The position numbers were made by a program, and so were the translations under genes. Below the pieces are notes generated by a model. That model had not been told where the DNA came from and ran no database searches. It saw nothing but the letters and a program-made list of their open reading frames with translations. Shown one piece after another: positions 1 to 57,213 of a stretch of 57,213 nt of DNA (positions within the stretch are counted from its first letter, which is position 1; each line of letters begins with the position of its first letter). The stretch is from a virus (taxonomy: Duplodnaviria; Caudoviricetes): positions 1 through 57,213 of IMG/VR virus record IMGVR_UViG_3300036828_000780; one strand, 5' to 3'.

Positions 1-128
1 GCCCCCCAAGGACCCGCCGACGGGTCGCCTGATCCCCGACCTGGTCGGGCGCGTCCTCGGCTACATGGATCGCCCGTGGAAGGCCGTCGCGATCATCGTG
101 GCGGTGGTCCTCGGCGCGGCCGGCTGGG
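1..128. repeat. Terminal direct repeat (copy 1), circularisation overlap
   Basis: 1-128 matches 57086-57213 with one mismatch (g118 vs a57203); the holin-like ORF reads through the junction. Confidence 0.95.
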
Positions 129-622
129 GCGTCTGGCAAGAGCGCGAGCGGCTGGCCTCGCTGTTCCTGGCTCCCGAGAAGGTGACCCTAAAGCGCAGCG
201 CGTTGCCGGCCGCGCTGGCGGCGGCGCTCAACGAGACCAGCGCCGATATCGTCGCGGTGTGGAGCGTCGACCTCCCCGCCAATGCCGCTTATTTCGAGCA
301 GGGCCGCAAGCGGGGCGGCGGCGCCTGGACGTTTCAGCCGGGGCGCGTGCCGGCGATCGTCCCGGGCAGCAGCGCCCCGCTGTTCGCCGATCTGCTCGCC
401 GGGCATGCGGTATGCGACGGCTCTGGCAATGCCACCTCGTTGATGACGCGGGCGATGGCCGATGCCGGCGTGCGGCGGTTTTGCTACGTGCCGATCCGCG
501 ACATGGAGGGCGGGGTGTTCGGGGTGTTGCTGTTGGCCTGGTACCAGCCGCCCGACCCGCCGCTTGAGATCGCGGCGCTCGCCGCCGGCGCCGCGATCGC
601 CGCCTCGCTCGTCTCGCACTGA
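65..622 (+). CDS. Putative holin (N-terminal TM helix plus GAF-like domain); true start probably TTG at 57075 across the junction
   Basis: Hydrophobic AVAIIVAVVLGAAGWGVW then GAF-like ...CYVPIRDMEGGVFGVLLLAW; directly follows the endolysin in circular order. Confidence 0.55.
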   Translation: MDRPWKAVAIIVAVVLGAAGWGVWQERERLASLFLAPEKVTLKRSALPAALAAALNETSADIVAVWSVDLPANAAYFEQGRKRGGGAWTFQPGRVPAIVPGSSAPLFADLLAGHAVCDGSGNATSLMTRAMADAGVRRFCYVPIRDMEGGVFGVLLLAWYQPPDPPLEIAALAAGAAIAASLVSH

Positions 623-627
623 GCGTC

Positions 628-1014
628 GTGCGCCGACTCGCCCGGGGCTGCGTCGCGGCGGCGCTGGCGGCCGCCCCGTTATTGGCCGGCGGCGCCGCGG
701 CGCAATTGACCGGGGACCTCAGCGCCGGCGATCTTTACCGGACCTGCGAGACCGGGCTGGCGGCGCCGCGCGATAACCCCGGCAGTGCCTTTGTATGTGT
801 CCGCCGGCTGCGCGTGTTGTGGCGCCGCGGCGTCGACGCCGGCGAGCTGTGCGGCGTCTGGCCCGCCGGCGACGAGCAGCTGGTGCAAGCGTTCCTGTCG
901 GCGATGCGCGGCTTGCCGCCCGATCACCTCCAATTGCATGCCGATGTGGCGCTCGCCGCGGCGTTTCCGTGCCCGTCGCGCCGGCTGCCCGCCAATCCGC
1001 CTGCCAACAAGTGA
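628..1014 (+). CDS. Secreted Rap1a/Tai-like immunity-family protein
   Basis: Signal peptide; GDLYRTC...C...C...QLVQAF...ALAAAFPC pattern typical of Rap1a. Confidence 0.6.
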   Translation: MRRLARGCVAAALAAAPLLAGGAAAQLTGDLSAGDLYRTCETGLAAPRDNPGSAFVCVRRLRVLWRRGVDAGELCGVWPAGDEQLVQAFLSAMRGLPPDHLQLHADVALAAAFPCPSRRLPANPPANK

Positions 1015-1379
1015 CCCTGCTCGAGGTGGTTGTCGCGGTGGTCATCGCGGCGTTGGCGCTGATCGGGCTGTTCCGCGGCGGCGTCGACGGCTTGCTCGCG
1101 GCCGACATCGCCGCGGCCGCCGAGGAGGCGGTGCAGCGCGCCGAGTCGCACCTCGCGGCGGTCGGCGGCCATCCCGAGCTGGTGGTCGGCGAATTCACCG
1201 ACGACGACGGCGGCGGCTACCGCTGGAGCCTGCGGGTCGCGCCGGCCGACCGGGCCGCCGATCGCGACCGGCCGACCCGGCTGTTCGCCGTCGAGGTCGT
1301 GATATCGTGGCGCGGCCGCCAGGGCCCCCGCCAGGTCGGGCTGCGGACCATGCGCCTCGGCCTGCGCCTGCCCGATTAA
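1011..1379 (+). CDS. GspI-like minor pseudopilin without prepilin leader
   Basis: GTG start overlapping upstream TGA; MTLLEVVVAVVIAALAL...AESHLA...GGGYRWSLRV...LFAVEVVISW. Confidence 0.7.
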   Translation: MTLLEVVVAVVIAALALIGLFRGGVDGLLAADIAAAAEEAVQRAESHLAAVGGHPELVVGEFTDDDGGGYRWSLRVAPADRAADRDRPTRLFAVEVVISWRGRQGPRQVGLRTMRLGLRLPD

Positions 1380-1617
1380 AACCGCTGGCGCGGCCCGTGG
1401 GCGCGCGTGCGGCGTTTGCCGCCCTACCCTACGTCGGCCCCGCGTCCCCTGCGCCAGGCGGCCGCCCGCTACGGTCCCGGCCGCGCTTATAAGGGGGGAG
1501 CTCGATTTTTTCGGGCCTCTCCTTCCGGGGCGGGTCTGTAGGGTTTCCGGTTGGTTGGTTCTTGACCCGAGCGTAGGCAAGAGTGTAGGCAAATGTAGGT
1601 ATGCCTACGGGGCGACG

Positions 1618-2010
1618 ATGATGCTCAGGCTGTTTCCGCCGGGTACGCGCGGCAAGAAAAGTTGGCTCGCCTATGGGCGCCGCAATGGCGTTCTGATCGA
1701 GCGGGTGACCGGGTGCGCCACCGAGGAGGAGGCCAAGGTCTGGCTCGACGAATTTCTGACAAAACCGCCGCCGCGCAGGCGCGCTAGGGTCATCGCGCGC
1801 GGTTACCCGCTCGCCGGGCGGACGGCGGGTGAGTACCGCGAAGCCGAAAAGCTCAAGGAGTGTCTGTCGACGTTCATCGGCGAGCTCGCGGCGCTTAATC
1901 TGGAGCGCGCCCGCCGCGGGATCTCTAGTCTCAATACCGTGGCAAACCAAGTGACGAACGCGGAGCGTCGTTTGTCGCAATTGCGCGCGGCATTGGAGAT
2001 CGACCCATGA
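1618..2010 (+). CDS. Hypothetical protein
   Basis: ORF coupled (ATGA) to the next gene; start uncertain. Confidence 0.5.
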   Translation: MMLRLFPPGTRGKKSWLAYGRRNGVLIERVTGCATEEEAKVWLDEFLTKPPPRRRARVIARGYPLAGRTAGEYREAEKLKECLSTFIGELAALNLERARRGISSLNTVANQVTNAERRLSQLRAALEIDP

Positions 2011-2486
2011 AGCGGCCCCCGCGCGACGTGCTCGAAGAGTATGGCCTGCCCTTGATGGAGCGCGCTTATGCCAAAGTCGAGGAAACCAGGGCGCGGCCAG
2101 ACCGGGAAAGCGTTGTCGCCGAATTCCTCAAGGAGCCGCCCGACAATTTCCCCGACCGCTACGACGACACCTATATCCGAGCGGTCTATTGGCGCGAGGT
2201 CGCGCTCTTGATCTGGCATCTTTTTACCGAGCGCCGCGGCTTTCTGACCGACAAGATCCCGCAATGGCGACAGCTGGATTTGTTTAAGGCGTTGCCGGCG
2301 CTGCGGCGCTGTTACGCGGTCCCGGAGGGCGGGACCGGACGGATCAGGGATCGCGATACTGAGAAGATGAATGCCGCTGAGGCTAAGGCGGCGCTCAGAC
2401 AGATCATCCGCGAGGCAATGCAGTTGCGGCGGTTATATCGGCGGTTACAGAAAGAGGAGGCGGAAAAGCAGCCTGCGAAAGTCTAA
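2007..2486 (+). CDS. Hypothetical protein
   Basis: 159-aa ORF with protein-like composition. Confidence 0.6.
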   Translation: MKRPPRDVLEEYGLPLMERAYAKVEETRARPDRESVVAEFLKEPPDNFPDRYDDTYIRAVYWREVALLIWHLFTERRGFLTDKIPQWRQLDLFKALPALRRCYAVPEGGTGRIRDRDTEKMNAAEAKAALRQIIREAMQLRRLYRRLQKEEAEKQPAKV

Positions 2487-2519
2487 GGGGAGGCGTCGCG
2501 GCGGTCGAGGGGTCCGGAC

Positions 2520-2705
2520 CCGGTTTGTAACCGCGGCGCTAAGTTATTGATATTAGGTCGCGGCTTGCGGGCGGTTTGTAAGTCTAAGTCATTGATTATT
2601 CGAAAATGCAGCACTCCAAGCCGAACTCAACGATCCGACCGTGAGTGTAGGAAAACCGCGGGTTTCGCGGTGGGTTTGTAAGTCGATTTCAGGAGGTTTG
2701 TAAAA
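2520..2705. promoter_or_regulatory. Putative attP region with integrase arm sites and IHF sites
   Basis: GGTTTGTAA at 2522, 2573, 2673 and 2695; two matches to IHF consensus WATCAANNNNTTR on the minus strand (2540-2552, 2585-2597); non-coding gap between convergent genes downstream of int. Confidence 0.7.
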
Positions 2706-2716
2706 CCCGGGGTGGT

Positions 2717-3040
2717 TTACTGCTTGGTCGCGTCATCCGGCAGCAGATCGTCGAGGGCGCGTTTTTCGGCCCGGTCCTTAAACTCGGCAAACACCGCATC
2801 CTCGGTTTGGGCCGCATCGAACCCGTCCTCCCAGGCGGCGTCGTTGCCAGCCTCCAGTAGTCGGGCGACAACCGCCTGCAGGCACTCGATCCCAAAACCG
2901 CGCGGATAGGCCGCCTGCAAATGGTGGACGAGAGCCGCGGTCAGCAGATCGATCTGCTCATCCCAGTCGAGGCGATCCAGCGCCTTGCCGAGCTCGGCGG
3001 TGGCGAGATCCCGGCGGGCGCGTTTGCTCAAGCGCGGCAT
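2717..3040 (-). CDS. Hypothetical protein downstream of integrase
   Basis: ATG at 3040 with AGGAG RBS; MPRLSKRARRDLATAELGK... Confidence 0.6.
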   Translation of the reverse strand: MPRLSKRARRDLATAELGKALDRLDWDEQIDLLTAALVHHLQAAYPRGFGIECLQAVVARLLEAGNDAAWEDGFDAAQTEDAVFAEFKDRAEKRALDDLLPDDATKQ

Positions 3041-4200
3041 GAGGCAACTCCTTTCGCGATGGTGTTCTGCTGCTGTTCCGCGCGGGCGCCTTTGGCGGCC
3101 GCGGCGATCCCCTGGTGGGCGAGCATCTCGCGGTTGATCATCGCCAGGTAGCGGCGCAATTCCTTCGAGCTCTTGTGCCCGGTCACCGCCATCATCGCGT
3201 CCTCGCTGGCGCCGCCGCCGGCGGCCCGCCGGCACCACGCCTTGCGCAGCCCGTGCATCGTCGCTTCCGGCGGCAGGCCGGCGGCGTCGCACCAGGTGCC
3301 GAACGCCGCGCCGAGACCGCCGGGGTGAGAGTACCCTTTGCCGCGATTGCTGATGATGTAAGTCTTGAGCCCGCACACCGAGGCGGCAATGGTGTGCGCC
3401 AGCGCGGGCTCGACCGGGATATGCACGAGGGCCCCGGTCTTTTGTTGGCGCAGTGTCATGATGCCCGCTTTGACCATGCCCGGCCCCATGCGGAAGACGT
3501 CCGAGATGCGCTGCGCGGTGTATAGCGGCAAGGCCATTGCGAGCCGCGCCGTCGAGCCGATCGGGTGGTGCGCCTCGTATTGGGCGACCCAGGCTTCCGG
3601 CCAGGTCTGGTGCCCGTCCTCGCTGTCGTCGTCGGCCGCCTTGGCGGGCGGCTTGTAGCCTTTGAGGCCGGTGGTCGGATCCTCTTTGATCAGCTCGACG
3701 GCGACGGCGTATTGCATCAACCCGCGCAACGCGACGAGCGCGTTGCGCCGGGTCGACGGCAACAACAGATCGAGCCGGGCGATGATGTCGCCGCGCCGCA
3801 GGTCGCTCAGCAGGCGGTGGCCGTCCTGCGCCCGGAACCGTTCGAGGATGCCGCGGCGGGTGCGCTGGGTTCCGTCGGAGAGCGGTTCGAGAAAATATTG
3901 GTTGCTCTGGTAATAGGCGGCGATCGCCGCGCTGATCGTGCCGGCTTTCGAGCGCTTCGCCTCGCCGATCGCGACCGGCTCGACCTTGCGCATCTCGGCG
4001 AGGTAGGCGGTCAGGAACTCGACCGAGTCCGGTTCGCCGGGCAATGCCACCGCCGGGTGTCCGGGCCGGCGAAAGTACCGCCGCACCTTGCCGTGGCGGT
4101 CGGTGAAGCGGTTGACGTGCGGCAGTTCCTTGCCCGCTTGATGGCGGGGTTTATTGACCTTTTGGCTTTCGTTTCCAATAATCATCGGGTACGGGCTCAT
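3028..4200 (-). CDS. int: Tyrosine recombinase / phage integrase
   Basis: DRHGKVRRYFRR arm domain; YTAQRISD (R), QQKTG (K), HGLRKA, VTGH and RRY catalytic motifs; start approximate. Confidence 0.93.
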   Translation of the reverse strand: MSPYPMIIGNESQKVNKPRHQAGKELPHVNRFTDRHGKVRRYFRRPGHPAVALPGEPDSVEFLTAYLAEMRKVEPVAIGEAKRSKAGTISAAIAAYYQSNQYFLEPLSDGTQRTRRGILERFRAQDGHRLLSDLRRGDIIARLDLLLPSTRRNALVALRGLMQYAVAVELIKEDPTTGLKGYKPPAKAADDDSEDGHQTWPEAWVAQYEAHHPIGSTARLAMALPLYTAQRISDVFRMGPGMVKAGIMTLRQQKTGALVHIPVEPALAHTIAASVCGLKTYIISNRGKGYSHPGGLGAAFGTWCDAAGLPPEATMHGLRKAWCRRAAGGGASEDAMMAVTGHKSSKELRRYLAMINREMLAHQGIAAAAKGARAEQQQNTIAKGVASCRA

Positions 4201-4378
4201 CCCAGGAGTTCGTGACCGGAGCTGGCGTCGCGTCGTTTGCTGCGGGTGACGCCAGTTCCAACTTTATGCGACCATCCGATCCGATTTCCACTCGCGCAAC
4301 TTTGTTGCCGGTCTGCTCGACGGCGCGGATCGCGGCGGCGACGTCGCGTTGGCGGAAGGTTAGACGATCGCGCGCCAT
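4151..4378 (-). CDS. Excisionase-like small protein
   Basis: TFRQRDVAAAIRAVEQTG..VARVEIGSDGRI...NSWDE, the type of small gene found just upstream of such integrases. Confidence 0.65.
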   Translation of the reverse strand: MARDRLTFRQRDVAAAIRAVEQTGNKVARVEIGSDGRIKLELASPAANDATPAPVTNSWDEPVPDDYWKRKPKGQ

Positions 4379-4403
4379 CAATTGGGCGATCGGCTAGTTG
4401 ACG

Positions 4404-4631
4404 TCAAGTGGCGTCAATCGCGAAGTCGGGCAGGGCGGCCAGCCGCTGGCGCAGCTGGGAGTGCGCGACCCGCTTGCCATCGAGCAACGCATGGTGCGGG
4501 CCGGCGCGATAGATGCGATGCCCGGCGCGCCGCGCCGCGATGATCATCCGGTGTAATCCCGGGTCCTCGGGGTGCGCGAGGCGGCGTTGTGCCGGGATGA
4601 TCAGCGGGAGCTCAAAGTCGCGGCCTGTCAT
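4404..4631 (-). CDS. Hypothetical 75-aa protein directly after array B
   Basis: ATG at 4631, MTGRDFELPLIIP...; the longer in-frame ORF runs through the non-coding array. Confidence 0.5.
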   Translation of the reverse strand: MTGRDFELPLIIPAQRRLAHPEDPGLHRMIIAARRAGHRIYRAGPHHALLDGKRVAHSQLRQRLAALPDFAIDAT

Positions 4632-4633
4632 CG

Positions 4634-5290
4634 GGCTCTGCCTCGCCTGCTTTGCCATGCCCTGCCTTGCCATGCCCTGCCTCGCCGTGCCGAGCCGCGC
4701 CGCGCCCAGCCTGGCCCGGCCAAGCCCGGGAAATTCGCTAAAACCAAATCCTCGCCTCGCCTCGCCTTGCCGCGCCGCGCCCAGCCTCGCCCGGCCAAGC
4801 CAAGCCTGGCGGGGCCTTGCCACGAAATCCGCTAAACCCAAATCCTCGCCTCGCCTCGCCTCGCCCAGCCCTGCCCTGCCCGGCCGCGCCAAGCGCGGCC
4901 CTGCCATGCCTTGCCGGGAAATCCGCAAAAACAAATCCTCGCCTCGCCTCGCCGTGCCTAGCCCCGCCGTGCCGCGCCTGGCCCGGCCACGCCGAGCCTG
5001 GCCGGGCCTGGCCACGCAATCCGCAAAAAACAAATCCTCGCCTTGCCGTGCCACGCCGCGCCGAGCCTTGCCTAGCGACGCCTCGCCCGGGAAAATCCGC
5101 AAAAACCAAATCCTCGCCTCGCCTCGCCTTGCCGCACCCGGCCGCGCCCAGCCCGACCTCGCCCAGCCACGCCCCGCCCCGCCACCAAAACAAATCCTCG
5201 CCTCGCCTCGCCATGCCAGGCCTGGCCGCGCCATTACATGCCGGGCCCCGCCACGCGCGGCCTCGCCGCGCCTCGCCGGGAAACTCCTGT
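4634..5290 (-). ncRNA. GGY-NN pentamer array B (7 units separated by GGATTT...TTCC hairpin-like linkers); putative guide RNA array
   Basis: Minus strand reads e.g. GT-GGC-CA-GGC-CC-GGC-CA-GGC-TC-GGC-GT...GGC-GA-GGC-GA-GGATTTGTTTTTGCGGATTTCC; units at about 5198-5279, 5114-5185, 5038-5089, 4939-5015, 4846-4917, 4752-4823 and 4634-4728. Confidence 0.88.
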
Positions 5291-5947
5291 TCACGCCGCC
5301 GCCGCGGGTTGCTGCGCGCGCCACAGCTCGACCAGCCGGTCCATTGCGTCGCGAAAATTGGCGTTGTCGTGCGGCCACATGTCCTGTTCGAGGAGCAGCG
5401 CCAGTTGCCGCGCGTAAAAAGTCGCCGGATTGCCGCCATAGTGGCGCATCGCCTCGATCTGGTTGGCCGACAGCCGCTGGCCCTTGAGATGCGCGAGCCC
5501 GCGCTTTAGGGCGATTGCTTGCCCTGTCGGTGCGTGGCCAAATCCGCGGGTGATGTCGTCGATCTTCGGCGGCGGTATGCGCACCAATTCGCTGAGCGAG
5601 ATGCGTTCGTAGCCCAATGCGGTGAGCCGGGCGATGGCGCTGCGCAAATCATACCCGCTGAGCGGCTGGCCGTGGGCTACGTTGAGCCGCACGGCGTCGG
5701 CGAACAGCTCGGCCTCGCTGGCGTAGGTCCGGGTTTCGACCTCGATTGTGTCGATGCTGAGCGTCTCATAGGCGGCGTTGCGGTGCCAGCCGTCGACCAG
5801 GCGCCGGGTGTGCGCCTCGACGACAAGCGGCGGGAAACGCGCGCCTGCATTGTAGGCGTCGATTAGCCGGCCCACTGTAATTGGGTCGAGGTGCGCGCGC
5901 GCCCGCAATGTCTCGTCGCACTGGATGCGATTACGCTTCATCTTCAT
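5291..5947 (-). CDS. ParB/Srx-like N-terminal domain protein between the two arrays
   Basis: GGAGG RBS; FPPLVVE..TRRLVDGWHRNAAY and RLNVAHG motifs. Confidence 0.8.
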   Translation of the reverse strand: MKMKRNRIQCDETLRARAHLDPITVGRLIDAYNAGARFPPLVVEAHTRRLVDGWHRNAAYETLSIDTIEVETRTYASEAELFADAVRLNVAHGQPLSGYDLRSAIARLTALGYERISLSELVRIPPPKIDDITRGFGHAPTGQAIALKRGLAHLKGQRLSANQIEAMRHYGGNPATFYARQLALLLEQDMWPHDNANFRDAMDRLVELWRAQQPAAAA

Positions 5948-5957
5948 CGCCTGCCTC

Positions 5958-6334
5958 CAAATCCTCGCCTCGCCTCGCCTCGCCCAGCCTTGCCAGGCCG
6001 TGCCCCGCCGGGCCATGCCCGGCCAAGCCACGCCTGGAATTCCGCTAAACCCAAAGCCTCGCCTCGCCGTGCCTCGCCGGGCCCCGCCTCGGCCCGCCAG
6101 GCCATGCATCGCCACGCCTTGCCCGCGCCTGGCCCTGCCCCGGAAATTCAATAAACTCAAATCCTCGCCTCGCCTCGCCCAACCCAGCCATGCCACGCCT
6201 AACTCCGCCCCGCCGTGCCCTGCCCGGGATCAATAAACTCAAATCCCCGCCTCGCCTCGCCTGGCCTCGCCCCGCCGTGCCGAGCCACGCCCGGCCAGGC
6301 CTAGCCAAAACAAATCCCCGCCTCGCCTTGCGCG
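5958..6334 (-). ncRNA. GGY-NN pentamer array A (short leader plus 4 units); putative guide RNA array
   Basis: Starts right after the stop of the Cas7-like gene; units at about 6245-6306, 6165-6226, 6059-6141 and 5965-6036; same GGCGA-GGCGA-GGATTT 3' handle. Confidence 0.88.
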
Positions 6335-7111
6335 TCAGCTCTGCTCATCAGGCGGCGCGCCGTCCCAATCCAGAACGCCGGCGGGGTCGACCTCATCGAG
6401 CCGGGCGATCTCGCCGCCCGGCGTGTAGGCCTGCCACGGCCCGTCCCCGTAAGCGACGCCGATCAACGCGAACCTGCCGAACCATCCCTTGCTCTTGCCG
6501 GGGCGGTAATCGCCGACCCCTTTGCGCTGACCGGCGTCGGCCATGATGTCGGGCAGGATTGTCGGGTTGGGCACGAGCTGCTCGTCGAACAGCAGCGTCA
6601 TGTGGCCGATTGCCCAGACGTTGAACCGCGGCCGCGCCCGCAGGATGCGCTGGCGCTGCACGACCGCCGGGCGGCGGTCGATCTCGTAGCTGGACAATGG
6701 CGCGAGGTCGGCCGGATTGAGCAGCGCGAGGAATTCCTCCCTGACCTCGATATGCGCCAGCCATGGCGCAATCGAGCCGCGCGACCCTTTCGGCGCCTTG
6801 AAGATTGTCGCCGCCTCAAGCAAGGCCAGTCTGAAGGCCAGACCGAGGATCGCAAAGTGGCCTTCCGCGGTGCGATAGACGCCGGCCTCGGCCTCCACTT
6901 CGGGTTCGGGAATGTTCTTGCCGCCGCGGGCGGCGGCCGGGGTCAGCATTGCCTGCGCGTTGTGCGTCAAGAGCGGGCTGCGCCCCATCACCGAGAGCCG
7001 CAACCGGGCGCGCGCCTCGGCTTCCGGCGGCAAGACAAACGGGATCGTGCAGTCGAGATCTTCGGCGGGCGGCGCCAGTTGTGGGGCGTTGCGTCGTGAG
7101 GCGTTGCTCAT
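6335..7111 (-). CDS. Stand-alone Cas7/RAMP-like protein (Vipr-like), putative RNA-guided filament subunit
   Basis: LSVMGRSPLLTHN (RAMP beta1 + H), AFRLALLEAA helix, IDRRPAVVQRQRILRARPRF thumb, C-terminal G-rich loop AGQRKGVGDYRP...GWFGRF. Confidence 0.8.
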   Translation of the reverse strand: MSNASRRNAPQLAPPAEDLDCTIPFVLPPEAEARARLRLSVMGRSPLLTHNAQAMLTPAAARGGKNIPEPEVEAEAGVYRTAEGHFAILGLAFRLALLEAATIFKAPKGSRGSIAPWLAHIEVREEFLALLNPADLAPLSSYEIDRRPAVVQRQRILRARPRFNVWAIGHMTLLFDEQLVPNPTILPDIMADAGQRKGVGDYRPGKSKGWFGRFALIGVAYGDGPWQAYTPGGEIARLDEVDPAGVLDWDGAPPDEQS

Positions 7112-7175
7112 TTTGGCGATCCTTTCGTGAATTCAGCCGATCGACTGGTCGGGGAAGGCCTGTCATCGCCCGGCG

Positions 7176-7388
7176 TCAATAGTAATCGTCGTCGGGGTCC
7201 TTCCATTGGACCGCGGTCGGCGCGACGCCGCGCGCGGCGGCGATCGCCTGGAGCATACGTGTGAAGCCGATATCGGCTAAGACCGCCTGGATCTGGTGGC
7301 CGTCTCTGGTCATCAACGTGACGGTGCGGCCGTCGACTAGGTCGCGGAAGGCGGCCTCATCGATGACGAATTTGCGGGGCGACGGCAT
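7176..7388 (-). CDS. Hypothetical protein
   Basis: Small ORF coupled to the upstream gene. Confidence 0.5.
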   Translation of the reverse strand: MPSPRKFVIDEAAFRDLVDGRTVTLMTRDGHQIQAVLADIGFTRMLQAIAAARGVAPTAVQWKDPDDDYY

Positions 7389-7864
7389 TAATCCGGCCAC
7401 TTTACGACAGCGTGATTGGCGCGCTGCCAGCGCTCGGCCGCGGCCAGCAGCGCGTTGACTTCATCCTGCTTGGCGTAGGGCAGGCCGTGCAGCAATGCGA
7501 TTTCCAGCCAGACCCGCACGATCGCCGGCATGCTCCGATCCTGGGCGCGCAGCACGAAGATCGGCTCGTCATCGGAGCACCGACCGAGGCAGCTCGACCG
7601 ATCGTCGAGGCTGGCGAGCTCTTGTGCTTTGGTTGCCATGCAGGCCTCCGTTGTCATTGGGGTTGGTGGATGGTACGGCAGAAACTCGCACGCCTGGGGT
7701 GGGTCGGGGACCGGGTCGGGCGGCCCTGCTTCCGGCGCTTGCCGGCCGGGCGGGTCCGGCGCGCAGCGCGGCGCCGCCGGCAGGAATTCCAGCTCGTCGA
7801 GCCGGCGCTCGAGGAACAGGACCCGGCGCTCGAGGCGCTGCAGCCGGCTGTTGGCGTCGCTCAT
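7388..7864 (-). CDS. Phage hypothetical protein (DEPIFVLRAQD motif); may start at 7639
   Basis: SCL..DDEPIFVLRAQD motif common in phage early regions. Confidence 0.6.
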   Translation of the reverse strand: MSDANSRLQRLERRVLFLERRLDELEFLPAAPRCAPDPPGRQAPEAGPPDPVPDPPQACEFLPYHPPTPMTTEACMATKAQELASLDDRSSCLGRCSDDEPIFVLRAQDRSMPAIVRVWLEIALLHGLPYAKQDEVNALLAAAERWQRANHAVVKWPD

Positions 7865-7876
7865 CCGGCGAGCCTC

Positions 7877-7912
7877 CCGAAAGTTTGCGGTTAACGATTC
7901 CGAAAGTTTGCG
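7877..7912. promoter_or_regulatory. Left operator-like repeats
   Basis: CCGAAAGTTTGCG at 7877 and 7900; also at 8740, with variants at 8773 and 8850. Confidence 0.7.
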
Positions 7913-8221
7913 ACGGCTGTCAACCCGGTTTTTGCCGGCCGGACGGCAAGGCATGCCGGAATTGCCGGCTCACCCTTGCCGGTTCACACTTTTTTCACGG
8001 TTTCTTGGCGAATTATTAACTATTGGGGCCCTTGCGGCCCGTGAATTGTTGTGTGAAGGTTTCGTGATTCGCGCCGGACGGCCGCAAAACTAAGAAAACA
8101 GGAAACGCTATCCAAATAACGGGGGAGGTCATCTCGAAATGACCAAGCTTTCGCCGCGGGTGAAACGAGAGATATGCCGATTGCGGCAAGAAGAAACGGC
8201 AGAGCGTGATTGCTGCGGTGT

Positions 8222-8692
8222 TCAGCCTTTATTATCGGCATCCTCGCCGGCCGCCTCTGGCGGCTCATCCTCGCCCGCCCAAATCTCACCAATTGTGCGG
8301 CGGATCGTCGAGAGGACGTGCTCGTCGATCGGCGTCCCGTCGCTTTGGGCGGCCTGCAGGACGTTATACACCCGCGCTGTTGCTCGAATAACGCGGCGGG
8401 AATTGCCCGGGTCGCCGGGCGGCAAGTGAGCGCGCAGCGCCTCTTGCGCGGTGTTGTGTGCGATTTCGAGGAGGTCGGGCGAGACGCGGCCGAGCGCCGA
8501 GAAGCCCATGAGTTCGGGGAGCGTCCAGCGCAGCGCCAGCGCGATCTTTCGCAACGTGGTGAGGCGTCGGCTGGACGGCCGATCCATTGTGTCGTGCCCC
8601 AGGCCGACCCGGTCCAATAGCTTGCGCAACGGTTCTCCCAGCTCGGCGGCGCGTTGCTGGCACCGCCGCTGGAATTCTTCCTCCGACCACAT
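8222..8692 (-). CDS. Putative CI-like repressor (XRE HTH)
   Basis: LRKLLDRVGLGHDT...RLTTLRKIALALRWTLPELMG; divergent from Cro-like gene and flanked by operators. Confidence 0.7.
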   Translation of the reverse strand: MWSEEEFQRRCQQRAAELGEPLRKLLDRVGLGHDTMDRPSSRRLTTLRKIALALRWTLPELMGFSALGRVSPDLLEIAHNTAQEALRAHLPPGDPGNSRRVIRATARVYNVLQAAQSDGTPIDEHVLSTIRRTIGEIWAGEDEPPEAAGEDADNKG

Positions 8693-8739
8693 CCCCCGGC
8701 CTTCCTTGTTTCTCTAGCCTCTTAGGCTAACACGTTTTT

Positions 8740-8862
8740 CCGAAAGTTTGCGATCACCAATCGGCTGATTTTCCTAAAATTTGCCGCAACGGCCGCCGGT
8801 TCGCGGGGCGCCTCTCGCCGGCAATCCGGCAATTTAACGATTGACGCCGCCGAAATCTTGCG
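8740..8862. promoter_or_regulatory. Right operator / divergent promoter region
   Basis: CCGAAAGTTTGCG (8740), CCTAAAATTTGCC (8773), CCGAAATCTTGCG (8850); TTGACG at 8841. Confidence 0.65.
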
Positions 8863-8876
8863 ACCAGATTGCCGGC

Positions 8877-9152
8877 ATGTACTCGACCGCAGAGCTGGTG
8901 GTGTTGGCGCAGGCCTATATCGCCTGGGCCGATATCTCAATCTCCCGGATGGGCGAGCTTGCCGCGAACAACGATAAATTGTTCCACCGGCTGTTCGCTG
9001 GGCTCGATTGCTACGCCAGTAGCGCCGAGCGCGCGTCGCGGTGGTTTCACGAAAATTGGCCGGACCAACTGCCTTGGCCGCCGGGAATCCGGTCGAGGGC
9101 GTGCCGGCGGCGGGTGAGTAAGGCGGCGGCGGGGCGTGCCGTAAACGCCTAA
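8877..9152 (+). CDS. Cro-like regulator
   Basis: ISISRMGELAANNDKLFHRL...WFHENWPDQLPWP, alphaproteobacterial phage Cro-type pattern. Confidence 0.7.
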   Translation: MYSTAELVVLAQAYIAWADISISRMGELAANNDKLFHRLFAGLDCYASSAERASRWFHENWPDQLPWPPGIRSRACRRRVSKAAAGRAVNA

Positions 9153-9423
9153 ACCCTTGGATTTGGGGAGCGGAGGTGCCGATGCTCCACCAGCCGACCA
9201 TTCGCGGCCTCGCCCGCGGCTTTTCGAGCCAGCCGCCGCGACCGGGGTTCTACGACAGCCGGCTGGCCTACTGCCGGGCCTTTGCTTTGGCGCTCGCCCT
9301 CTCGCTCGGCGCATGGGCGGTGATTGGGCTGATTGTCTGGCGGGCGCTGTCGTGAGTGATGCTCGGCGGCGCTGGTCGGCGCTGGCTGACTGGATCGAAG
9401 AGCGGATCGAGGAGCCCTCGGCA

Positions 9424-9795
9424 ATGTCTGATGACGCCCCGCTTGGTATGCACCCGGGTCCCGGCGTCCGCGTGCGGCCGCTGAACCGGCGGGCCACGAT
9501 CACCGAGCTCGTCGAGGACGCGGCGACCGGCTGGTGGAACCTCTCGGCCAGCTTTGATGACGCCAGCGGTCAGTGTCAGGAGATCTTTCTGTCGACCGCG
9601 CACCGCGCCGGCTCCGAATTCGATGCGCTGGTGCACGACGGCTGCATCCTCATCAGCCGCGATTGTCTGCAGCGCGGGCTGTCGGCGGCCGATCTGGTGC
9701 GCGGTCTGTCGGATCGGCCGCCCTCGCTCTACGCCAAGGCGCTGGGGATTTGCGCCGCCGAAGAGGATCGATTGCGATTGGAGCTGACCCCGTGA
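9424..9795 (+). CDS. TSCPD-domain (NrdJ C-terminal-like) protein
   Basis: NRRATIT...QEIFL...AGSEFDALVHDGCILISR.LQRG. Confidence 0.65.
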   Translation: MSDDAPLGMHPGPGVRVRPLNRRATITELVEDAATGWWNLSASFDDASGQCQEIFLSTAHRAGSEFDALVHDGCILISRDCLQRGLSAADLVRGLSDRPPSLYAKALGICAAEEDRLRLELTP

Positions 9796-10106
9796 AACGC
9801 AGCACCAGAGGCGGCGGCCGCCCGCAATTCCGTCGGCCGAGTTTGGGGCAGCTCGAGGCGGGGCTCGCCGTCGGGCACCCGCGGCCGTCGGGCCCATCGT
9901 CGGCGCCGGGGGTTGTCGAGAGCCTCGATTTGCGCCGGCTGGTCGCTGCCGCGGTCGAGGGGCAGCTCGGCCTTCTGCCGTCGGAGCTGACGATCGACCA
10001 GCTCGATTTCGCGGCGCTCGCCGGCCGCATCGGCGGTGAGGTCGTGCGGCAGCTCGCGCGCCGCGGCCTGGTCGCCGATATCCGGCCGGGCACTGACTTC
10101 GCATGA
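9792..10106 (+). CDS. Hypothetical protein
   Basis: GTGA/ATGA coupling to both neighbours. Confidence 0.5.
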   Translation: MKRSTRGGGRPQFRRPSLGQLEAGLAVGHPRPSGPSSAPGVVESLDLRRLVAAAVEGQLGLLPSELTIDQLDFAALAGRIGGEVVRQLARRGLVADIRPGTDFA

Positions 10107-10561
10107 AAACCTTATGGCTCGGCGCCGACGAGCGGTGCGCCATTGCCCGGTTGCGCGCCAAGGCCGAGGCCGCGCCGCTGGCGCCCGACGCGGTCGCCGT
10201 CGCCGCCGCCCGCCGGCGCCGCGGCCAGACCCCGCCCTTGCCGATCCCGTTTACCCTCGTTCTGCCCGACGGGTTTCGCGTCGCTTTTACGATCGAGCGG
10301 CACCCGTCGGGGCCCGAGCGGCACCTGGTCATTTGCGGCGCCGGGCATCCCGCCCAGGTCGCGATGCTGCTCGCCGAATTCGGCTTTCTCGGCGGCTGGC
10401 GCGAGTTGCCGGTGTGGATCGAGGCCTCCGGCGGCGGCCGCGGCCGCGCCGTCAATATCGCTGAGCCGCTGCCGCTGCCGGTGGAGCTCGAAATGCTGGT
10501 CGCGCCGCCCGAGGACGGCGAGGAGGTCGAGGACCTCGAGGTCGACGAGGAGGCCGCGTGA
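10103..10561 (+). CDS. Hypothetical phage protein
   Basis: Coupled ORF; GFRVAFTIERHPSG motif. Confidence 0.6.
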   Translation: MKTLWLGADERCAIARLRAKAEAAPLAPDAVAVAAARRRRGQTPPLPIPFTLVLPDGFRVAFTIERHPSGPERHLVICGAGHPAQVAMLLAEFGFLGGWRELPVWIEASGGGRGRAVNIAEPLPLPVELEMLVAPPEDGEEVEDLEVDEEAA

Positions 10562-10989
10562 AGCCGCTACCACCGCTCTGTTCCTTTCCGCCATGGACCA
10601 AGCCCATGACCGACATCCCACCGGCGCCGCTCGACAAGCCGATCCTGCTCAATGCGACGCAGGCGGTCTGTGATGTCGTGCGCGAGCTCGGCCGCCAGCA
10701 TGGCCGCCCGCTGGCGGCGGCCAAGGCGGGCCAGCTGTTGCAGGCGATGGTCTCGCGCCACGCGCGCGGCGGTCTCGCCTGGTCGCGCGACGATCTGGTG
10801 CAGGCGGCCGCCTTTCTGTTGGCCGCGGTCGAACTGCTCGACGAGGGCGGCAATCCCGATGCGGGCGCCGATCCGCACGATCCGTATCGCAACGACCGTT
10901 TCCCGGAGCGCGCCTGCGATTATTGCGGCAAGCCGTATCGCGGCCCGGCGGTCTATTGCTCGCACGATTGTGCGACGGCCGATGCCTGA
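10558..10989 (+). CDS. Hypothetical protein with C-terminal zinc finger
   Basis: CDYCGKPY...YCSHDC. Confidence 0.6.
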   Translation: MKPLPPLCSFPPWTKPMTDIPPAPLDKPILLNATQAVCDVVRELGRQHGRPLAAAKAGQLLQAMVSRHARGGLAWSRDDLVQAAAFLLAAVELLDEGGNPDAGADPHDPYRNDRFPERACDYCGKPYRGPAVYCSHDCATADA

Positions 10990-11440
10990 GCGCGACCAGG
11001 TCCTGACGGTGCTCTGGCGCCGCTTGTCGGTTGCCAGCAAAACCACCGGCATTCCGCGCGGCGCTCTGCTGACCGGGCTGTTGGCCCGGCTGTTCGAGGG
11101 CGCGACCGAGATCGAGCGGGCGGAATTTATCGGGCTGTTGGCTGATCTGTTTGAGCCGCAGCCGGTGTCGGCGCCGGTGACGCTCGGCGACCAGCCGATC
11201 GAGGCGCGTTATATCGGCCGCATGCAGTGGATCGGCCGCATCCTCGACCAGCTGTTCAATGGCCAGATCGGCGGCCGCGAGCGGATGATCGGCTTCATTC
11301 TGCTGGTGTTCCCGTTTGGCGACCACGAGGGCCGCTGCAACTATCTGTCAAACGGCGCCGATCGGCGCGACGTCGTCGTGCTGCTTAAAGAACAGCTCGC
11401 GCGCTTTGAGGGCATGCCCGAGCTGCAGGGGCGCGCATGA
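10982..11440 (+). CDS. Hypothetical phage protein
   Basis: GFILLVFPFGD..GRCNYLSNGADR motif. Confidence 0.65.
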   Translation: MPERDQVLTVLWRRLSVASKTTGIPRGALLTGLLARLFEGATEIERAEFIGLLADLFEPQPVSAPVTLGDQPIEARYIGRMQWIGRILDQLFNGQIGGRERMIGFILLVFPFGDHEGRCNYLSNGADRRDVVVLLKEQLARFEGMPELQGRA

Positions 11441-12042
11441 GCGGCGAGCTCGCGACTGCGGCGAAGCGACCACGGGGTCGGCCTCGGCTCGACGGGCCGC
11501 CCAAGCCCGCCAAGCGACCACGGGGTCGGCCTCGGCTCGATGGGCCGCCCAGGTCCCTGATCACCGCCAGACTACCGGCGGCCCTTAAAGCGCAAATCGA
11601 GCGCGATGCGCGGCGCGCGCATCGATCTGTCACAAAAGAATTCGAGCGTCGCCTCAGTGAAAGCTACGCTTCCGAAGAAAATTACGGTGGCCCACAAATG
11701 GCCGCGCTCTTTCGTGAATTGGGCGCGGCGGCATGGGCAATCGAAACGCGGAAAAATCGCGGCCCATGTTTCGAAGACTTCAAAACTTTTCATTTGGTCA
11801 TGTATAGGTGGCAGGAAATTATGCGGAGCCGGACGCCGCAGCCCACATGGGCCGAATTCGACTGCGCCAATTGCGGCATGCACATTGTCAGTCTCGGCCT
11901 GGTGGAGCCGCCGGCGCATCGGCAGTGCGCGCATTGCCAGTGGTTCGCGGGCTGGATCGACGATCCGCAATTGTGCCGCATCCTCGATCCCGACAATCGA
12001 CGCAGGCCTCCGCGCAAGGGGGGCGATGGCAGCGCGTCGTGA
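11437..12042 (+). CDS. AT-hook plus Arc/RHH-like DNA-binding protein with Cys-rich tail
   Basis: Tandem KRPRGRPRLDGPP (48-bp period duplication); TARLP.ALKAQIE.DA....RSVTKEFERRL. Confidence 0.65.
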   Translation: MSGELATAAKRPRGRPRLDGPPKPAKRPRGRPRLDGPPRSLITARLPAALKAQIERDARRAHRSVTKEFERRLSESYASEENYGGPQMAALFRELGAAAWAIETRKNRGPCFEDFKTFHLVMYRWQEIMRSRTPQPTWAEFDCANCGMHIVSLGLVEPPAHRQCAHCQWFAGWIDDPQLCRILDPDNRRRPPRKGGDGSAS

Positions 12043-13105
12043 GGCGGCCGAGCTCGGCTGGCGCCTCGGCGAGCGCATGCAGAGCCTCGCCGAGGAAATA
12101 CTGCCACGCGGCCGCCGCGAGGCGCGCTGGTGGCGGGTCGGCTCGTTGGCCGGGGAAGAGGGCCAGTCCTTGGCGATCGTGCTATGGGGCGCCCGGCAGG
12201 GGCATTGGCGCGATTACGCATCGGGCGATCGCGGCGACGCGCTCGACCTGGTCGCCGGCGTCGTGTGCGACGGTAATCTATTGCGGGCAATGGACTGGGC
12301 GCGCCAATGGCTGCGCCTGCCCGAGCAACAGCGGCCATTGCCCGAGCGGCGCGGCCCGCGGCGCACTGACGACGACGAATTCGCCGCCAAGCGCCGCACT
12401 GCGCTAAAAATCTGGCTCGCCGGCATGCCGCTGCAGCGCGGCGATGTGGTCTGGCGGTACCTGGAGGGGCGCGGCATCGATCTGGCGCGGTTGCCGCGCT
12501 TGCCCGGCGCGTTGCGTTGTCACCCCGGCCTGTGGCACTGGGAGCACAAATGCTACTGGCCGGCGATGGTCGCGGCGATCGCCGGCGCCGATGGCAAGCA
12601 TTGCGCCACGCACTGCACCTGGCTCGCCGAGCGCAACCTCGCTTGCGAGGACCGCCCGATGGTCGGCAAGGCGCCGATCGGCCAGGCCGCCAAGCGCACC
12701 CTGGGCGGTTATAGCGGCGGCTGCATTCGGTTGTGGCGCGGCGCTGGGCCGCGATCTTGGGACGAGCTCGACGGCGGCCAGACCCTAGTCATCAGCGAGG
12801 GCATTGAGGACGGGCTGTCCTATGTGACGCGGTTTGACCCGCGTTGCCGCCTCGCCGTCGCGGTGTCGCTGTCGGCGATGCTGGCGCTGGAATTGCCGCC
12901 GCAATTCGAGCGTGTGTGCATTCTCGCGCAATCCGATGCGCCGGGCTCCGCGGCGGCGCGCACGCTCGACCGCGTCATCGAGCGCTGGGAAGATCAGGGG
13001 CGGCGCGTCTTTACTGCAGCGCGCCACGCGATCGTCAAGGATCTCAATGAACTGATCACGCACCCGCTAATAAACACCGGGGGATTCGCAGGTGGCGGAA
13101 GATGA
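12026..13105 (+). CDS. TOPRIM-domain phage primase
   Basis: W.DYASGDRGDALDL; YLEGRGI; VISEGIEDGLS; AQSD. Confidence 0.85.
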   Translation: MAARREAAELGWRLGERMQSLAEEILPRGRREARWWRVGSLAGEEGQSLAIVLWGARQGHWRDYASGDRGDALDLVAGVVCDGNLLRAMDWARQWLRLPEQQRPLPERRGPRRTDDDEFAAKRRTALKIWLAGMPLQRGDVVWRYLEGRGIDLARLPRLPGALRCHPGLWHWEHKCYWPAMVAAIAGADGKHCATHCTWLAERNLACEDRPMVGKAPIGQAAKRTLGGYSGGCIRLWRGAGPRSWDELDGGQTLVISEGIEDGLSYVTRFDPRCRLAVAVSLSAMLALELPPQFERVCILAQSDAPGSAAARTLDRVIERWEDQGRRVFTAARHAIVKDLNELITHPLINTGGFAGGGR

Positions 13106-14585
13106 CAAGAAGGTTGTTAACTTCGACTTCTTTCAAGAGCGCAAAGCTACTCGCGACCGCGACCGCTACGAGGACGACGATGGCGGTGGCGGCGGCCCGC
13201 CGATCGGGCCGCCCGGTGGTGATGGCGCGACGCCGCGCGCGCCGTTCGGCACCGAGCTCATGCTCTCTCACGAGCTCAGTAAGGAGCTCGGCGACGATTG
13301 GATATGCGCTTGGCCGTCGAAAACCTGGTACCGCTGGGATGGCCGGCGCTGGGATGGCGCCCGCGGTGATTACCTGATCCAACAGATCGCGCAGCAGGTC
13401 GCGCTGCGCCTTGCGGTGTGGATTGAGGAAAAGGATAAGCGCACGGCGCGGTCGCTCTGTCGCTCGGCGACGATCAGTGGCGCGATCACGTTGATTTCGT
13501 CGCAGCAGCGCCACGCGGTATATGATGGCGAGCTCGACCAGGAGGACGACTGGGAAATCAACACGCCCGACGGGCTGTTGTATCTCAAAACCGGGTTTCT
13601 GGCGCCGCATGTGCGCAGCCGCATGCTGACCCGGCTCACTGGCGCCTCGCCGCGCCCCGACGCCGAATGTCCGCGCTGGATGCAGTTTCTCGACGAGGTC
13701 ACCGGCGGCAATCGGGGCCTGCAGGAATATTTGCGGCGCATGGCTGGTTACTTTCTCACCGGGTCGATTACCGAGCATAAAATCTTTTTTCTCTACGGCA
13801 AATCGCGCACCGGCAAGACGGTGTTTCAAAACATCTTGGTCGAATTGTTGGGCGACTACGCCATTGCCGCGGCGATGGATATGTTCATCGTTGCCGAGGG
13901 CCAGCGGCACCTGACCGAGCAGATGGATTTATGCGGGCCGCGCCTGGTCATTGCCAGTGAGACGCAAGAGGGCAAACGCTGGAATGACGCACTGCTGAAA
14001 CAGATCGCCGGCGGCGATCCGATGCGGGCGCGCAAAATGCGCGAGAACACGGTGCAGTTCCGGACGCACTGTAAATTGCTATTGGGCGGCAATCACCGGC
14101 CGCGCATGCGCCCGGGCGACGACGCAATGCGGGCGCGGTTTATCGTGCCGCCGTTCGGCTTTCGCCAGCCGGTGCTCGACAAGGATCTCACCGACAAGCT
14201 CCGCGGCGAGCTGCCCGGGATTTTCAAATGGGCGATGACCGGCGCCCTCGAATTGCACAACGGGGCCAGTCTCGACCTGTCGGCCGCGCCGCTGGTGATC
14301 CGTGAGGCGACCGACGAATATTTCGAGTCGCAGGACACGATAAACCACTGGATCGACGCGTGTTGTGAAAGAGGCGGCCGCGAGTTTTTCGCGACGACCG
14401 AGGAGCTCTATAAAAGTTTCAAGGGCTGGTGCGAGCGCGCCGGTGATCGCTGGCCGCTGCCGATGTTCATCTTCGCGTCGCGGCTCGCCGATGTCGACGG
14501 CGTCGAGCATCATCGGCCGAGCGGTCGCAAGGCGCGCGGGTTTGTCGGGCTGCGGCTCAATGATCGGCAGGACGACTTTATGTGA
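13092..14585 (+). CDS. P4-family (D5-type) SF3 helicase/primase
   Basis: Walker A GKSRTGKT; RLVIASE; KQIAGGD; NHRP...DDAMRARF. Confidence 0.92.
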   Translation: MAEDDKKVVNFDFFQERKATRDRDRYEDDDGGGGGPPIGPPGGDGATPRAPFGTELMLSHELSKELGDDWICAWPSKTWYRWDGRRWDGARGDYLIQQIAQQVALRLAVWIEEKDKRTARSLCRSATISGAITLISSQQRHAVYDGELDQEDDWEINTPDGLLYLKTGFLAPHVRSRMLTRLTGASPRPDAECPRWMQFLDEVTGGNRGLQEYLRRMAGYFLTGSITEHKIFFLYGKSRTGKTVFQNILVELLGDYAIAAAMDMFIVAEGQRHLTEQMDLCGPRLVIASETQEGKRWNDALLKQIAGGDPMRARKMRENTVQFRTHCKLLLGGNHRPRMRPGDDAMRARFIVPPFGFRQPVLDKDLTDKLRGELPGIFKWAMTGALELHNGASLDLSAAPLVIREATDEYFESQDTINHWIDACCERGGREFFATTEELYKSFKGWCERAGDRWPLPMFIFASRLADVDGVEHHRPSGRKARGFVGLRLNDRQDDFM

Positions 14586-14597
14586 CGGCGACATCGA

Positions 14598-14633
14598 GGG
14601 GTCGGCTCCCGGGCGGGGGCCGGCCCCTTTTTT
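14598..14633 (+). terminator. Rho-independent terminator
   Basis: GGGGTCGGCTCCC-loop-GGGGGCCGGCCCC followed by T6. Confidence 0.8.
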
Positions 14634-14830
14634 GTTGGAGGAGGGCGGATGATCAGCGAAATACGCGTCGGCGATTACACGCTACGCCGGATCGAGGCGA
14701 GCCTGCAGGGCGGGCCGCCAGGATATCGACCGATCGCTCGCATTCAGATCGTACATAAAGGCGGCTTCGTCGACTATGACGAGGAGGTGGTCGCGGCCGC
14801 GCTGCACTGGCTCTTGCCCGAGCTGCCGAT

Positions 14831-15193
14831 ATGACCGAGGTCGCTCTATTCGAGGCGACCGATCGCGCGCTGATGAAACTGATCCAGGGGGAACATTTTT
14901 GCGAGATGACGGGCGCGCCGTGCCGTGATCCCGCCGCGTGCCAATGCTTCCGGGAAAAAATAGACCATGTCGCGAACGAGGAGGAGATGAGCGATCGACT
15001 CCCCGGCGGCGGGCAGCTGGTGATAACCGGCGTGCCATCTCTGCAGAGCCTGAGCGCCGGATTGACCCTAGAGGAGTTCCGCAACGCGGTGATTGGCCTG
15101 CTCTGGCAGAGTTTGCATGAGGGTAAGCCGGCGACCCTAGACGAGCTCCGCGACGCGCTGATCGGCCTGCTCCGGCAGGCGATCGATGGCTGA
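14831..15193 (+). CDS. Hypothetical protein
   Basis: Coupled ORF with internal repeat TLEEFRNAVIGLL / TLDELRDALIGLL. Confidence 0.45.
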   Translation: MTEVALFEATDRALMKLIQGEHFCEMTGAPCRDPAACQCFREKIDHVANEEEMSDRLPGGGQLVITGVPSLQSLSAGLTLEEFRNAVIGLLWQSLHEGKPATLDELRDALIGLLRQAIDG

Positions 15194-15569
15194 CTCGCCG
15201 CCGGCCCCGGCGCCGGTGGAGGCGGCGCTCGCCGGCCACCGCGACAAGCCGCGCATGCAGCTGTTGCGGTGGCGGTCGATCAAGAAAGGGTTCGTTGTCG
15301 GGTTTGCCGACGTCGAGTTGCCGATCGGGTTGAAGATCGTCGACGTGATGGTCGTCGCCAAGGATGGCCGGCTATGGGCCAACTTGCCGAGCCGCCCGCG
15401 GTTGCGCGGCGGGCAGCTCGAGGTGGGCCACGATGGCCGGCCGGTTTATGAGGCGGTGCTCGGCTGGCGCTCGCGCGAGCTCGGCGACGAATTCTCTCGG
15501 CGGGTGATCGACCTGGTGCGCGAGGCGCACCCGGCCGATCTGCCGCGCGGGGCGGTGGCGGCCGACTAA
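15186..15569 (+). CDS. SpoVG-like nucleic-acid-binding protein
   Basis: GFADVELPIGLKIVDV...GRLWANLPSRP...EFSRRVI. Confidence 0.55.
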   Translation: MADSPPAPAPVEAALAGHRDKPRMQLLRWRSIKKGFVVGFADVELPIGLKIVDVMVVAKDGRLWANLPSRPRLRGGQLEVGHDGRPVYEAVLGWRSRELGDEFSRRVIDLVREAHPADLPRGAVAAD

Positions 15570-16225
15570 GCGCCACGCGGTGTGGCGATACCGGCGCGCC
15601 GATACTGCAAGAAGATCAGCCCTAAAAAGGCTCCGGCGAGCAGCAGCAATGTGCTCGGCTCGGCCACCGCGACGCCGATCAGCTCGATCGTCGCGTCGAC
15701 GCTCTGACCCGGCGCCGTGAACGTCGCGATGAATTCCGCCGCGTCATTGGTCGCCGGCCCCACCGGGATCACGCCGGAGGTCGCGCTATCGGTCCCAAGA
15801 AAGGTTTCGGTGAATTCCGTTGCGCCGCCCGGTCCCAGCGCCGAGAGCGTCACCGGCCCGGCGCCGCCGATCAGCGCGTTGACGGTCAGCGCCGCAAAGA
15901 CATTGCCGCCGGGGAAGCTCAGCCCGGCCTGGCTGATATCGACGGTCAGCGTATCGGGGCCGGTGATCGCCCCGCTGGTCACCGTCAATTCGGTCGCGCT
16001 CAAATCGGGCTGCGGCAACAGCGGATCGCCGGACGCGGCCATCGAGATCGCCGAGAAGCCGGCGGACGAGCAGGTATGTGCCAGGCTCCCGGTGCCGCCA
16101 TCGGTGGCGGCGCAGGCGCCGAGCGGGCCGCTGAGCGTATCGCTGGCGGTTTCGATCAAGGTTGCCCCGGCGGGGCCGGCGGCCAATACGGACAGCGCCA
16201 GTGATGCGAGTAGTTTACGCAACAT
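15566..16225 (-). CDS. PEP-CTERM-type secreted surface protein (moron)
   Basis: Signal peptide ending AGPAGA; Thr/Ser/Gly-rich body; C-terminus VAEPSTLLLLAGAFLGLIFLQYRR. Confidence 0.8.
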   Translation of the reverse strand: MLRKLLASLALSVLAAGPAGATLIETASDTLSGPLGACAATDGGTGSLAHTCSSAGFSAISMAASGDPLLPQPDLSATELTVTSGAITGPDTLTVDISQAGLSFPGGNVFAALTVNALIGGAGPVTLSALGPGGATEFTETFLGTDSATSGVIPVGPATNDAAEFIATFTAPGQSVDATIELIGVAVAEPSTLLLLAGAFLGLIFLQYRRAGIATPRGA

Positions 16226-16562
16226 TTGCTTAACCCCTTTAAGGCTGATTCGGACCGATCCTTGGGCCGGCGCAGAGCGTAGCCTTGCCTTGGGTCTGCC
16301 GCAATCGATAACCGCCGGTAATCGCTGCACCGTGCAGCGATTATTCTCGGTTGTGGGAGGTGATAATGGCGACGGGGGTTAGGATCGACGGTTGATCGCC
16401 GCCGGTCCCGTTGGCGTTCTCATCCCGTTCTGGTGCCTGGCCGCCCGGCCCGTGAGCTGGCGTTCTCATTTGCCCCCTTTATGCCGCATTCCGTTCTCAT
16501 GCCTGGCCCGCCTGGCCCGTGACCCCTGGAGGTTTTGCTGCGATGCCAACGGGTTAGCTAGT

Positions 16563-16660
16563 GGTGCCAGAGGTGCCAGGCAAAATACATTAGATACGCT
16601 AACCCGCGCGCGCGCACGCAGGTGAGTCGCCTGATAAGGAAGCCTGGCACCTCTGGCACC
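16563..16660. repeat. 19-bp perfect inverted repeat, putative replication origin or packaging site
   Basis: GGTGCCAGAGGTGCCAGGC (16563-16581) / GCCTGGCACCTCTGGCACC (16642-16660) flanking an AT-rich stretch and a (CG)n run. Confidence 0.7.
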
Positions 16661-16708
16661 AATTTACAGTTCGCGTCCGTGCGATGATTAAAAATAGGGG
16701 TAAAATTC

Positions 16709-17233
16709 ATGGACCTGCGTGGTTCGAAGACGGCGCTCGACGAGGCGGTCGCCGCCTACCGCGACCGCGAGCTCGCCGAGCTGCCCGCCCAGCTGAGCCT
16801 GTTCGACGCCTCGGCCTCGGCCGGCGGCGAGGCCTCGGCCGAGGCCTCGGCGCCGGGCGGCGCGGTTGTGCCGCGTGGGCCCGGCCGGCCGCCTGGTGCG
16901 CGCAACCGGCGCACCGACGAGGCGGCGCGGATTTATATGTCCGAGTTTGGCGATCCGCTCCGGCGCGGTGTCCAATTGGCCGCGCTGCCGCTCCTTGCAC
17001 CCGGTGTTGTGGAAGGTTTGAGCCAGCGGCTAAACTGCTCGCGATTGGAGGCCGCGCGCTGGTGGGCCTCGATTTACTCGGCAACTCTGCCGTTCCTCCA
17101 TCAGCGCCTGGCAACGCTCGAAGTAAAGCCAGCCGGAAGTCCCGACGGCAACGATCCGGTATCGTGGGCCTTTTCCGACGGCGAATTGATCGACGCCAGC
17201 GCCGACCCGCAAAATGGGCCGGACAACGGCTGA
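16709..17233 (+). CDS. Putative terminase small subunit
   Basis: RGPGRPPGARNRRT...GDPL...LPFLHQRL; position upstream of terL. Confidence 0.55.
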   Translation: MDLRGSKTALDEAVAAYRDRELAELPAQLSLFDASASAGGEASAEASAPGGAVVPRGPGRPPGARNRRTDEAARIYMSEFGDPLRRGVQLAALPLLAPGVVEGLSQRLNCSRLEAARWWASIYSATLPFLHQRLATLEVKPAGSPDGNDPVSWAFSDGELIDASADPQNGPDNG

Positions 17234-17396
17234 TTTCTGCGCTCGCGCGGTCACACCGCTACTGCACTGTGACCAACTGCGGTTTTCTACCAGCGCGCGC
17301 AAAAAGAAGAACCCGGCGATTTGCCGGGTCTGTTCTTGAGGTTTCAGCCAACCGTAAATCATTTACAGTTGGCGAGCGGCGCAAAAAGTTCGCCGC

Positions 17397-17615
17397 TCAG
17401 TCCCAGGCCTGGAGGTCGCCGAACGGGTCGCGAAGGTAAATCCGCAGGCGCAGGCCGCCGCGGCTGCTCCGCGCTTCCGTGGCGAGGCAGGCGGCTTCTT
17501 TCCGGTCCTCGCACGGCGTCGCGAACACCAGGCGCTGGCCGTCGGGGCTCAACACGGTGAGGTGCCAGGTCGGGCGCTGGCCGCGGGGGTAATGGCGGCC
17601 GCACGGGGCGCTCAC
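17397..17615 (-). CDS. Hypothetical protein
   Basis: GTGA-coupled to the resolvase stop. Confidence 0.5.
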   Translation of the reverse strand: MSAPCGRHYPRGQRPTWHLTVLSPDGQRLVFATPCEDRKEAACLATEARSSRGGLRLRIYLRDPFGDLQAWD

Positions 17616-18283
17616 GGCGCGCTGTCCCGGTCGAGGATGCGCTTTACCTGCTGGCGGTGCAGGGTGCGCCCGTGGGCCTCGGCAACGGTTTCGGCGATCT
17701 TCCGGTAGCCGAGGCCGGCGGCGCGCAGCTGCCGCATCGTCGCGAGCATCGCTTGCTCGGCCGGGTCCTCGGCTAGGTCGCCGTCCGCGGTTATGGTGAA
17801 ACCGAACGGCGCCCGGGTCCCGCCGCGGAACCGGCCGCGCTTGGCCTGGTCGCGCTTGACGTCGCAGATCCGCTCGCGGATGCGGTGGCGCTCGGCCTCG
17901 GCGACCGCCGAGAGGATCGTAAAGACCAGCTTGCTGACGCCGTTGCCGGTGACGTCGCCGCCCAGGTCGATCATGTGCAGGCTGACCCCGCGGTCCTGCA
18001 GGGTCTGAAGGACGTCGAGGGCGTTTAGCGCGCTTCTAAACATCCGGTCGAGTTTCGGGGTGATCACCGTGTCGCCGGGCTGCAGCCGGGCCAGCAGCCG
18101 CCGGCCTTCCGGCCGGTCGGCGAGCGGCGTCGAGCCGCTGACGCCGCGCTCGACGTGGATTTCGGCCAGGTCCCAACCGTGCTGCAGGGCGTAGCCTTGG
18201 ATTTGCCGCTCTTGCGTCCCGAGGCTTTCGCCCTCATCAGCTTGGCGATCCGTGCTTACTCTTATGTAACCATAGGTAGCCAT
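17612..18283 (-). CDS. Serine recombinase (resolvase/invertase family)
   Basis: YGYIRVSTDRQ, ERGVSG, PKLDRMFRS, AVAEAER; C-terminal HTH. Confidence 0.93.
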   Translation of the reverse strand: MATYGYIRVSTDRQADEGESLGTQERQIQGYALQHGWDLAEIHVERGVSGSTPLADRPEGRRLLARLQPGDTVITPKLDRMFRSALNALDVLQTLQDRGVSLHMIDLGGDVTGNGVSKLVFTILSAVAEAERHRIRERICDVKRDQAKRGRFRGGTRAPFGFTITADGDLAEDPAEQAMLATMRQLRAAGLGYRKIAETVAEAHGRTLHRQQVKRILDRDSAP

Positions 18284-18288
18284 CGCGC

Positions 18289-18513
18289 CTAGGCCGTCCG
18301 CCGGCTTGGCCGCTGGCGCAGCAGCACCAGGCAGGCCTGCAACCGCAGCCAATCCTCGGGGGTGTTGTGCCAGGTGTGCAGCGAGAGCGCGACCGCCTGG
18401 TTGCGGGTGATCTGGCGGCTTTGGCCGCGCGAGACGAAGCGGCCGGCTTCGTCGGGGGTCATGTCGCGGATGTGAGTGATGTCCTCTACGTCGCGCAGCT
18501 TCATCGGGGTCAT
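18289..18513 (-). CDS. Hypothetical protein
   Basis: Small ORF upstream of resolvase with AAGGA RBS. Confidence 0.5.
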   Translation of the reverse strand: MTPMKLRDVEDITHIRDMTPDEAGRFVSRGQSRQITRNQAVALSLHTWHNTPEDWLRLQACLVLLRQRPSRRTA

Positions 18514-18643
18514 CGGAAGGTCCTTTGTCCACAGTGCTAAAGCGGTGTGACCACACATGGGGCGCGCCTGTCACATCGCAAGCGGTGTGGACGTGGGAAT
18601 CTGTCGGAAACGTCTGAATTCTCGGTAAACTGGAGGGAGATCA

Positions 18644-19258
18644 ATGGGTCGGCAAACGACATGGACGCCGGCGAGCGTCAGGCGGGCGGTGGAGCTCGGC
18701 TTGGAGGGGTTGGGCCCGGCCGCGGTCGCGCGGCGCCTCGGTGTCCCGCCCGGCCGGGTCAGCGCGCTGTTCTCGCGGTTGCGCGCCGAGGACGAACCGG
18801 CGCCCGCCCCGGCTCGCGCGCCGCGGGGGCGCAAGCCCAGCCCGTGGGATGCGCCGCCGGAGCGCCGTGAGCGGGTGCTCGACCTGGTCGCGCAGGGCGT
18901 CACCTTTGCGGTGATCGCCGAGCAGCTCGGCACGACCAAGAGCGCGATTGCCGGCCTGGTAGGGCGAGCGCGCGCCCAAGGCGAGGCCCGCGCGCATATC
19001 AAGGACGTGCGGGCCGAGTTGGCGGCCGCCGAGCGCGGCGAGGCGGTGCCGGGCTTGGTGGAGCGGTTGCGCTGGGATGTCGTGATGGCCGGCGGCTGCC
19101 GCTGGATTTACGGGCACCCGCGGCCCGATCCCGGCGAGGTGGCCGATTGGCATTGGTGCGGCGCGCCGCGGGTCACCGGCTTGTCCTATTGCCCGGCGCA
19201 TGCGCTTGCCGCCTACCAGCGGACCCCGCGGGAGACGCCGCCGGAGACCGGGGTATGA
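18644..19258 (+). CDS. GcrA-like cell-cycle regulator (two HTH-like segments)
   Basis: IAEQLGTTKSAIAGLVGR; CRWIYGHP...WCGAP....SYCPAH. Confidence 0.8.
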   Translation: MGRQTTWTPASVRRAVELGLEGLGPAAVARRLGVPPGRVSALFSRLRAEDEPAPAPARAPRGRKPSPWDAPPERRERVLDLVAQGVTFAVIAEQLGTTKSAIAGLVGRARAQGEARAHIKDVRAELAAAERGEAVPGLVERLRWDVVMAGGCRWIYGHPRPDPGEVADWHWCGAPRVTGLSYCPAHALAAYQRTPRETPPETGV

Positions 19259-19821
19259 AGGCGCGGCGGCACCGCTCGCCGGCGGCGGGTGCGCCGGACG
19301 AGGTCCGACCGACCGCGGAGCGCCGGCGGCACGGCAAGATCGAGCGCTCGACCGGCGCGGTGCTTGACGTCAACGAGGAGCCGGGGCGGCCCTTTAGGGC
19401 GTTGGGAACGCTGGACATAATGTTCCGCGCCGGCAGTATCACCCGGGAAATGCGCCGTGCCGGGGATCGGTTTCATGGCGAATTCGTTCGCGCTGGACTT
19501 GATCCTTTGGCGGCCAGCGATCCGACCCGGTTGCCCGTGCTCGTCACCGGCGGGGCGGCCCGGCGGGGCGGGCCGGCCGGCGGCAGCGAGCATGCCCGGG
19601 CGCTGGTCGGGCGGGCGTTGGCGGTGCTCGGCGGCTCCGACTCGACGCTCGGCTCTTGTGCCTATCACGTCCTCGGCCGGGAGCTGTCGCTCCGCGAATG
19701 GCAGATTTATCGAATGCCGAATCGCCACCAGCCGGTGAATTTCGCGAGCGGGATCCTGGTCGGGGCCTTGGACCTGCTCAGAATCCATTACGATAGCGGG
19801 GGGCGCCGACGGCTGAGTTGA
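19255..19821 (+). CDS. Late-gene regulator / DUF6456-like protein
   Basis: TLDIMFRAGSIT...AGDRF...YHVLGRELSLREW...LVGALDLLRIHY; precedes the late operon. Confidence 0.6.
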   Translation: MKARRHRSPAAGAPDEVRPTAERRRHGKIERSTGAVLDVNEEPGRPFRALGTLDIMFRAGSITREMRRAGDRFHGEFVRAGLDPLAASDPTRLPVLVTGGAARRGGPAGGSEHARALVGRALAVLGGSDSTLGSCAYHVLGRELSLREWQIYRMPNRHQPVNFASGILVGALDLLRIHYDSGGRRRLS

Positions 19822-19952
19822 CAGCTTCAAATTTCGCTCCGCATCATAAAAACGTAATGGTCGAGGGGTGCACCCCGCGGCCGGACTAAACCGAGAACAG
19901 GCCGCCCCGGACCCGGGAGCGGCCGTTTTTGTGGGCGTTTTCCGGTGGAGCG

Positions 19953-22175
19953 ATGGCGGGCCCCGCGGAATATCAACCCGACGGCGTGCAGCTGCGGGCC
20001 TTTCTCGCATCAGACGCTTTTGCGCGGGCGTTGATCGGGCCGGTCTATGCCGGTCGCAAATCGTGTTGCGTGCAGGACATCCTGCGGCGCGCGACGATGC
20101 AGCGGTATGGCCGGCAGCGGCACTGGCGCTGGCTCGTCGTGCGGCCGACGCGCGCCGAGATCGAGCGTTATGCGATCCCGGCGGTCAAGCGGTGGGTCCG
20201 CGAGGGCTGGTGGCGGCAGGAGCGCGGCTGGCGCTTTGCGATCGAGTACACGCTCGGCAGCGACGGCGTGAAGCGGCTGCTCGAGCTCGACTTCCTCGGC
20301 ATGGACGACGCCGGCGACCGCCGGCGCCTGGCCGCCGGCGGGGCGACCGGCGTCTGGCTCGACGAGGCGCGCAACCTATCCGAGACGGTGTTCGAGGACG
20401 CGGTGCGCGCCGCCGGGACCTATCCGTCGCCGATCGATGGCGGCATCGCCTGGTCGGGTGTGATCTGCTCGTCGCGCATGCCGGCGCCGGGCCATTGGCT
20501 GGTCATCCGTCCCGGCGAGCCGGGTGATCTGGCGCTGTTCCGCCAGCCGGGCGGCCGCACCGAGAAGGCGGAAAATCTGCCGGCGCTAAACCGCCGCAAG
20601 TTTTCTTATGCGGAGTTTGCCCGCGAGCGGCACCCGGATTGGGTGCGGGTCAACATCGACGCCGAGCTCGGCGCCTCGGCCTCGGAGACCGCCGCCGAGG
20701 AGGTGCGCGCCGGGTCGCGCGCGTCGCTCAAACGGTTTGTCGGGACGATCTCGCCGGATTTGCGGCCGGCGGCGCACCACGAGCTGCTGATCGGCAAGCT
20801 GGAGGACCTCGCCGCCGGCCGGATCAAGCGGCTGATGTTCTTTCTGCCGCCGGGCGCCGCCAAATCGACTTATGGGTCGATCCTGTTCCCGCCGTGGTAT
20901 CTCGGCAACAACCCGGCGGCCTCGGTGATCGGCGCCTCGCACGCGACGGAGCTCGCCATGCGATTTGGCCGGCGGGTGCGCAACATCGTCGGCTCGCCGC
21001 CGTTCCGCGACATCTTCGGATTTGGTCTCAGCGGCGATTCCGGCGCCGCCGGGCGCTGGGAAACCAGTCGCGGCGGCGAATATTACGCGGTCGGCGTCGA
21101 CGCTTCGGTCACCGGCCGCCGCGCCGATCTCGCCATCATCGACGACCCGGTCAAAGGCTTCGCCGAGGCCCAGAGCCTACCGATCCGCCAACACGCGTGG
21201 GATTGGTACAAGGCGGACCTGTGGCCAAGACTCAAGCCAAACGCGGCGCTGCTCTACATCGGCACCCGCTGGCATGACGACGATCTGGCCGGCCGGTTGC
21301 TCGAGGACGCCAAAACCGGCGGCGAGCAATGGGAGGTGGTTTCGCTCCCGGCGATCGCGGTCGCTGGCCGCGAGGATCCGCTGGGCCGCGTCCCGGGCGA
21401 AAGGTTGTGGCCGGAGTGGTTCACCGAGGCAATGCTGGAGACCGCCCAACGCGAGCCGCGGACCTGGTCGGCGCTCTACCAGCAGGAGCCGATGCCGGAA
21501 TCCGGCGATTTCTTCAAATCGGATTGGTTTCGTTGGTACGACAGCGCGCCGCCGCGCGACGAGCTGCGGACCTATGGCGCGTCGGATTGCGCGGTCAGCA
21601 AGGACGAGGGCGACTTTACGGTGCACCTGGTCGCCGGCGTCGACCCGGCCGACGACCTTTATCTGCTCGATTTGTGGCGCGACCGGGTGTCGAGTGATGT
21701 TTGGGTCGACGCGCAGCTCGACCTGATCCAGTTGTGGAAACCGCTCGATTGGGCCGAGGAAAAAGGGCAGATCGCCAAGGGTGTCGGGCCGTTCCTCACA
21801 AAGCGTGCGCTGGAGCGGCGGGTTTATGTGCACCGCCGCCAATTCCCGACGGTTGGCGACAAGGCGGTGCGCGCGCAGGCGATCCGCGGCCGCACGGCGC
21901 AGGGCAAGGTGTATCTGCCGCGCCGCGCGCCGTGGGCCGCTGGTTTCGTGCAGGAATTGCTGCGCTTCCCGGCCGGCACGCATGACGACCAACTCGACGC
22001 GTTTGCGCTTATTGGCGTCATGCTCGACCGGCTGGTGCCGGGCAGCAAGCCTAAACCAAAGGAGCCGATCCGTTGCGCGGACCAGATGACAATGGACGAG
22101 CTCCTATCGCTCGCCGGCCCCGGCGGCCGGTTCGGCCGCAGCCTCGGCGGGGGCCTGCAGCAGCGAATTCAGTAA
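19953..22175 (+). CDS. terL: Terminase large subunit with an extra N-terminal terminase-like ATPase domain
   Basis: C-part: LPPGAAKST, IIDDP, GTRWHDDD, ALYQQ.P, HDDQLDA; N-part: IGPVYAGRKS, VWLDEA, GTYPS..GG..WSGV. Confidence 0.9.
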   Translation: MAGPAEYQPDGVQLRAFLASDAFARALIGPVYAGRKSCCVQDILRRATMQRYGRQRHWRWLVVRPTRAEIERYAIPAVKRWVREGWWRQERGWRFAIEYTLGSDGVKRLLELDFLGMDDAGDRRRLAAGGATGVWLDEARNLSETVFEDAVRAAGTYPSPIDGGIAWSGVICSSRMPAPGHWLVIRPGEPGDLALFRQPGGRTEKAENLPALNRRKFSYAEFARERHPDWVRVNIDAELGASASETAAEEVRAGSRASLKRFVGTISPDLRPAAHHELLIGKLEDLAAGRIKRLMFFLPPGAAKSTYGSILFPPWYLGNNPAASVIGASHATELAMRFGRRVRNIVGSPPFRDIFGFGLSGDSGAAGRWETSRGGEYYAVGVDASVTGRRADLAIIDDPVKGFAEAQSLPIRQHAWDWYKADLWPRLKPNAALLYIGTRWHDDDLAGRLLEDAKTGGEQWEVVSLPAIAVAGREDPLGRVPGERLWPEWFTEAMLETAQREPRTWSALYQQEPMPESGDFFKSDWFRWYDSAPPRDELRTYGASDCAVSKDEGDFTVHLVAGVDPADDLYLLDLWRDRVSSDVWVDAQLDLIQLWKPLDWAEEKGQIAKGVGPFLTKRALERRVYVHRRQFPTVGDKAVRAQAIRGRTAQGKVYLPRRAPWAAGFVQELLRFPAGTHDDQLDAFALIGVMLDRLVPGSKPKPKEPIRCADQMTMDELLSLAGPGGRFGRSLGGGLQQRIQ

Positions 22176-22489
22176 CCGTTCAGCGGGCTGACGGGACGGT
22201 AGTTGCCAATGTGCGCCCGGAGGTCGTCCGCGCGCGCGGCGGCGAGCCGGGCTGCTTGCATTGCGTGATTTATTTGCTGGTCAGCGATCTGGTCGACGAG
22301 GGCCACCTCGCGGCGATCGACGGGGTGTTGCGGGTCGCCGAGGCGCTCGCGGCGCTGATCGCCAATTTCAGCGACGAGGTGCAGGCGATTGTTCTGGAAG
22401 GGGTGCTCGATCTGATCGAGCAGAAGGTGCGCGAGGCGCCGCCGCCCCCGGTGGTCGGGCACGCCTAAACGGCAAGGGGTGCGGGTGAA

Positions 22490-22651
22490 GTGCTGTATTA
22501 CGTCCTGATCATTCTCCTGATCCTGGTGCTGGTCGGCGCGTTGCCGCACTGGCCCTACAGCGCCGGCTGGGGCTGGGGGTATTACCCATCGGGCGGCGTC
22601 GGGCTCATCGTTCTGATCTTGATCGTCCTGTTGCTGGCGGGGCGGCTATAG
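22490..22651 (+). CDS. DUF3309-family small membrane protein (not in ORF track)
   Basis: Translates MLYYVLIILLILVLVGALPHWPYSAGWGWGYYPSGGVGLIVLILIVLLLAGRL. Confidence 0.8.
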   Translation: MLYYVLIILLILVLVGALPHWPYSAGWGWGYYPSGGVGLIVLILIVLLLAGRL

Positions 22652-22658
22652 GCCAGCG

Positions 22659-23246
22659 ATGATAATCTCGGCGCCGCTCGCGGATCCCGGTGTATGGGTC
22701 GCCGATCGCGAGCGCGTCGAGACGGTCACCAAGCAAATTCTACTGCAGACGATCATGCCGAGCATGATGCGGGACGATATCCACGTCACGCTCAATGCGC
22801 TGGCGGTTGGCCTGGCCTGCGTCTACGTCACCGCCGGCGCCCGCCGCGACCGGCGCCGGGCCTGGGCGTATTTCACCAAGGCGCTTGAGCACAGCTGCAC
22901 GGCGCTGGTCGATCAGCTGCGGGCGCCGCCGCGGCATCGCTATGTCGGCGAGGTGTTCTGTGTCGGCGACGAGCAGCCGTGGTTCAATTGGTGGGTCGGC
23001 GCCGCCTACGACAGCGCCGCGCCGTGCCTGCCCAATGGGGGCGCCAAGGGAACCGGCCAGAGCCTAAAGGATCGTTTTCTGTTCGCTGGCATAACGCCCG
23101 GCAGCTACAGCCGGCGCCGTGAGGAGGCGCGCCTCGAGGCGCTGCTCGCGCGCCTTAACTGGCGCGCGACTGGTGACGTCCCGGAGCAAAAGCGTGACCC
23201 GAATATTCTGGACGGCGATCATGCGGCAGCGGCTGGAGGAGTATGA
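22659..23246 (+). CDS. Hypothetical protein
   Basis: 195-aa ORF in late-strand orientation. Confidence 0.5.
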   Translation: MIISAPLADPGVWVADRERVETVTKQILLQTIMPSMMRDDIHVTLNALAVGLACVYVTAGARRDRRRAWAYFTKALEHSCTALVDQLRAPPRHRYVGEVFCVGDEQPWFNWWVGAAYDSAAPCLPNGGAKGTGQSLKDRFLFAGITPGSYSRRREEARLEALLARLNWRATGDVPEQKRDPNILDGDHAAAAGGV

Positions 23247-23775
23247 CCGGGCCGGGCTGACGCCGCGCGCGATCGCGGCGAAATTGGGGGTGCCCCAGGG
23301 CCTGGTGCGCAGCCAATTGACGCGGTTGCGGCGCAAGCGGCAGGCCGCCGCCGTGTTCGAGGAAGCCGTCATCCTCGGCGTGGCGCTGGCGGCGTTGGCG
23401 TTCGCGCTCGCGCTCGCGCTCTCGACCGGCTTGGCGCAGGCGCCGCTGCACGGCTACGACCGGCTGAAAGGGCTACTCAACCGGGGGCCGGCGCCGCCGC
23501 CGGTGCCCCATATCCTCGCCACTGCCGTGACGCCGTCGGCGCCGGTGGTTTCCGACGAGGCGCCGGTCGGCGCGCCGCTCGCGCAGCTCAGTGCGCAGAT
23601 GAGCGACGGCTCCGCATTTGGCGGTTATTTCGGCTTTGGCCCGCCCCACTACGACGCCGGCGGCTGCGTCGCGGTTTCCGGTCACGCGCTGATCCTGGCT
23701 TGCGGTCTCGACCCGTCGATCGACCGGTTACGCGCGACGGTTGTCGCCGTGGCGCCGCGCCCATCCACGCGATAG
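23221..23775 (+). CDS. HTH + TM + beta-domain protein, paralog of 42316-42762
   Basis: Shared DGS.F.G..GFGPP.Y.AGGC..VSG.A..LAC motif. Confidence 0.55.
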   Translation: MRQRLEEYDRAGLTPRAIAAKLGVPQGLVRSQLTRLRRKRQAAAVFEEAVILGVALAALAFALALALSTGLAQAPLHGYDRLKGLLNRGPAPPPVPHILATAVTPSAPVVSDEAPVGAPLAQLSAQMSDGSAFGGYFGFGPPHYDAGGCVAVSGHALILACGLDPSIDRLRATVVAVAPRPSTR

Positions 23776-23806
23776 CGGCTCCCCACAAGCAACGGAGGGT
23801 TTGCCC

Positions 23807-24772
23807 ATGCTGCGCCACTTGGCTCGCGGCGCCCTGGTGCTCGGCTTACTGGCGCCGCTCGCCGCGGCGGATAATCCGCATCGGCCGCATATTCTGCCGC
23901 CGCCGGCGCCCGGCAGCACTGATCGGCCGGCGCCCGCGCAGGCCGCGAGCGCCGGCTTTGACGCGCTGATCTTCGAGACCAATTTCAGCACGGTCAAAAA
24001 CTTGACCGACGTGTTTTCGTGCCTCGGCGGCGACCAGTCGAAACCGTGGAAGCAGGGCCTCTGGTACGAGGCCAATGAGGCCACCGGCATGGCGCCGTGT
24101 TCGCAGATCACGCTCGCCCAGGACGCGGCGCTCGGCGGCCAGGCGCTCGACCTGGCTTGGCTGGCGGCCGGCAACAAGGACTCGGTCGACAATACCGCGA
24201 TCACGACGTTCCCGATCGACACGGTCAGCCCGCATTTCGCGTTCCATCGCGGCTATGTCGAGGTGGTCGCGCGCGCCACCAACCCGACCAATGCGGGGAT
24301 TTGGGCGTCGAGTTGGATGCTCGGCGACGGCGCGGTCATCAGCGACAATATTCCGCCCTTTGTGTTCACCGTGCCATTGGTCGAGCTCGACATCGCTGAA
24401 TTGCACGGGGTGTCGCAGCTCGACTCGGCGATTTACGAATCGCCGCAAGGCGGCACCAATCAATACATTGGGCCCAATAACAACCCGACGACGGGTTTCG
24501 ATTTCTCGGCGCCGCATGTCTACGGGTTTTTGTGGGAGACGTTGGGCCAGGGCAAGGGCGGCCAGGTCTGCAGCTATCTCGACAACGCGTTGCGCGGTTG
24601 CGCGCCGACGACGGCGTCGACCGAGGGGCAGCCGTTCTTTCTGATCCTCAGTGTCGGGTCGGGCTGCAATTTCACACCCGGCGACCGGACCTGCATGGCG
24701 GGTCTGGCGCGCTCCGATCTGTTTGTCTCGCGCGTCTCGGTATGGGGCGCCGCCAAGGGCAATATCGAGTGA
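23807..24772 (+). CDS. Secreted GH16-like glycoside hydrolase
   Basis: Signal peptide; GYVEVVAR..GIWASSWML; ELDIAE (ExDxxE); HVYGFLW; PFFLIL. Confidence 0.75.
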   Translation: MLRHLARGALVLGLLAPLAAADNPHRPHILPPPAPGSTDRPAPAQAASAGFDALIFETNFSTVKNLTDVFSCLGGDQSKPWKQGLWYEANEATGMAPCSQITLAQDAALGGQALDLAWLAAGNKDSVDNTAITTFPIDTVSPHFAFHRGYVEVVARATNPTNAGIWASSWMLGDGAVISDNIPPFVFTVPLVELDIAELHGVSQLDSAIYESPQGGTNQYIGPNNNPTTGFDFSAPHVYGFLWETLGQGKGGQVCSYLDNALRGCAPTTASTEGQPFFLILSVGSGCNFTPGDRTCMAGLARSDLFVSRVSVWGAAKGNIE

Positions 24773-24804
24773 CGACTGGGGCCGAATAAAAAACGGGGGG
24801 TTTA

Positions 24805-25203
24805 ATGGCCGATCGCAAGCCGATCCTCTGCCTCGATTTCGACGGGGTGTTGCACTCCTACACGAGCGGCTGGCAGGGCGCGGCGGTGATCCCGGACCCG
24901 CCGGTCGAGGGCGCCGTCGCCTTTCTGCAGCGCGCGGTCGAGGCCTTCGACGTCGCGGTGCACAGCTCGCGTTCCGCCGAGGGAAACGGTCCCGCGGCGA
25001 TGCGCTTTTGGTTGTGGAACGTGTTGCGTGACGGCGGGTTGCGGCCGGACGAAGCGACCCTGATGGTCGAGCGGCGGATCGGTTTCCCGCGCGACAAGCC
25101 GCCGGCCTTTGTGACACTGGACGACCGGGCGCTGACCTTTACCGGCCAATGGCCGGCGGTCGAGGAATTGCTGGCGTTCGAGCCCTGGTGGAAACGGAGC
25201 TAG
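24805..25203 (+). CDS. HAD-superfamily phosphatase-like protein
   Basis: LDFDGVLHSY, HSSR, KPPA..LDDRA. Confidence 0.8.
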   Translation: MADRKPILCLDFDGVLHSYTSGWQGAAVIPDPPVEGAVAFLQRAVEAFDVAVHSSRSAEGNGPAAMRFWLWNVLRDGGLRPDEATLMVERRIGFPRDKPPAFVTLDDRALTFTGQWPAVEELLAFEPWWKRS

Positions 25204-25314
25204 ACGACGATCTGCCGGACGATTGGCAGGCGCAGGATTCGTGGCGCTCGTATCTGGAATGGTGCGCCGAGATGCGCCGGCGCCTCGGCCGGGGCCGCGA
25301 CGACGAGGGCCAGC

Positions 25315-26307
25315 ATGACGGAAGTGACACTCGGCAGTTGCCGGCTGATCCTCGGCGACTGCCGTGAAGTGTTGCCGGCGTTGCGCTCGGAATCGGTCGA
25401 TTTCATCTTTACCGACCCGCCCTACGGCAACAACAACCAGGCGGGCGATCTGCAGAGCGCGCTCGGCAAATTGCGCGGCGCCGGCGGCCCCAATGGCTCC
25501 GAGGCCGGCAATCGGCCGATCGCCAACGATGACGCCGCGAGCGCCAATGCGCTGGTCCGCTATCTGTTCGGAGAGGCCGGCCGGCTGTTGCCGCCGGGCG
25601 GGTGCTGTGCGGTGTGCTGTGCGGGCGGTGGCGGCGAGCTGATCCAGTTTGCGCACTGGTCGCTGTGGCTCGCCGAGGCGATCGGTTTCAAGCAAATGGT
25701 CATTTGGGATAAGGGGCCGATGGGGCTGGGTTGGCATTACCGGCGGTCTTACGAGGTCGTGCTGGTCGGCGAGAAGGGCGGCGCCGCGTGCCGCTGGTTC
25801 GACGAGAGCGACACGGTCGAGAACGTCATCCGGCCGGGCGATTATGGGGTCGCCAAGATCATCCCGGCCGCCGGCGAGCATCCGACGGCCAAGAGCCCGG
25901 CGCTGGCCGGTCTGTTCATCCGGTTGCACACTGCCGCCGACCACCTGGTGCTCGACCCGTTTATGGGCGGCGGCTCGACGGCGCTAGCGGCGTTGCGCTC
26001 GGGGCGCCGGTTCATCGGCATCGAGCTCGACCCGCAATGGTTCGAGCTCACATGCCGCCGCCTCGAGGAGGTATTGGCGCAAGGCGATCTATTCGCTGAC
26101 GCCTCGCCGCACCGCAAGGCCCAGCAATTGACGCTCGCGGAGCAGGATCCCGGTGATGGGCCGCGACCGGGGTTGCCGCCGCTGCCGGAGGCCTGGTGGC
26201 GGCGGCCGCCCGCGCAATTGCGGCTCGACTGGCGGCGGGCCGGATCCTCGGCGCCGCCGCCGCCCTCGGCGCCGTGGGCCGGGCCGCGGCAGCGGGGGCT
26301 GTTCTAA
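25315..26307 (+). CDS. DNA N6/N4 methyltransferase (beta class)
   Basis: TDPPY, HPTAK, VLDPFMGGGST, FIGIE. Confidence 0.9.
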   Translation: MTEVTLGSCRLILGDCREVLPALRSESVDFIFTDPPYGNNNQAGDLQSALGKLRGAGGPNGSEAGNRPIANDDAASANALVRYLFGEAGRLLPPGGCCAVCCAGGGGELIQFAHWSLWLAEAIGFKQMVIWDKGPMGLGWHYRRSYEVVLVGEKGGAACRWFDESDTVENVIRPGDYGVAKIIPAAGEHPTAKSPALAGLFIRLHTAADHLVLDPFMGGGSTALAALRSGRRFIGIELDPQWFELTCRRLEEVLAQGDLFADASPHRKAQQLTLAEQDPGDGPRPGLPPLPEAWWRRPPAQLRLDWRRAGSSAPPPPSAPWAGPRQRGLF

Positions 26308-28208
26308 TGCCCGACGTCTCGCCGATCGCCGCCGGCGGCACGATCGAGGAGCGCTCGGATCTCGGTTCGGGGCCCGATGCGGTCGTGCAATTCTGGAAAA
26401 CCGAGCTGCGGCTCGCCGAGGACGAAAACGAGACGTTTGTCCGGCGCGGCCGCCAGATCGTCAACCGCTACCGCGACGAGCGCGAGGCCAATGAGGGCCG
26501 GATCGCAAAGTACAACATTTTATGGTCGAATATCGAGACCCTGAAGCCCGTGCTGTACGGCAGAACGCCAAAACCCGAGGTCAAACGGCGCTTTACCGAC
26601 AACGCCGATGAGCAGTTGACGCACCTCGGCGCCGAAATCCTGCAGCGCGCACTCAGCTACGAGGACGACATTGAGGAATTTGACGACGTGATGCAGCAGG
26701 TTGTCGAGGACCGCTTGCTGCCCGGGCGCGGCGTCGCGCGGGTGTTTTACGAGTACGAGCTCGGCGACGAGGAGGTCGACCCGACGGCGCCGGTCGACCC
26801 GATCGGGAGTGAAGCCGAAGACGACGCGGCTGGCCGCCCGGCTCGCCGGCGGCGAGCCAGGCGGGGGGATGCCGAAACCGCGCCGGCTGCGGCCGCCGAT
26901 AATCTAGCGCCGCCCCCTGGGCCTGCCAATGGGTCCGCCAATGGGGAGCCCGCCAATGCTGGGGGGCTCGCCGGGATGCCGGGGGCGGCCCCGGCGACGT
27001 TTCGCGCGGTGGTCGATGAGCGGGCGCCGGTGCGTTACGTGTTTTGGGAAGACTATCGCGAGACGCCGGCGCGCTTTGAGCGCGAGATCTGGTGGAAAGC
27101 CTATCGGTCATTCATGACGCGCAAAGAATTGACCGATCGGTTCGGCAGTAGTATCGGCAAAGACGTCTCGCTCGATTACTCGCCCAAGGGCATCGGCGCC
27201 AGCGATCTGGAGGGGCCGCTCGGCGACGCCTTCAAAAAGGCCAGTATTTGGGAGATTTGGGACGGCAAAAAAAAATCGGTCGTGTGGATTGCCGAGGCGC
27301 ACAACAAGCCGCTCGACGAAAAGCCGGATCCGCTCGACCTCCCCGGGTTTTTCCCGTCGCCGCCGTGTCTGCGGGCGACCGCGACCAATGACCGGCGGGT
27401 CGCCGTCGCCGATTATTACGAATATCAGGACCAGGCGGCCGAGCTCGACACCTTGACGGCGCGCATCGACCGGCTGACCCGGGCCTTGAAGGTCGCCGGC
27501 GTCTATGCCGGCTCGGAAAAGGCGACGTTGCAGCAGCTGGTTTCCGACAGCAGCGAAAACAAGCTGATCCCGGTCGAGGACTGGGCCGGTTTCGCCGGCG
27601 ATCGGGGCGGCCTGCAGAACCTCATCCAGTGGTTGCCGGTTGAGCAGATCGCGAAGGTGCTGATCCAGCTTTATGACGCCCGCGAGCGGGTGTTGCGGAT
27701 CATCTATCAGACGACCGGCATCGCCGACATTCTGCGCGGCGAGACCAATGCGCAGGAAACCCTCGGCGCGCAGCAGCTCAAAACGCAATTCGCGACCCGC
27801 CGGATCACCCGCGCGCAAAAGGACGTCGCGCGCTTTGCGCGCGATCTGTTGCGGTTGCGCGGCGCGGTCCTAGCGCGCCATTTCAGCCCCGATACCTTGT
27901 CGCGGATGGCCGGGTTGCCGGAACCGCTCCCGACCTTGCCGCCGCCGCCGCCGATGCTGGTACCGGCGCCGCCGCCGGCTTTGCCGGGGGCGGCGCCAGG
28001 GCCGGGCGCGTTCATGGCGTCCGCGCCCGGCCCGGGGCCCGCCGGTCTGCCCATTGGGCCGTCCGGCGGGCCTTCCGGCGGGCCGCCTGGGGGGCCGCCT
28101 GGTGCCCCACCCATGGCGCCGCCGGTCCCGGGCGCGCGGCTGGCGCCCGATGGAAGGCACTACGTGCCCGACCCGCGGCGGCCGGGTAAATACCTGATGG
28201 TCGCTTGA
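26307..28208 (+). CDS. Portal protein, N-terminal part
   Basis: YNILWSNIETLKP.LY..TPKPEV.RRF; LLPGRGVARV; DPL.L.GFFP.P; TGIADILRG.T...ETLGAQQLK. Confidence 0.85.
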   Translation: MPDVSPIAAGGTIEERSDLGSGPDAVVQFWKTELRLAEDENETFVRRGRQIVNRYRDEREANEGRIAKYNILWSNIETLKPVLYGRTPKPEVKRRFTDNADEQLTHLGAEILQRALSYEDDIEEFDDVMQQVVEDRLLPGRGVARVFYEYELGDEEVDPTAPVDPIGSEAEDDAAGRPARRRRARRGDAETAPAAAADNLAPPPGPANGSANGEPANAGGLAGMPGAAPATFRAVVDERAPVRYVFWEDYRETPARFEREIWWKAYRSFMTRKELTDRFGSSIGKDVSLDYSPKGIGASDLEGPLGDAFKKASIWEIWDGKKKSVVWIAEAHNKPLDEKPDPLDLPGFFPSPPCLRATATNDRRVAVADYYEYQDQAAELDTLTARIDRLTRALKVAGVYAGSEKATLQQLVSDSSENKLIPVEDWAGFAGDRGGLQNLIQWLPVEQIAKVLIQLYDARERVLRIIYQTTGIADILRGETNAQETLGAQQLKTQFATRRITRAQKDVARFARDLLRLRGAVLARHFSPDTLSRMAGLPEPLPTLPPPPPMLVPAPPPALPGAAPGPGAFMASAPGPGPAGLPIGPSGGPSGGPPGGPPGAPPMAPPVPGARLAPDGRHYVPDPRRPGKYLMVA

Positions 28209-28209
28209 A

Positions 28210-30342
28210 TTGCCCCAGTTGATCCCGGTCGATCACGACCCGTTCGGCGAGGGGGCCGACCCGCTGCTCGCGCCGGGGGCGGCGCCCAACCCGCCGGACC
28301 CCGGCTGGGGCAGCATGCTCAGCCAGGCACTCGGTCTCGACACGCTCGCCGATGTCTCGCGCGGCTATGTGCGCGGCCAGGCCGAGCTCGCCGGTCGCGA
28401 TTGGTCGCAAGAGCCGCTGATCGGGGTCGGCCAGGGCGGCGAGCTGACCGGCCGCATCCCGGCCTTTGCGGGGCAGTTCACATCGGGGCTCGCCGGGCCG
28501 GTGCCGGCCGGCGCCTTGGGGGCGGGGCCCGCCATCTTGCGGCGCGCCGGGGCGCTGGAGACGCCGTTCGAGGACGCGGCGGCGCAGGGCGAGTTCGTCG
28601 GGCGATTGCGCGATGCGCATCTGGCGCGCGACGACGCGCTGCCGCTGGTCGGCAAGCAGGCGGTCATCGAGCCGCCGCCGCACATCCAGACCGACGCGGA
28701 CATGACGGGCCTGGTCAACCGTTACGCCGATCTGGCGCAACAGGGGGCGCCGTGGCGCGACTGGTACACGCGCAGCGGCCAGGCGATCCTCGCCGCCGCC
28801 GGCGGCGATCCGAGCGCCGCCGATAAGGTCGCCGCAGCCGCGGCGCGAACCTCGACCGGCACCGACGTCGATTCGAACATGCTGGCGGCGATCACGATGC
28901 ACAACCAGGCGATGGCCGGGGATCCGTTACGGGCCGGGCGCTTCCCCAACCAGATGGGGCCGGCGGTCGAGCGCTATTACTACGGCGGCGAGCCGATCAG
29001 CGGCGAGAAGATCAAGCCGTTCATGGGCGCCGTCGCCGAGGAGTGGAACCCCGATTTCGCGCACACTTTTGTCAACGACGTGTGGAACATGCGCTCGCTC
29101 GAATACCCGCCCAAGGGCGATTATCAGGCGACCGAGGGCGGCCTCTATGCCGGCTCGCCGACCAACGGCCAGCACAATTTCTCGCGCATTGTCGCCGACC
29201 AGGCGGGCGACGAGCTGGCGCGCCGCACCGGGGTCGACTGGAGCCCTAAACAGACGATGGCCGCCACCTGGGTCGCGCAGAAGGCCAAAACCGAGGGGAT
29301 CCCGCTGCAACAGGCCGCCGGCGATTTTGCCGACGGGCTGCGCAACAATTACGCGCAGCTGTCTTGGGAATCGGCGCCGGGGATGACGACCAACCACCTC
29401 CCGGAATTCCACACCGCCGCCCCCGAGGATCGTCAGGCGTTCCATGACGCGATCCGCGGCGCGCTGACCGACGACCAGGGCCGCGATTTGATCGCGCAGC
29501 ATTTGGGGCTGCTGACCGGGCCCAGCTTCGATGCGCCGGGGGTCTATGCCGGCCGGGTCAACCCGGGGACCCAGGGGCAGGTCGCGCTCGGCCAGGCGCC
29601 GGGCGGCTGGCGCGCCGGGGTCGACCCGGCCTCGCGCGATCTAGCTGATACCGGCGAGCTCGTCCGCGGGTTATTGCTGCGGCAGGACGCCGTCGGCTGG
29701 CACAAGCCGGCCTATGCCGCCGGGATGGGGTTGAAGGACGCCAACATGGCCGATATCCGGCTCGCCGACGGCCGGCCCCTCTCGCTCGACGAGGCGGGCC
29801 GGGTCACCCAGGGTATGGCCGATCGTACCGGCAGCGACTTTTTCAGCCCGATCGGCACGCCGCAAGGGTATCGGCTGTTGAACGTCCCGGAGGCTTCCGG
29901 GCTCAATAACCAACAATTTCAACGGCATGTGCGCGATCTCGTCGCGGATGACTTGCATCCCGATGCCGATATCGTACATGCTCGAGCGGACAGCAATTAC
30001 ATTGCCAATGATTGGAAGGCGAACCCCAATGGGCAAGATTTTGTCCGAGCGCTTGGCGGGACCGGACGACCCGATCTACAAAGAGCCGGCGCGCAGCTAC
30101 TCGCCACACTGGGGCCGCGCGTTTCTCAGATCGAGGAAGACTTCCACGACCGCCTCGGCTGGACCCCCGACCGTGCATCCCGTATCTGGGAAACCAGTCC
30201 CGTCATCCAGCGATACCAAGGATCGGTAGTCCCTTCACCCCCCAAGCCGTGGCTGCAGAGGCCGGCGCCGCAAGGTAGCCGGCCTCCGCTTTTGGTGCCG
30301 GTCGATCACGACCCGTTCAACCCGCTCGCGGGCGGGGCGTAA
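28210..30342 (+). CDS. 710-aa protein inserted within the portal locus; polyvalent/ejected-protein-like
   Basis: Long ORF with PVDHDPF at both termini; central WY...TS...N...K...F...NDVW...W pattern reminiscent of HhH-glycosylase-like domains of large phage polyvalent proteins. Confidence 0.75.
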   Translation: MPQLIPVDHDPFGEGADPLLAPGAAPNPPDPGWGSMLSQALGLDTLADVSRGYVRGQAELAGRDWSQEPLIGVGQGGELTGRIPAFAGQFTSGLAGPVPAGALGAGPAILRRAGALETPFEDAAAQGEFVGRLRDAHLARDDALPLVGKQAVIEPPPHIQTDADMTGLVNRYADLAQQGAPWRDWYTRSGQAILAAAGGDPSAADKVAAAAARTSTGTDVDSNMLAAITMHNQAMAGDPLRAGRFPNQMGPAVERYYYGGEPISGEKIKPFMGAVAEEWNPDFAHTFVNDVWNMRSLEYPPKGDYQATEGGLYAGSPTNGQHNFSRIVADQAGDELARRTGVDWSPKQTMAATWVAQKAKTEGIPLQQAAGDFADGLRNNYAQLSWESAPGMTTNHLPEFHTAAPEDRQAFHDAIRGALTDDQGRDLIAQHLGLLTGPSFDAPGVYAGRVNPGTQGQVALGQAPGGWRAGVDPASRDLADTGELVRGLLLRQDAVGWHKPAYAAGMGLKDANMADIRLADGRPLSLDEAGRVTQGMADRTGSDFFSPIGTPQGYRLLNVPEASGLNNQQFQRHVRDLVADDLHPDADIVHARADSNYIANDWKANPNGQDFVRALGGTGRPDLQRAGAQLLATLGPRVSQIEEDFHDRLGWTPDRASRIWETSPVIQRYQGSVVPSPPKPWLQRPAPQGSRPPLLVPVDHDPFNPLAGGA
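30029..30229 (+). CDS. Putative overprinted small gene (alternative frame inside the 710-aa gene)
   Basis: GGAAGG RBS; MGKILSERLAGPDDPIYKEPARSYSPHWGRAF...; codon bias shifts to this frame. Confidence 0.55.
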   Translation: MGKILSERLAGPDDPIYKEPARSYSPHWGRAFLRSRKTSTTASAGPPTVHPVSGKPVPSSSDTKDR

Positions 30343-30345
30343 CCC

Positions 30346-31263
30346 ATGTCTGAGATGCGCGGGCCGGGCGGGGCGCCGGGCGGGGTTTTGGCGCAGGCGA
30401 TGGCCGGAGGGCCGGCGCCGCCGATGATGGGGCCGGGGATTGGGCCGGGGATGGGGCCGGGCGGCCCGCCGCGGCCGCTCCCGCCGCCCCAAGCGCCGCC
30501 GCCGGGACCAATGGCGCCGGTGCCCGGCGGGCCGCCCGGCGGGCCGCCCGGTGGGCCGCTGGGCATGCCGCCGGGGGTGCCGCCGGGGATGATGCTCAAC
30601 CCGGCCTTTGTGCAGTGGCGCCAGATGGCGCAGGCCTGGCAGGCGGCCAACCAGCAGCGCCGCCAGCAGTTTCTCGGCGCGTGCCGACTCATCCGCGACG
30701 ACGCGTGCAACGGTTTCAAGATCGATATCCAGGCGGATTCGACGGTGGCCGCCGACGAGCAGGCCGAAAAGGCCTCGCGCACCGAGTTTCTGCAGTCCTT
30801 GTTGCCGATGATGCAGCTCCTGTTGCCGCAAGTGCAGCAAAACCCGGCGATCGCGCCGCTCATCAAATCGCTGGTCATGTTTGGCATGCACGCCTTTCCG
30901 GCGGCGCGCGATCTGGAGGACGATTTCGAGCAGGCGTTCCGCGTGCTCGCGCAATCGCCGCCGCCGCCGCCGCAGCCGAAGGGCAACACAAAATCGCCGC
31001 AGGAGATCGCCGCCGAGGCGGCGACCGCCAAGGGCGACCAGCAGGTCGACGCCGCCAAGGTCCAGGTTGATCAGCAAAAAAACGCCGTCGACATGATGAA
31101 GGCCTACACCGACGCGCAGCAGCAGGCGGCGAAGATGCAGCAGGAGGCGCAATTCCGCACCGCCGAGCTCGCCTTGCAGGGGCAAACCATGCAGAACCGG
31201 CAGCAGCTCGAGGCGGCGCGTCTGGCGCACCTGACGATGCGCGACACGGCCGGCATCGTCTAA
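30346..31263 (+). CDS. Portal protein, C-terminal part
   Basis: LIRDD...FKIDIQADSTVAADEQAEKASRTEFL...FPAARDLED followed by a Gln-rich coiled coil. Confidence 0.8.
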   Translation: MSEMRGPGGAPGGVLAQAMAGGPAPPMMGPGIGPGMGPGGPPRPLPPPQAPPPGPMAPVPGGPPGGPPGGPLGMPPGVPPGMMLNPAFVQWRQMAQAWQAANQQRRQQFLGACRLIRDDACNGFKIDIQADSTVAADEQAEKASRTEFLQSLLPMMQLLLPQVQQNPAIAPLIKSLVMFGMHAFPAARDLEDDFEQAFRVLAQSPPPPPQPKGNTKSPQEIAAEAATAKGDQQVDAAKVQVDQQKNAVDMMKAYTDAQQQAAKMQQEAQFRTAELALQGQTMQNRQQLEAARLAHLTMRDTAGIV

Positions 31264-31537
31264 CCCCGTCATCCGCGGATTGGCCGCGGGTCTCTCCGGC
31301 GCCGGTTAGTTGCCCCCTTTGCCGGCCTGCTGTCCTCGCCGGCCGAGGGGCCCGCCTCGGCGGGTGCCGGCGCTGGGGAGCGATCCCACGTCAAATTTTG
31401 TTCGCACAGCTATGCGCATCGGGGCCCAGGTGCGCAGAGGGTAGGGTGGCGCCTGTGGCCCCATGGGCGCCGGGTTGGGCCGTCATTCGGCGCGAGGGGC
31501 CTCGCGCCTTTATTCCCATCCAAATCAGGAGACTGGA

Positions 31538-32221
31538 ATGCCGTTTGTCGAAGGCTATCTCGACGAGAAAATCAGCGTTGGGCCAGGACGCCCGTCACAC
31601 CCGATCGCGCCGGGCGGTCCGGTCGATCCCGGTTATGGCGTGCCGGGGCCGGTCGATCCCGGTTATGGCGTGCCGCTGCCGCCGGTGACGATCTGGCCGA
31701 GCCCAGGGACGCCAACGCACCCGATCGTGCTGCCGCCGACCTATCCGGTCGCTCCGGACCAGGGGCTGCCGCAGCCGCCGACCGTCTGGCCGCTGCCGCC
31801 GCATCCGGTCGATCCCGGCTATGGCGTGCCGGTGCCGATCGGGCCTGATCACCCGATCTACTATCCGCCGGTCGGCCCCAATAATGATCTGCCGTTGCCG
31901 CCCGGCGCCGTCTGGCCGCCGTTGCCGCCGTACGTCTCGACCGGCCCGGTCGGTCAGCTGATGTGCTTTGTGTGGATCCCCGGCATCGGCTACCGCTGGA
32001 CAACGATCGACGTCAACCTCAAGCCGGAGCACCCGATCGTGCCAGGACCGCCGGTTTACCCCGCGCATCCGATCGCGCCGGGTGGAACGCCGCCGACGAC
32101 GCCGCCGCCAGGGACACCGACGCATCCGATCGCGCCCGGCGGCACGCCGCCGACCCAGCCGGGCACGCCCCCGGCGCCGACGCATCCGATTGCGCCGACG
32201 CCGGAGCCCAAGCGCAGTTAA
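31538..32221 (+). CDS. Proline-rich repeat protein
   Basis: AGGAG RBS; PVDPGYGVP and P(T/S/A)HPIAP repeats. Confidence 0.75.
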   Translation: MPFVEGYLDEKISVGPGRPSHPIAPGGPVDPGYGVPGPVDPGYGVPLPPVTIWPSPGTPTHPIVLPPTYPVAPDQGLPQPPTVWPLPPHPVDPGYGVPVPIGPDHPIYYPPVGPNNDLPLPPGAVWPPLPPYVSTGPVGQLMCFVWIPGIGYRWTTIDVNLKPEHPIVPGPPVYPAHPIAPGGTPPTTPPPGTPTHPIAPGGTPPTQPGTPPAPTHPIAPTPEPKRS

Positions 32222-32342
32222 CAGGCGGCGGCTCGCGGTGGAGTGCCGGGATTGCGGTGGCGCGGCGCGCTTTGGCGTGCCATGCGACTGCTGCATCGGC
32301 GGCACCGCGAGCTGCTGCGACGGCATGGTAGGAGGAGCGGCG

Positions 32343-32729
32343 ATGCGGCGGCGGTTTGTGTTGCGGCTGGACGAGGCCGGGCAATACCGGCTTGTCGAGC
32401 TCGACCTAGCGGCGCCGCGTCGCGCGCCGGGGCCGGTCGCGGCGCCGACGGTGGTGCGCGATATCGCGCCTTATCGGTCGATGCGGACCGGCGAGATTAT
32501 CGGCGGCCGCGCGCAGCACCGGGCGCATTTGCAGCAATACGGCCTCACTGAAGTCGGCAACGAATGGGCCGAGCCCAAGCGCGAGCTCGGCCCGGCGCCC
32601 GGCGAGATCGCCGCCGACATCAAGCGCGAGCTCGCGCGCGATCCCGGCGAGCGCCGCGCGATCGCCGAGCAGGCGCTGCACGAGGCCGGCTATGCCGGCC
32701 CGCGCGTCGACCGGGTGTTAAAGCCGTGA
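32343..32729 (+). CDS. Phage hypothetical protein
   Basis: DIAPYRSMRTGEIIGGRAQHRAHL...EVGNE; GGAGGAG RBS. Confidence 0.75.
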   Translation: MRRRFVLRLDEAGQYRLVELDLAAPRRAPGPVAAPTVVRDIAPYRSMRTGEIIGGRAQHRAHLQQYGLTEVGNEWAEPKRELGPAPGEIAADIKRELARDPGERRAIAEQALHEAGYAGPRVDRVLKP

Positions 32730-33142
32730 CGGCGCCGCAGGGTGATTGGGTCAGCTTGGCGCCGACCGGCGGGTTGCTGCGGGCGGCGAAGACGGAAATC
32801 GTCGTTTGGGTGCACGCCAACGGCGAGGTCAACATCGCGCCCGGTTCGGCGCTGGTGCGCGCGCTCGGCTGGCAGCCGCGCGACCGGATCGCGATCGATT
32901 GGCGAGCCAGCGACGGCTGTTTGCGGCTGCGCCGTTCCGCGACGGGTTTTCTATTGCAACGGCCGGCGCGGACCAAGGCCACGGCGGCGTTGCGCTTGCG
33001 GGTGCGCAGCCTACCGGGCACGCCGCGGCGCCCGGTGCGGCCCGTCGCGGTCGGCGCGACCGTCCTGCCCGGCGAGATCATCCAATTCGTCCCGCCGTGG
33101 ACCGAAATCGCGGGCTTGGGGTATCAGCAGAACCGCCGCTAG
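32726..33142 (+). CDS. AbrB/MazE-like hypothetical protein
   Basis: VRALGWQPRDRIAIDW; GTGA coupling. Confidence 0.45.
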   Translation: MTAPQGDWVSLAPTGGLLRAAKTEIVVWVHANGEVNIAPGSALVRALGWQPRDRIAIDWRASDGCLRLRRSATGFLLQRPARTKATAALRLRVRSLPGTPRRPVRPVAVGATVLPGEIIQFVPPWTEIAGLGYQQNRR

Positions 33143-33180
33143 GGCGATCGGCATGACGATGCAAAATGCGGTGAGCCAGG

Positions 33181-33438
33181 TCATTTGGGGGGTTCCTTCA
33201 AGGCGGCGCGCGCGGCGTTGATCTGCGCCATCAGCTCGGCGCCGCGCGGGTTGCGGTCGGGGTGAAAGCGCTTGACCAGCGCGCAATAGACGGCGCGGTC
33301 GCCGGCGGTGATCGCCGCCGGGTCGACCCCGAGCCGGCGGAACAGCTGCGCCGCCTCGGCCGGGGTCACCACGGCCACCACCAAAAGATCGCGGCCCAGG
33401 TGGTTCCGATCGCGACGACGATCGCGACCGAGAACCAC
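33181..33438 (-). CDS. Small J-domain (DnaJ-like) protein; start uncertain
   Basis: VYCALVKRFHPDRNP...MAQINAA. Confidence 0.65.
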   Translation of the reverse strand: MVLGRDRRRDRNHLGRDLLVVAVVTPAEAAQLFRRLGVDPAAITAGDRAVYCALVKRFHPDRNPRGAELMAQINAARAALKEPPK

Positions 33439-33592
33439 TGGTACGCCCCGGCTCCTTGTTGATGTCGAGCACCGCGGCGGTAGGGCGCCGCCGGCGCTCC
33501 GCGGTCGGCATAACCCGGCCGAGGCGCCGCCCGTCGGTTAAGGCGGTTGAGTGCCCGGCGCCAAGGGTCGGGATTGCCGTGCGGGGAAGGCA

Positions 33593-34339
33593 TCATGGCG
33601 GCGAGGCAGCGAATTCCGGGTGACGGACCGGATTGCGCGGCGGCGGCAACGGAGTTGGCGGGGCGGCCGGTGCGGTCAGGCGGTACCCGCTGCCCCATTC
33701 GGTGACGATGCAGTCGGGGGCGCCGGCGTCGCGCAATTTCTTGCGCAGCTTGCAGACCATGACGTCGAGGATCTTGCCGGCGGGCTCATCGTCGTTGGGG
33801 GCATAAGCGTGCGTTAGATAGTCGTCCTTGCTGACCGGCCGGCCGCGCAGGCGCATCGCCAGCAATTCGAGCAGCTTGTACTCGTTGGGGGCGAGGTGTA
33901 CCGGCCGGCCCGCGACCAAGACGGCGCGCCGCGTCAGGCTGATGACCAGCGGGCCGATGCGGACGACCGATTGCGCGTAGCCGACGCTGCGCCGGATCAC
34001 CGCGTGCAGCCGCGCGACGAGCTCGCCCGGGTCGCACGGCAAGGCCAGGAAATCATCGGCGCCGGTGTTGAGGCTGGCGATTTTCCAGGCGATGTCCTGG
34101 TGCGTCGAGAGGACGATCACCGGGGTCTTGATCTTCGAATTACGCACCCGCCGCAGCCAGGCCAGCGCGTCGCGCGGGACCTGGTCGAGGAGGATGGCGT
34201 CAAACGGCGGCGGCCCTTTGGCGAGCTCGAAGGCGTCATCGGCGTCGGCGGTGGTTTCGCAGGCGAATTCCGCCTCGGCCAGGGGGGTCGTGATCGCGGT
34301 CACGTGCCGCGCGGCGGGGGTGACATACAAAACGCGCAT
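33593..34339 (-). CDS. ctrA: CtrA-like OmpR-family response regulator with degenerate receiver
   Basis: ELVARLHAVIRRSVGYAQSV, VHL...EY.LLELL, DEP..KILDVMVCKLRKKL, WG.GY follow CtrA closely. Confidence 0.8.
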   Translation of the reverse strand: MRVLYVTPAARHVTAITTPLAEAEFACETTADADDAFELAKGPPPFDAILLDQVPRDALAWLRRVRNSKIKTPVIVLSTHQDIAWKIASLNTGADDFLALPCDPGELVARLHAVIRRSVGYAQSVVRIGPLVISLTRRAVLVAGRPVHLAPNEYKLLELLAMRLRGRPVSKDDYLTHAYAPNDDEPAGKILDVMVCKLRKKLRDAGAPDCIVTEWGSGYRLTAPAAPPTPLPPPRNPVRHPEFAASPP

Positions 34340-34468
34340 GGGGGTGTGTCCTCGGCACTTTGGTTAAGCGCCGACGCAACTGGTCGTTAATCTGCGTCAA
34401 CGCAAGCCTAACAACGCCAAATAGCGCCGACTGCGTCAATTGACACCAGGCGGCAACCGGAGAGCCCA

Positions 34469-34873
34469 ATGAAAACCGTCGTCATGCGGCGCAGCGACCG
34501 CGAGAAAAAGGACGCGGCCGAGCATTTCGGCGTGCCGGTTACGCCGGAGCCCGAGGATTACCCCTACGGTCTGCGGATCACGCTCGACGACGGTTCGCTC
34601 AAAAAACTCGGCATCAAGCAGATACCCAAGCCGGGCGACAAATTCCGCCTGGAGGCGGTCGCGCACGTCCTGGAGAGCGCCCAGCGCACGACCGAAAAGG
34701 ACAGCGATCGCCGCGTCGAATTGATCCTGCACGAGCTCGGCGCCGAGCCGGCCGGCGGGTTGGGCGACGACGAGGAGAAGGGCAAGACGCTCCGCGAGGA
34801 GCTCGAGGACGCCCGCCACCAGGCGCGCGGCACGACGGCGCCCTCGATTGGCCGCCGCGCGCGCTCTGCCTAA
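34469..34873 (+). CDS. Capsid staple-like protein
   Basis: YPYGLRITLDDGSLKKLGI..P..GD. Confidence 0.65.
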   Translation: MKTVVMRRSDREKKDAAEHFGVPVTPEPEDYPYGLRITLDDGSLKKLGIKQIPKPGDKFRLEAVAHVLESAQRTTEKDSDRRVELILHELGAEPAGGLGDDEEKGKTLREELEDARHQARGTTAPSIGRRARSA

Positions 34874-34891
34874 ACCGAAGGAGGTTCCCCT

Positions 34892-36223
34892 ATGTCGGAA
34901 AACCGCAATTCCGGCGCCGCGGCGCCCAATGGCGCGGCTACTGGCGGCGATGATCTGCGCGCGACGATCACCGGCGCGCTCGCCGATAGTCTGGCGCCCG
35001 ATCCCGGTGGCGCCGCCGGTGGCGCTGCCGGCGGCGACGCCGGCGACGAACCGCAGCGGCGGCCGTTCCGGCGTGGCGGCGCGGCGCGCGCGGCCGCGAC
35101 GCCGGGTCCCGCGGAGCCGCCGGCGGTGCAGCCCACCGAGCCGCCCGCCGGCGGCGAGCCGGGTGGCGATCGGCCGGCGGCCGAGACCCCGCCGGGTCCC
35201 GCGGCACCGCCGCCGGTGCAGCCTACCGAACCGCCCCCGGGGCCGCCCCAGGAGCCGCCGGCGGCCGCGGGCCGCGAGGGCGAGGCGCCGCAGCATTGGG
35301 CGGCGACCGATCGGGAGGAATTCAACGCGTTGCCGGAGGCGGCGCGGGCGCCGTTTCTGCGCATGTACAAGCGCATGGAGGGCGGGTTTCAACCGCGCCT
35401 GCAGCGCGGGGCGCAGCTGGAGCGCGATTATGGCGAGCTCGACCGCACCGTCTTTACCGCGCCGCAGCGCGAGCTGATTAGCCGCAACGGCCAGACGACG
35501 ACCGCCATCATCACCAGCTGGGCCAATATCGAGCGGGCGCTCGACCGCGGCACCAACCCGAACAACCCGGCGCTACGCAACCAGATCCTCGCGCGGATGA
35601 TCCACAATTACGGCGCCGACCCGGTCGAGATCGCGCAGGCGCTCCACCAGCTGCGCGGCTTTCCGGCGCAGCACGGCGGCGACCAGCCGCCCGGCAATGG
35701 CGCCGGCAATGGCGCTGGGGCGCCGCCGTCCGCCGCCGGCAATGGGGCGCTCCCGACCGGGCTGGAGCAGCGCCTGGTGGCGCTCGAAACCGGCCACACC
35801 CAGCGCGAGGAGCTGGAGCGGCAGGCCCGGCACGGCGCGATCGAGCGCCAGATCGCGGAATTCGCCAACGCCAAGGACGCCGATGGCGGCCTGGTGCACC
35901 CGTTTTTTGCGGAAGTGGAGCAGGACATGGCCGGTTTGGCCCAGCTCGACCGAGCTCAGGGGCAAACCCCGGTCATGCAGGACCTCTACGACCGCGCAGT
36001 ATGGGCACGACCCTCAACCCGCGAGAAGCTTCTCGCCTCGCAGCATGACGCCGAGGCAAAGCGTGCGGCAGACGAGCGGAAGGCCAAGGCCGAGGCGGCA
36101 AAACGAGCCGCGGTCAGCGTCAGCGGGGCCCCCGGTCCCGGGCAGGCGCCGCAATCGACCCCGGATCGCTCGCTGCGTGATGAAATCAGGGCCCAGGTCG
36201 GCGCCGGTTCCGGCACCCGCTAG
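34892..36223 (+). CDS. Capsid scaffolding protein
   Basis: Low-complexity N-terminus; HPFFAEV..DMA.L; LYDRAVWA.P; directly upstream of MCP. Confidence 0.8.
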   Translation: MSENRNSGAAAPNGAATGGDDLRATITGALADSLAPDPGGAAGGAAGGDAGDEPQRRPFRRGGAARAAATPGPAEPPAVQPTEPPAGGEPGGDRPAAETPPGPAAPPPVQPTEPPPGPPQEPPAAAGREGEAPQHWAATDREEFNALPEAARAPFLRMYKRMEGGFQPRLQRGAQLERDYGELDRTVFTAPQRELISRNGQTTTAIITSWANIERALDRGTNPNNPALRNQILARMIHNYGADPVEIAQALHQLRGFPAQHGGDQPPGNGAGNGAGAPPSAAGNGALPTGLEQRLVALETGHTQREELERQARHGAIERQIAEFANAKDADGGLVHPFFAEVEQDMAGLAQLDRAQGQTPVMQDLYDRAVWARPSTREKLLASQHDAEAKRAADERKAKAEAAKRAAVSVSGAPGPGQAPQSTPDRSLRDEIRAQVGAGSGTR

Positions 36224-36253
36224 GCCCTTCCCGCATGCCTTTGAGGAGCGAAG

Positions 36254-37288
36254 ATGGCCAGTCCAAATCCCAATTGGGGTGAGATCACCACCACAACCTT
36301 GTACAATCGGTCGCGCAAGCTCGCCGACAACGTCACCAAAAACAACGCCTTGCTCGCCCGCCTGTCGACCCGCGGCAAAGTCAAGCCGGTCGATGGCGGT
36401 CAAGCAATCGTGCAAGAGCTCGAATACAGCGAGAACGGCACTTACAAGCGTTATACTGGCTACGACATCCTGAATATTTCGCCGAGCGATGTCTTTACTG
36501 CGGCGCAATACCCGTGGGCGCAGGTCGCGGTCGCGGTGTCGATTTCCGGCTTGGAGGAGATCCAAAATGCCGGCGAAGAGCGGATGATCGATCTGCTCGA
36601 AAGCCGGATCGGCAATGCCGAGCGGACAATGACAAACGGGCTGTCGGGCGACTGCTATTCCGACGGCACGGCCGACGGCGGTAAGCAGATCGCCGGCCTG
36701 CAATTGCTGGTCCCGGATTCAGGCCTCGGCGTGGTCGGCGGCATCGACCGAAGTGCCTGGCCGTTTTGGCGCCCGGCGGTCGGCTCGTTTACTGCGGCTA
36801 CTCTGACGCCAGGCCCGACCACTATTCAAACGATGATGAATAGGCAATGGTTAGCTCAAGCACGCGGCTCGGATCGACCTGACCTAATACTTGCCGACAA
36901 CACTTACTATCGGTTTTATTGGGAAGGCTTGCAGGCGATACAGCGCATCACCGAGAACAACCAGGGCGTCGCCGGCTTTCAGAGCCTTAAATTCATGGAC
37001 GCCGACGTCGTCTATGATGGCGGTTTCCAAGGTGTCCCGGCCGGAACACTGGTCGGCGGTCCGCTCGGCTCCGGAATTACTTGGATGACCCCGGGAGGCG
37101 CGCCGGCATCTCATATGTATTTCTTGAACACCGATTATCTGTTCTTGCGACCACATCGACAACGCAACATGGAGCCGATCGCGCCCGACCGTTTCGCGGT
37201 CAATCAGGACGCGATGGTCAAGCTGATCGCCTGGGCCGGCAACATGACGATGTCGAACGCCTTCCTGCAGGGCGTCCTCATCAACTGA
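36254..37288 (+). CDS. Major capsid protein
   Basis: EITTTTL.NRSRKLADNVTKNNALL; ISGLEE.QN.G; YFLNT.Y; NQDA.VKLI.WAGNMT. Confidence 0.92.
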   Translation: MASPNPNWGEITTTTLYNRSRKLADNVTKNNALLARLSTRGKVKPVDGGQAIVQELEYSENGTYKRYTGYDILNISPSDVFTAAQYPWAQVAVAVSISGLEEIQNAGEERMIDLLESRIGNAERTMTNGLSGDCYSDGTADGGKQIAGLQLLVPDSGLGVVGGIDRSAWPFWRPAVGSFTAATLTPGPTTIQTMMNRQWLAQARGSDRPDLILADNTYYRFYWEGLQAIQRITENNQGVAGFQSLKFMDADVVYDGGFQGVPAGTLVGGPLGSGITWMTPGGAPASHMYFLNTDYLFLRPHRQRNMEPIAPDRFAVNQDAMVKLIAWAGNMTMSNAFLQGVLIN

Positions 37289-37316
37289 CGAGGCAACAGA
37301 TTTGGTCACATCCGGG

Positions 37317-37339
37317 ACCCCGCCGCTGGCGGGGTTTTT
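37317..37339 (+). terminator. Rho-independent terminator after MCP
   Basis: ACCCCGCC-GCT-GGCGGGGT-TTTT. Confidence 0.75.
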
Positions 37340-37358
37340 CGTGAGAGGGGTTTTGTAA

Positions 37359-37856
37359 ATGTACACTTTCACCGACGACATCATGGGGCTGCAGCCCGTC
37401 GCGGTCACCGATACGGTGCAGCGCCATCCGACCGGCATGATCGGGCACGCGGCCGATCCGGTCCTCGGCGGCGCCGAGTTCGTCTATCTCAAAGGCGCCG
37501 CCAATACCGTTGCGGGCTCGCTTGTTACCTACAACCCGGCGCTCGGCACGACGCTGAGTCCAGCGGGCGCGCTCACTGGCGTTATTGGCGCGCCGGTCGC
37601 CGTGGCGATGGCGGCCAACGTCGCGAACCAATGGGGCTGGTACCAGATTTACGGCCAGGCGATCGTCGCCAAGGACGCCTCGGTGCCGGTGGCCGGCGCG
37701 CCGGTGTATCTGGCCGCCGCGGCCGGCCAGGTCACCGCGACGCAGGCGGCCGGGCGGCAGCTCGAGAGCGCCCAATTTGCCGCCGGCGCCGCCACCGGCG
37801 TCGCCACCGTCGCGGTGACGATGAGCCGCCCGGCCATCGAAGGGCAGATCACCTAA
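37359..37856 (+). CDS. Capsid decoration / minor virion protein
   Basis: DPVLGGAEFVYLKG; VAVAMAANVANQWGWYQI. Confidence 0.7.
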   Translation: MYTFTDDIMGLQPVAVTDTVQRHPTGMIGHAADPVLGGAEFVYLKGAANTVAGSLVTYNPALGTTLSPAGALTGVIGAPVAVAMAANVANQWGWYQIYGQAIVAKDASVPVAGAPVYLAAAAGQVTATQAAGRQLESAQFAAGAATGVATVAVTMSRPAIEGQIT

Positions 37857-38272
37857 TGGCCGCCGCGAACGAGCTGGCCTGGGCCGGGTTGCCGGCCCCG
37901 CTGGCGCAGCTGCTCGGCACCAGCCCACCGCGCCAGGTGGCGCCGGGCGCCGGTCTCAATCTCGCCGGCGCGCTGCCGATCATCGGCAATTTCGTGTTCC
38001 TGTTTCCGGTCCCGGCGGGCGGCGGTTCGGTCTATCTGCCGCGCGTTTCCGGGTCGGCGATGACGGTGCTCTACAACGCCGACGCCGCCAACGCCTGCAA
38101 TGTCTATCCGTACCCCGGCAGCCAGGACGTCCTGAATAGCTGGCCGGTTGGGGAGGGCGTGCAATTGCCGCCCGGGCAACCGTTGCTGCTGATCCCCGGC
38201 ACCGGCGGGATGGAAGTGTCGGGGGCCTGGATCTGCCTGCTCGGCCCGGCAATGACGCAAGTGTCGCCATAG
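37856..38272 (+). CDS. Virion structural protein
   Basis: TAATG coupling; position in head operon. Confidence 0.6.
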   Translation: MAAANELAWAGLPAPLAQLLGTSPPRQVAPGAGLNLAGALPIIGNFVFLFPVPAGGGSVYLPRVSGSAMTVLYNADAANACNVYPYPGSQDVLNSWPVGEGVQLPPGQPLLLIPGTGGMEVSGAWICLLGPAMTQVSP

Positions 38273-38281
38273 GAGGGCGCG

Positions 38282-39091
38282 ATGCAAAGCATGAACGTTC
38301 TGCCGTTCGAGGACCGGGCGGCCGAGATGCGGCCGGCCGGGGTGCGGCCCGAATTCTATAGCGACGCGGTGCTCGACCAGGGGGCCACCGCGGCCGCCGG
38401 GCGGCCGATTTATCGCGACGTCGAATTCGTCAAGATCATCGTGCCCGGGGTTGTGACGAATGTGCACGTCAAGATCGTCGGGCCGGCCGAGAAGGCGCGC
38501 TGGCCGCGCGAATACGAGGCGTTCCGGGTTGGCTTGGAGCAGCCGGTCGAGGGCACGCCGATCGAGGAATGGCCGATCCTGACGCGCGCGATGGTCAAGG
38601 AGCTCAAACACTTCGAGATCCGCACCGTCGAGGAGCTCAGCGTTATCTCCGATGTCGCGGTGCAGAATATCGGCATGGGCGGCCGCGACCTGCGGGCCCA
38701 GGCCAAGGCTTATCTGTCGGAGGCCGAGCGGCTCAAACTCAACACGCAGCTCACCCGCGACAACGAGCTGTTGACGTCGCGCATCGCGTCGCTTGAGGCG
38801 CAGGTCGGCCAGCTCGGCGAGCTGCTGACCCGGATCGACGCCGAGCGCCGGGTGCTGGCCGATCGGCCCAACCCGTTGGCGGTCGCGGTGCCGGCGCACT
38901 TCGACCCGATGGCGATGGCCGTGCCGGTGCAGGGCGCGCCGCCGACGAGCGCGCTCGACGCGATGGCGAACCGGCGCCGGTCGCGGCGGGCGCCGGAAGC
39001 TGACGAGGCGCCGCTTCGGTCCGATGACGGCGAGCTGCCGCGCGGGCCGGATGGGCGATTTCTGCCGCCGGCGCCGCCGGCGGCGGCGTGA
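38282..39091 (+). CDS. Conserved phage protein (helix-hairpin-helix-like)
   Basis: GRPIY.DVEFVKII.PG; GTPIEEWP; IRTVEEL. Confidence 0.75.
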   Translation: MQSMNVLPFEDRAAEMRPAGVRPEFYSDAVLDQGATAAAGRPIYRDVEFVKIIVPGVVTNVHVKIVGPAEKARWPREYEAFRVGLEQPVEGTPIEEWPILTRAMVKELKHFEIRTVEELSVISDVAVQNIGMGGRDLRAQAKAYLSEAERLKLNTQLTRDNELLTSRIASLEAQVGQLGELLTRIDAERRVLADRPNPLAVAVPAHFDPMAMAVPVQGAPPTSALDAMANRRRSRRAPEADEAPLRSDDGELPRGPDGRFLPPAPPAAA

Positions 39092-39116
39092 CCCCCCAAC
39101 CCAAAGGAGGAATGTG

Positions 39117-39527
39117 ATGGCGACGACGCGGTTTTTTGACGAGGAATTTCCACCGGGCAGCGGGGCGACGGAGCTGATGATCGGCATCGCCCATGATGAC
39201 GCGGGTGGCGATCGCGGCCAGATGCGCGAGTCGGTGCGCCCGGCGACGGCCGAGGATGTCACGCTCTATGGCGCGGCGTATGAGGCCTATACCGAGGCCG
39301 GCGGGGAATTGGCGCCGCGGGCGTCGCCGGAGGACCCCGCCGCGGCGTCGACTGGCCGGCCGCCGGTGCCGCCGCCATGGCCGCCCGGCCAGCCCTACAG
39401 CCCGCCGGACATGGCGCCGGCGACCTCCCCCGCGCCGCCCCCGCCGCCGCCGCTGCCGCAGCCGCAGCCGGATGTCGCGCCGCCGCCGGTCTATCCGCCC
39501 GGCGATCCGCCGCCGGGTGGAGCGTAA
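39117..39527 (+). CDS. Pro-rich hypothetical protein
   Basis: AAGGAGG RBS. Confidence 0.6.
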   Translation: MATTRFFDEEFPPGSGATELMIGIAHDDAGGDRGQMRESVRPATAEDVTLYGAAYEAYTEAGGELAPRASPEDPAAASTGRPPVPPPWPPGQPYSPPDMAPATSPAPPPPPPLPQPQPDVAPPPVYPPGDPPPGGA

Positions 39528-39530
39528 TCC

Positions 39531-39821
39531 GTGGCCGCGGTGCCGCGCACCAAGGCGGGCAAGGCGCGCAAGGTCGCCCGGACGATGGGCGAATTCAAAT
39601 CGGGCGACCTCAAAAGTTCGTCCGGCGAGAAGGTGACCAACCCGAAACAGGCAGTGGCGATCGCGCTCAATCAGAGCGGCCAGTCGAAACCGCCGTCGGA
39701 GCGTAAAGAGGGGCGGCCGCGGCCGCCCGCGGGTCCGATGGCGGCCGGGGCGCAAAATGCGCGCCTCGCCGACGCGGTCTCGCGGCGCGTCGACCAGGGC
39801 CAGACCCGGGGCCGCCGATGA
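39531..39821 (+). CDS. DUF6496-like small basic protein
   Basis: KV..TMGEFKSG.LKSSSG.KVTNPKQAVAIAL. Confidence 0.7.
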   Translation: MAAVPRTKAGKARKVARTMGEFKSGDLKSSSGEKVTNPKQAVAIALNQSGQSKPPSERKEGRPRPPAGPMAAGAQNARLADAVSRRVDQGQTRGRR

Positions 39822-40573
39822 GCCTGGTTACGATCTGCACAAATGTCGCGCTCGATTGCGGCATCGATCTGCCGCCGGGTCCGATCTTTGGCAGTCGTGC
39901 GCCGGCCTCGCAGCGGCTGTTGATGCAGGCCAAACGGGCCGCCAAGAGCCTGTTCAACGAGGTCGCGTGGACGTTCCTGACGGTCGAGCACGTCTTTACC
40001 GCCGCCGGCAGCAACAGCTCGGATTTCATGTTGCCGCCGGATTTCGACCGCCTGGTGCACGATACCCTATGGGAGCGCACCCGCTACTGGTCGCTCCGGG
40101 GCGCCATGAGTCCGCAGCAATGGCAGGCCTATCGGTCCTCGATTTACGGTCGCGCGACGATCGAACGGCGCTGGCGGATCCGCATCCCGTCGGGGCAGGG
40201 CGCCGGCGCGCCGGTCGCGTTTTCGGTCGACCCGCAGCTCGGCGGCACCGATACGACGACAACCTTTGTGTTCGAGTACGTCTCGGCCAATTGGTGCCAG
40301 GCCGCCAACGGCATGATGCAGCCGGATTGGGGGGCCGATACCGACAGCGCGCTGCTCGACGAATACCTGGTGGAGCTCGGCACCCGCTGGCGCGTGCTGC
40401 GCCGGCTGGGGCTGGCTTACGACGAGGAGCAGGACGAGTACAATCGCCAGCTCGACCAGGCGATCGCGCGCGACGGCGGCACCGCCACATTGAGCTTGGT
40501 GCCGAGCTCGAGGACCGTGTTCATCGGCCCCTACAACGTGCCCGATACCGGCTTCGGGCCGGTCCCGCCCTAA
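39818..40573 (+). CDS. Head-tail adaptor (tail tubular A-like)
   Basis: MSLVTIC; LPPDFDR; FEYVS.NW; D...LDE.L..LG..WR; NVPDTGFG. Confidence 0.75.
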   Translation: MSLVTICTNVALDCGIDLPPGPIFGSRAPASQRLLMQAKRAAKSLFNEVAWTFLTVEHVFTAAGSNSSDFMLPPDFDRLVHDTLWERTRYWSLRGAMSPQQWQAYRSSIYGRATIERRWRIRIPSGQGAGAPVAFSVDPQLGGTDTTTTFVFEYVSANWCQAANGMMQPDWGADTDSALLDEYLVELGTRWRVLRRLGLAYDEEQDEYNRQLDQAIARDGGTATLSLVPSSRTVFIGPYNVPDTGFGPVPP

Positions 40574-40576
40574 GCC

Positions 40577-42220
40577 ATGGCGCTCGGTGGTGCCGCGCTG
40601 CAGCAATTGCTGCGCCAGGGGCCGGGCTCGCGCGGTCAGCAGCCGTTGACCGCGCCGGCCTCGCTGCCGCCGCCGCTGGGCGGCTGGAACACGCGCGACG
40701 CGTTCGAGGCGATGGATCAGCAGGACGCGATCACGCTCGACAACTGGTACCCCGATTTTGGCGGCATCATGATCCGGCCGGGCGCCAGCCCCTGGCTCAA
40801 CCTGTTTACCGGCGCCGATATATCGACCTTGGCGACCTGGCAGGCGCTGGGCAGCCCGCAGCGGCTGATCGCCGCCTCGGCGGGCGCGCTCTACGATGCC
40901 ACCGGCGGCGGACAGGTCGTGCCGCCGGCGGCGCTCGCGACCGGCTTTACTTCCGATTGGTGGCAGACCGCGCAGTTCGGCGGCCGGCTGTTTCTGGTCA
41001 ACGGCCGCGACCCGCCGCAGGTCTATGACGGCACGACGGTGGCAGCCGCCGGGTTTGCCGCCGCCACCGGCCAGCCGGCGCTCGACGTGACGACCCTGAT
41101 CGGCGTGCAGGTCATCCACAACCGCCTCTATTTTTGGGACGGCAAGGCGACCGGCTTCTGGTACGGCGACTTGCTCGCGATCACCGGCAACCTTTCGTGG
41201 TTCCCGTTCGATATGGTCGTGCCGGATGGCGGCGGGCTCGTTTCGGTGCAGGTCCTCAGCTATGACGGCGGCACCGGGATAGCGTCCTACACGGTGTTCA
41301 CTCTCGACACCGGCACGATGCTGACCTATGGCGGCACCGACCCGTCGGACCCCAGCAATTGGGCGCTGGTCGGGCTCTATCCGGTCGGGCCGCCGATGGG
41401 GCTGCGCAGCGCGGCGCGCTATGGCGGCGATATCTATCAATCGACGTCGAGTGATCACCTCAAGCTGTCGCAGCTGCTGATCGCGCTCAAATTGGGGCAG
41501 ATGCCGCCGCGCTCGAAGGCGTCGGGCGCGCAAAAGGCGGCCTCGCAATTGGGGCGCCCGTTGCCCGGCTGGCAGGCGGTATATTGGCCGTTCGGGCGGC
41601 GCCTTTTGTTCAATGTGCCGCTACCGTCGGGCGGCTTCGAGCAGCACGTCTATAATCCGCCGCTCGACGCGTGGTGCCGGTGGCAAGGCTTGCCGTCGGT
41701 TTGCTGGGTGGTATGGGGCGACCGGCTGATGTTCGGGGCGCCCAACGGGCAGGTATGCGTCGCCGACAGCGCGCAGGGCGATCAATTTCTGCAGATCCAA
41801 AACCCGTGGAACACGACGCCGTGGAACCAGAAGCCGTGGCTCATCGGCCGCGACCAGCCGATCATCGCGATGGGGCAGCAGGCCTGGAACCTGTTTGGCA
41901 CGCCGCTCACCAAGCGGCTCGCGGCGGTGCGCCCGGTCGTCGCGAGCGATGGGGATATCACTTACGATTTCGCGATCGGCTTCGACTATCAAGACCCCCA
42001 GGTGTTTGTCCCGGTCGGGCAAGCGGCGATCATCGAAAGTCTGTGGGATGTCAGCCCGTGGGATACCAGCCCATGGTCGGTCGAGCGTACGGTTGAGGCG
42101 CAATGGCAGATCGCGTCCGGCGACGGCAGCGCGATCTCGTTTGCGATCGCGGTGCAAGCGCTGCACCCGCTGACCTGGGTGCGCACCGATTTCCGCATCG
42201 AGCCGGGCCGGGCGCTATGA
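40577..42220 (+). CDS. Tail nozzle / packaged-DNA stabilisation protein
   Basis: LPPPLGGWNTRD; Y.GTDPSD..NWALVG; WD.SPWD. Confidence 0.8.
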   Translation: MALGGAALQQLLRQGPGSRGQQPLTAPASLPPPLGGWNTRDAFEAMDQQDAITLDNWYPDFGGIMIRPGASPWLNLFTGADISTLATWQALGSPQRLIAASAGALYDATGGGQVVPPAALATGFTSDWWQTAQFGGRLFLVNGRDPPQVYDGTTVAAAGFAAATGQPALDVTTLIGVQVIHNRLYFWDGKATGFWYGDLLAITGNLSWFPFDMVVPDGGGLVSVQVLSYDGGTGIASYTVFTLDTGTMLTYGGTDPSDPSNWALVGLYPVGPPMGLRSAARYGGDIYQSTSSDHLKLSQLLIALKLGQMPPRSKASGAQKAASQLGRPLPGWQAVYWPFGRRLLFNVPLPSGGFEQHVYNPPLDAWCRWQGLPSVCWVVWGDRLMFGAPNGQVCVADSAQGDQFLQIQNPWNTTPWNQKPWLIGRDQPIIAMGQQAWNLFGTPLTKRLAAVRPVVASDGDITYDFAIGFDYQDPQVFVPVGQAAIIESLWDVSPWDTSPWSVERTVEAQWQIASGDGSAISFAIAVQALHPLTWVRTDFRIEPGRAL

Positions 42221-42315
42221 CTTTGCGGTGCCGAATGGCGGATCGTTTCGGTTAAACGGCTTCCGGTTGACGCCCAGAGCGACGGCCGCAACTACCCGGT
42301 AAAAGAGGGATCCCG

Positions 42316-42762
42316 ATGCGATGCGACCGGCTTTTCGCGGCGGCCGGCCTGGCCGCATTGTGCGCGACCGCCCCGCCGGCGGCCGCGCAGCATGTGCTGC
42401 AGCAGCTCGACCAATCCCAAAAGGCTACGGTCGACCGGCTGACGGCGCCGCTGTCCGGCCACAAGCGGCGCGGGCAGCCGCCGCCGCCTGTGGTTTCGGT
42501 CGTCGCGATCAAATTCGCCAACGTCGTGAAGGGCATCCCGGACAACGCGGCGCTCGGCGCCAAGCTCGCCGATGTCCTCGTGTTCAATAACGACGGCTCG
42601 CCGTTCACCGGGACCATCGGTTTCGGGCCGCCCGACTACAATGCCGGCGGCTGTTACGGGGTTTCGGGCAGCGCGGTCGTGCTCGCCTGCCATCTCACCG
42701 CGGCTGACGACGGCCGCACGCTGCTCGGGACGATCGTCGCGCACGACCCGACCGCGCCGTAA
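42316..42762 (+). CDS. Secreted beta-domain protein, paralog of 23221-23775
   Basis: Signal peptide plus shared GFGPP.Y.AGGC motif. Confidence 0.6.
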   Translation: MRCDRLFAAAGLAALCATAPPAAAQHVLQQLDQSQKATVDRLTAPLSGHKRRGQPPPPVVSVVAIKFANVVKGIPDNAALGAKLADVLVFNNDGSPFTGTIGFGPPDYNAGGCYGVSGSAVVLACHLTAADDGRTLLGTIVAHDPTAP

Positions 42763-42871
42763 ATCGATTTTAAGGGCCGCTGGCGCGCGATCTCGCGCGC
42801 CGCTGCCTTACCCCGGCCGACCCCGTTCCCGCGCTCACACGCTTACGACTGTCTGCCTAGCGGGGCTGCAA

Positions 42872-43312
42872 ATGCATTCCGAGGCGACCCGGGTCATCGT
42901 CGGCCGCGATGCGGCGGTCGCCGAATGGGTCCGCCGGCGATTGCGCGTCGACCACTGGGGGCCGTGCACCGCGATCGGCATCGCCCGCGGCGACGAGCTC
43001 GTCGCCGGCGTCGTCTACAACAATTTGCGCTGGCCCTCGATCGAGGCCTCGATTGCTTCGACCGAGCCCGGCTGGTGCTCGCGCCGCAACCTCGCGGCGA
43101 TCTTCGCCTATCCGTTCCGGCAGCTCGAATGCCGGCGGCTGGGCGCGCTCACCGAGGCCACGAATCAGCCCGTCCGGGCATTCCTCTGCCGCCTCGGCTT
43201 TCGCGAAGAAGGCCTGTGCAGACAGGCGCTCCCGACGGGAGATGCCGTGATCTTCGGCATGACCCCGCAGGAGTGCCGATGGCTCCCGTCAGCGGCGGGG
43301 GCGGGGGAATAA
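42872..43312 (+). CDS. GNAT-fold virion assembly protein
   Basis: LVAGVVY; IFAYPF.QL.C.R; N...RAFL.RLGF.EEG. Confidence 0.75.
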   Translation: MHSEATRVIVGRDAAVAEWVRRRLRVDHWGPCTAIGIARGDELVAGVVYNNLRWPSIEASIASTEPGWCSRRNLAAIFAYPFRQLECRRLGALTEATNQPVRAFLCRLGFREEGLCRQALPTGDAVIFGMTPQECRWLPSAAGAGE

Positions 43313-43318
43313 GCGGCC

Positions 43319-44815
43319 ATGTCGAAGGGCGGTAAGGGCGGCAGTTCGGGCGGGCAATCGGTCAACCCGATGCAATTGGCGCAGGCGCAGACGCAATCGA
43401 ACGTTGCGACTGCCGGGACCCAGGCGTCGCTCAACAACATCAACACGTACTCGCCCTACGGGTCGAGCACTTATCAACCGTTTGTCGATCCGACGACGGG
43501 GCAGACGCGGTACTCGCTGACCCAGGCGCTCGACCCGGCCTCGCAGAACCTGTTCCAATCGCAAACCGGGCTGGCGCAAAACCTGGTCAATCAGGCGGGC
43601 GGGGTCGCCGGGCAAGGCATTGGGCTGCAAGGCGAGGGCGCCAACGTCATCGGCGCGGGCGTTGGGGCGCTCGGCCAGATCAACCCGTCCTTGGCGCCCT
43701 ATCTGGCGGGCGCGGCCTCGCCGGTGTCGCTGACCCCGGGCTCGTTTCAGACCAACGTCACCGGCGGCGCCGGCGGCCAGCCGATCCCGCAGGTGCAAAC
43801 CGGCGTCACCGGCGCCGGGCAGGGCGTGCAGGGCGCGGTCGGGCCCGCCGGCCCGATCCAGACGAGTTTGAGCCCCGAGGATTTCGGGACCCAGATCAAA
43901 CAGGCGCAAGACGCCGCCTACCAGTCGCAGACGCAGTATCTCGACCCGCAGTTCAACCAGCAGGAAGAAACCCTCAAACAGAACCTCGCCGACCAGGGTA
44001 TCTCGGAAGGGTCCGACGCCTACACCCGCGCGACGGGCGATTTCAATCGCCAAAAGCAGATGGCGTACCAATCGGCGCAAAACAGCGCGGTCGCCGCCGG
44101 CAACCAGCAGCAGCAGGCGCTGTTTTCGCAGCAACTTCAGTCGGGGCAATTCGCCAATACGGCGCAAGCCCAAAACTACGTGCAGCAACTGCAGGACGCC
44201 GGCTTCATCAATGCGGCGCAAGCGCAAACCTTTGGCCAGCAGATCCAGTCCGGGCAATTCGCCAACCAGGCGCAGCAACAGGTGTTCGGGCAGGGCACCA
44301 GCCTCGCCGATCTCTACAACCAGGCGGTCCTCGGCGCCGCCGGCACGACCAACCAGGCGGCGCAGCTCGGGTTGCAGCGCGCCCAGGCCGAGCAACAGAC
44401 GCCGGTCAATACCTTGGCGCAGCTACTGCAGTCGGGCGGCAACGTCTACGGCCAAGGCCTCACCGGCATGCAATCGGTGCTGCCGTTCGTCAATGCGGCG
44501 TCGACCTGGCCGATTTCGATCCCGACGATGGGCGGCACGCCGGCGACGGTGGCGCCGACCAACTATGCCGGGGTCACCCAGGCGGCGACCGGGCAGAACC
44601 AGCTGGCCAATACGATGGGGTACCAGAGCCTCAACAGCATGCTGGGCGGCGCCAATACGCTGGCGAATATGTTCACCGGCGGCAGCAGCGGGATCGGCGG
44701 CCTGTTTGGTGCGGGCGGCCTCGGCAGCCTGTTCAGCGGCGGCGCGGCGGCGTCGGCGGTTCCGGATTTAGCGACGCTGCCGGGCGCCCTCACCGGCCTG
44801 ATGGCGGCGTTCTAG
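43319..44815 (+). CDS. DNA ejection / pilot protein
   Basis: Gln/Gly/Ala-rich; NINTYSPYGS; YLDPQF...L.DQGI..GS.AY. Confidence 0.75.
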   Translation: MSKGGKGGSSGGQSVNPMQLAQAQTQSNVATAGTQASLNNINTYSPYGSSTYQPFVDPTTGQTRYSLTQALDPASQNLFQSQTGLAQNLVNQAGGVAGQGIGLQGEGANVIGAGVGALGQINPSLAPYLAGAASPVSLTPGSFQTNVTGGAGGQPIPQVQTGVTGAGQGVQGAVGPAGPIQTSLSPEDFGTQIKQAQDAAYQSQTQYLDPQFNQQEETLKQNLADQGISEGSDAYTRATGDFNRQKQMAYQSAQNSAVAAGNQQQQALFSQQLQSGQFANTAQAQNYVQQLQDAGFINAAQAQTFGQQIQSGQFANQAQQQVFGQGTSLADLYNQAVLGAAGTTNQAAQLGLQRAQAEQQTPVNTLAQLLQSGGNVYGQGLTGMQSVLPFVNAASTWPISIPTMGGTPATVAPTNYAGVTQAATGQNQLANTMGYQSLNSMLGGANTLANMFTGGSSGIGGLFGAGGLGSLFSGGAAASAVPDLATLPGALTGLMAAF

Positions 44816-44825
44816 GGGGGCGCAA

Positions 44826-45599
44826 ATGGCACTCGACGACATCCTCGGCGGCCTCAACCCCTACGCCGGGCAGCAGCTCGCGGCGGCGCTGGCGGCCGGG
44901 GTCGGCGCCGACCCGTCGCGGCTGGGCACCTCGGATCTCTATAATCCGATGGGCCAGGTGTTCGGGCAGATCAACGCCGGCATTGCGCGTAATCAGGCGG
45001 CCGGTCTGGCACAGCAGCTCGCCGGCGAGCGCATGACCGCGCTTCCCGATCTGGCGTCCGCCTACAGCGCCGACGATCCGTTCAAATGGGCCGCGGCCAA
45101 CCCCAACGCCTCGCCGTTGGCGCGCGCGATGATCCTCGGCGGCAGCCCGGGCGAGGTCGCCAAGGCCAAGGAGGCCGGCGCCGCGGCGGCGCTCGCCAAC
45201 CTCAATGTGCGCGGCTTTCCGCAGCCCGGCACGCCGTTGTCGACCGGAGGCCTCGGCGCCGGGGCGGTCGCGCCGATCGGCGCGCCGGCCAATCGCCGGG
45301 TTGCGGTGCAGCAGCCGGGGGCGGGCCCGGCGCCATTGCGCGACCCCGGCGGCGGTGCGGTCAACCCCTACTATCCCGGCGGCGGGGCTAGTGGTGCCGC
45401 GGGCGGGGCTGGCGCCGATGCCGGCGCCGGGGCTGGTCTCGACGCGATGAGCGGGGCGCAGCTGCAGCAATACGCCAAGGGGCAGCTTACCCCGGCGCAG
45501 CGCTACCAGCTCGCCCGCGCGTATATGCGCCGCCAGGCGGCCGGCGGGCCGGGGATCCCCGGAGCGGCTGCGGCCACCGCGGCGCCGGGGGCATCCTAG
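44826..45599 (+). CDS. Putative ejection protein
   Basis: Ala/Gly-rich; position in ejection cluster. Confidence 0.6.
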   Translation: MALDDILGGLNPYAGQQLAAALAAGVGADPSRLGTSDLYNPMGQVFGQINAGIARNQAAGLAQQLAGERMTALPDLASAYSADDPFKWAAANPNASPLARAMILGGSPGEVAKAKEAGAAAALANLNVRGFPQPGTPLSTGGLGAGAVAPIGAPANRRVAVQQPGAGPAPLRDPGGGAVNPYYPGGGASGAAGGAGADAGAGAGLDAMSGAQLQQYAKGQLTPAQRYQLARAYMRRQAAGGPGIPGAAAATAAPGAS

Positions 45600-47534
45600 A
45601 TGGCAGATCCGTTCAATTTCGACGCGGCGGCCGAGGCGGCCGGCCGCGAATTCAACGTCAACCCGATGCTGATCAAATCGATCGGCATGCAGGAATCGGG
45701 GCTCAACCCGGATGCGCCGACCGGCGCCGCGGGCGAGCTCGGCATGATGCAGATCAAGCCGTCGACGGCGGCCGATCTCGGCGTCGACCCGCGCGACCCG
45801 GCCGATGCGGTGCGCGGCACCGCCAAGTATCTGGCGCAAGGCCTAGCGCAGGCCGAGCAGATGCGCGCGCAGGGTGTCGACGTCGATCCGGCGACGCATG
45901 CGGTCATGTATTACAACGGCGGCCCCAGGGGCTGGCATAACGCCGACGCCTATGCGCAATCGGTCGGCGGGCATTACCAGCAGCTCGCCGGCGGGCCGGC
46001 GGCGCCGCCCGCGGTGGACCCGGGGCTGGCGCAATTGGCGGCCGCCGGAGGTGGTTCCGCACCCGGGGCCGGGGGGCCGGGCGCGTTCTTGATCCCCGGC
46101 ACCGATACGCCGGTCGCGGCGCCGCCGGGGCGGCCGCTCGGCGCGACGATGGCGATGATGCCGCCGGATCTCGCGGCGCTGCAGCGCTCCGGCGGGTCTG
46201 CCGCGCCGGGCGGCGCGGTGCCGCCAAGCGGCGCCGGCGGCAACGAGCCGCCGATCGACGTCGACGGCATCGTCGAGGGGTTGGCCAGCGGCCGCCTTAC
46301 CATGCCGCCTTTGCCCGCCGGACCCGGCGCGGCGCCGGCTGCTCGAGGAGCTCCGGCCGGGCCGGCGGCGCCCCCGGGGCCATCAGCGGGGCCGCAGGCG
46401 GCGATCGATGTTCCCGGCCTGGTGCAGACTTTTAACCAATATTCGCGGTTCCCGGCCGGGATCCCGGTCGCTACCCAGGCCCTTGGCATGCTGCAGAAGA
46501 TGGCGCCCGAGGGGTTCCAGGTGAACACGGACGGCTCGCTGTCGCCGCGCGCCGGCTTTGCCCAAGGCGAGGCCGCCGTGGCCGGCGCCAAATCGGCCGC
46601 CGAGGAGGAGCAAAAGCGGATCACCGCCGCGGTCGCGCCGCAGCGGGTGCGCGCCGGCGAGGGAGTGGTCTATCCGCCGGGCTCGCCGATGGCAGGAGCG
46701 GCGCCGCCGGGCGGGGCTCCCGGCGGCGCGCCCGCGACCGCGGGGCCTCCCGGAGCTCCCGGAGCCGGCGGCGAGGCCGCGGGGGTATTGACGCCGACGC
46801 CGGGCGGCGGGGCGATGATCGCCGGCACCGCGCCGCCGCAGGCCACCGAAACCTTCTATAAGCGGTTTGACGATCTGGCCAAAGAGGCCGATGCGGCGCG
46901 CACCGGGCAATACCAGGCCAATCTGCTAAGGGCGCAATTGCACCAGCTGCCGGCCACCGGGCCGGCGACCGAATTTCTCGGCCATATGTCGGCATGGGCG
47001 CAGCAAATGGGTGTCCCGCCCGACAAATTGCCCAAATCTCTGCCCGCGGCCGGCGACGTCGAGACCGCTAACAAGCTGTCGACCGATCTGTTGGGCGAGG
47101 TCCTGCGGGCGCAGTTTCCCGGCCGCATCACGAACAGCGACATTCAGACGATGGCGCCGACGATCGCGCGGGCGACGACGCCGATGGCGGCCAATGATTT
47201 CCTGATCGACCGGGTCCTCGGCCCGAAATTTCAGCGCGATATCGACCGCTATGGTCACGTCGCCGGGTTGCCGAAAGCCGACCCGACATTATCGAGTCTG
47301 TCGGATCGTCTCTACCAATGGGACCAGGACCCGGCGAATTCCTATGGGGCCTATGCCAAGCGCGCCCAGGACGCCGCCGCGGCGGCCGTGCCGCCGTCGG
47401 GGCCGGCGCCACCGATCGCTGCGCCCTCCGTCAGTCCGCCACTTTCGGCGCCGCCGGGAGGTGGCGCCGCGGGTCCGCGCCGCAGCCGTTTCGACCCGGC
47501 GACCGGGACGATCGTCCCGGTCGGCCCTCGCTGA
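45600..47534 (+). CDS. Internal virion protein with lytic transglycosylase (SLT) domain
   Basis: QESGLNP, GELGMMQI.P.TA, YYNGGP. Confidence 0.85.
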   Translation: MADPFNFDAAAEAAGREFNVNPMLIKSIGMQESGLNPDAPTGAAGELGMMQIKPSTAADLGVDPRDPADAVRGTAKYLAQGLAQAEQMRAQGVDVDPATHAVMYYNGGPRGWHNADAYAQSVGGHYQQLAGGPAAPPAVDPGLAQLAAAGGGSAPGAGGPGAFLIPGTDTPVAAPPGRPLGATMAMMPPDLAALQRSGGSAAPGGAVPPSGAGGNEPPIDVDGIVEGLASGRLTMPPLPAGPGAAPAARGAPAGPAAPPGPSAGPQAAIDVPGLVQTFNQYSRFPAGIPVATQALGMLQKMAPEGFQVNTDGSLSPRAGFAQGEAAVAGAKSAAEEEQKRITAAVAPQRVRAGEGVVYPPGSPMAGAAPPGGAPGGAPATAGPPGAPGAGGEAAGVLTPTPGGGAMIAGTAPPQATETFYKRFDDLAKEADAARTGQYQANLLRAQLHQLPATGPATEFLGHMSAWAQQMGVPPDKLPKSLPAAGDVETANKLSTDLLGEVLRAQFPGRITNSDIQTMAPTIARATTPMAANDFLIDRVLGPKFQRDIDRYGHVAGLPKADPTLSSLSDRLYQWDQDPANSYGAYAKRAQDAAAAAVPPSGPAPPIAAPSVSPPLSAPPGGGAAGPRRSRFDPATGTIVPVGPR

Positions 47535-47543
47535 GCCGCCCCG

Positions 47544-49634
47544 ATGGCGCACGAAGTGACCTTGCCGAGCGGCGAAGTCGTCGAGTTCCCGGACGAGATG
47601 CCGGACGACGCAATCGCTCAGGCGCTCAAGGGCTATTCGACCGCCCCGGCCGGCGCTGCCGCGGCGGCTCAACCTCAACCCGCACCTGATCCCAACATCC
47701 CCGGTTATCTGCCGCCCGGCGGCGCGGCCCCGGGGGCGGTCATTCCGCCGCCGGAATTGCCCGGCGGCCGGCTGGGGCCGGTTGGCGGATCGGCGGCGAT
47801 CAAGGGGCTCGCCGAGGGGGTTGGGTTGCCGGGTGATCTCGCGGCGCTGGCGCTGCCGGCGCCGATTGCCGAGCGGTTGCCGACCAGCACCGCGATCGAG
47901 GCGCCATTGCGCCGCTGGGGCCTCATCGACACGCCGGCCTCGCAACCACGCGACTTTGGCGAGCGCATCCTCGCCGGTGCCGGCGAGAGCATCGGCTCGG
48001 CGCTGCCTTATGCGTTGGCCGGCCCGGCCGGAGAGCTCGCGGCTGGCGCCGGCGGCGCGCGCGCGGCCGGCAGTCTCGCCAAGACTTTGGCGCAGACGGC
48101 GACGGAGGCTGGCGGGGCCGGCGCTGGGAGCGCGGTCGGGCAGGAATATTGGCCCGGCGCCGGCGGCCCGGTCGGCGCCTTAGCGGGGCTGATCGCCGGT
48201 GGCGGCGTGCGCGGCGTTTTGGGGCGCGGGGTCAGCGCGGCGGCCGGCGCCGAGGCGGCCGTGCCGGCGGCGATGGGGCGCCTCGGGATGACCCCGCGGT
48301 TGGCCGGCGACGTTACCGGCAGCGACATCCTCAAGGGGGTGCAGTCGACCGCGCTGCGCGCGCCGGGCGGCGGTCTGGCGCAGGAGGCCTTACAGAAGAC
48401 GTTGACCGAGTTTGGCAACGCCGCCGACAGCGCCGCCGGGCGCATGGGGGCGCCAGTCTCGCTCGAAGACGCCGGGACGGCGCTGCAGGACCGCGCTCGG
48501 CAATGGTATGGGCAATGGAAGGGCGACCAGGCGGCGGCGTGGAACGCGCTCGATCAGAAGGTGCCGGACACGACGCCGGTGTCGATGACCGGCGTCAATC
48601 AGACCTTGGGCCGCCTCGGCGGCCGCGGCGGTGGCGCGACGCCGCAGATCTCGGCGATCATGGGCGACCCGGTGGCGCAGAACCTGCAGACCGCGCTGAG
48701 CGCCGATCTGCCGTCGACCGTGCCGGGGTTTGACAATCTGCCGTGGCAGAGCGTCAAGAACTGGCGCAGCCAGGTCGGCGAGCGGCTTGAGCAGTCGCTG
48801 CTCGCCAACAGCGCCGATCAGACCGACTGGCGGGCGCTTTATGGCGGGTTGTCCGATGCGATGAAGGGTGCGGCGCAGAACCAGGGCGCCGCGGACGAAT
48901 TCGCCAACGCCGCGGGCGTAACCGCAAGGGGGCACCTGTTCCACGACAATGTCGTCAGCGGGGTCATCGATCATCCCGACCCCGCGCGGAACACGATCCC
49001 GGCGGCCGGGGCGGCCAATTTTGCGTTGAGCGGCAGCAACATCGGCGGTGCTCAGGGCGGCCAGCGGCTGCAGGCGATCCGCGACACGATGGGCGATGCG
49101 GCGGCCGACGAGCTCGCCGCCTTCAAATTGCGCAGCATGGCTTCGGCCAAGCCGTTCGGCCAATCGGCGGCCGGCGACGCGGCGTCGCCGACCAGCTTTC
49201 TGACCGCCTGGAACACGCTGTCGCCGGGCGCCAAGGACGCGCTCTACGGCGACCCGGCGCGGCGGGGCGAGATCAATGATCTGCTGACGGTTGCGGGGTC
49301 GATGAAAGATACCGCGACGCGGTTCGGCAACCCGTCGGGGACCGCCGGTGCCGGATTGCACGCCGGGACCTTGGCGTCGATCCTGGCAGCGCCGGAAGCG
49401 ATCGGGGCCGGCTATTACGCTGGCGGGATACCGGGTGCGGCGGCGGGTGCGGCGACGGCCTCGATCCCGATGCTGATCGGGCCGACGGCCGCCAATCTGA
49501 CGGCGCGACCGGCGCTGACGCGGGCGCTGGCGCAGCCGAGCCTGGCTCCCAGCGTCATTCCGCGCTGGCTGACCAGGCTTGGGGCGGCCGCGCCGCAGCT
49601 CAGCAATGTGCTGGCTGGCGAAACGCCGCGCTAA
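47544..49634 (+). CDS. Internal virion / ejection protein
   Basis: VTLPSGEVVEFPDEM.DD.I; NPSGTA. Confidence 0.75.
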   Translation: MAHEVTLPSGEVVEFPDEMPDDAIAQALKGYSTAPAGAAAAAQPQPAPDPNIPGYLPPGGAAPGAVIPPPELPGGRLGPVGGSAAIKGLAEGVGLPGDLAALALPAPIAERLPTSTAIEAPLRRWGLIDTPASQPRDFGERILAGAGESIGSALPYALAGPAGELAAGAGGARAAGSLAKTLAQTATEAGGAGAGSAVGQEYWPGAGGPVGALAGLIAGGGVRGVLGRGVSAAAGAEAAVPAAMGRLGMTPRLAGDVTGSDILKGVQSTALRAPGGGLAQEALQKTLTEFGNAADSAAGRMGAPVSLEDAGTALQDRARQWYGQWKGDQAAAWNALDQKVPDTTPVSMTGVNQTLGRLGGRGGGATPQISAIMGDPVAQNLQTALSADLPSTVPGFDNLPWQSVKNWRSQVGERLEQSLLANSADQTDWRALYGGLSDAMKGAAQNQGAADEFANAAGVTARGHLFHDNVVSGVIDHPDPARNTIPAAGAANFALSGSNIGGAQGGQRLQAIRDTMGDAAADELAAFKLRSMASAKPFGQSAAGDAASPTSFLTAWNTLSPGAKDALYGDPARRGEINDLLTVAGSMKDTATRFGNPSGTAGAGLHAGTLASILAAPEAIGAGYYAGGIPGAAAGAATASIPMLIGPTAANLTARPALTRALAQPSLAPSVIPRWLTRLGAAAPQLSNVLAGETPR

Positions 49635-49726
49635 CCGAAATTACTCAGGGTTTTACTTAGAATAGTGAACGAGACAGACCAGCGTCATGAAGAGCGGCAG
49701 CATCACGCAAAACACAAAGAACATTT

Positions 49727-50158
49727 TCAGCTCCCTTTGCACCAGTTCGGATATTGAGCCTGCGCCTGGGTGGTCGCCGGGCCGTGACTGCCGTCGAAGG
49801 GATTTACCCATGCGCCGCAGAATTTCACTTCGTTGCCGGCGATGTAGGCGGCGCGACCGAGCCAGTCGCGCGGGCGATAGCAGTAGGGAATCGTGGCGTC
49901 GCTCGACGACAGCAGGGAGACGGTGCAGCGGTCGTCTGCCACGGACCATTCATAGCCGCCGGCCTCCATGCATGTCCTTAAAAACGCGCCGCGCCGGCCA
50001 TCCCATGTCGTGTTGAATCCGTTCCGGGTGTCGCTGGCGGTGATCGGGTAAGTGCGCTCCGCGTCTAGCTGGCAGGCGAGCAGCTTTTGTTTCTGATCGT
50101 CAAAGCAGCCTGCGAGTCCTACGGTCAGCGCGACGGCGGCGAAGAAGGCGGTTTTCAT
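49727..50158 (-). CDS. Lipoprotein moron
   Basis: MKTAFFAAVALTVGLAGC lipobox; several Cys. Confidence 0.75.
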   Translation of the reverse strand: MKTAFFAAVALTVGLAGCFDDQKQKLLACQLDAERTYPITASDTRNGFNTTWDGRRGAFLRTCMEAGGYEWSVADDRCTVSLLSSSDATIPYCYRPRDWLGRAAYIAGNEVKFCGAWVNPFDGSHGPATTQAQAQYPNWCKGS

Positions 50159-50369
50159 CGGTTTCCCTTTGGGGTTGCGGGTTGTGGTAGGGTGCGCGGC
50201 ACCGCCGATCCGGCCTCTTCCGTTGGCGTCGCGGTCGGGCTCAAACCGACGCGGGCGACGACGCGAAGGGGACCGAGCCTGGCTCCCCGGTCGCTCGGGG
50301 AGGCCGTCCTGGCTCGCTCCGGAGGGTCCTCGGATCATCGGGACCGGATCGGCGGTGCCGCGCCTCGGC

Positions 50370-50576
50370 CTAGTGCTTGGCCGAATTGGGGATGCGGATC
50401 GATACCTCGACCTCATCCCACGTCGAGTCGGCCAGCCGTAGGAAATCCGCCTTGGCGTGGCCGCTCGCCTTTAGAACCGTGATCAAGTCGACCAGCATGC
50501 CCTCGACGTCGACGGTGACGCCGCCGTCGGGGGTCGCCGTCGTGTAGGCGTTGAGCCGTTCCATGCCTTTTGCCAT
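50370..50576 (-). CDS. Hypothetical protein
   Basis: TGATG-coupled small ORF with GGAGG RBS. Confidence 0.55.
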   Translation of the reverse strand: MAKGMERLNAYTTATPDGGVTVDVEGMLVDLITVLKASGHAKADFLRLADSTWDEVEVSIRIPNSAKH

Positions 50577-51229
50577 CACGCCGCCTCCGTCGCGCGGTGT
50601 GCGGTCAAAAGGCGGTCGCGATACTGGCGGACCATCTTGGCGTAGGTATTGACGCCGTTGCACTGGTAGTCCGCGACGCCGTTCCAATCGCCCGCCGCGG
50701 CCAGCTCGGCCAGCCGGTCGAAACGCTTCTGATAATGCGCGTTGGCGTGGCTGGTGACGTCTGGCTTGGCCGGCGCCTCGCCGCGGGCGGCCGCCTCATC
50801 GGCTTCGCGCGCCTTGCCGCGGCGCGGCTCGCTGGCCGGGGTCGGCCGGGTGGCGCGCCGGCGCGGCGCGGTGAGGCCGACCGCCTCGGCGACCTGGTCT
50901 AAGGTCAGGCTGCCCGCGGCGATCAATTGCTGCAGCCGGGTTATCACGGCCGCCAGCTCGACGTCGGCGGCCGGCGCTGGCAGGCCGGCGAAGTGAGTTC
51001 CGATCGTGCCGGGGAACCAGGTGGCCGGGCTGGCCGGCGCCTCGGCCTCGGCCGGGGCGGGCTCGACCGGCGCTTCGACCGGCGCGGCCTCGGTGTGCCA
51101 GGCGATCGCGAAGCGGCCGCCGTCGGCGGGCTCGATTGTATAGGCGGCGGCCGGGGCGTTGCCGCTGGCGAGCCGTTTCTCGGCCGCCCGGCGGGCGTTG
51201 TGGCGTAGCGAAAAAGCGAATTCGGTCAT
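50576..51229 (-). CDS. Hypothetical protein
   Basis: GGAG RBS; YQKRFD.L..LAAAGDW...NTYAKM. Confidence 0.65.
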   Translation of the reverse strand: MTEFAFSLRHNARRAAEKRLASGNAPAAAYTIEPADGGRFAIAWHTEAAPVEAPVEPAPAEAEAPASPATWFPGTIGTHFAGLPAPAADVELAAVITRLQQLIAAGSLTLDQVAEAVGLTAPRRRATRPTPASEPRRGKAREADEAAARGEAPAKPDVTSHANAHYQKRFDRLAELAAAGDWNGVADYQCNGVNTYAKMVRQYRDRLLTAHRATEAA

Positions 51230-51299
51230 TGGGTTATCTCCGGTTGGTACGACGGACAACATGGTCCGCGACCGGCGACAACCAAGGCGTCAATTGACG

Positions 51300-51599
51300 T
51301 CAATCCGGGGGTGCGACGATCGATCCAGCGCGGTTCTCATCGGTCCGACGGGGCGGGGTCATCGAAGACGGTGAGCCGCCGATCCGTTCGGCGACGTGCA
51401 GGAGCAGCGCCAGCATGTGGGTCATGCGTGCTTCCTGCACGGCGAACCGGGCCTCCAGCGCGGTGAACCGGGCCTCGATTGCGCCGATACGGGTTTCGAG
51501 CCCGCCAAGCCGCAATTCCATTGCCGTGAAAAGTTGCTGCAAATCGCGCACTACGGCGGTCAATGCGAGCACCCGCGTCCCGAGCGTTTCGAGGGTCAT
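51300..51599 (-). CDS. Coiled-coil hypothetical protein
   Basis: Heptad repeats LETRIGAIEARFTALEARF. Confidence 0.55.
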   Translation of the reverse strand: MTLETLGTRVLALTAVVRDLQQLFTAMELRLGGLETRIGAIEARFTALEARFAVQEARMTHMLALLLHVAERIGGSPSSMTPPRRTDENRAGSIVAPPD

Positions 51600-51814
51600 C
51601 CGAGCGCCCCGACTTTGGCGGCTACTCGCAGCAGTAGCCACAGGCTGGGCGCGCCGAAGATCGTCAGGAGCGCATAGACGCCGCCGAGCATCCATTTCAC
51701 CAGTCGCAGATCGGTGTCATGGACCGCGAGTTCTTCCGCGGCGGCTTGTGCCTCCGCGTCCGAGACCCCGGCGGCTTTCAGCGCCGCATAGGTCTTGCCC
51801 ATCATTATCGCCAT
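51596..51814 (-). CDS. Small coiled-coil/TM protein
   Basis: YAALKAAGVSD.EA.AAAEELA...LVKWMLG. Confidence 0.6.
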   Translation of the reverse strand: MAIMMGKTYAALKAAGVSDAEAQAAAEELAVHDTDLRLVKWMLGGVYALLTIFGAPSLWLLLRVAAKVGALG

Positions 51815-51830
51815 CCCGTTTGGTCCTCGC

Positions 51831-52076
51831 TCATTTGGCGCCCCGCCTCCCGGCCGCCTTGAGGCGATCGAGTACACGCTCGGCAGTGACGGCCTTGAGG
51901 CCTAGATCGAGCAGGTAATTGATCGCCGCGGTTTTGGTCGGCTTGGGGCCTGGTGTCTCGTCGATCCAGGCGTCGATGCGCGCCGCCAGCTCGGGGGTGA
52001 TCCGGCTGGGGATGCGCGTGCTCGGCGCCGGCTGTTTGGTGATATGCGCGAGGCCGCGCCCGACGGGTTTCGCCAT
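51831..52076 (-). CDS. Ribbon-helix-helix-like regulator
   Basis: RITPELAARIDAWI...TKTAAINYLLDLGL. Confidence 0.6.
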   Translation of the reverse strand: MAKPVGRGLAHITKQPAPSTRIPSRITPELAARIDAWIDETPGPKPTKTAAINYLLDLGLKAVTAERVLDRLKAAGRRGAK

Positions 52077-52155
52077 AAGGGACTAATCCTTATCCAGAGT
52101 TTTCTGGCGTCAATATAGGTCAACTGGCGCCGGCTTGCCAAGGGGGGTTTTGCCT

Positions 52156-53808
52156 ATGCCGTGGAACGGGTCGGGGGTGTTCACCCGCCTCTACAACTGG
52201 GTTGCCGACCGCGACAATGGCGTCGACATCATGGCCTCGCGCGTCGACGGCGACGCCGACGACATTGTGCAGGGCCTGATGAACTGCCTGACGCGCGACG
52301 GGCAGACCGTGCCGGTCGCTAATCTGCCGATGCGCGGCTATCGCTTCACCGGCGCCGGCGCCGGGGTCAACAGCGGCGATTTCGCGACGATCGGCCAGCT
52401 CGGCAACGGCAGTTTTGCGGCGAATTTCCAATCGCTCACGCTGGCCGGGACGTTGACCGTGTCGGGCGCGTCGACCCTCTCCGCGGTCACCGCCAGCAGC
52501 CTCACGGTCGGCGGGCAATTGACGACCACCGAGCTGACGGTCACCGACCGGGCGGCGATCTATCAGCTCGATTTCGGCAGGTCGCTGGCAACCCGCACCG
52601 GCTATATCGACGGCAACACCGGGAACATTGGGACGACCGGCGCGCTGATTGCCCAGGGCGTGATCCAAGGCAACGGCAGCCGGGTCATTGTCGAGGGCGG
52701 CTCCGCGCCGTCCTTTGCCATGTTCAACACGGCTGGCGGCGGCCCTTACGCGGTGTTCAACGCGGCCGGGTATCTGGGTTTCGGCCCGTGCGACGGGTCG
52801 GGCAACCCGACGGCGTTTTTCCAATGGATTGACGGGTCGGGCAATGTCAGCATGGGGTACAATCTAACCGTCAACGGCATCGGCACCTTTGCCGGAGCGC
52901 TGAACAGCGCGGATGCTATTGTGTCGCGCGGCGCCAATGCCGCGTTTGCGTTCGAGGATCGCGCCGCGCCCGGCCAGAATTGGTTGTTGTACGCTAACGC
53001 GGGGTTGGCCCGCCTGTGGTTCGGCGGCGACCGGCTCACCGTCAGTAGCGCCGGCGATCTGAGCGTGCGCGAGGACGTCACGGTCGGGCGCAATTTGCAG
53101 GTCCTCGGGTCGGCGGCCATCTCCGGTCCGCTGCACGTCGTCGGTTATGCGACGTTCGACAACGGCGCCAACATCTCGAATGTGTCGCTGAGCGGTCCGG
53201 TCTATGCCAGCGGCGATATCACCAGCGGCGGCGCGTTTCATGCGGCGGCCGGCTCTAATTCGACCTTTGCCACAATCACCGCCGGCACGATCAATTTCAA
53301 CGGGGGCTATGTCAACGGCGATCTTACCACCGCTGGCGCGCTGCACGCGTCGACCGGCACTTCGACCTTTGCCACACTCCACGCTAACGATGTCGAGGGC
53401 GACGTCGTGCGCGCCGGGTCGGGCGGCATGTATTGCGCCGGCGATATGGGGATCACCGGCAATCTGACGGTCGACGGCCTCATCAACGGCACGACGGTTT
53501 CCGACCGCCTGGTCAAGCGCAACATCGAGCGCTGGCGCCCGGGCCTCGCCGAGGTGCTGCGGCTGGAGCCGGTGCGCTTCGAATATAACGGCCGCGGCGG
53601 CACGACCGACGACGGGCGCGCCCGTTATGGGCTGGTCGCCAACGACGTCGTCGAGGTGTTGCCCGAGCTGGTCGGCGAAAAGCGCGTGCTGCTGCGACCC
53701 GGCGACGACCCCACCGTCATCAGGACGCTCGACCCGGCGCCGCTCGTCTATGTGCTGGTCAATGCCGTGCAGCAGCTCGCGGCGCGGCTCGACGGCCGGG
53801 GCCTCTAA
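52156..53808 (+). CDS. Tail fibre 1 with peptidase S74 chaperone
   Basis: Beta-repeats; SDRLVKRNI..GL..VL.L.PV.F. Confidence 0.85.
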   Translation: MPWNGSGVFTRLYNWVADRDNGVDIMASRVDGDADDIVQGLMNCLTRDGQTVPVANLPMRGYRFTGAGAGVNSGDFATIGQLGNGSFAANFQSLTLAGTLTVSGASTLSAVTASSLTVGGQLTTTELTVTDRAAIYQLDFGRSLATRTGYIDGNTGNIGTTGALIAQGVIQGNGSRVIVEGGSAPSFAMFNTAGGGPYAVFNAAGYLGFGPCDGSGNPTAFFQWIDGSGNVSMGYNLTVNGIGTFAGALNSADAIVSRGANAAFAFEDRAAPGQNWLLYANAGLARLWFGGDRLTVSSAGDLSVREDVTVGRNLQVLGSAAISGPLHVVGYATFDNGANISNVSLSGPVYASGDITSGGAFHAAAGSNSTFATITAGTINFNGGYVNGDLTTAGALHASTGTSTFATLHANDVEGDVVRAGSGGMYCAGDMGITGNLTVDGLINGTTVSDRLVKRNIERWRPGLAEVLRLEPVRFEYNGRGGTTDDGRARYGLVANDVVEVLPELVGEKRVLLRPGDDPTVIRTLDPAPLVYVLVNAVQQLAARLDGRGL

Positions 53809-53840
53809 AACCTTTTCTGTCAACCGAAAGGAGAAATGCT

Positions 53841-54257
53841 GTGGCACGCAGGCTGGAATTGCGCGCGGTCGAGTTGGCCGACGTCGGGGGCAACCCGCAG
53901 ATCCTCGATTACGGGGTCATGATGATGCTGATCTTGCGGCAAGCGCCGCGCGGCGGCCTGACGCTCGACGACATGGTGAAATCGGTCGACGCGCTAAAAC
54001 CGATCCGCGCCGCGGCCGAGGCTGGGGCCGATCATGTCGTGTTGCCCGACGAGCACTGGCGCACCCTAGTCGACAAGCTCGCGGCCTTCCCGTTTGCGGT
54101 GGCCGATCCGGTGCTGGTCGAGTTTGGCCTGATGATCCGCGACGCGCCGGAAATCGGCGCCGGCGCCGGCAATGGCCTCGCCGAGGCGGCGGTTCAGCAA
54201 AGTCTGGCGCCGCCGGGCGGTACGACCGGGGCGATCGCCGCCGGCGGGCGCGCCTAA
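53841..54257 (+). CDS. Hypothetical protein between tail fibres
   Basis: AAGGAG RBS. Confidence 0.6.
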   Translation: MARRLELRAVELADVGGNPQILDYGVMMMLILRQAPRGGLTLDDMVKSVDALKPIRAAAEAGADHVVLPDEHWRTLVDKLAAFPFAVADPVLVEFGLMIRDAPEIGAGAGNGLAEAAVQQSLAPPGGTTGAIAAGGRA

Positions 54258-54269
54258 AGGAGCCCGTCG

Positions 54270-56699
54270 ATGCCTTGGGAGACCGATGGGTTTGACCGGC
54301 TGCGCAGCTGGGTTGCCGACGCCAACAACGGGCTGCTCATCGATGCCGGGCTGATGGACGACGACACCAATGACATTGCGTCGGGCCTCACCCAATTGCG
54401 CCAGCAAGGCCAGTCGGGCAGCGCCAATTGGGGCGGCGCGGCGCTCGGCACGGCCAATGCGCTGACGATTACGGTGGCGCCGGTGCTGTCGGCGCTCGCC
54501 GCCGGCAATCGGTTTGCGTTCATCCCCGGCGCCGCCAATACCGGGCCGGCCACCTTGCAGGTCGGCGCGCTGGCGGCGGCGCCGCTGCTCAATGGCGCCG
54601 CGCTCGCCGGCGGCGAACTGCAGTCCGGTGTCGCGGTCAGTGTCGTTTATGACGGCACGGCCTTTCAGATCCAGGGCGGCGTCGCGCATCTGACCGGGGT
54701 CACCGCCGGCACCGGCCTGGCCGGCGGCGGTATGGCGGGCAACGTGCCGGTGTCGCTGGTGGTCCCGGTGACGGTGCCCCATGGCGGCCTCGGCGTCGCG
54801 ACCGTGCCGCCCTATGGCCTGCTGATCGGCCGCGGCGCCGCGCCGGTTGGCGCGATCATGCCGAGCAACAACCCCAATGATGTTTTGTTGTGTCAGGGGG
54901 CGGCGGCCGATCCCGCCTTTGGGCCGTTCTCCGGCTTGCTCGACTCGCTGTTTGGCAGTGCGCAGGGCTCGATCCTGATGCGCGGCGCCGCCGGCTGGGC
55001 CGGGTTGCCGCCGGGGGCCGCCGGGGCGGTGCTCAGCACGCAGGGCGCCGGCGCCGACGCGGTGTGGTTGCTGGCGACCGGCACCGGGACGATCACCGGC
55101 GTCACCGCCGGCACCGGCATGTCTGGCGGCGGCCTTGCCGGCAACGTCACCTTGTCGATGGTCACGCCGGTTGCGATCTCGATCGGCGGCACGGGCGCCA
55201 ATGCGCCGGCGGCGGCGCTCGCCAACCTCGGCGCGGCGCCGCTCGCCTCACCGGCGTTCACGGGCACGGTGACCGCGCCAACCGTCATTCTCAACCAGAA
55301 CACGGCAGCGCCACAAGTGCCGCCCTCGGGCATGGCTGCGCTGCTGCATGTGAACGGGGCGGATGCCACCCAGCCCGGTTTGCTGCTCGACAGCTATGGC
55401 ACACAGTCGGCGCTGCTGACCTTCCGCGCAGCGCGGGGCACCGGGGCCAGCCCGAGCGCGATGCAGCAGGGCGATATAATTGGCGGCGCTCAATTCTGGG
55501 GCTACGGCACGGCTTATGCGGTTGGCGCATCGTTCTACGCCACAGCTTCCGGAACTTGGACCGGCGCGTCGCACGGAACTTTGCTGGGGTTTACAACGAC
55601 CTCGCCCGGTGCGGTTACGCCGCACACCGTCATGCAGTTGTATCAAGGGCTGGTCATCGGCAATCCGGCTGGTGGCGATCTTGGACCGGGAACAGTCAAC
55701 GCCCAGACCCTACTAAGAGCTTCGGGAAATTTTTGTAGCTTACAGCTAAATGACAATGTGGTGGGCCCTACCAGTGGAGGATTGGTTCGGTTCACCAGCC
55801 TAGGCACCGGAGTTTATGCGTTCCAAATAAACACCGCGTCGGCCGGCGATTTCACCGCGGTCGTATCGCCGCTTGTCATCTCATCGAGCGGTGTGATGAC
55901 GATCGCGCCGGGTGCCAGCAACCCCCTCAACGTCCAAGCCTCCGCAGGCGGCTCGGCTTGTATACTTGCTACGATCGCCGGACTGCAGCAATGGGCGGTC
56001 GGCGCCTACAACGGCAGCGGCCTCAACATCTTCACGATTTCCGACCAGACCGCGAACGCGCCGCGCCTCGAAATCGACACCAGCGGCGTCGTTACGATCC
56101 CCAGGGCGCTCGCAATTGGTTCGTCGACCGGCCCTACTGATCCGCTGACAGTGGAGGGTGGCTCGGGAAACGATGCCCACATCATTTATACGACATACGG
56201 TGGCGCCAAAACCTATGCGGCCGGCGTCCGTAACGACGGCGTTTTCGAATGGAAAGATCAAACGGCCGGCGGCGTATTACATATGTATATCTTGGCCAAC
56301 GGGACCGTCGTCATGCCGACCTTGACGGTAATCAATACATTTACTCCACCTAGTGATAGGCGTCTTAAAGACGACATCACGCCGTGGCAAAAAGGACTTG
56401 CTGAAGTCTTAGAACTCAACCCCGTTTCGTTCAAATGGAACGGCAAGGCCGGCACCGTCGCCGACAAGAAGCCGCGCTTCGGCTTTGTCGGCGACGAGGT
56501 TGCCAAGGTGTTGCCGGAGTTCGTCGGTAAGCTCGCCGGCCTTGAAGATGCCCCGGACGGCGCGGATGTGGACACTATCGACATCCTGGCAATGGCTCCG
56601 CTGCTCGTCAACGCGGTCAAGGAGTTGGCCGCCGAAAACGAAGATCTGAAGAAGCGCCTCGAACTTTTAGAAGTCGCGGCGCTGAAGACCGCCGCTTGA
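54270..56699 (+). CDS. Tail fibre 2 with peptidase S74 chaperone
   Basis: ANTGPATL; ITGVTAGTG repeats; PSDRRLKDDI; LVNAVKEL. Confidence 0.85.
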   Translation: MPWETDGFDRLRSWVADANNGLLIDAGLMDDDTNDIASGLTQLRQQGQSGSANWGGAALGTANALTITVAPVLSALAAGNRFAFIPGAANTGPATLQVGALAAAPLLNGAALAGGELQSGVAVSVVYDGTAFQIQGGVAHLTGVTAGTGLAGGGMAGNVPVSLVVPVTVPHGGLGVATVPPYGLLIGRGAAPVGAIMPSNNPNDVLLCQGAAADPAFGPFSGLLDSLFGSAQGSILMRGAAGWAGLPPGAAGAVLSTQGAGADAVWLLATGTGTITGVTAGTGMSGGGLAGNVTLSMVTPVAISIGGTGANAPAAALANLGAAPLASPAFTGTVTAPTVILNQNTAAPQVPPSGMAALLHVNGADATQPGLLLDSYGTQSALLTFRAARGTGASPSAMQQGDIIGGAQFWGYGTAYAVGASFYATASGTWTGASHGTLLGFTTTSPGAVTPHTVMQLYQGLVIGNPAGGDLGPGTVNAQTLLRASGNFCSLQLNDNVVGPTSGGLVRFTSLGTGVYAFQINTASAGDFTAVVSPLVISSSGVMTIAPGASNPLNVQASAGGSACILATIAGLQQWAVGAYNGSGLNIFTISDQTANAPRLEIDTSGVVTIPRALAIGSSTGPTDPLTVEGGSGNDAHIIYTTYGGAKTYAAGVRNDGVFEWKDQTAGGVLHMYILANGTVVMPTLTVINTFTPPSDRRLKDDITPWQKGLAEVLELNPVSFKWNGKAGTVADKKPRFGFVGDEVAKVLPEFVGKLAGLEDAPDGADVDTIDILAMAPLLVNAVKELAAENEDLKKRLELLEVAALKTAA

Positions 56700-56712
56700 G
56701 GGGGCGCGGGCG

Positions 56713-57078
56713 ATGTGGCGATGCGAGGATCCCGAGCGGCACGCCGGCCGGGTTGTGGCGAATGGCCATTGCGTGCGGTTCTGCCAGGCGGCGGTCCCGG
56801 GGTTGCCGCATACCGGGCAATGGTCGCGTGGGCCCCGGGTGCGCGGCGCCGGCGTGGCCCCGGGCACCGTGATCGCGACGTTCGACCCCGACGGCACCTA
56901 TGGCAACCACACCGACGGGCGCTCGCACGCCGCGATCCTGATCGCCGAGGAGGCGGGCGGGCTGCGGGTGTGGGATCAATGGGTTGGGCACCCGGTCGCC
57001 GAGCGGCTGATCCGCTTCCGCGGCGGCCGCGGCAAGCGGGTCAATGACGGCGACGCCTTTCACATTGTCGAGAGTTGA
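56713..57078 (+). CDS. BPSL0067/Tae2-like cysteine amidase, putative endolysin
   Basis: GHCV; W..G..V; GT.IATF...G.Y; HAAI; V.DQW. Confidence 0.8.
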   Translation: MWRCEDPERHAGRVVANGHCVRFCQAAVPGLPHTGQWSRGPRVRGAGVAPGTVIATFDPDGTYGNHTDGRSHAAILIAEEAGGLRVWDQWVGHPVAERLIRFRGGRGKRVNDGDAFHIVES

Positions 57079-57085
57079 CCGACCC

Positions 57086-57213
57086 GCCCCCCAAGGACCC
57101 GCCGACGGGTCGCCTGATCCCCGACCTGGTCGGGCGCGTCCTCGGCTACATGGATCGCCCGTGGAAGGCCGTCGCGATCATCGTGGCGGTGGTCCTCGGC
57201 GCAGCCGGCTGGG
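57086..57213. repeat. Terminal direct repeat (copy 2)
   Basis: Matches 1-128. Confidence 0.95.

What the first reader, a model, noticed from the sequence alone, without database searches (positions are those of the whole stretch)
4634..5015. Three guides in array B target the tyrosine-integrase HxxR box while the resident integrase differs
B4 (VHPHSVRHATGY), B6 (VNPHLFRDCAA) and B7 (RFRHCAAST) all decode to the H-x-x-R catalytic box of different tyrosine recombinase subfamilies. The phage's own integrase reads TMHGLRKAWC (about 3232-3261) and matches none. Inference: the system blocks integration or excision of co-resident prophages, satellites or islands.
Basis: partly seen in the sequence, partly recalled or inferred. 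Interest (0 to 1): 0.75.

Follow-up and report, generated by a model that had tools for sequence, protein, structure and literature searches.

The report
Phage VIPR guide targets recombinase genes
This temperate phage carries a recently described RNA-guided silencing system (VIPR), and at least one of its guide RNAs is written to match the catalytic-site codons of a family of tyrosine recombinases found in other mobile DNA, while sparing the phage's own integrase.

Summary
The region is a VIPR locus, a system described in 2026 preprints. It has a RAMP-fold Vipr gene (6335-7111, minus), a ParB-like accessory gene (5291-5947) and two arrays of GGCNN repeat guides.

- **B6: verified.** With up to 3 mismatches in 24 read bases it hits 6 of 401 and 4 of 141 alphaproteobacterial genomes (controls 1 and 0). 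It also matches two plasmids. Every hit is in codon phase on the HxxR box ([V/I]NPHLFRDCAAT or VNPHLFRHIAAK) of tandem tyrosine recombinases. VNPHLFRDCAA is that family's commonest box II string: 87 of 120 homologues fit at 10 or more of 12 residues.
- **B7: partial.** Only its first 8 units resemble that site (13-14 of 16). It lacks the His position and has no canonical tail.
- **B4: unverified.** No recombinase target was found in any search, and its HxxR reading depends on choosing His over Gln.
- **Own integrase:** not matched (23-38% at its box II).
- **Extra finding:** guide A1 matches the serine-recombinase catalytic YxRVSTxxQ motif.

Silencing of a rival's recombinase by VIPR is already published for phage SUSP1, so this is a new member of a known kind.

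The parts
6335..7111 (-). vipr gene (258 aa), a RAMP/Cas7-like protein
   Evidence: No Pfam family; phrog_4652 at E 2.7e-13. AF2 model with pLDDT 81.6. Foldseek top hits are Csm3 chains at E 2e-6. VIA top hits are Cmr, Csm and type IV Cas7 at Z 10.8-10.2. Homologues in 5 of 5 genome loci are flanked by GGYNN arrays.
5950..6334 (-). vrRNA array A: a tail-only remnant plus units A1-A4 (A3 has phase-breaking indels)
   Evidence: Pentamer parse; tail motif copies at 6311, 6240, 6158, 6052 and 5958.
6262..6306 (-). guide A1, 9 units, decoding to Y-L-R-V-S-T-G-[DE]-[HQ]
   Evidence: On 29 serine-recombinase loci the top 9 matches are all in phase on GY[AL]RVST.[DE]Q at 14-15/18. The top-10 mean is 14.4 against 12.43 +/- 0.23 for shuffles, reached by 0 of 200.
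5291..5947 (-). ParB-like accessory gene (218 aa), candidate vap
   Evidence: phrog_1033 'ParB-like partition protein' at E 2.7e-8, with no Pfam hit. A gene that reads as a homologue by eye (not aligned) follows vipr in L005.
4634..5290 (-). vrRNA array B, units B1-B7
   Evidence: Six tail copies at 5191, 5107, 5031, 4932, 4839 and 4745. B7 has no canonical tail and abuts the ATG at 4631.
4954..5018 (-). guide B4 (12 units plus the preceding TGC.GT pentamer); target not found
   Evidence: Decode; negative searches; panel statistics.
4767..4826 (-). guide B6 (11 units plus the preceding TTC.GT pentamer); matches box II of a tyrosine-recombinase family
   Evidence: 21-22/24 read bases on 9 distinct in-phase sites in 9 genomes. 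22/24 and 20/24 on two plasmids and 20/24 in G046. 87 of 120 family proteins are compatible at 10 or more of 12 residues.
4652..4731 (-). guide B7 (15 units). The first 8 resemble the B6 target site; the 3' part holds a 15-nt tandem duplication
   Evidence: 13-14/16 on 6 of 25 distinct box II sites of the B6 family. The full guide has no recombinase hit.
3028..4200 (-). resident tyrosine integrase; box II TMHGLRKAWC at 3232-3261; not matched by the guides
   Evidence: PF00589 at E 3e-9 and phrog_1 at E 2.4e-22; match at box II is 23-38%.
4404..4631 (-). 75-aa ORF directly after array B, function unknown
   Evidence: no family found.

Best explanation
**What it is.** This is a VIPR (Viral Interference Programmable Repeat) locus of a temperate phage. 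Vipr protomers are expected to coat each roughly 90-nt vrRNA, hide the GGC of every pentamer and present the NN dinucleotides. The NN bases pair with double-stranded DNA while every third target base is skipped. In coding DNA, the guide therefore reads codon positions 1 and 2 and ignores the wobble base.

**Guide B6.** B6 is written as the commonest box II (HxxR) sequence, VNPHLFRDCAA, of one family of tyrosine recombinases. These sit in operons made of a ~600-aa tyrosine recombinase, a ~350-380-aa tyrosine recombinase (the target) and often a large serine recombinase. The operons occur on alphaproteobacterial chromosomes and plasmids.

**Guide B7.** Its 5' half reads the overlapping FR[D/H]CAA[S/T]T stretch of the same family. 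It is probably a variant or decaying copy.

**Guide B4.** Its target is unresolved. It may be an unsampled recombinase.

**Guide A1.** A1, in the other array, reads the serine-recombinase catalytic motif.

**Likely effect (inferred).** Binding inside these genes silences the rival element's recombinase and so immobilises it. The phage's own integrase has a different box (HGLRK) and is untouched.

**Shown here:** the parts list, the RAMP fold, the array anatomy, the in-phase matches and the absence of self-targeting.

**Inferred from the preprints:** RNP formation, DNA binding and the effect on recombination.
For: **VIPR identity**
- RAMP fold of the 258-aa protein.
- GGCNN arrays with a conserved 3' tail on both sides of the accessory gene.
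- The same architecture in 5 of 5 genome loci that encode a homologue.
- Phage context: large terminase, portal and integrase.
- The published description: 9-16 GGY/NN repeats plus a tail, the 1-nt skip rule and wobble alignment.

**B6**
- 6 hits in 6 of 401 genomes (control 1), and 5 hits in 4 of 141 genomes (control 0).
- All hits are in phase on HLFR...G[HN]...Y of recombinase ORFs.
- Across the 9 distinct sites the skipped base varies at 12 of 12 codons, against 5 of 12 (position 1) and 2 of 12 (position 2).
- Target proteins hit PF00589 (1 of 4 above cut-off). All 4 of 4 hit XerC/XerD-type NCBIfam models at E 5e-9 to 5e-11, below those models' cut-offs.
- Of the 120 listed homologues, many carry PF00589, and 87 fit B6 at 10 or more of 12 residues.
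- Plasmid copies match at 22/24 and 20/24.
- On an unselected panel of 118 recombinase domains, B6's best in-frame register is box II in 59 of 118 (P = 0.005).

**A1:**

**No self-match:**

**Precedent for the effect:** a SUSP1 vrRNA on a satellite's excision recombinase prevents circularisation (passages seen).
Against: - **B4:** no recombinase match. There were 0 hits in 401 genomes and 0 exact-core hits in IMG/VR. Two hits in JGI metagenomes were both out of phase. Of 7 hits in 141 genomes (control 2), none was in a recombinase. The best match on the B6 family is 16/26.
- **B7 as a whole guide:** 0 and 18 exact-core hits in IMG/VR, none in phase in an integrase. There were 8 hits against 5 control hits in 401 genomes, none in a recombinase. 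Its best residue fit on the family is 8 of 15.
- **B6:** no target matches it perfectly. The best is 22/24, and its last unit (AA) disagrees with the family's Thr or Ser.
- **Host unknown:** the portal protein finds at most 48% identity in 401 genomes. Co-residence of phage and target is therefore not shown.
- **Target elements:** no homologue of the query recombinase was found in the phage collection. No element ends were found.
- **Vipr sequence similarity:** the Vipr protein has no tblastn match in the phage collection, which I take to include SUSP1 (not checked). Kinship to published Viprs rests on fold and locus anatomy.
- **No functional evidence:** expression, processing and binding were not tested.
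Confidence: 0.7

Rival explanations
1. One reading: B4, B6 and B7 each target the HxxR box of a different tyrosine-recombinase subfamily.
For: - B4 and B6 both decode to V-x-P-H-x-x-R.
- On the recombinase panel, each guide's commonest best register is exactly the box II register: start columns 127, 127 and 131, with His at column 129.
- B4 including its lead-in pentamer is borderline: 31 of 118, P = 0.07.
- A1 shows that this phage also aims at another recombinase superfamily.
- Variants such as INPHLLRHCAATS exist in the B6 family.
Against: - B4 without the lead-in is at chance level: 13 of 118, P = 0.53, with a maximum of 14/24.
- Every B4 hit in genomes or metagenomes was out of phase or in another gene, and 4 of 7 hits lay in an aspartyl-tRNA-synthetase-like gene.
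- B4's His residues could equally be Gln.
- B7 and B6 point to one family, not to different subfamilies.
Confidence: 0.3
2. Only B6 is a working anti-recombinase guide. B7 is a decayed duplicate, and B4 targets an unrelated gene, so its HxxR look is chance plus a free choice of residues.
For: - B7 has no canonical tail and carries a 15-nt tandem duplication.
- It shares 5 of 6 units with the 3' half of B6.
- The B4 and B7 panel statistics are not significant.
- CA-x-x-CG is not rare given the guide composition: 7 CA and 10 CG among 109 units.
Against: - B7 extends past B6 by two codons (S-T) that fit the family's T/S-T.
- P-H-x-x-R occurs in two guides although CC makes up only 4 of 109 units.
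Confidence: 0.4
3. The pentamer arrays are not guides. They would be binding tracks for an oligomeric RNA- or DNA-binding protein (as the TRAP protein binds GAG repeats spaced by 2-3 nt, recalled), or a centromere-like site for the ParB-like protein, with NN as meaningless spacers.
For: The strict 5-nt period with a conserved GGC, and a ParB-like gene between the arrays.
Against: - Meaningless spacers would not match 9 distinct recombinase sites in codon phase at 21-22/24.
- Nor would they match the serine-recombinase motif.
- The neighbouring protein has a Cas7-like fold.
- The published biochemistry shows that NN specifies the target.
Confidence: 0.03
4. The guides are real, but the aim is not to immobilise rivals. 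For example, the phage might silence a host-resident recombinase operon that would otherwise rearrange or invade the phage genome, or the guides might serve as decoys in conflicts between VIPR systems.
For: - The targets are compact recombinase operons. No phage homologue was found.
- Satellites with orphan vrRNAs that misdirect Vipr are described.
Against: - The arrays sit beside an intact vipr gene, so they are not orphan guides.
- Silencing a recombinase has the same immediate consequence either way.
Confidence: 0.15

Closest known systems
VIPR systems (Vipr + vrRNA + Vap), bioRxiv 10.64898/2026.04.26.720920; characterised type II systems of phage SUSP1 and a Pseudomonas fulva prophage
   Same: - A RAMP-fold protein.
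- Arrays of GGY/NN pentamer guides with an invariant 3' tail flanking the protein genes.
- Phage-borne.
- The 1-nt skip rule, with the skipped base on the wobble position.
- No self-targeting.
   Different: - No sequence match between this Vipr and anything in the phage collection.
- The accessory gene is ParB-like, and the word ParB does not occur in the main text of that preprint.
- The tail is short and was not tested for a pseudoknot.
- The host appears to be a high-GC bacterium, probably an alphaproteobacterium, judging from the closest homologue's label.
- Which of the seven published types this locus belongs to could not be decided, because the figure and supplements were not readable.
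SUSP1 vrRNA4 silencing of the F5 satellite's excision recombinase, bioRxiv 10.64898/2026.10.15.759431 (passages seen)
   Same: A phage vrRNA reads invariant codon positions in the catalytic core of a rival element's recombinase, and the wobble positions are skipped.
   Different: - There the target is a large serine recombinase and the footprint is 18 bp.
- Here B6 reads 12 codons of a tyrosine recombinase's box II, including the catalytic His and Arg codons.
- The same phage also carries a guide (A1) on the serine-recombinase nucleophile motif.
- The effect on excision is shown there and only inferred here.
Class 1 CRISPR effector backbones (Cas7, Csm3, Cmr4)
   Same: The fold of the protein and periodic interruption of guide-target pairing.
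   Different: - No CRISPR repeats, no other cas genes and no adaptation genes were seen in the neighbourhood.
- Pairing is 2 in 5 on the RNA and 2 in 3 on the DNA, rather than 5 in 6.
Multi-recombinase mobile elements (Tn554-related, GInt, SE, RIT), as listed in PMC10214605 (passages seen). These are relatives of the target, not of the guide system
   Same: The B6 target lies in an operon of overlapping recombinase genes, with a ~600-aa and a ~350-aa tyrosine recombinase, much like the sizes of Tn554 TnpB and TnpA (sizes recalled).
   Different: - The gene order is reversed.
- A large serine recombinase is the third gene in 3 of 3 chromosomal loci examined.
- SE and GInt were reported as absent from Alphaproteobacteria.
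- Membership was not tested.

Membership tests
VIPR system | Vipr protein with a RAMP (RRM core, G-loop, thumb) fold | tested here: met
   AF2 model with pLDDT 81.6. Foldseek: Csm3 chains at E 2e-6, probability 1.00. VIA: Z 10.8 (rmsd 3.7, 159 residues aligned) to a Cmr chain, and Z 10.6 and 10.2 to Csm and type IV Cas7. A Gly-rich GVGDYRPGKSKGWFGRF stretch is conserved.
VIPR system | vrRNAs of about 9-16 GGY/NN pentamer repeats flanking vipr | tested here: met
   Ten regular units of 9-15 variable pentamers, plus one irregular unit, on the gene strand.
VIPR system | Invariant 3' tail after the variable tract | tested here: met
   Tail motif found 11 times with at most 1 mismatch, against 0.63 expected. 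B7 lacks it. The tail's secondary structure was not tested.
VIPR system | Targets follow the 1-nt skip rule, with the skipped base at the wobble position | tested here: met
   B6 and A1. Other skip lengths were not tested as controls.
VIPR system | No self-targeting at 80% NN match or more | tested here: met
   The best self matches are 60-73%.
VIPR system | Accessory vap gene of one of the published classes (vap1-6) | tested here: inconclusive
   A ParB-like gene lies between the arrays, and a gene that reads as its homologue by eye (not aligned) follows vipr in L005. The published vap classes are defined in a figure and supplements I could not read.
VIPR system | Sequence or phylogenetic placement among published Vipr proteins | tested here: inconclusive
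   tblastn against the phage collection gave no match. No published Vipr sequence was compared directly.
VIPR system | vrRNA expressed and bound by Vipr; RNP binds dsDNA | not testable with these tools
   This needs small-RNA sequencing, pull-down and binding assays.
Tyrosine recombinase (the B6 target) | Catalytic R...HxxR...H/W...Y signature and the PF00589 domain | tested here: met
   PF00589 is above cut-off for 1 of 4 small-partner proteins and for the large partners. All 4 of 4 hit XerC/XerD models at E 5e-9 to 5e-11, below the cut-offs. Many of the 120 listed homologues carry PF00589. HLFR...LGH...Y is seen in every site.

The most novel reading that the evidence does not exclude
One phage carries a guide set written as consensus catalytic motifs of both recombinase superfamilies: tyrosine box II (B6, perhaps B7 and B4) and the serine nucleophile motif (A1). 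Wobble bases are skipped and these motifs cannot mutate freely. Each guide would therefore act as a broad-spectrum 'anti-recombinase' that immobilises whole families of rival mobile elements across hosts. The phage's own divergent integrase (HGLRK box) would be exempt.
Probability: 0.3. Interest if true: 0.7.

Novelty: new member of a known kind. Interest (0 to 1): 0.45.

Why it matters
- **Independent support for the rule.** In a distant, high-GC VIPR lineage with a ParB-like accessory gene, the 1-nt-skip, wobble-aligned targeting rule holds.
- **A wider target range.** The one experimentally known logic, a vrRNA on a rival's serine recombinase, extends here to the catalytic HxxR box of tyrosine recombinases.
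- **A possible broad-range strategy.** The guide equals the commonest box II string of a whole recombinase family. That suggests VIPR guides can be aimed at motifs rather than at single elements, which bears on how such guides arise and how broad their protection is.
- **A concrete test system.** The locus offers vipr, a ParB-like gene, an 11-12-unit guide and a defined 36-bp target.

Tried and rejected
1. **Rfam and tRNA scans** of the window found nothing.
2. **A TRAP-like or centromere-like reading** of the pentamers was considered first. It was dropped after the literature hit and the B6 matches.
3. **Close-relative scans in IMG/VR** gave little. The Vipr protein found nothing, the ParB-like protein found one weak locus, and the tail motif found 2 loci of which only L003 is related.
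4. **Exact-core scans**
   - B4, B6 and B7 cores in IMG/VR: 0, 0 and 0 hits.
   - B7 8-unit core: 18 hits, none in phase in an integrase.
   - B4 with its two x positions masked: 0 hits.
   - B4 10-unit core in JGI metagenomes: 2 chance hits.
5. **First recombinase panel.** It contained wrong-strand translations, because both strands are open in GC-rich DNA. Searches are therefore superseded. A position-specific log-odds score on that panel was uninformative.
6. **A1 with at most 2 mismatches** in 5 large genomes: 0 hits.
7. **Host search with the portal protein:** best identity 48%, so no host lineage could be named.
8. **Guides of five sister loci and L003**, decoded in both senses, showed no recombinase motif by eye.
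9. **Inverted repeats** around three target operons gave no element ends.
10. **Other guides against the B6-family proteins:** B4 (6 of 13), B7 (8 of 15) and all remaining guides were at background level.

Full report
**What is there**

On the minus strand the window carries a single-direction gene string:
- a 258-aa gene (7111-6335);
- an array of GGCNN pentamers (array A, 6334-5950);
- a 218-aa ParB-like gene (5947-5291);
- a second array (array B, 5290-4634);
- two small ORFs;
- a tyrosine integrase (4200-3028).

Each array unit has 9-15 pentamers whose last two bases vary. The unit ends in GGCGA repeats and the tail GGATTTG plus a T-run. The 17-nt tail motif occurs 11 times with at most 1 mismatch inside the arrays, against 0.63 expected. 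Tandem Repeats Finder sees the period of 5, 10 or 15. Rfam and tRNA scans are empty. The contig is a temperate phage with a large terminase, portal, tail proteins and a methyltransferase. It is the whole 'genome' held for this window.

**It is a VIPR locus**

A text search led to bioRxiv 10.64898/2026.04.26.720920. I read the outline, both parts of the Results, Methods sections 20, 26 and 27, and term searches. I could not read the supplements.

That preprint describes Viral Interference Programmable Repeat systems:
- a RAMP protein (Vipr);
- an accessory gene (vap);
- ~100-nt vrRNAs of 9-16 GGY/NN repeats followed by an invariant tail.

The NN dinucleotides pair with dsDNA while one target base is skipped per unit. 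The skipped base usually falls on the codon wobble position. Targets lie on either strand, and no self-targeting is seen.

The window fits this description.
- The 258-aa protein has no Pfam family and falls in phrog_4652.
- An AlphaFold model built on 24 homologues (pLDDT 81.6) matches Csm3/Cas7 chains: Foldseek E 2e-6, and VIA Z 10.8, 10.6 and 10.2 to Cmr, Csm and type IV Cas7.
- All 5 genome loci that encode a homologue, in five different phyla or classes, have GGYNN arrays beside it. One of them (L005) also has a gene after vipr that reads, by eye and without alignment, as a homologue of the ParB-like gene.

The Vipr protein finds nothing in the phage collection by tblastn. Kinship to the published proteins therefore rests on fold and anatomy.

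Reading each NN as codon positions 1-2 is the published rule, and it reproduces the three strings. Four caveats apply.
- Many units are two- or three-fold ambiguous: CA is His or Gln, GA is Asp or Glu, and TG is Cys, Trp or stop.
- The first residue of each string comes from the pentamer before the first canonical GGC.
- B7 holds only the Arg of HxxR.
- B7 has no canonical tail, and its 3' part is a 15-nt tandem duplication.

The resident integrase box TMHGLRKAWC at 3232-3261 is right. The guides match it at only 9/24, 7/22 and 7/30. No guide matches the contig anywhere at 80% or more.

**Searching for targets**

*Exact cores.*
- B4, B6 and B7 found nothing in IMG/VR.
- An 8-unit B7 core gave 18 hits, none in phase in an integrase.
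- B4 with its two 'x' units masked gave 0 hits.
- A 10-unit B4 core in JGI metagenomes gave 2 hits, both out of phase with mismatching flanks.

*Searches allowing up to 3 mismatches, in sampled genomes.*
- **B4:** 0 of 401 genomes (control 2). In a second set, 7 hits in 141 genomes (control 2). None was in a recombinase, and four lay out of phase in an aspartyl-tRNA-synthetase-like gene.
- **B7:** 8 hits against 5 control hits, none in phase in a recombinase.
- **B6 (12 units including the lead-in pentamer):** 6 hits in 6 of 401 genomes (control 1), and 5 hits in 4 of 141 genomes (control 0).

Every B6 hit is in codon phase, on the sense strand, at [V/I]NPHLFRDCAAT or VNPHLFRHIAAK. Each is followed by LGH or HGH and then the Tyr region of a recombinase ORF. 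Each has 21-22 of 24 read bases matching. Among the 9 distinct sites the skipped base varies at 12 of 12 codons. Codon position 1 varies at 5 of 12 and position 2 at 2 of 12.

Further matches turned up in loci fetched for other reasons:
- 20/24 in G046;
- 22/24 on a Roseomonas haemaphysalidis plasmid;
- 20/24 on an Azospirillum plasmid.

**What the B6 target is**

The target protein (~350-380 aa) is a tyrosine recombinase.
- PF00589 is above cut-off for 1 of 4 proteins tested.
- All 4 of 4 hit XerC/XerD-type NCBIfam models at E 5e-9 to 5e-11, below those models' cut-offs.
- It has 203 homologues at E 1e-10 or better. Many of the 120 listed carry PF00589 or are named integrase.
- In those 120, VNPHLFRDCAAT(S/T)I is the dominant box II string. 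B6 is residue-compatible at 10 or more of 12 positions in 87 of 120, with a best of 11/12.

The gene is the middle one of an operon with 4-bp overlaps. In 3 of 3 chromosomal loci examined the order is a ~600-620-aa tyrosine recombinase (PF00589), then the target, then a ~540-565-aa large serine recombinase (PF00239, PF07508, PF13408). On the five annotated plasmid records examined (of seven fetched; two carry no annotation), a small HTH gene precedes the two tyrosine recombinases.

The phage collection has no homologue. I found no terminal repeats. The arrangement recalls Tn554-related, GInt, SE and RIT elements (passages of PMC10214605), but membership was not tested.

**Statistics on an unselected panel**

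I built a panel of 118 unique recombinase domains from 41 sampled genomes (cleaned). An earlier version held wrong-strand members, so searches are void.

| Guide | Best in-frame register = box II | P (shuffled guides) | Best match |
|---|---|---|---|
| B6 with lead-in | 59 of 118 | 0.005 | 18/24 (P = 0.013); top-10 mean P = 0.003 |
| B4 with lead-in | 31 of 118 | 0.07 | 16/26 |
| B4 without lead-in | 13 of 118 | 0.53 | 14/24 |
| B7 | 16 of 118 | 0.24 | 17/30 |

B7's first 8 units match 13-14 of 16 on 6 of the 25 distinct box II sites of the B6 family. One of those sites is the variant INPHLLRHCAATS. Its 3' half matches nothing there.

**A second recombinase guide**

A1 (6306-6262) decodes to Y-L-R-V-S-T-G-[DE]-[HQ]. 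On 29 serine-recombinase loci (PF00239) its 9 best matches are all in phase on the catalytic GY[AL]RVST.[DE]Q motif at 14-15 of 18. The top-10 mean is 14.4 against 12.43 +/- 0.23 for shuffles, reached by 0 of 200. With at most 2 mismatches it found nothing in 5 large genomes.

**How it most likely works**

Shown here: the parts, the fold, the guide anatomy, the in-phase matches and the sparing of the phage's own integrase.

Inferred from the preprints:
- Vipr protomers coat the vrRNA and present NN, and the filament forms an R-loop triplex on dsDNA (passages of 10.64898/2026.04.26.720927).
- Binding silences transcription.
- In SUSP1, a vrRNA on the active-site codons of a satellite's serine recombinase keeps the satellite from excising (passages of 10.64898/2026.10.15.759431).

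By analogy, B6 would silence the small tyrosine recombinase of the three-gene operons and so immobilise them. Whether the ParB-like protein adds binding, spreading or cleavage is unknown.

**Known or new**

The system and the idea of silencing a rival's recombinase are in print. I found no mention of integrase, recombinase or ParB in the main text of the first preprint or of the structural one. The recombinase in the third preprint is a serine enzyme. The listing shows only four papers that hold the vrRNA or VIPR terms in this sense. The closed supplementary target tables may still list tyrosine-recombinase targets.

I therefore file this as a new member of a known kind. Its modestly new points are a consensus-level guide on tyrosine-recombinase box II, a companion guide on the serine motif, and a ParB-like accessory gene.

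**Verdict**

- B6: claim confirmed.
- B7: half confirmed, for the same family and not a different one.
- B4: unproven.
- Own integrase spared: confirmed.
- Effect on excision or integration: plausible by precedent, untested here.

Noticed in passing
window 6262-6306 (-): Guide A1 decodes to YLRVSTG[DE][HQ]. It matches the catalytic N-terminal motif of serine recombinases in phase at 14-15 of 18 in 9 of 29 loci, a result reached by 0 of 200 shuffles.
   Followed up: yes
window 5985-6034 (-): Guide A4 decodes to V[FL]R[IM]PGTL[KN][CW*]. From memory only, R-x-P-G-T-x-N resembles a primase/AEP-type motif. On the integrase panel its best match (15/20) falls on box I, GLRISEALNL (P about 0.05).
   Followed up: partly
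window 6060-6139 (-): Unit A3 breaks the 5-nt phase twice (one extra G, then a 4-nt and a 6-nt unit). It may be a decaying guide.
   Followed up: no
window 2522-2703 (+): Four exact copies of GGTTTGTAA lie within 180 nt, just beyond the integrase operon, against 0.07 expected. They are possibly arm-type or regulatory binding sites near the attachment region.
   Followed up: partly
L003 10340-11160 (+), and 6426-6691: This IMG/VR contig has a Vipr homologue (9749-10339) followed by an ~800-nt tract. The tract has a looser 5-nt period (NGCNN- or GG-type units) and ends in the same GGCGAGGCGAGGATTTG tail. The contig also has a canonical GGYNN array 3 kb upstream. The preprint mentions alternative NNNGG, YNNNG and NNNNG repeats.
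   Followed up: no
L179 6634-11233; L181 8059-12658; L180 8081-12617: A compact operon of three recombinases: a ~610-aa tyrosine, a ~360-aa tyrosine and a ~550-aa large serine recombinase, with 4-bp overlaps. It sits between housekeeping genes. On plasmids, an HTH gene plus the two tyrosine recombinases occur without the serine enzyme. This may be an undescribed kind of multi-recombinase element in Alphaproteobacteria.
   Followed up: partly
window 4404-4631 and 4151-4381 (-): Two ORFs of 75-76 aa lie between array B and the integrase and belong to no family. The first starts right at the end of guide B7.
   Followed up: no

Follow-up and report, generated by a model that had tools for sequence, protein, structure and literature searches.

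The locus at 4640-7111 of the window, the whole 57,213-nt stretch of phage DNA that was analysed, is likely a VIPR system in which the guides of one of two arrays, array A, are written against hallmark genes of other mobile elements and spare the phage that carries them. VIPR (Viral Interference Programmable Repeat) consists of the Vipr protein and vrRNA, which together effect RNA-guided silencing; in the main text of the preprint that describes it, the characterised systems are those of E. coli phage SUSP1 and of a Pseudomonas fulva prophage (type II), seven types are distinguished, and vrRNAs are shown experimentally to be RNAs, in a clade other than that of the phage analysed here (bioRxiv 10.64898/2026.04.26.720920). 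The targets named in the main texts of the 2026 preprints are satellite recombinases, lysogeny regulators and rival vipr genes. In the phage, the locus would comprise a gene for a Cas7-like Vipr, a ParB-like accessory gene and two arrays encoding about 11 minus-strand vrRNAs. The features of this region are:

3028..4200, minus strand: tyrosine integrase of the phage (PF00589, E 3e-9; phrog_1 integrase, E 2.4e-22)
4640..5290, minus strand: array B, seven vrRNA-like units
5291..5947, minus strand: ParB-like gene (P0001), presumed accessory (vap) gene, between arrays A and B
5950..6335, minus strand: array A, a tail-only remnant (6311-6335) and then four vrRNA units, made of in-register GGC-NN pentamers
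6335..7111, minus strand: vipr gene (P0003, 258 aa), RAMP/Cas7-like in its predicted structure, presumed vrRNA-binding effector

The arrays are confined to this locus and to one orientation. All 14 runs of GCC triplets (at least four, at 5-nt spacing) on the plus strand of the window fall within 4654-6306, and there are no such runs of GGC on that strand. The head motif of the units occurs 11 times in the forward orientation, each time within 4746-6332, with 0 reverse and 0 control occurrences. On the minus strand, the eleven units, of about 9-16 pentamers each, hold a YNNGG register in steps of five back from each tail; GGC is constant, and the NN bases vary both among the units and in comparison with a related locus, L132. 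Each run of array A closes with two to four copies of CGAGG and an ATTTG... tail, and the tail in the form CGAGG x2-4 + ATT(T)G.GTTTA..CGGATTTC is common to eight units of the window and seven units of L132; the final unit of array B has no standard tail and continues into the beginning of a small ORF (4404-4631). Unlike the SUSP1 tail, for which the published main text reports a pseudoknot, the phage tail is conserved in sequence with 0 pairs predicted for the consensus by RNAalifold. There was no Rfam match at E<=1 across 4300-7200, no sigma-70-like promoter was found, and terminator-like sites were below the shuffle mean. Two other interpretations of the arrays were discarded, namely protein-coding or pentapeptide repeats (the lengths of the units are not multiples of three, and a 5-nt repeat is open in any frame) and binding of a TRAP-like ring protein to the GGC triplets, which was dropped after Vipr and the VIPR preprints had been found.

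The P0003 protein, encoded upstream of array A, was assigned to no Pfam family and belongs to phrog_4652, the function of which is unknown in PHROG. Its AlphaFold2 model (pLDDT 81.6, pTM 0.75) gave 85 Foldseek matches in the PDB at E<=0.001, the top ones (E 1.7e-6) being chains of the backbone subunits of CRISPR complexes, of type III-A (Csm) and type VII. Judged by this model, P0003 folds like the CRISPR protein Cas7/Csm3: it shares the fold of Class 1 CRISPR backbone subunits (Csm3/Cas7; PDB 8wfx_I, 6xn3_F, 6ifn_F) with TM scores of 0.40-0.55 and a sequence identity of 9-16%, and both kinds of system rest on the notion of a protein filament interrupting guide-target pairing at intervals. In contrast to Class 1 CRISPR, the phage locus contains no CRISPR repeats and no recognised cas gene among the six neighbouring ORFs scanned, and its arrays have a period of 5 nt with only two informative bases. 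A C-terminal glycine-rich motif, DAGxRxGVGDYRP...G.FGRF, is conserved across 33 homologues of P0003. Among 120 IMG/VR loci found by the bare array pattern alone, 34 have a tblastn-detectable Vipr homologue, and the gene order vipr, array, ParB-like gene is kept in all three nearest relatives, in which the NN bases are different.

The P0001 protein matches phrog_1033, annotated as 'ParB-like partition protein' (E 1.6e-8), and no Pfam family at E 0.01; the tail of the last array A unit, A4, directly abuts the start codon of its gene. A ParB-like homologue follows the array in 3/3 of the nearest vipr loci and is present in 5/120 of the IMG/VR array loci. Some plasmids have repeat centromeres, and the arrays could be construed as DNA sites, that is, centromere-like or regulatory 5-bp iterons for the ParB-like protein in the partition locus of a plasmid-prophage. 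The position of the gene exactly between arrays A and B fits such a construal, as do the tandem units of ~75-105 bp, which presumably resemble plasmid repeat centromeres. Nevertheless, it is hardly credible, given that GGY-NN arrays adjoin Vipr homologues in loci without a tblastn-detectable ParB-like gene, such as that of mycobacteriophage DRBy19, that binding sites need no hypervariable NN decoding in frame to motifs of foreign genes, and that the architecture fits the experimentally established vrRNAs of another clade. Several traits are common to the locus and the published VIPR systems: both encode a small protein of the RAMP/Cas7-like type that has a glycine-rich loop, both are flanked by intergenic arrays in which 9-16 YNNGG units, hypervariable at NN, are followed by a constant 3' tail, and both have the phage-borne two-gene layout of vipr plus one accessory gene. 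The published vap genes are predicted, in the main texts, to interact with DNA, and the candidate for this role in the phage is P0001; a ParB-like accessory gene located between two arrays sets the locus apart, the term 'ParB' being absent from the main text of both preprints.

The initial annotation had read peptides out of the arrays, and these were recovered when the NN dinucleotides of the minus strand were taken as codon positions 1 and 2 and the third base was skipped, a rule found by a brute-force scan over position-picking schemes and identical to the published '1-nt skip' rule of VIPR. Straightforward translation of the concatenated NN bases recovered none of the peptides. Decoding is ambiguous for 8 of the 16 dinucleotides, and one residue had been picked each time. 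The span of the peptides read in this manner, 5965-6226, extends from the first NN of A2 through the last constant GA of A4. The four units of array A are:

6228..6306 (approximate ends), minus strand: vrRNA A1, guide TA CT CG GT TC AC GG GA CA, decoded as Y-L-R-V-S-T-G-(D/E)-(H/Q)
6141..6227 (approximate ends), minus strand: vrRNA A2, guide CG AG AC GG GG TA GT AT TG TG (NN at 6226-6180), decoded as R-(S/R)-T-G-G-(Y/stop)-V-(I/M)-(C/W/stop)x2
6035..6140 (approximate ends), minus strand: vrRNA A3, guide AA GT GA AT CT GG GA GG CC GA AC, decoded as (K/N)-V-(D/E)-(I/M)-L-G-(D/E)-G-P-(D/E)-T
5951..6037 (approximate ends), minus strand: vrRNA A4, guide CA GT TT CG AT CC GG AC CT AA TG (NN at 6036-5985), decoded as (H/Q)-V-(F/L)-R-(I/M)-P-G-T-L-(K/N)-(C/W/stop)

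All confirmed target matches keep to the reading frame and skip the wobble base, and skip 1 gave 18 matches compared with 13-15 for skips 0, 2 and 3. When the arrays are masked, no guide matches the rest of the window at better than 75% under skip 1. The single-base skip, the wobble-aligned matches and the lack of self-targeting are again shared with published VIPR, the skip rule holding for A1, A2 and A4 only; for A3, B3 and B4, no in-frame skip-1 targets in mobile elements were found.

The guide A1, at no more than two mismatches, matches 26 places in 151 genomes compared with 10 control places; 16 of these 26 places decode to Y-[LV]-R-V-S-T-x-x-Q. Five of the eight A1 loci examined contain PF00239, four of them with PF07508 and PF13408 and one with PF07508 and PF20552, and the match falls on the catalytic-serine motif. 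By these domain assignments, large serine recombinases appear to be the target of A1, at their catalytic motif.

The guide A2 had been likened to the Prim-Pol motif, and the search supports this: its nearest matches, at 17-18 of 20 informative bases, are in three genes of the Prim-Pol family (PF09250; 93.4, 80.9 and 35.5 bits in L169, L170 and L168, respectively, with a cut-off of 22.8), within the domain and on the motif D.R..GGYVIWWP. When 24 Prim-Pol loci were chosen solely by Pfam, A2 matched them at up to 18/20, a level that none of 200 shuffled guides reached and that is therefore above chance; for A2, other skip lengths gave 14-15. An exact scan of IMG/VR with the 18-base A2 pattern gave a single match, in an AT-rich contig and out of codon register, that was judged to be due to chance, and four matches at 17/20 all fall on a single conserved site of the chromosome, within short ORFs and not in a primase gene.

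The resemblance of A4 to a RepB-primase motif, which had likewise been proposed, is borne out by both the nearest and the exact matches, which lie in RepB-type archaeo-eukaryotic (AEP) primase-helicase genes. The guide matches 20/22 bases in the RepB-type primase-helicase genes of L146 and L147, and another six primase-type ORFs are matched at 18-19/22. The 20-base A4 pattern is found exactly in two metagenome phage contigs (21/22 when the first dinucleotide is counted), in both of them within homologous primase-helicase genes and at one and the same motif; in IMG/VR, the exact scan gave 0 matches. These two contigs have a G+C content of 56%, compared with 68% for the phage, and so may belong to other hosts. 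In three loci picked by PF16793, the best A4 match is 18/22, and none of 1000 shuffled guides reached it; this, too, is above chance. PF16793 scores above its cut-off of 24.3 bits in L141/L146 (29.5), L147 (33.1), L148 (27.7) and L155 (33.7) and below it in L153 (23.5) and L152 (20.5); it gave no match in L149, L151, L154, L187 and L188, all of which except L151 contain AAA_25, DUF5906 or DUF927 helicase domains, and the N-terminus of L188 matches phrog_2478, 'DNA polymerase/primase'.

The short length of the guides raises the issue of coincidence, in which case the primase resemblance would be due to short ambiguous peptides derived from 10-11 dinucleotides and the true targets would be elsewhere or nowhere. 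Total counts are compatible with this explanation, being no higher than those of the reversed-pattern controls (29 for A2 compared with about 80, and 27 for A4 compared with 21, which is not an enrichment), as are the ambiguity of half of the dinucleotides and a chance-like 21/22 match of A3 in a housekeeping gene. This possibility is nonetheless highly improbable, because both primase families had been named before any search and then confirmed by Pfam, no shuffled guide equalled the match in the family-picked loci, no guide other than the predicted one stands out in either family set, and that one only at skip 1, the exact A4 matches fall on one primase-helicase motif, and three of the four array A guides fall on catalytic motifs of mobile-element hallmark genes. 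The signal is in which genes are matched, not in the raw counts, and orthology can make one chance match recur. Within the matched families, the guides seem to fit subfamilies, not the whole primase class, with a match of at least 80% in only 2 of the 24 Prim-Pol loci and 1 of the 3 RepB loci; the best matches in the sampled genomes are 85-91%, none of them perfect.

The remaining guides do not show such convergence. A3, which includes one 6-nt unit and two degenerate units, had also been taken for a primase motif, and this assignment is not supported: exact scans found 0 matches in IMG/VR (twice) and 0 in metagenomes, mismatch-tolerant searches of 301 genomes of the family and 251 of the order gave heterogeneous matches without a primase among them, three genomes being matched in a LysR-type gene, and the Prim-Pol and RepB loci gave no signal. 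The 21/22 match of A3, in an RNase E gene, is antisense and not wobble-aligned and was rejected as a target; at the corresponding site, the rne genes of five Xanthobacteraceae match at only 12-15/22. From array B, B4 gave 0 matches in 101 genomes and B3 gave 6, compared with 9 for the controls, without convergence; in 1.5 Mb of collected loci, no array B guide reached 80% except for one match of 21/26 in a doubtful frame. The suggestion that the targets are sorted, with mostly replication genes in array A and mostly recombinases in array B, is accordingly weakened, array A being mixed because A1 apparently aims at large serine recombinases.

The replication genes of the phage itself are of a different kind from those matched by A2 and A4:

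11606-13105, plus strand: DUF7146+Toprim_3 primase-like protein
13092-14585, plus strand: D5_N+DUF5906 helicase

The earlier description of the phage as one that relies on a TOPRIM primase and a D5 helicase, with no AEP primase, holds in that both proteins are present and a six-frame search of the whole record gave no match to PF09250 or PF16793; for PF16793, this blank is weak because the same search was also silent in 14 of 14 control genomes. The guides would spare the phage because it replicates with the Toprim primase and the D5-type helicase.

The initial annotation had further suggested an anti-satellite role on the premise that the matches lie in primase genes of satellites or plasmids; by Pfam, the first part of the premise stands for A2 and A4, and the second part is not borne out for A4. 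Of the A4-type targets, L148 is a prophage with portal, capsid and TerL, L155 a prophage with portal and capsid, L152 a prophage with TerL, and L146 a prophage with an HK97-gp10-like protein and a tape measure protein, and the exact match L188 is in a phage contig that encodes a DNA polymerase, an exonuclease, a helicase and a head protein. Thus, every A4 match with a readable context belongs to an ordinary prophage or to a phage, and none to a satellite or plasmid. The idea that the VIPR system is an anti-satellite or anti-plasmid weapon, with targets that combine a Prim-Pol or other primase with an integrase and are satellites or small integrative elements parasitising this phage, draws on the A2-type matches, which adjoin recombinases: in L169, a partial tyrosine integrase, Prim-Pol and a D5_N helicase are next to chromosomal TctC genes, and in L168 a large serine recombinase is next to a split Prim-Pol gene, with no structural genes seen so far and the elements of L169 and L170 cut by contig ends. 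It also has a precedent in the VIPR of SUSP1, which, according to the main text of the second preprint, targets the recombinase of its satellite (bioRxiv 10.64898/2026.10.15.759431). Against the four prophages with their own structural genes and the polymerase-encoding phage contig, this idea is unlikely to account for the system.

A role directed against competing prophages and phages is the likely one, and its mechanism can be envisaged by analogy with SUSP1. The vrRNAs would be expressed and processed, and Vipr protomers would coat each vrRNA, one per GGY; the coated vrRNA would present its NN dinucleotides for pairing with double-stranded DNA, every third base being skipped, and the bound gene would be transcriptionally silenced. 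The array A guides follow the codon register of catalytic motifs, NN covering positions 1-2 and the skip falling on the wobble base: A2 against Prim-Pol (D.R..GGYVIWWP), A4 against RepB-type AEP primase-helicase fusions (H-V-x-R-I-P-G-T-L-N-W) and A1 against large serine recombinases (Y-L-R-V-S-T-G-x-Q). Such guides should block replication or excision of rival prophages and phages in the same host.

In the main text of the SUSP1 study, the guide against the F5 satellite matches the first two codon positions of a motif in the catalytic core of the recombinase (bioRxiv 10.64898/2026.10.15.759431), and A1 would do likewise; with guides on catalytic motifs, escape would require amino acid changes in the active site and hence would cost enzyme function. 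The phage differs from the SUSP1/F5 pair in two further guides that seem to be aimed at replicative primases, Prim-Pol and RepB-type AEP, and in matching elements that, so far as their context can be read, are complete prophages or phages and not a satellite. The locus would bring AEP primases into VIPR as a target class that is not mentioned in the main texts of the two VIPR preprints, in which the word 'primase' occurs 0 times, so that replicative primases would be added to the published list of targets.

It is conceivable, albeit tentatively, that the guides are family-level silencers, that the Toprim/D5 module is co-adapted with the guide set and that the ParB-like partner possibly adds a step. 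If so, one guide of ~20 bases could disable a whole subfamily of AEP primases or serine recombinases, whichever rival carries the genes, which would amount to replication-module incompatibility warfare among temperate phages; the ParB-like step, absent from the characterised systems, may involve, for instance, spreading along or cutting of the bound DNA. The pairing of 'targeted' with 'not encoded' would provide a simple testable rule for the prediction of competing mobile elements in uncultured communities.

The phage extends VIPR from the enterobacterial and Pseudomonas-centred 2026 preprints to a high-G+C soil phage with a ParB-like partner and an alphaproteobacterial host clade. The nearest Vipr homologue suggests that the host is probably a Xanthobacteraceae-like alphaproteobacterium. 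The tyrosine integrase of the phage closes the same minus-strand string of genes as the VIPR locus.

In all probability the array locus belongs to the VIPR (Viral Interference Programmable Repeat) systems. On the plus strand, positions 4640-6335 form a chain of NNGCC pentamers, and a scan of the 57 kb window for four or more GCC triplets spaced 5 nt apart gave 14 runs, every one of them within 4654-6306. Stepped back by fives from their tails, all units read on the minus strand as runs of Y-NN-GG pentamers followed by two to four CGAGG repeats and a ~20-nt tail, ATTTG.GTTTA..CGGATTTC, which is conserved in sequence but for which RNAalifold predicts 0 consensus pairs. The units are ~71-106 nt long, and each carries a head motif as its marker; this motif is present in 11 copies, all in one orientation and confined to the array locus. 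All flanking genes lie on the minus strand, in the following order:

7111 to 6335, minus strand: gene for the 258-aa protein (vipr)
between the 258-aa gene and the ParB-like gene, minus strand: array A
5947 to 5291, minus strand: ParB-like gene, between arrays A and B
downstream of the ParB-like gene, minus strand: array B
after array B, minus strand: 75-aa ORF
4200 to 3028, minus strand: tyrosine integrase

The last units of both arrays (4640-4744 and 5948-5964) lack the full tail and continue straight into the ribosome-binding region and start codon of whichever gene follows, the 75-aa ORF for array B and the ParB-like gene for array A, so that processing of the last guide RNA (vrRNA) and downstream translation may be coupled.

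The same architecture is described in a 2026 preprint (bioRxiv 10.64898/2026.04.26.720920), in which a VIPR locus consists of a small RAMP-fold protein, Vipr, and an accessory gene, and the vrRNA is built from 9-16 YNNGG repeats, whose NN bases are hypervariable, and ends in a constant 3' tail; the NN bases read double-stranded DNA, and in each unit one target base, usually at the codon wobble position, is passed over. According to a structural preprint, Vipr forms a filament along the vrRNA, and a triplex is made with the target. The 258-aa protein of the phage matches no Pfam family and has 33 homologues that share a C-terminal glycine-rich motif; its AlphaFold2 model (pLDDT 81.6) is matched by Foldseek to Csm3/Cas7 subunits of type III-A and type VII CRISPR complexes (E ~1e-6). 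The nearest three vipr loci in genomes come from a Xanthobacteraceae MAG (67% identity), an alphaproteobacterial MAG and a Burkholderiales MAG, and all three carry a GGY-NN array directly downstream of vipr together with a ParB-like homologue, with different NN bases. Ten consecutive GCCNN pentamers were found in at least 120 IMG/VR contigs (L012-L131); among the matched loci listed, plain tblastn detected a Vipr homologue in 34 of 120 and a ParB-like homologue in only 5 of 120, so most GCCNN arrays have other partners.

Cluster F mycobacteriophages (21 blastn records) bear the same NNGCC array. In Mycobacterium phage DRBy19 (NC_051650.1, ~36.6-36.9 kb; 2980-3240 of the extracted locus L011) it is partly annotated as 'gene 51, hypothetical protein', and hhalign identifies the adjoining gp52 (199 aa) as homologous to Vipr (probability 99%, E 3e-18); CDS 51 probably does not encode a protein but is a vrRNA array.

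The initial annotation had read peptides from guides A2-A4 of array A (5965-6226, units numbered in the minus direction). Joining the NN bases end to end and translating the result did not yield these peptides; a brute-force scan recovered the rule that minus-strand NN bases are codon positions 1 and 2 with the third base free, under which all three were reproduced as A2, RSTGGYVI(W/C)(W/C); A3, KVEILGDG(PDT); and A4, V(L/F)R(I/M)PGTL(N/K), half of the dinucleotides being ambiguous. Under this skip-1 rule, every guide stays below an 80% match to the phage's own DNA.

For A4, the exact scan of IMG/VR gave 0 matches, and with up to three mismatches 27 places were counted in 301 genomes sampled from the nearest relative's family against 21 for the reversed pattern, so that A4 is not enriched overall; six of the matches in the first ten loci listed lie in ORFs 22-147 aa long and resemble chance matches. 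Ten of the 27 places were extracted, selected for letters reading R-x-P-G-T. One lies in a glycosyltransferase; the other nine share the motif (H/R)-x-x-R-[IVL]-P-G-[TL]-x-N-W-P in homologous ORFs with an upstream DxD motif. According to Pfam, this motif lies inside RepB_primase (PF16793; above cut-off in four genes, just below in two), a domain fused here to AAA_25, DUF5906 or DUF3987 helicase domains. The top matches among the sampled genomes reach 20/22 (L146, L147). In metagenomes, the 20-base pattern has two exact matches (21/22 with the first dinucleotide), both at ...ARVLRMPGTLNWKY... of primase-helicase proteins of 880-974 aa with a DUF927 domain; in one of them, L188, the PHROGs family 'DNA polymerase/primase' covers residues 60-218, including the A4 site.

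A2 matched 29 places in the same 301 genomes versus ~80 for the control. Three of the 29 (17-18 of 20 bases) lie at ...GVD.R..GGYVIWWPA.G... in Prim-Pol (PF09250) genes (93, 81 and 35 bits). Four further matches (17/20; L171-L174 in genomes G167, G199, G227 and G278) fall on a single conserved chromosomal site in ORFs of 47-77 aa, and recurrence alone can therefore stem from orthology; this site reads ...QRRSGGYV.CG... and lies a few kb from a gene with an RpoB-like product.

Both assignments were compared with loci chosen by Pfam family alone, namely 24 Prim-Pol loci, found in 19 of 61 genomes, and three RepB_primase loci, found in 3 of 61. Among the Prim-Pol loci A2 is the only outlier (18/20; shuffled mean 14.6, maximum 17; 0/200 shuffles reach 18); the other ten guides are ordinary, the nearest exception being A4 (17/22, reached by 12/200 shuffles). 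Among the RepB loci the only outlier is A4, whose 18/22 is reached by 0/1000 shuffles. Skipping one base gives 18 matches versus 13-15 for skips of 0, 2 or 3. A match of at least 80% is found in only 2/24 Prim-Pol and 1/3 RepB loci, which means that neither guide covers the whole class but only a subfamily of it. The proposal that A2 is aimed at Prim-Pol and A4 at RepB-type primases is supported by in-frame matches and by guide-independent loci, and we hold with good confidence that both guides are primase-directed.

The same proposal is not supported for A3. No exact match was found in IMG/VR (22 or 18 informative bases) or in metagenomes, the 14 family-level and 11 order-level matches all lie in unrelated contexts, and neither family-picked set gives a signal. 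The 14 family-level matches exceed the single reversed-control match; judging from the reverse-complemented matched strings, the excess probably reflects resemblance of the pattern to common G+C-rich codons in one antisense register. The best match (21/22) runs antisense to an RNase E gene from another family (L232 8030-8061, G359:C14; R-L-K-T-I-A-Q-D-L-D-V), and its skipped base falls on codon position 1. In five Xanthobacteraceae rne genes the corresponding site reaches only 12-15/22, and the chance probability, from the ratio of 3-mismatch to 1-mismatch matches, is ~0.035 before correction for the number of guides; this match is probably due to chance.

Guide A1, outside 5965-6226, decodes to Y-L-R-V-S-T-G-(D/E)-(H/Q) and, with up to two mismatches, matches 26 places in 151 genomes against 10 for the control; 16 of the 26 read Y-[LV]-R-V-S-T-x-x-Q. 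Five of eight loci examined are serine recombinases (four with Resolvase, Recombinase and Zn_ribbon_recom, one with Resolvase, Recombinase and HTH_62), in all five of which the match lies on the catalytic-serine motif. The suggestion that targets are sorted by array holds only loosely for array A, which has two primase guides, a serine-recombinase guide (A1) and one guide (A3) whose searches gave no target. In array B, guide B4 has 0 matches in 101 genomes, B3 has 6 versus 9 controls with no common context, and none reaches 80% in the loci compared save one doubtful 21/26 match; several decode to strings that we take to be reminiscent of tyrosine-recombinase motifs.

The phage itself encodes a different replication module, as initially proposed:

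11606-13105: DUF7146+Toprim_3 protein
13092-14585: D5_N+DUF5906 helicase

Six-frame searches of the whole record (96% complete by CheckV) found no PF09250 and no PF16793, the latter being a weak blank because 0 control genomes were positive either. In L169, a D5_N+DUF5906 helicase, belonging to the same families as that of the phage, comes after the A2-matched Prim-Pol, and A2 there sits on the part missing from the phage.

An anti-satellite role had also been suggested. In L146, L147, L148, L149, L152 and L154 an integrase is encoded a few kb or less from the A4-type primase gene, and the neighbourhoods of the matched genes include:

L148 (A4-type): portal, capsid and TerL
L155 (A4-type): portal and capsid
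L152 (A4-type): TerL
L146 (A4-type): HK97-gp10-like and tape measure proteins
L188 (exact A4): DNA polymerase, exonuclease, helicase and head protein on the contig
L169 (A2): integrase fragment, Prim-Pol and D5 helicase
L168 (A2): large serine recombinase and Prim-Pol broken into two Pfam matches that differ in frame (L225/L228, G036:C7:831146-831579), a decayed copy
L170 (A2): contig start

The structural genes of L146, L148, L152 and L155 speak against that suggestion for A4; by gene content these elements and L188 are prophages and a phage, not satellites. The A2-matched elements (L168-L170) are cut off or decayed.

The VIPR of phage SUSP1 silences the excision recombinase of its satellite at an active-site motif, with a guide that skips wobble positions (bioRxiv 10.64898/2026.10.15.759431). 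Beyond the observed anatomy, fold, conserved gene order and controlled in-frame matches, the most likely mechanism is, for the steps after transcription, modelled on that work: the minus-strand operon transcript would be cut into vrRNAs, Vipr would polymerise along the GGY scaffold of each, and the complexes would bind matched sites in the primase and recombinase genes that rival temperate phages carry and silence these genes, leaving the phage's own Toprim/D5 module unaffected. A VIPR system with primase-directed A2 and A4 is, as a whole, likely, a grade set by very high confidence in VIPR membership and somewhat lower confidence in the two targets. The words 'primase' and 'ParB' have 0 occurrences in the main texts of bioRxiv 10.64898/2026.04.26.720920 and 10.64898/2026.10.15.759431, whose supplementary locus, type and target lists may hold such cases; as the guide principle is published there for a recombinase, the addition here to an already described kind of system is primases as a target class.

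Elsewhere in the window, a 204-aa protein (18644-19258) with HTH domains and a C-terminal match to the cell-cycle regulator GcrA (E 1.9e-10) agrees with an alphaproteobacterial host, and at positions 31619-31675 a 30-nt sequence is perfectly duplicated in tandem (1.9 copies, 100% identity).

Follow-up and report, generated by a model that had tools for sequence, protein, structure and literature searches.

The question raised by this locus is whether a phage that carries a guide against the catalytic motif of a gene family, and a member of that family in its own genome, has shielded its own copy by silent codon changes. The system concerned is VIPR (Viral Interference Programmable Repeat), which was described in 2026 in three bioRxiv preprints. 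According to the main text of the one that covers about 660 representative loci, VIPR consists of a small RAMP protein (Vipr) and of vrRNAs, in which 9-16 YNNGG repeats precede an invariant 3' tail. On double-stranded DNA, the NN pairs read two bases and pass over one, mostly the codon wobble, the targets can lie on either strand and need no PAM, and the bound genes are silenced at transcription (10.64898/2026.04.26.720920). In the same text, natural targets were called at an NN match of at least 80%, no self-targets were found past that threshold, and the synonymous change dealt with is that at the wobble position. The main texts of the preprints describe Vipr as a small RAMP with an RRM core, a G-loop and a thumb that is related to Cas5-7, and they place the vrRNA genes in the intergenic DNA flanking vipr; VIPR structures were reported separately (10.64898/2026.04.26.720927). 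Moreover, a phage VIPR was shown to silence the excision recombinase of a satellite at its active site using the guide SUSP1 vrRNA4, and it was stated in the main text that escape would need a non-synonymous change (10.64898/2026.10.15.759431). Because VIPR works without a PAM, self and non-self must differ in the bases that are read.

The window, that is, the whole stretch of 57,213 nucleotides that was analysed, belongs to a tailed phage. Its first-pass annotation proposed that the AGA and AGC codons at two motifs of the phage's own resolvase had been recoded, either for self-avoidance or for escape from related systems in competitors.

The VIPR locus and guide A1

The features of the locus are as follows.

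6335..7111, minus strand: vipr gene, encoding a RAMP/Cas7-like protein of 258 aa, upstream of array A
About 5958..6334, minus strand: VIPR array A, GGC-NN pentamer units with A/T-rich tails
6245..6315, minus strand: vrRNA unit A1, NN = TA CT CG GT TC AC GG GA CA
5291..5947, minus strand: candidate vap accessory gene, assigned by its position between the arrays
About 4634..5290, minus strand: VIPR array B, 7 units of GGC-NN pentamers
4844..4936, minus strand: vrRNA unit B5, NN = AA AT AG CG TT GC CG AG AG TG

On the features that could be tested, the window holds a VIPR locus, which comprises a RAMP protein, arrays of GGC-NN and a candidate accessory gene. The Vipr protein gave no Pfam or PADLOC hit. 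The top PDB matches of its AlphaFold model (pLDDT 82.1, pTM 0.76) were Csm3/Cas7 backbone subunits (E 3.3e-6 to 1e-4, probability 1.00, TM 0.36-0.56), the best of them a Csm3 subunit at E 3.3e-6, and there was no VIPR structure among the matches listed. The protein is 29% identical (E 2e-14) to one that adjoins long GGY-NN arrays in the viral contig L008; a search of viral contigs with the window's Vipr itself found no relatives. For the candidate vap gene, neither Pfam nor PADLOC gave a hit at E <= 0.01. The two arrays comprise 11 units in total, which lie on the same strand as vipr and have 9-16 variable pentamers each (9-15 pentamers starting with GGC per full unit). Each unit ends in a constant (GGCGA)3 that is followed by an A/T-rich ATTTG...GCGGATTT tail. 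The exact string of (GGCGA)3 and tail had no match in viral contigs, and no Rfam family was matched in 4300-7300. Two other readings of the arrays were set aside. As coding sequence they were rejected, since the pentamers rarely produce stop codons, which leaves all of the frames open, and as TRAP-like protein-binding repeats with meaningless NN spacers they were dropped given the target matches of A1.

The NN pairs of A1 spell Y L R V S T G D/E Q and are followed by the constant GGCGA GGCGA GGCGG and the ATTTG tail. When the exact A1 pattern (NNx, nine variable units) was searched for in viral contigs, all 12 of the 12 matches were in frame on YLRVSTG[D/E]Q at the starts of serine recombinase genes. 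Judged by its sequence and these matches, A1 is a true anti-serine-recombinase guide that is aimed at the Y-x-R-V-S-T motif. Additionally, the array A pseudo-guides gave 11 matches of at least 17/20 on the homologue set compared to 0.4 for shuffled guides. None of the other 10 guides rose above the shuffled guides in 3.6 Mb of loci, save for a doubtful 18/20 match of B5. Within the window, there was no self-target with an NN match of at least 80%; the best self scores of the guides ranged from 18/32 to 13/18 (56-72% of the read bases), the same as with the shuffled guides, which no guide exceeded.

The window thus presents a small RAMP Vipr, tandem repeat vrRNA genes, wobble-aligned coding targets (for A1 only) and no self-target. 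The system belongs to the already published VIPR, and its code is not new. The wobble-skipping code that had been decoded from the arrays is supported, both in print and by the 12 in-frame matches of A1, and the resolvase gene is not needed as the independent internal support for it that it had been taken to be. Common to this phage and the published VIPR are a phage-borne small RAMP that is flanked by GGY-NN pentamer arrays and an accessory gene, NN pairs that read codon positions 1-2 with a one-base skip and a target in the active-site motif of a recombinase, for A1 here and for SUSP1 vrRNA4 on a satellite there. What sets the present case apart is an alphaproteobacterial, GC-rich host range, units closed by three constant GGCGA pentamers plus an A/T-rich tail and a homologue of the gene family that the phage's own guide targets.

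The resolvase gene and its match to A1

The features of the resolvase gene are as follows.

17612..18283, minus strand: small serine recombinase (resolvase) gene, 223 aa, ATG at 18283, start MATYGYIRVSTDRQ
18242..18268, minus strand: motif 1, codons 6-14, YIRVSTDRQ, encoded TAC ATA AGA GTA AGC ACG GAT CGC CAA
18194..18280, minus strand: A/T-ending codon patch, codons 2-30, GC3 0.52 vs 0.92 in the rest of the gene
18032..18058, minus strand: motif 2, codons 76-84, PKLDRMFRS, ending TTT AGA AGC (18040-18032)
18023..18041, no strand: inverted repeat GTTTAG-N7-CTAAAC, formed from the codons TTT AGA ... CTA AAC

The gene product matched PF00239 at E 3.2e-33 and 115.3 bits (gathering cut-off 23.3) in a Pfam search, with the Resolvase N-terminal domain spanning residues 4-151. 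R8, S10, R80 and R83 were invariant in an alignment of 11 sequences, and both the Pfam score and the catalytic Ser and Arg identify a serine recombinase. Its homologues, at 51-67% identity, came from alphaproteobacterial genomes and viral contigs. Like other small serine recombinases of PF00239, the protein has an N-terminal catalytic domain with Y-x-R-V-S and D-R-x-x-R; its own clade, which occurs in alphaproteobacterial prophages and phages, differs from the others in an invariant KLDRMFRS. The interval 18032-18268, which takes in both motifs, is the first third of the gene. Along with the small serine recombinase, the phage also carries a tyrosine integrase, in which none of the 34 Arg codons is AGR and on which the three guides ascribed to integrases had no match.

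In motif 1, R8 is encoded by AGA (18262-18260) and the catalytic S10 by AGC (18256-18254), and their neighbours are the rare ATA (I7) and GTA (V9). In motif 2, R80 is CGG, R83 is AGA (18037-18035) and S84 is AGC. The 27 Arg codons of the gene comprise two AGA, on the catalytic residues R8 and R83, 13 CGC and 12 CGG, so the codons that were first read at both motifs, and the two AGA as the only Arg codons of the gene outside CGN, stand. The Ser codons do not support the claim of recoding. AGC encodes seven of the nine Ser residues and is the default Ser codon of the gene; therefore, AGC at S10 and S84 is no departure. In 49 crudely called phage genes, AGA accounted for 10 of the 1060 Arg codons, which gives 0.25 expected in the resolvase and a probability of about 0.03 for two or more. 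That both fell on two of the three catalytic Arg contributes a further 3/351. All of this is counted post hoc and, depending on the null that is chosen, the coincidence of both AGA on catalytic Arg ranges from about 1 in 100 to 1 in 5000. The resolvase itself was left out of this gene set as well as of the set of 53 other high-GC3 frames that is used below. There were no tRNA genes in the whole window; hence, the phage supplies no tRNA for AGA.

The scores against A1 were calculated on 136 homologues, which remained of 163 rows after 27 rows that were at least 95% codon-identical had been dropped. A1 scored 16/18 in seven and 15/18 in 39 of them, i.e., at least 15/18 in 46 of the 136. The phage's own gene reached 11/18 read bases, a score that was not exceeded by 27 of the 136 homologues. 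Four of the seven mismatched bases come from amino-acid differences (I7 vs L, D12 vs G, R13 vs D/E). The remaining three are synonymous, AG standing in place of CG at R8 and of TC at S10, and it was correctly noted at the outset that the NN reading of A1 calls for CG and TC at these AG(A) and AG(C) codons of the gene. Standard Arg and Ser codons would raise the own site to 14/18 (78%). This is below the published 80% call but would still make it the highest-scoring A1 site of the genome, for which the chance maximum is 13, a value that shuffled guides also reach. The premise is thus right for motif 1, since a guide of the phage targets a motif that its own gene shares and yet mismatches.

A guide of the RVST type was also sought elsewhere. 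Its pattern occurred at 11 loci, with no recombinase in the DNA that was searched around them; nine of the 11 matches lay in arrays, and those in L173 and L177 read Y-x-R-V-S-T-x-[D/E]-Q. A PF00239 gene is absent from two complete phages with such a guide, which leaves the window as the single case of such a guide together with a homologue of its own.

Guide B5 and motif 2

The second AGA had been connected with guide B5, a connection that did not hold. On codons 77-86, B5 matched 9/20 read bases, which is the level of chance, and it would match 10/20 if AGA were CGN. A better in-frame match, itself a chance one (11/20), lies at codon 148 of the same resolvase, the best sites of B5 in the window (14/20) did not surpass the mean maximum of shuffled guides (14.4) and typical homologues of the clade scored 8/20 in a hand count. 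No guide in the window matched motif 2 above chance. The 18/20 match of B5 in the 3.6 Mb of loci was on the antisense strand of the gene after vipr in L191; its probability is about 0.05 before correcting for 11 guides, and it is without support at homologous sites. A search for a D-R-M-F guide in the arrays of viral contigs gave one hit, whose flanks do not fit motif 2. Because B5 is at chance and this hit misfits, the second AGA, at R83, has no known guide.

Codon states in homologues and in array-bearing genomes

The proposal had named as its own refutation the same AGA/AGC bias in homologues from lineages never exposed to such systems, and such a bias was largely what we observed. AGR encoded R8 in 17 of the 135 homologues, for which the protein tree showed 17 separate changes, and AGY was present at S10 in 39 of 134 (22/63 in the GC-rich homologues, 17/71 in the rest). 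Moreover, of 14 genomes or records with AGR at R8, R80 or R83 that were scanned for an 8-unit GGY pattern with one mismatch, by which degenerate arrays can be missed, 10 had no match and one had a single match at the level of the controls. Two of the others had one short place each and the last, the genome of L054, had an array-like place; the L008 record, which served as the positive control, gave 138 matches.

In the 65 non-redundant homologues with GC3 >=0.75, AGR made up 6.3% and AGA 1.8% of the aligned Arg codons. By site, AGR was found in 9/64 at R8 (AGA in five), 3/63 at R80 and 5/62 at R83 (AGA in two). A gene-stratified test showed an enrichment at R8 (observed 9 vs expected 3.9, p = 0.012), which persisted when the window was excluded (8 vs 3.9, p = 0.034). 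R80 and R83 together showed no enrichment in these homologues (8 vs 7.9, p = 0.55), and six other conserved Arg columns were depleted of AGR (11 vs 22.1). There was no AGR enrichment in the 71 homologues with GC3 < 0.75, in which AGA is common at R80/R83 (e.g., L052, L059 and L061). On the protein tree, R8 with 17 and S10 with 23 codon-family changes were the highest of their kinds, although by narrow margins (R83 12, R57 11; S117 19 in 86 vs S10 23 in 134). All three synonymous bases that avoid A1 were present in the window and in 13 others of the 136, among them in five of the 86 homologues whose peptide allows at least 14/18.

A comparison of array-carrying and array-lacking phages had also been called for. 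GGY-NN arrays were detected in four of 161 sources, namely the window, L008, L009 and, as a short segment, L047, with detection covering up to 10 kb on each side of a locus. L009 has AGA at R8 and AGC at S10, while L008 has CGG and AGC, with AGG at R80. Among 80 further L008-like VIPR loci, only L226 had a serine recombinase, with CGC and AGC, and none of the 80 had an RVST guide. The array-bearing contigs with a serine recombinase (the window, L008, L009 and L226) thus have AGC at the catalytic Ser in four of four and AGA at R8 in two of four. This is suggestive, with n = 3 beyond the discovery case and a guide in the window only, and the peptides of L008 and L009 would allow A1 no more than 12/18. 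The same states were found in array-free genomes, and the comparison has little power because it rests on four array-bearing contigs. Recoding in response to guides would predict switches that are confined to the guide footprints and are rarer where there are no guides; instead, R83 is guideless and the states are common in relatives.

A/T-ending codon patches

The codons around R8 point in another direction. The 5' GC3 skew of the resolvase was the strongest among the 65 GC-rich homologues. In the 49 crudely called genes, AGG outnumbers AGA 45:10 (4.5-fold), and yet the resolvase uses AGA twice; ATA accounts for 11/468 Ile codons and GTA for 29/778 Val codons. Since all three codons are scarce genome-wide, ATA-AGA-GTA is a run of rare A-ending codons. 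ATA and GTA differ from the common codons only at the third base, which VIPR skips. The choice of AGA rather than AGG and the adjoining ATA and GTA point to a local A/T-ending codon patch.

It is well known that bacterial genes tend to have A/T-rich, weakly folded 5' coding ends. The start of the resolvase agrees with this in its low GC3 and in the predicted folding of its mRNA, which is the weakest in the gene (-9 to -15 kcal/mol per 60 nt vs about -20 to -40 elsewhere). It differs in that the effect is much above that in the rest of the phage and in the 64 other GC-rich homologues, and in that there is a second patch 230 nt inside the gene, where a second trough of predicted folding lies over motif 2. 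The phage-wide 5' effect is a GC3 of 0.78 in codons 2-15 vs 0.846 overall, which the patch far exceeds; hence, an ordinary start effect is not a full account of it. Only two of 13204 14-codon windows in the 53 other high-GC3 phage frames were equally A/T-ending, both at gene junctions, and no run of three such rare codons occurred in these frames.

Local DNA features were also considered. The inverted repeat at motif 2 has one copy in the window and did not arise in any of 100 shuffles, whereas chance alone should give a gene about one 6-bp inverted repeat of one sequence or another. There was no sigma-70-like promoter in 17500-18700. The DNA of motif 1 as a sequence repeated elsewhere in the window was discarded, as the only match, with three mismatches, was at chance level.

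Discussion

The reading that we favour, and consider probable, is that the phage's own resolvase is told from the targets of A1 mainly by amino-acid differences and that its AGA codons belong to local A/T-ending patches; the synonymous part is most likely a by-product and not a selected recoding. By the mechanism of the 2026 preprints, a Vipr RAMP filament would hold the GGY of each vrRNA pentamer, and by analogy the NN pairs would read codon positions 1-2 of the DNA target, skip the wobble base and silence the bound genes. A1, whose target is the catalytic Y-x-R-V-S-T-x-[D/E]-Q motif, would silence the resolvase homologues of rival elements. The own resolvase would be spared at 11/18, and we infer that a site at 11/18 or at 14/18 escapes binding. 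AGA at R8 would then belong to a patch in codons 2-30 that may keep the translation start unstructured, and AGA at R83 would sit in a second small A/T-rich patch that is addressed by no guide.

The strongest alternative is that self-immunity was selected at motif 1 only, by changes of CGN to AGA at R8 and of TCN to AGC at S10 that lowered the match from 14/18 to 11/18, with R83 unrelated. Several observations agree with it: A1 reaches at least 15/18 on a third of the homologues (46/136) compared to 11/18 on the own gene, a site with standard codons would be the top A1 site of the genome, full avoidance at three bases is found in just five of the 86 homologues that permit at least 14/18 and, according to the main text of the first preprint, VIPR recognises its targets without a PAM (10.64898/2026.04.26.720920). 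However, 14/18 is already under the 80% at which natural targets are called, AGC is the default Ser codon, the preference for AGA over AGG and the adjoining ATA and GTA are unexplained by the way in which VIPR reads DNA, the same codon states occur in array-free genomes and there is one case of a guide with an own homologue. We therefore regard selected self-immunity as unlikely. If the conserved catalytic motifs of this resolvase clade were instead targets across the community, and the AGR and AGY switches at R8, S10 and R83 escape mutations from the VIPR guides of competitors, RVST-type guides should be found in other arrays, as nine of the 11 pattern matches, including those in L173 and L177, indeed are; the enrichment of AGR at R8 in the GC-rich homologues (p = 0.012) and the largest numbers of independent switches at R8 and S10 would also fit. 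R80 and R83 show no such enrichment, though, the sole D-R-M-F guide hit in viral contigs misfits the flanks of the motif, the homologues with GC3 < 0.75 show none either, the 5' position of R8 confounds its signal and S10 is not clearly above S117, all of which makes escape from competitors improbable. Equally doubtful is a mosaic ancestry in which the A/T-rich patches are short pieces that came, by descent or recombination, from a lower-GC homologue and have not yet ameliorated. Phage genes are commonly mosaic, and AGA is common at R80/R83 in lower-GC homologues such as L052, L059 and L061, but no donor was found among 135 homologues, with the best reaching at most 75% nucleotide identity over codons 1-30 and at most 82% over codons 71-90.

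Neither self-avoidance nor escape, as first proposed, is borne out as the cause of AGA and AGC when AGC is the default, AGR is found in array-free genomes, AGA at R8 stands in a run of rare codons and R83 is guideless. The evidence for selection of these codons as a means of evading a guide is weak, and such selection is not supported: what speaks for it is a post hoc coincidence together with a modest and confounded enrichment at R8.

The case is a natural one of a phage guide that is directed against the catalytic motif of a gene family that the phage itself carries. Because it carries the target family of its own guide, the phage has to distinguish self from non-self in the space of 18 read bases, with no PAM. 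The VIPR authors argued in 2026, in the main texts of the preprints, that wobble skipping leaves targets no silent escape. The broader idea that the six-fold degenerate residues are the one synonymous loophole of the VIPR code, and that the AGA and AGC codons of this phage evade its own and its rivals' anti-resolvase guides, seems to us unlikely. In the main texts of the three VIPR preprints, we found no mention of switching between the codon families of Arg, Ser or Leu and, as far as searched, such a loophole has not been proposed in print. For now, this phage offers a well-documented example and a hypothesis that can be tested, but not evidence. If the idea were true, the 17 independent switches at R8 and the 23 at S10 would be traces of an arms race over codon families, and it would contradict the claim, in the main text of 10.64898/2026.10.15.759431, that escape needs a non-synonymous change. 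If codon-family switches matter, they would provide targets with a silent escape route and offer a design rule for immune or orthogonal targets.

Codon states of the recombinase genes

For 136 aligned homologues of the phage's resolvase, a small serine recombinase, the tree implies about 23 switches between the TCN and AGY families in the codon of the catalytic serine (S10), a count that may be inflated by tree error and recombination. Such a switch takes two base changes and passes through a non-serine codon. Frequent switching was also found in other serine columns of this alignment, which changed 5–19 times. The homologue encoded in the bacterial genome of L054 (G017) has AGG at R80 as its sole AGR codon and TTG at L78, and both codon states are common to it and the homologue from L008, a second VIPR-bearing contig; contig 8 of the L054 genome also contains an array-like run of GGC-NN pentamers (54746–54851).

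Within the resolvase gene of the window, the rare codons compose a perfect inverted repeat, GTTTAG-N7-CTAAAC (18023–18041), and GTTTAGCG is also present in two vrRNA tails of the window (4832–4837 and 6045–6050, minus strand). In the tyrosine integrase of the phage (3028–4200), all 34 Arg codons are CGN. The three guides that the first-pass annotation had ascribed to integrase box II agree with this integrase at no more than 58% of the read bases. The record is listed as a whole virus genome of 57213 bases. Its ends (1–128 and 57086–57213) form a direct terminal repeat of 128 bp with 99% identity.

Guides and arrays in other loci

Guides for the serine recombinase motif Y-x-R-V-S-T-x-[D/E]-Q were also found in the arrays of L173 (about 3160–3240) and L177 (about 3960–4040), the latter reading Y V R V S T A D/E Q, a sequence in keeping with the clade of the window's resolvase. 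The complete record of L173 contained no serine recombinase.

Guide B5 of the window (vrRNA unit 4936–4844, minus strand) had an isolated match in the VIPR-bearing contig L191:

L191 5195–5566, 123-aa ORF, directly after vipr

The match lies antisense to this ORF (5521–5550) and covers 18 of the 20 read bases of B5; the skipped base coincides with the wobble position of the ORF. According to the preprint that describes VIPR (bioRxiv 10.64898/2026.04.26.720920), some guides target other VIPR loci.

In L008 (4535–7463), three long GGY-NN arrays of about 420, 585 and 850 nt run nearly without interruption, lack A/T-rich tails between their units and flank a Vipr homologue (5964–6608); the resolvase homologue (7802–8443) lies 0.3 kb beyond the last array. 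This layout may correspond to the "staggered array" architecture that is named in the same preprint (bioRxiv 10.64898/2026.04.26.720920).
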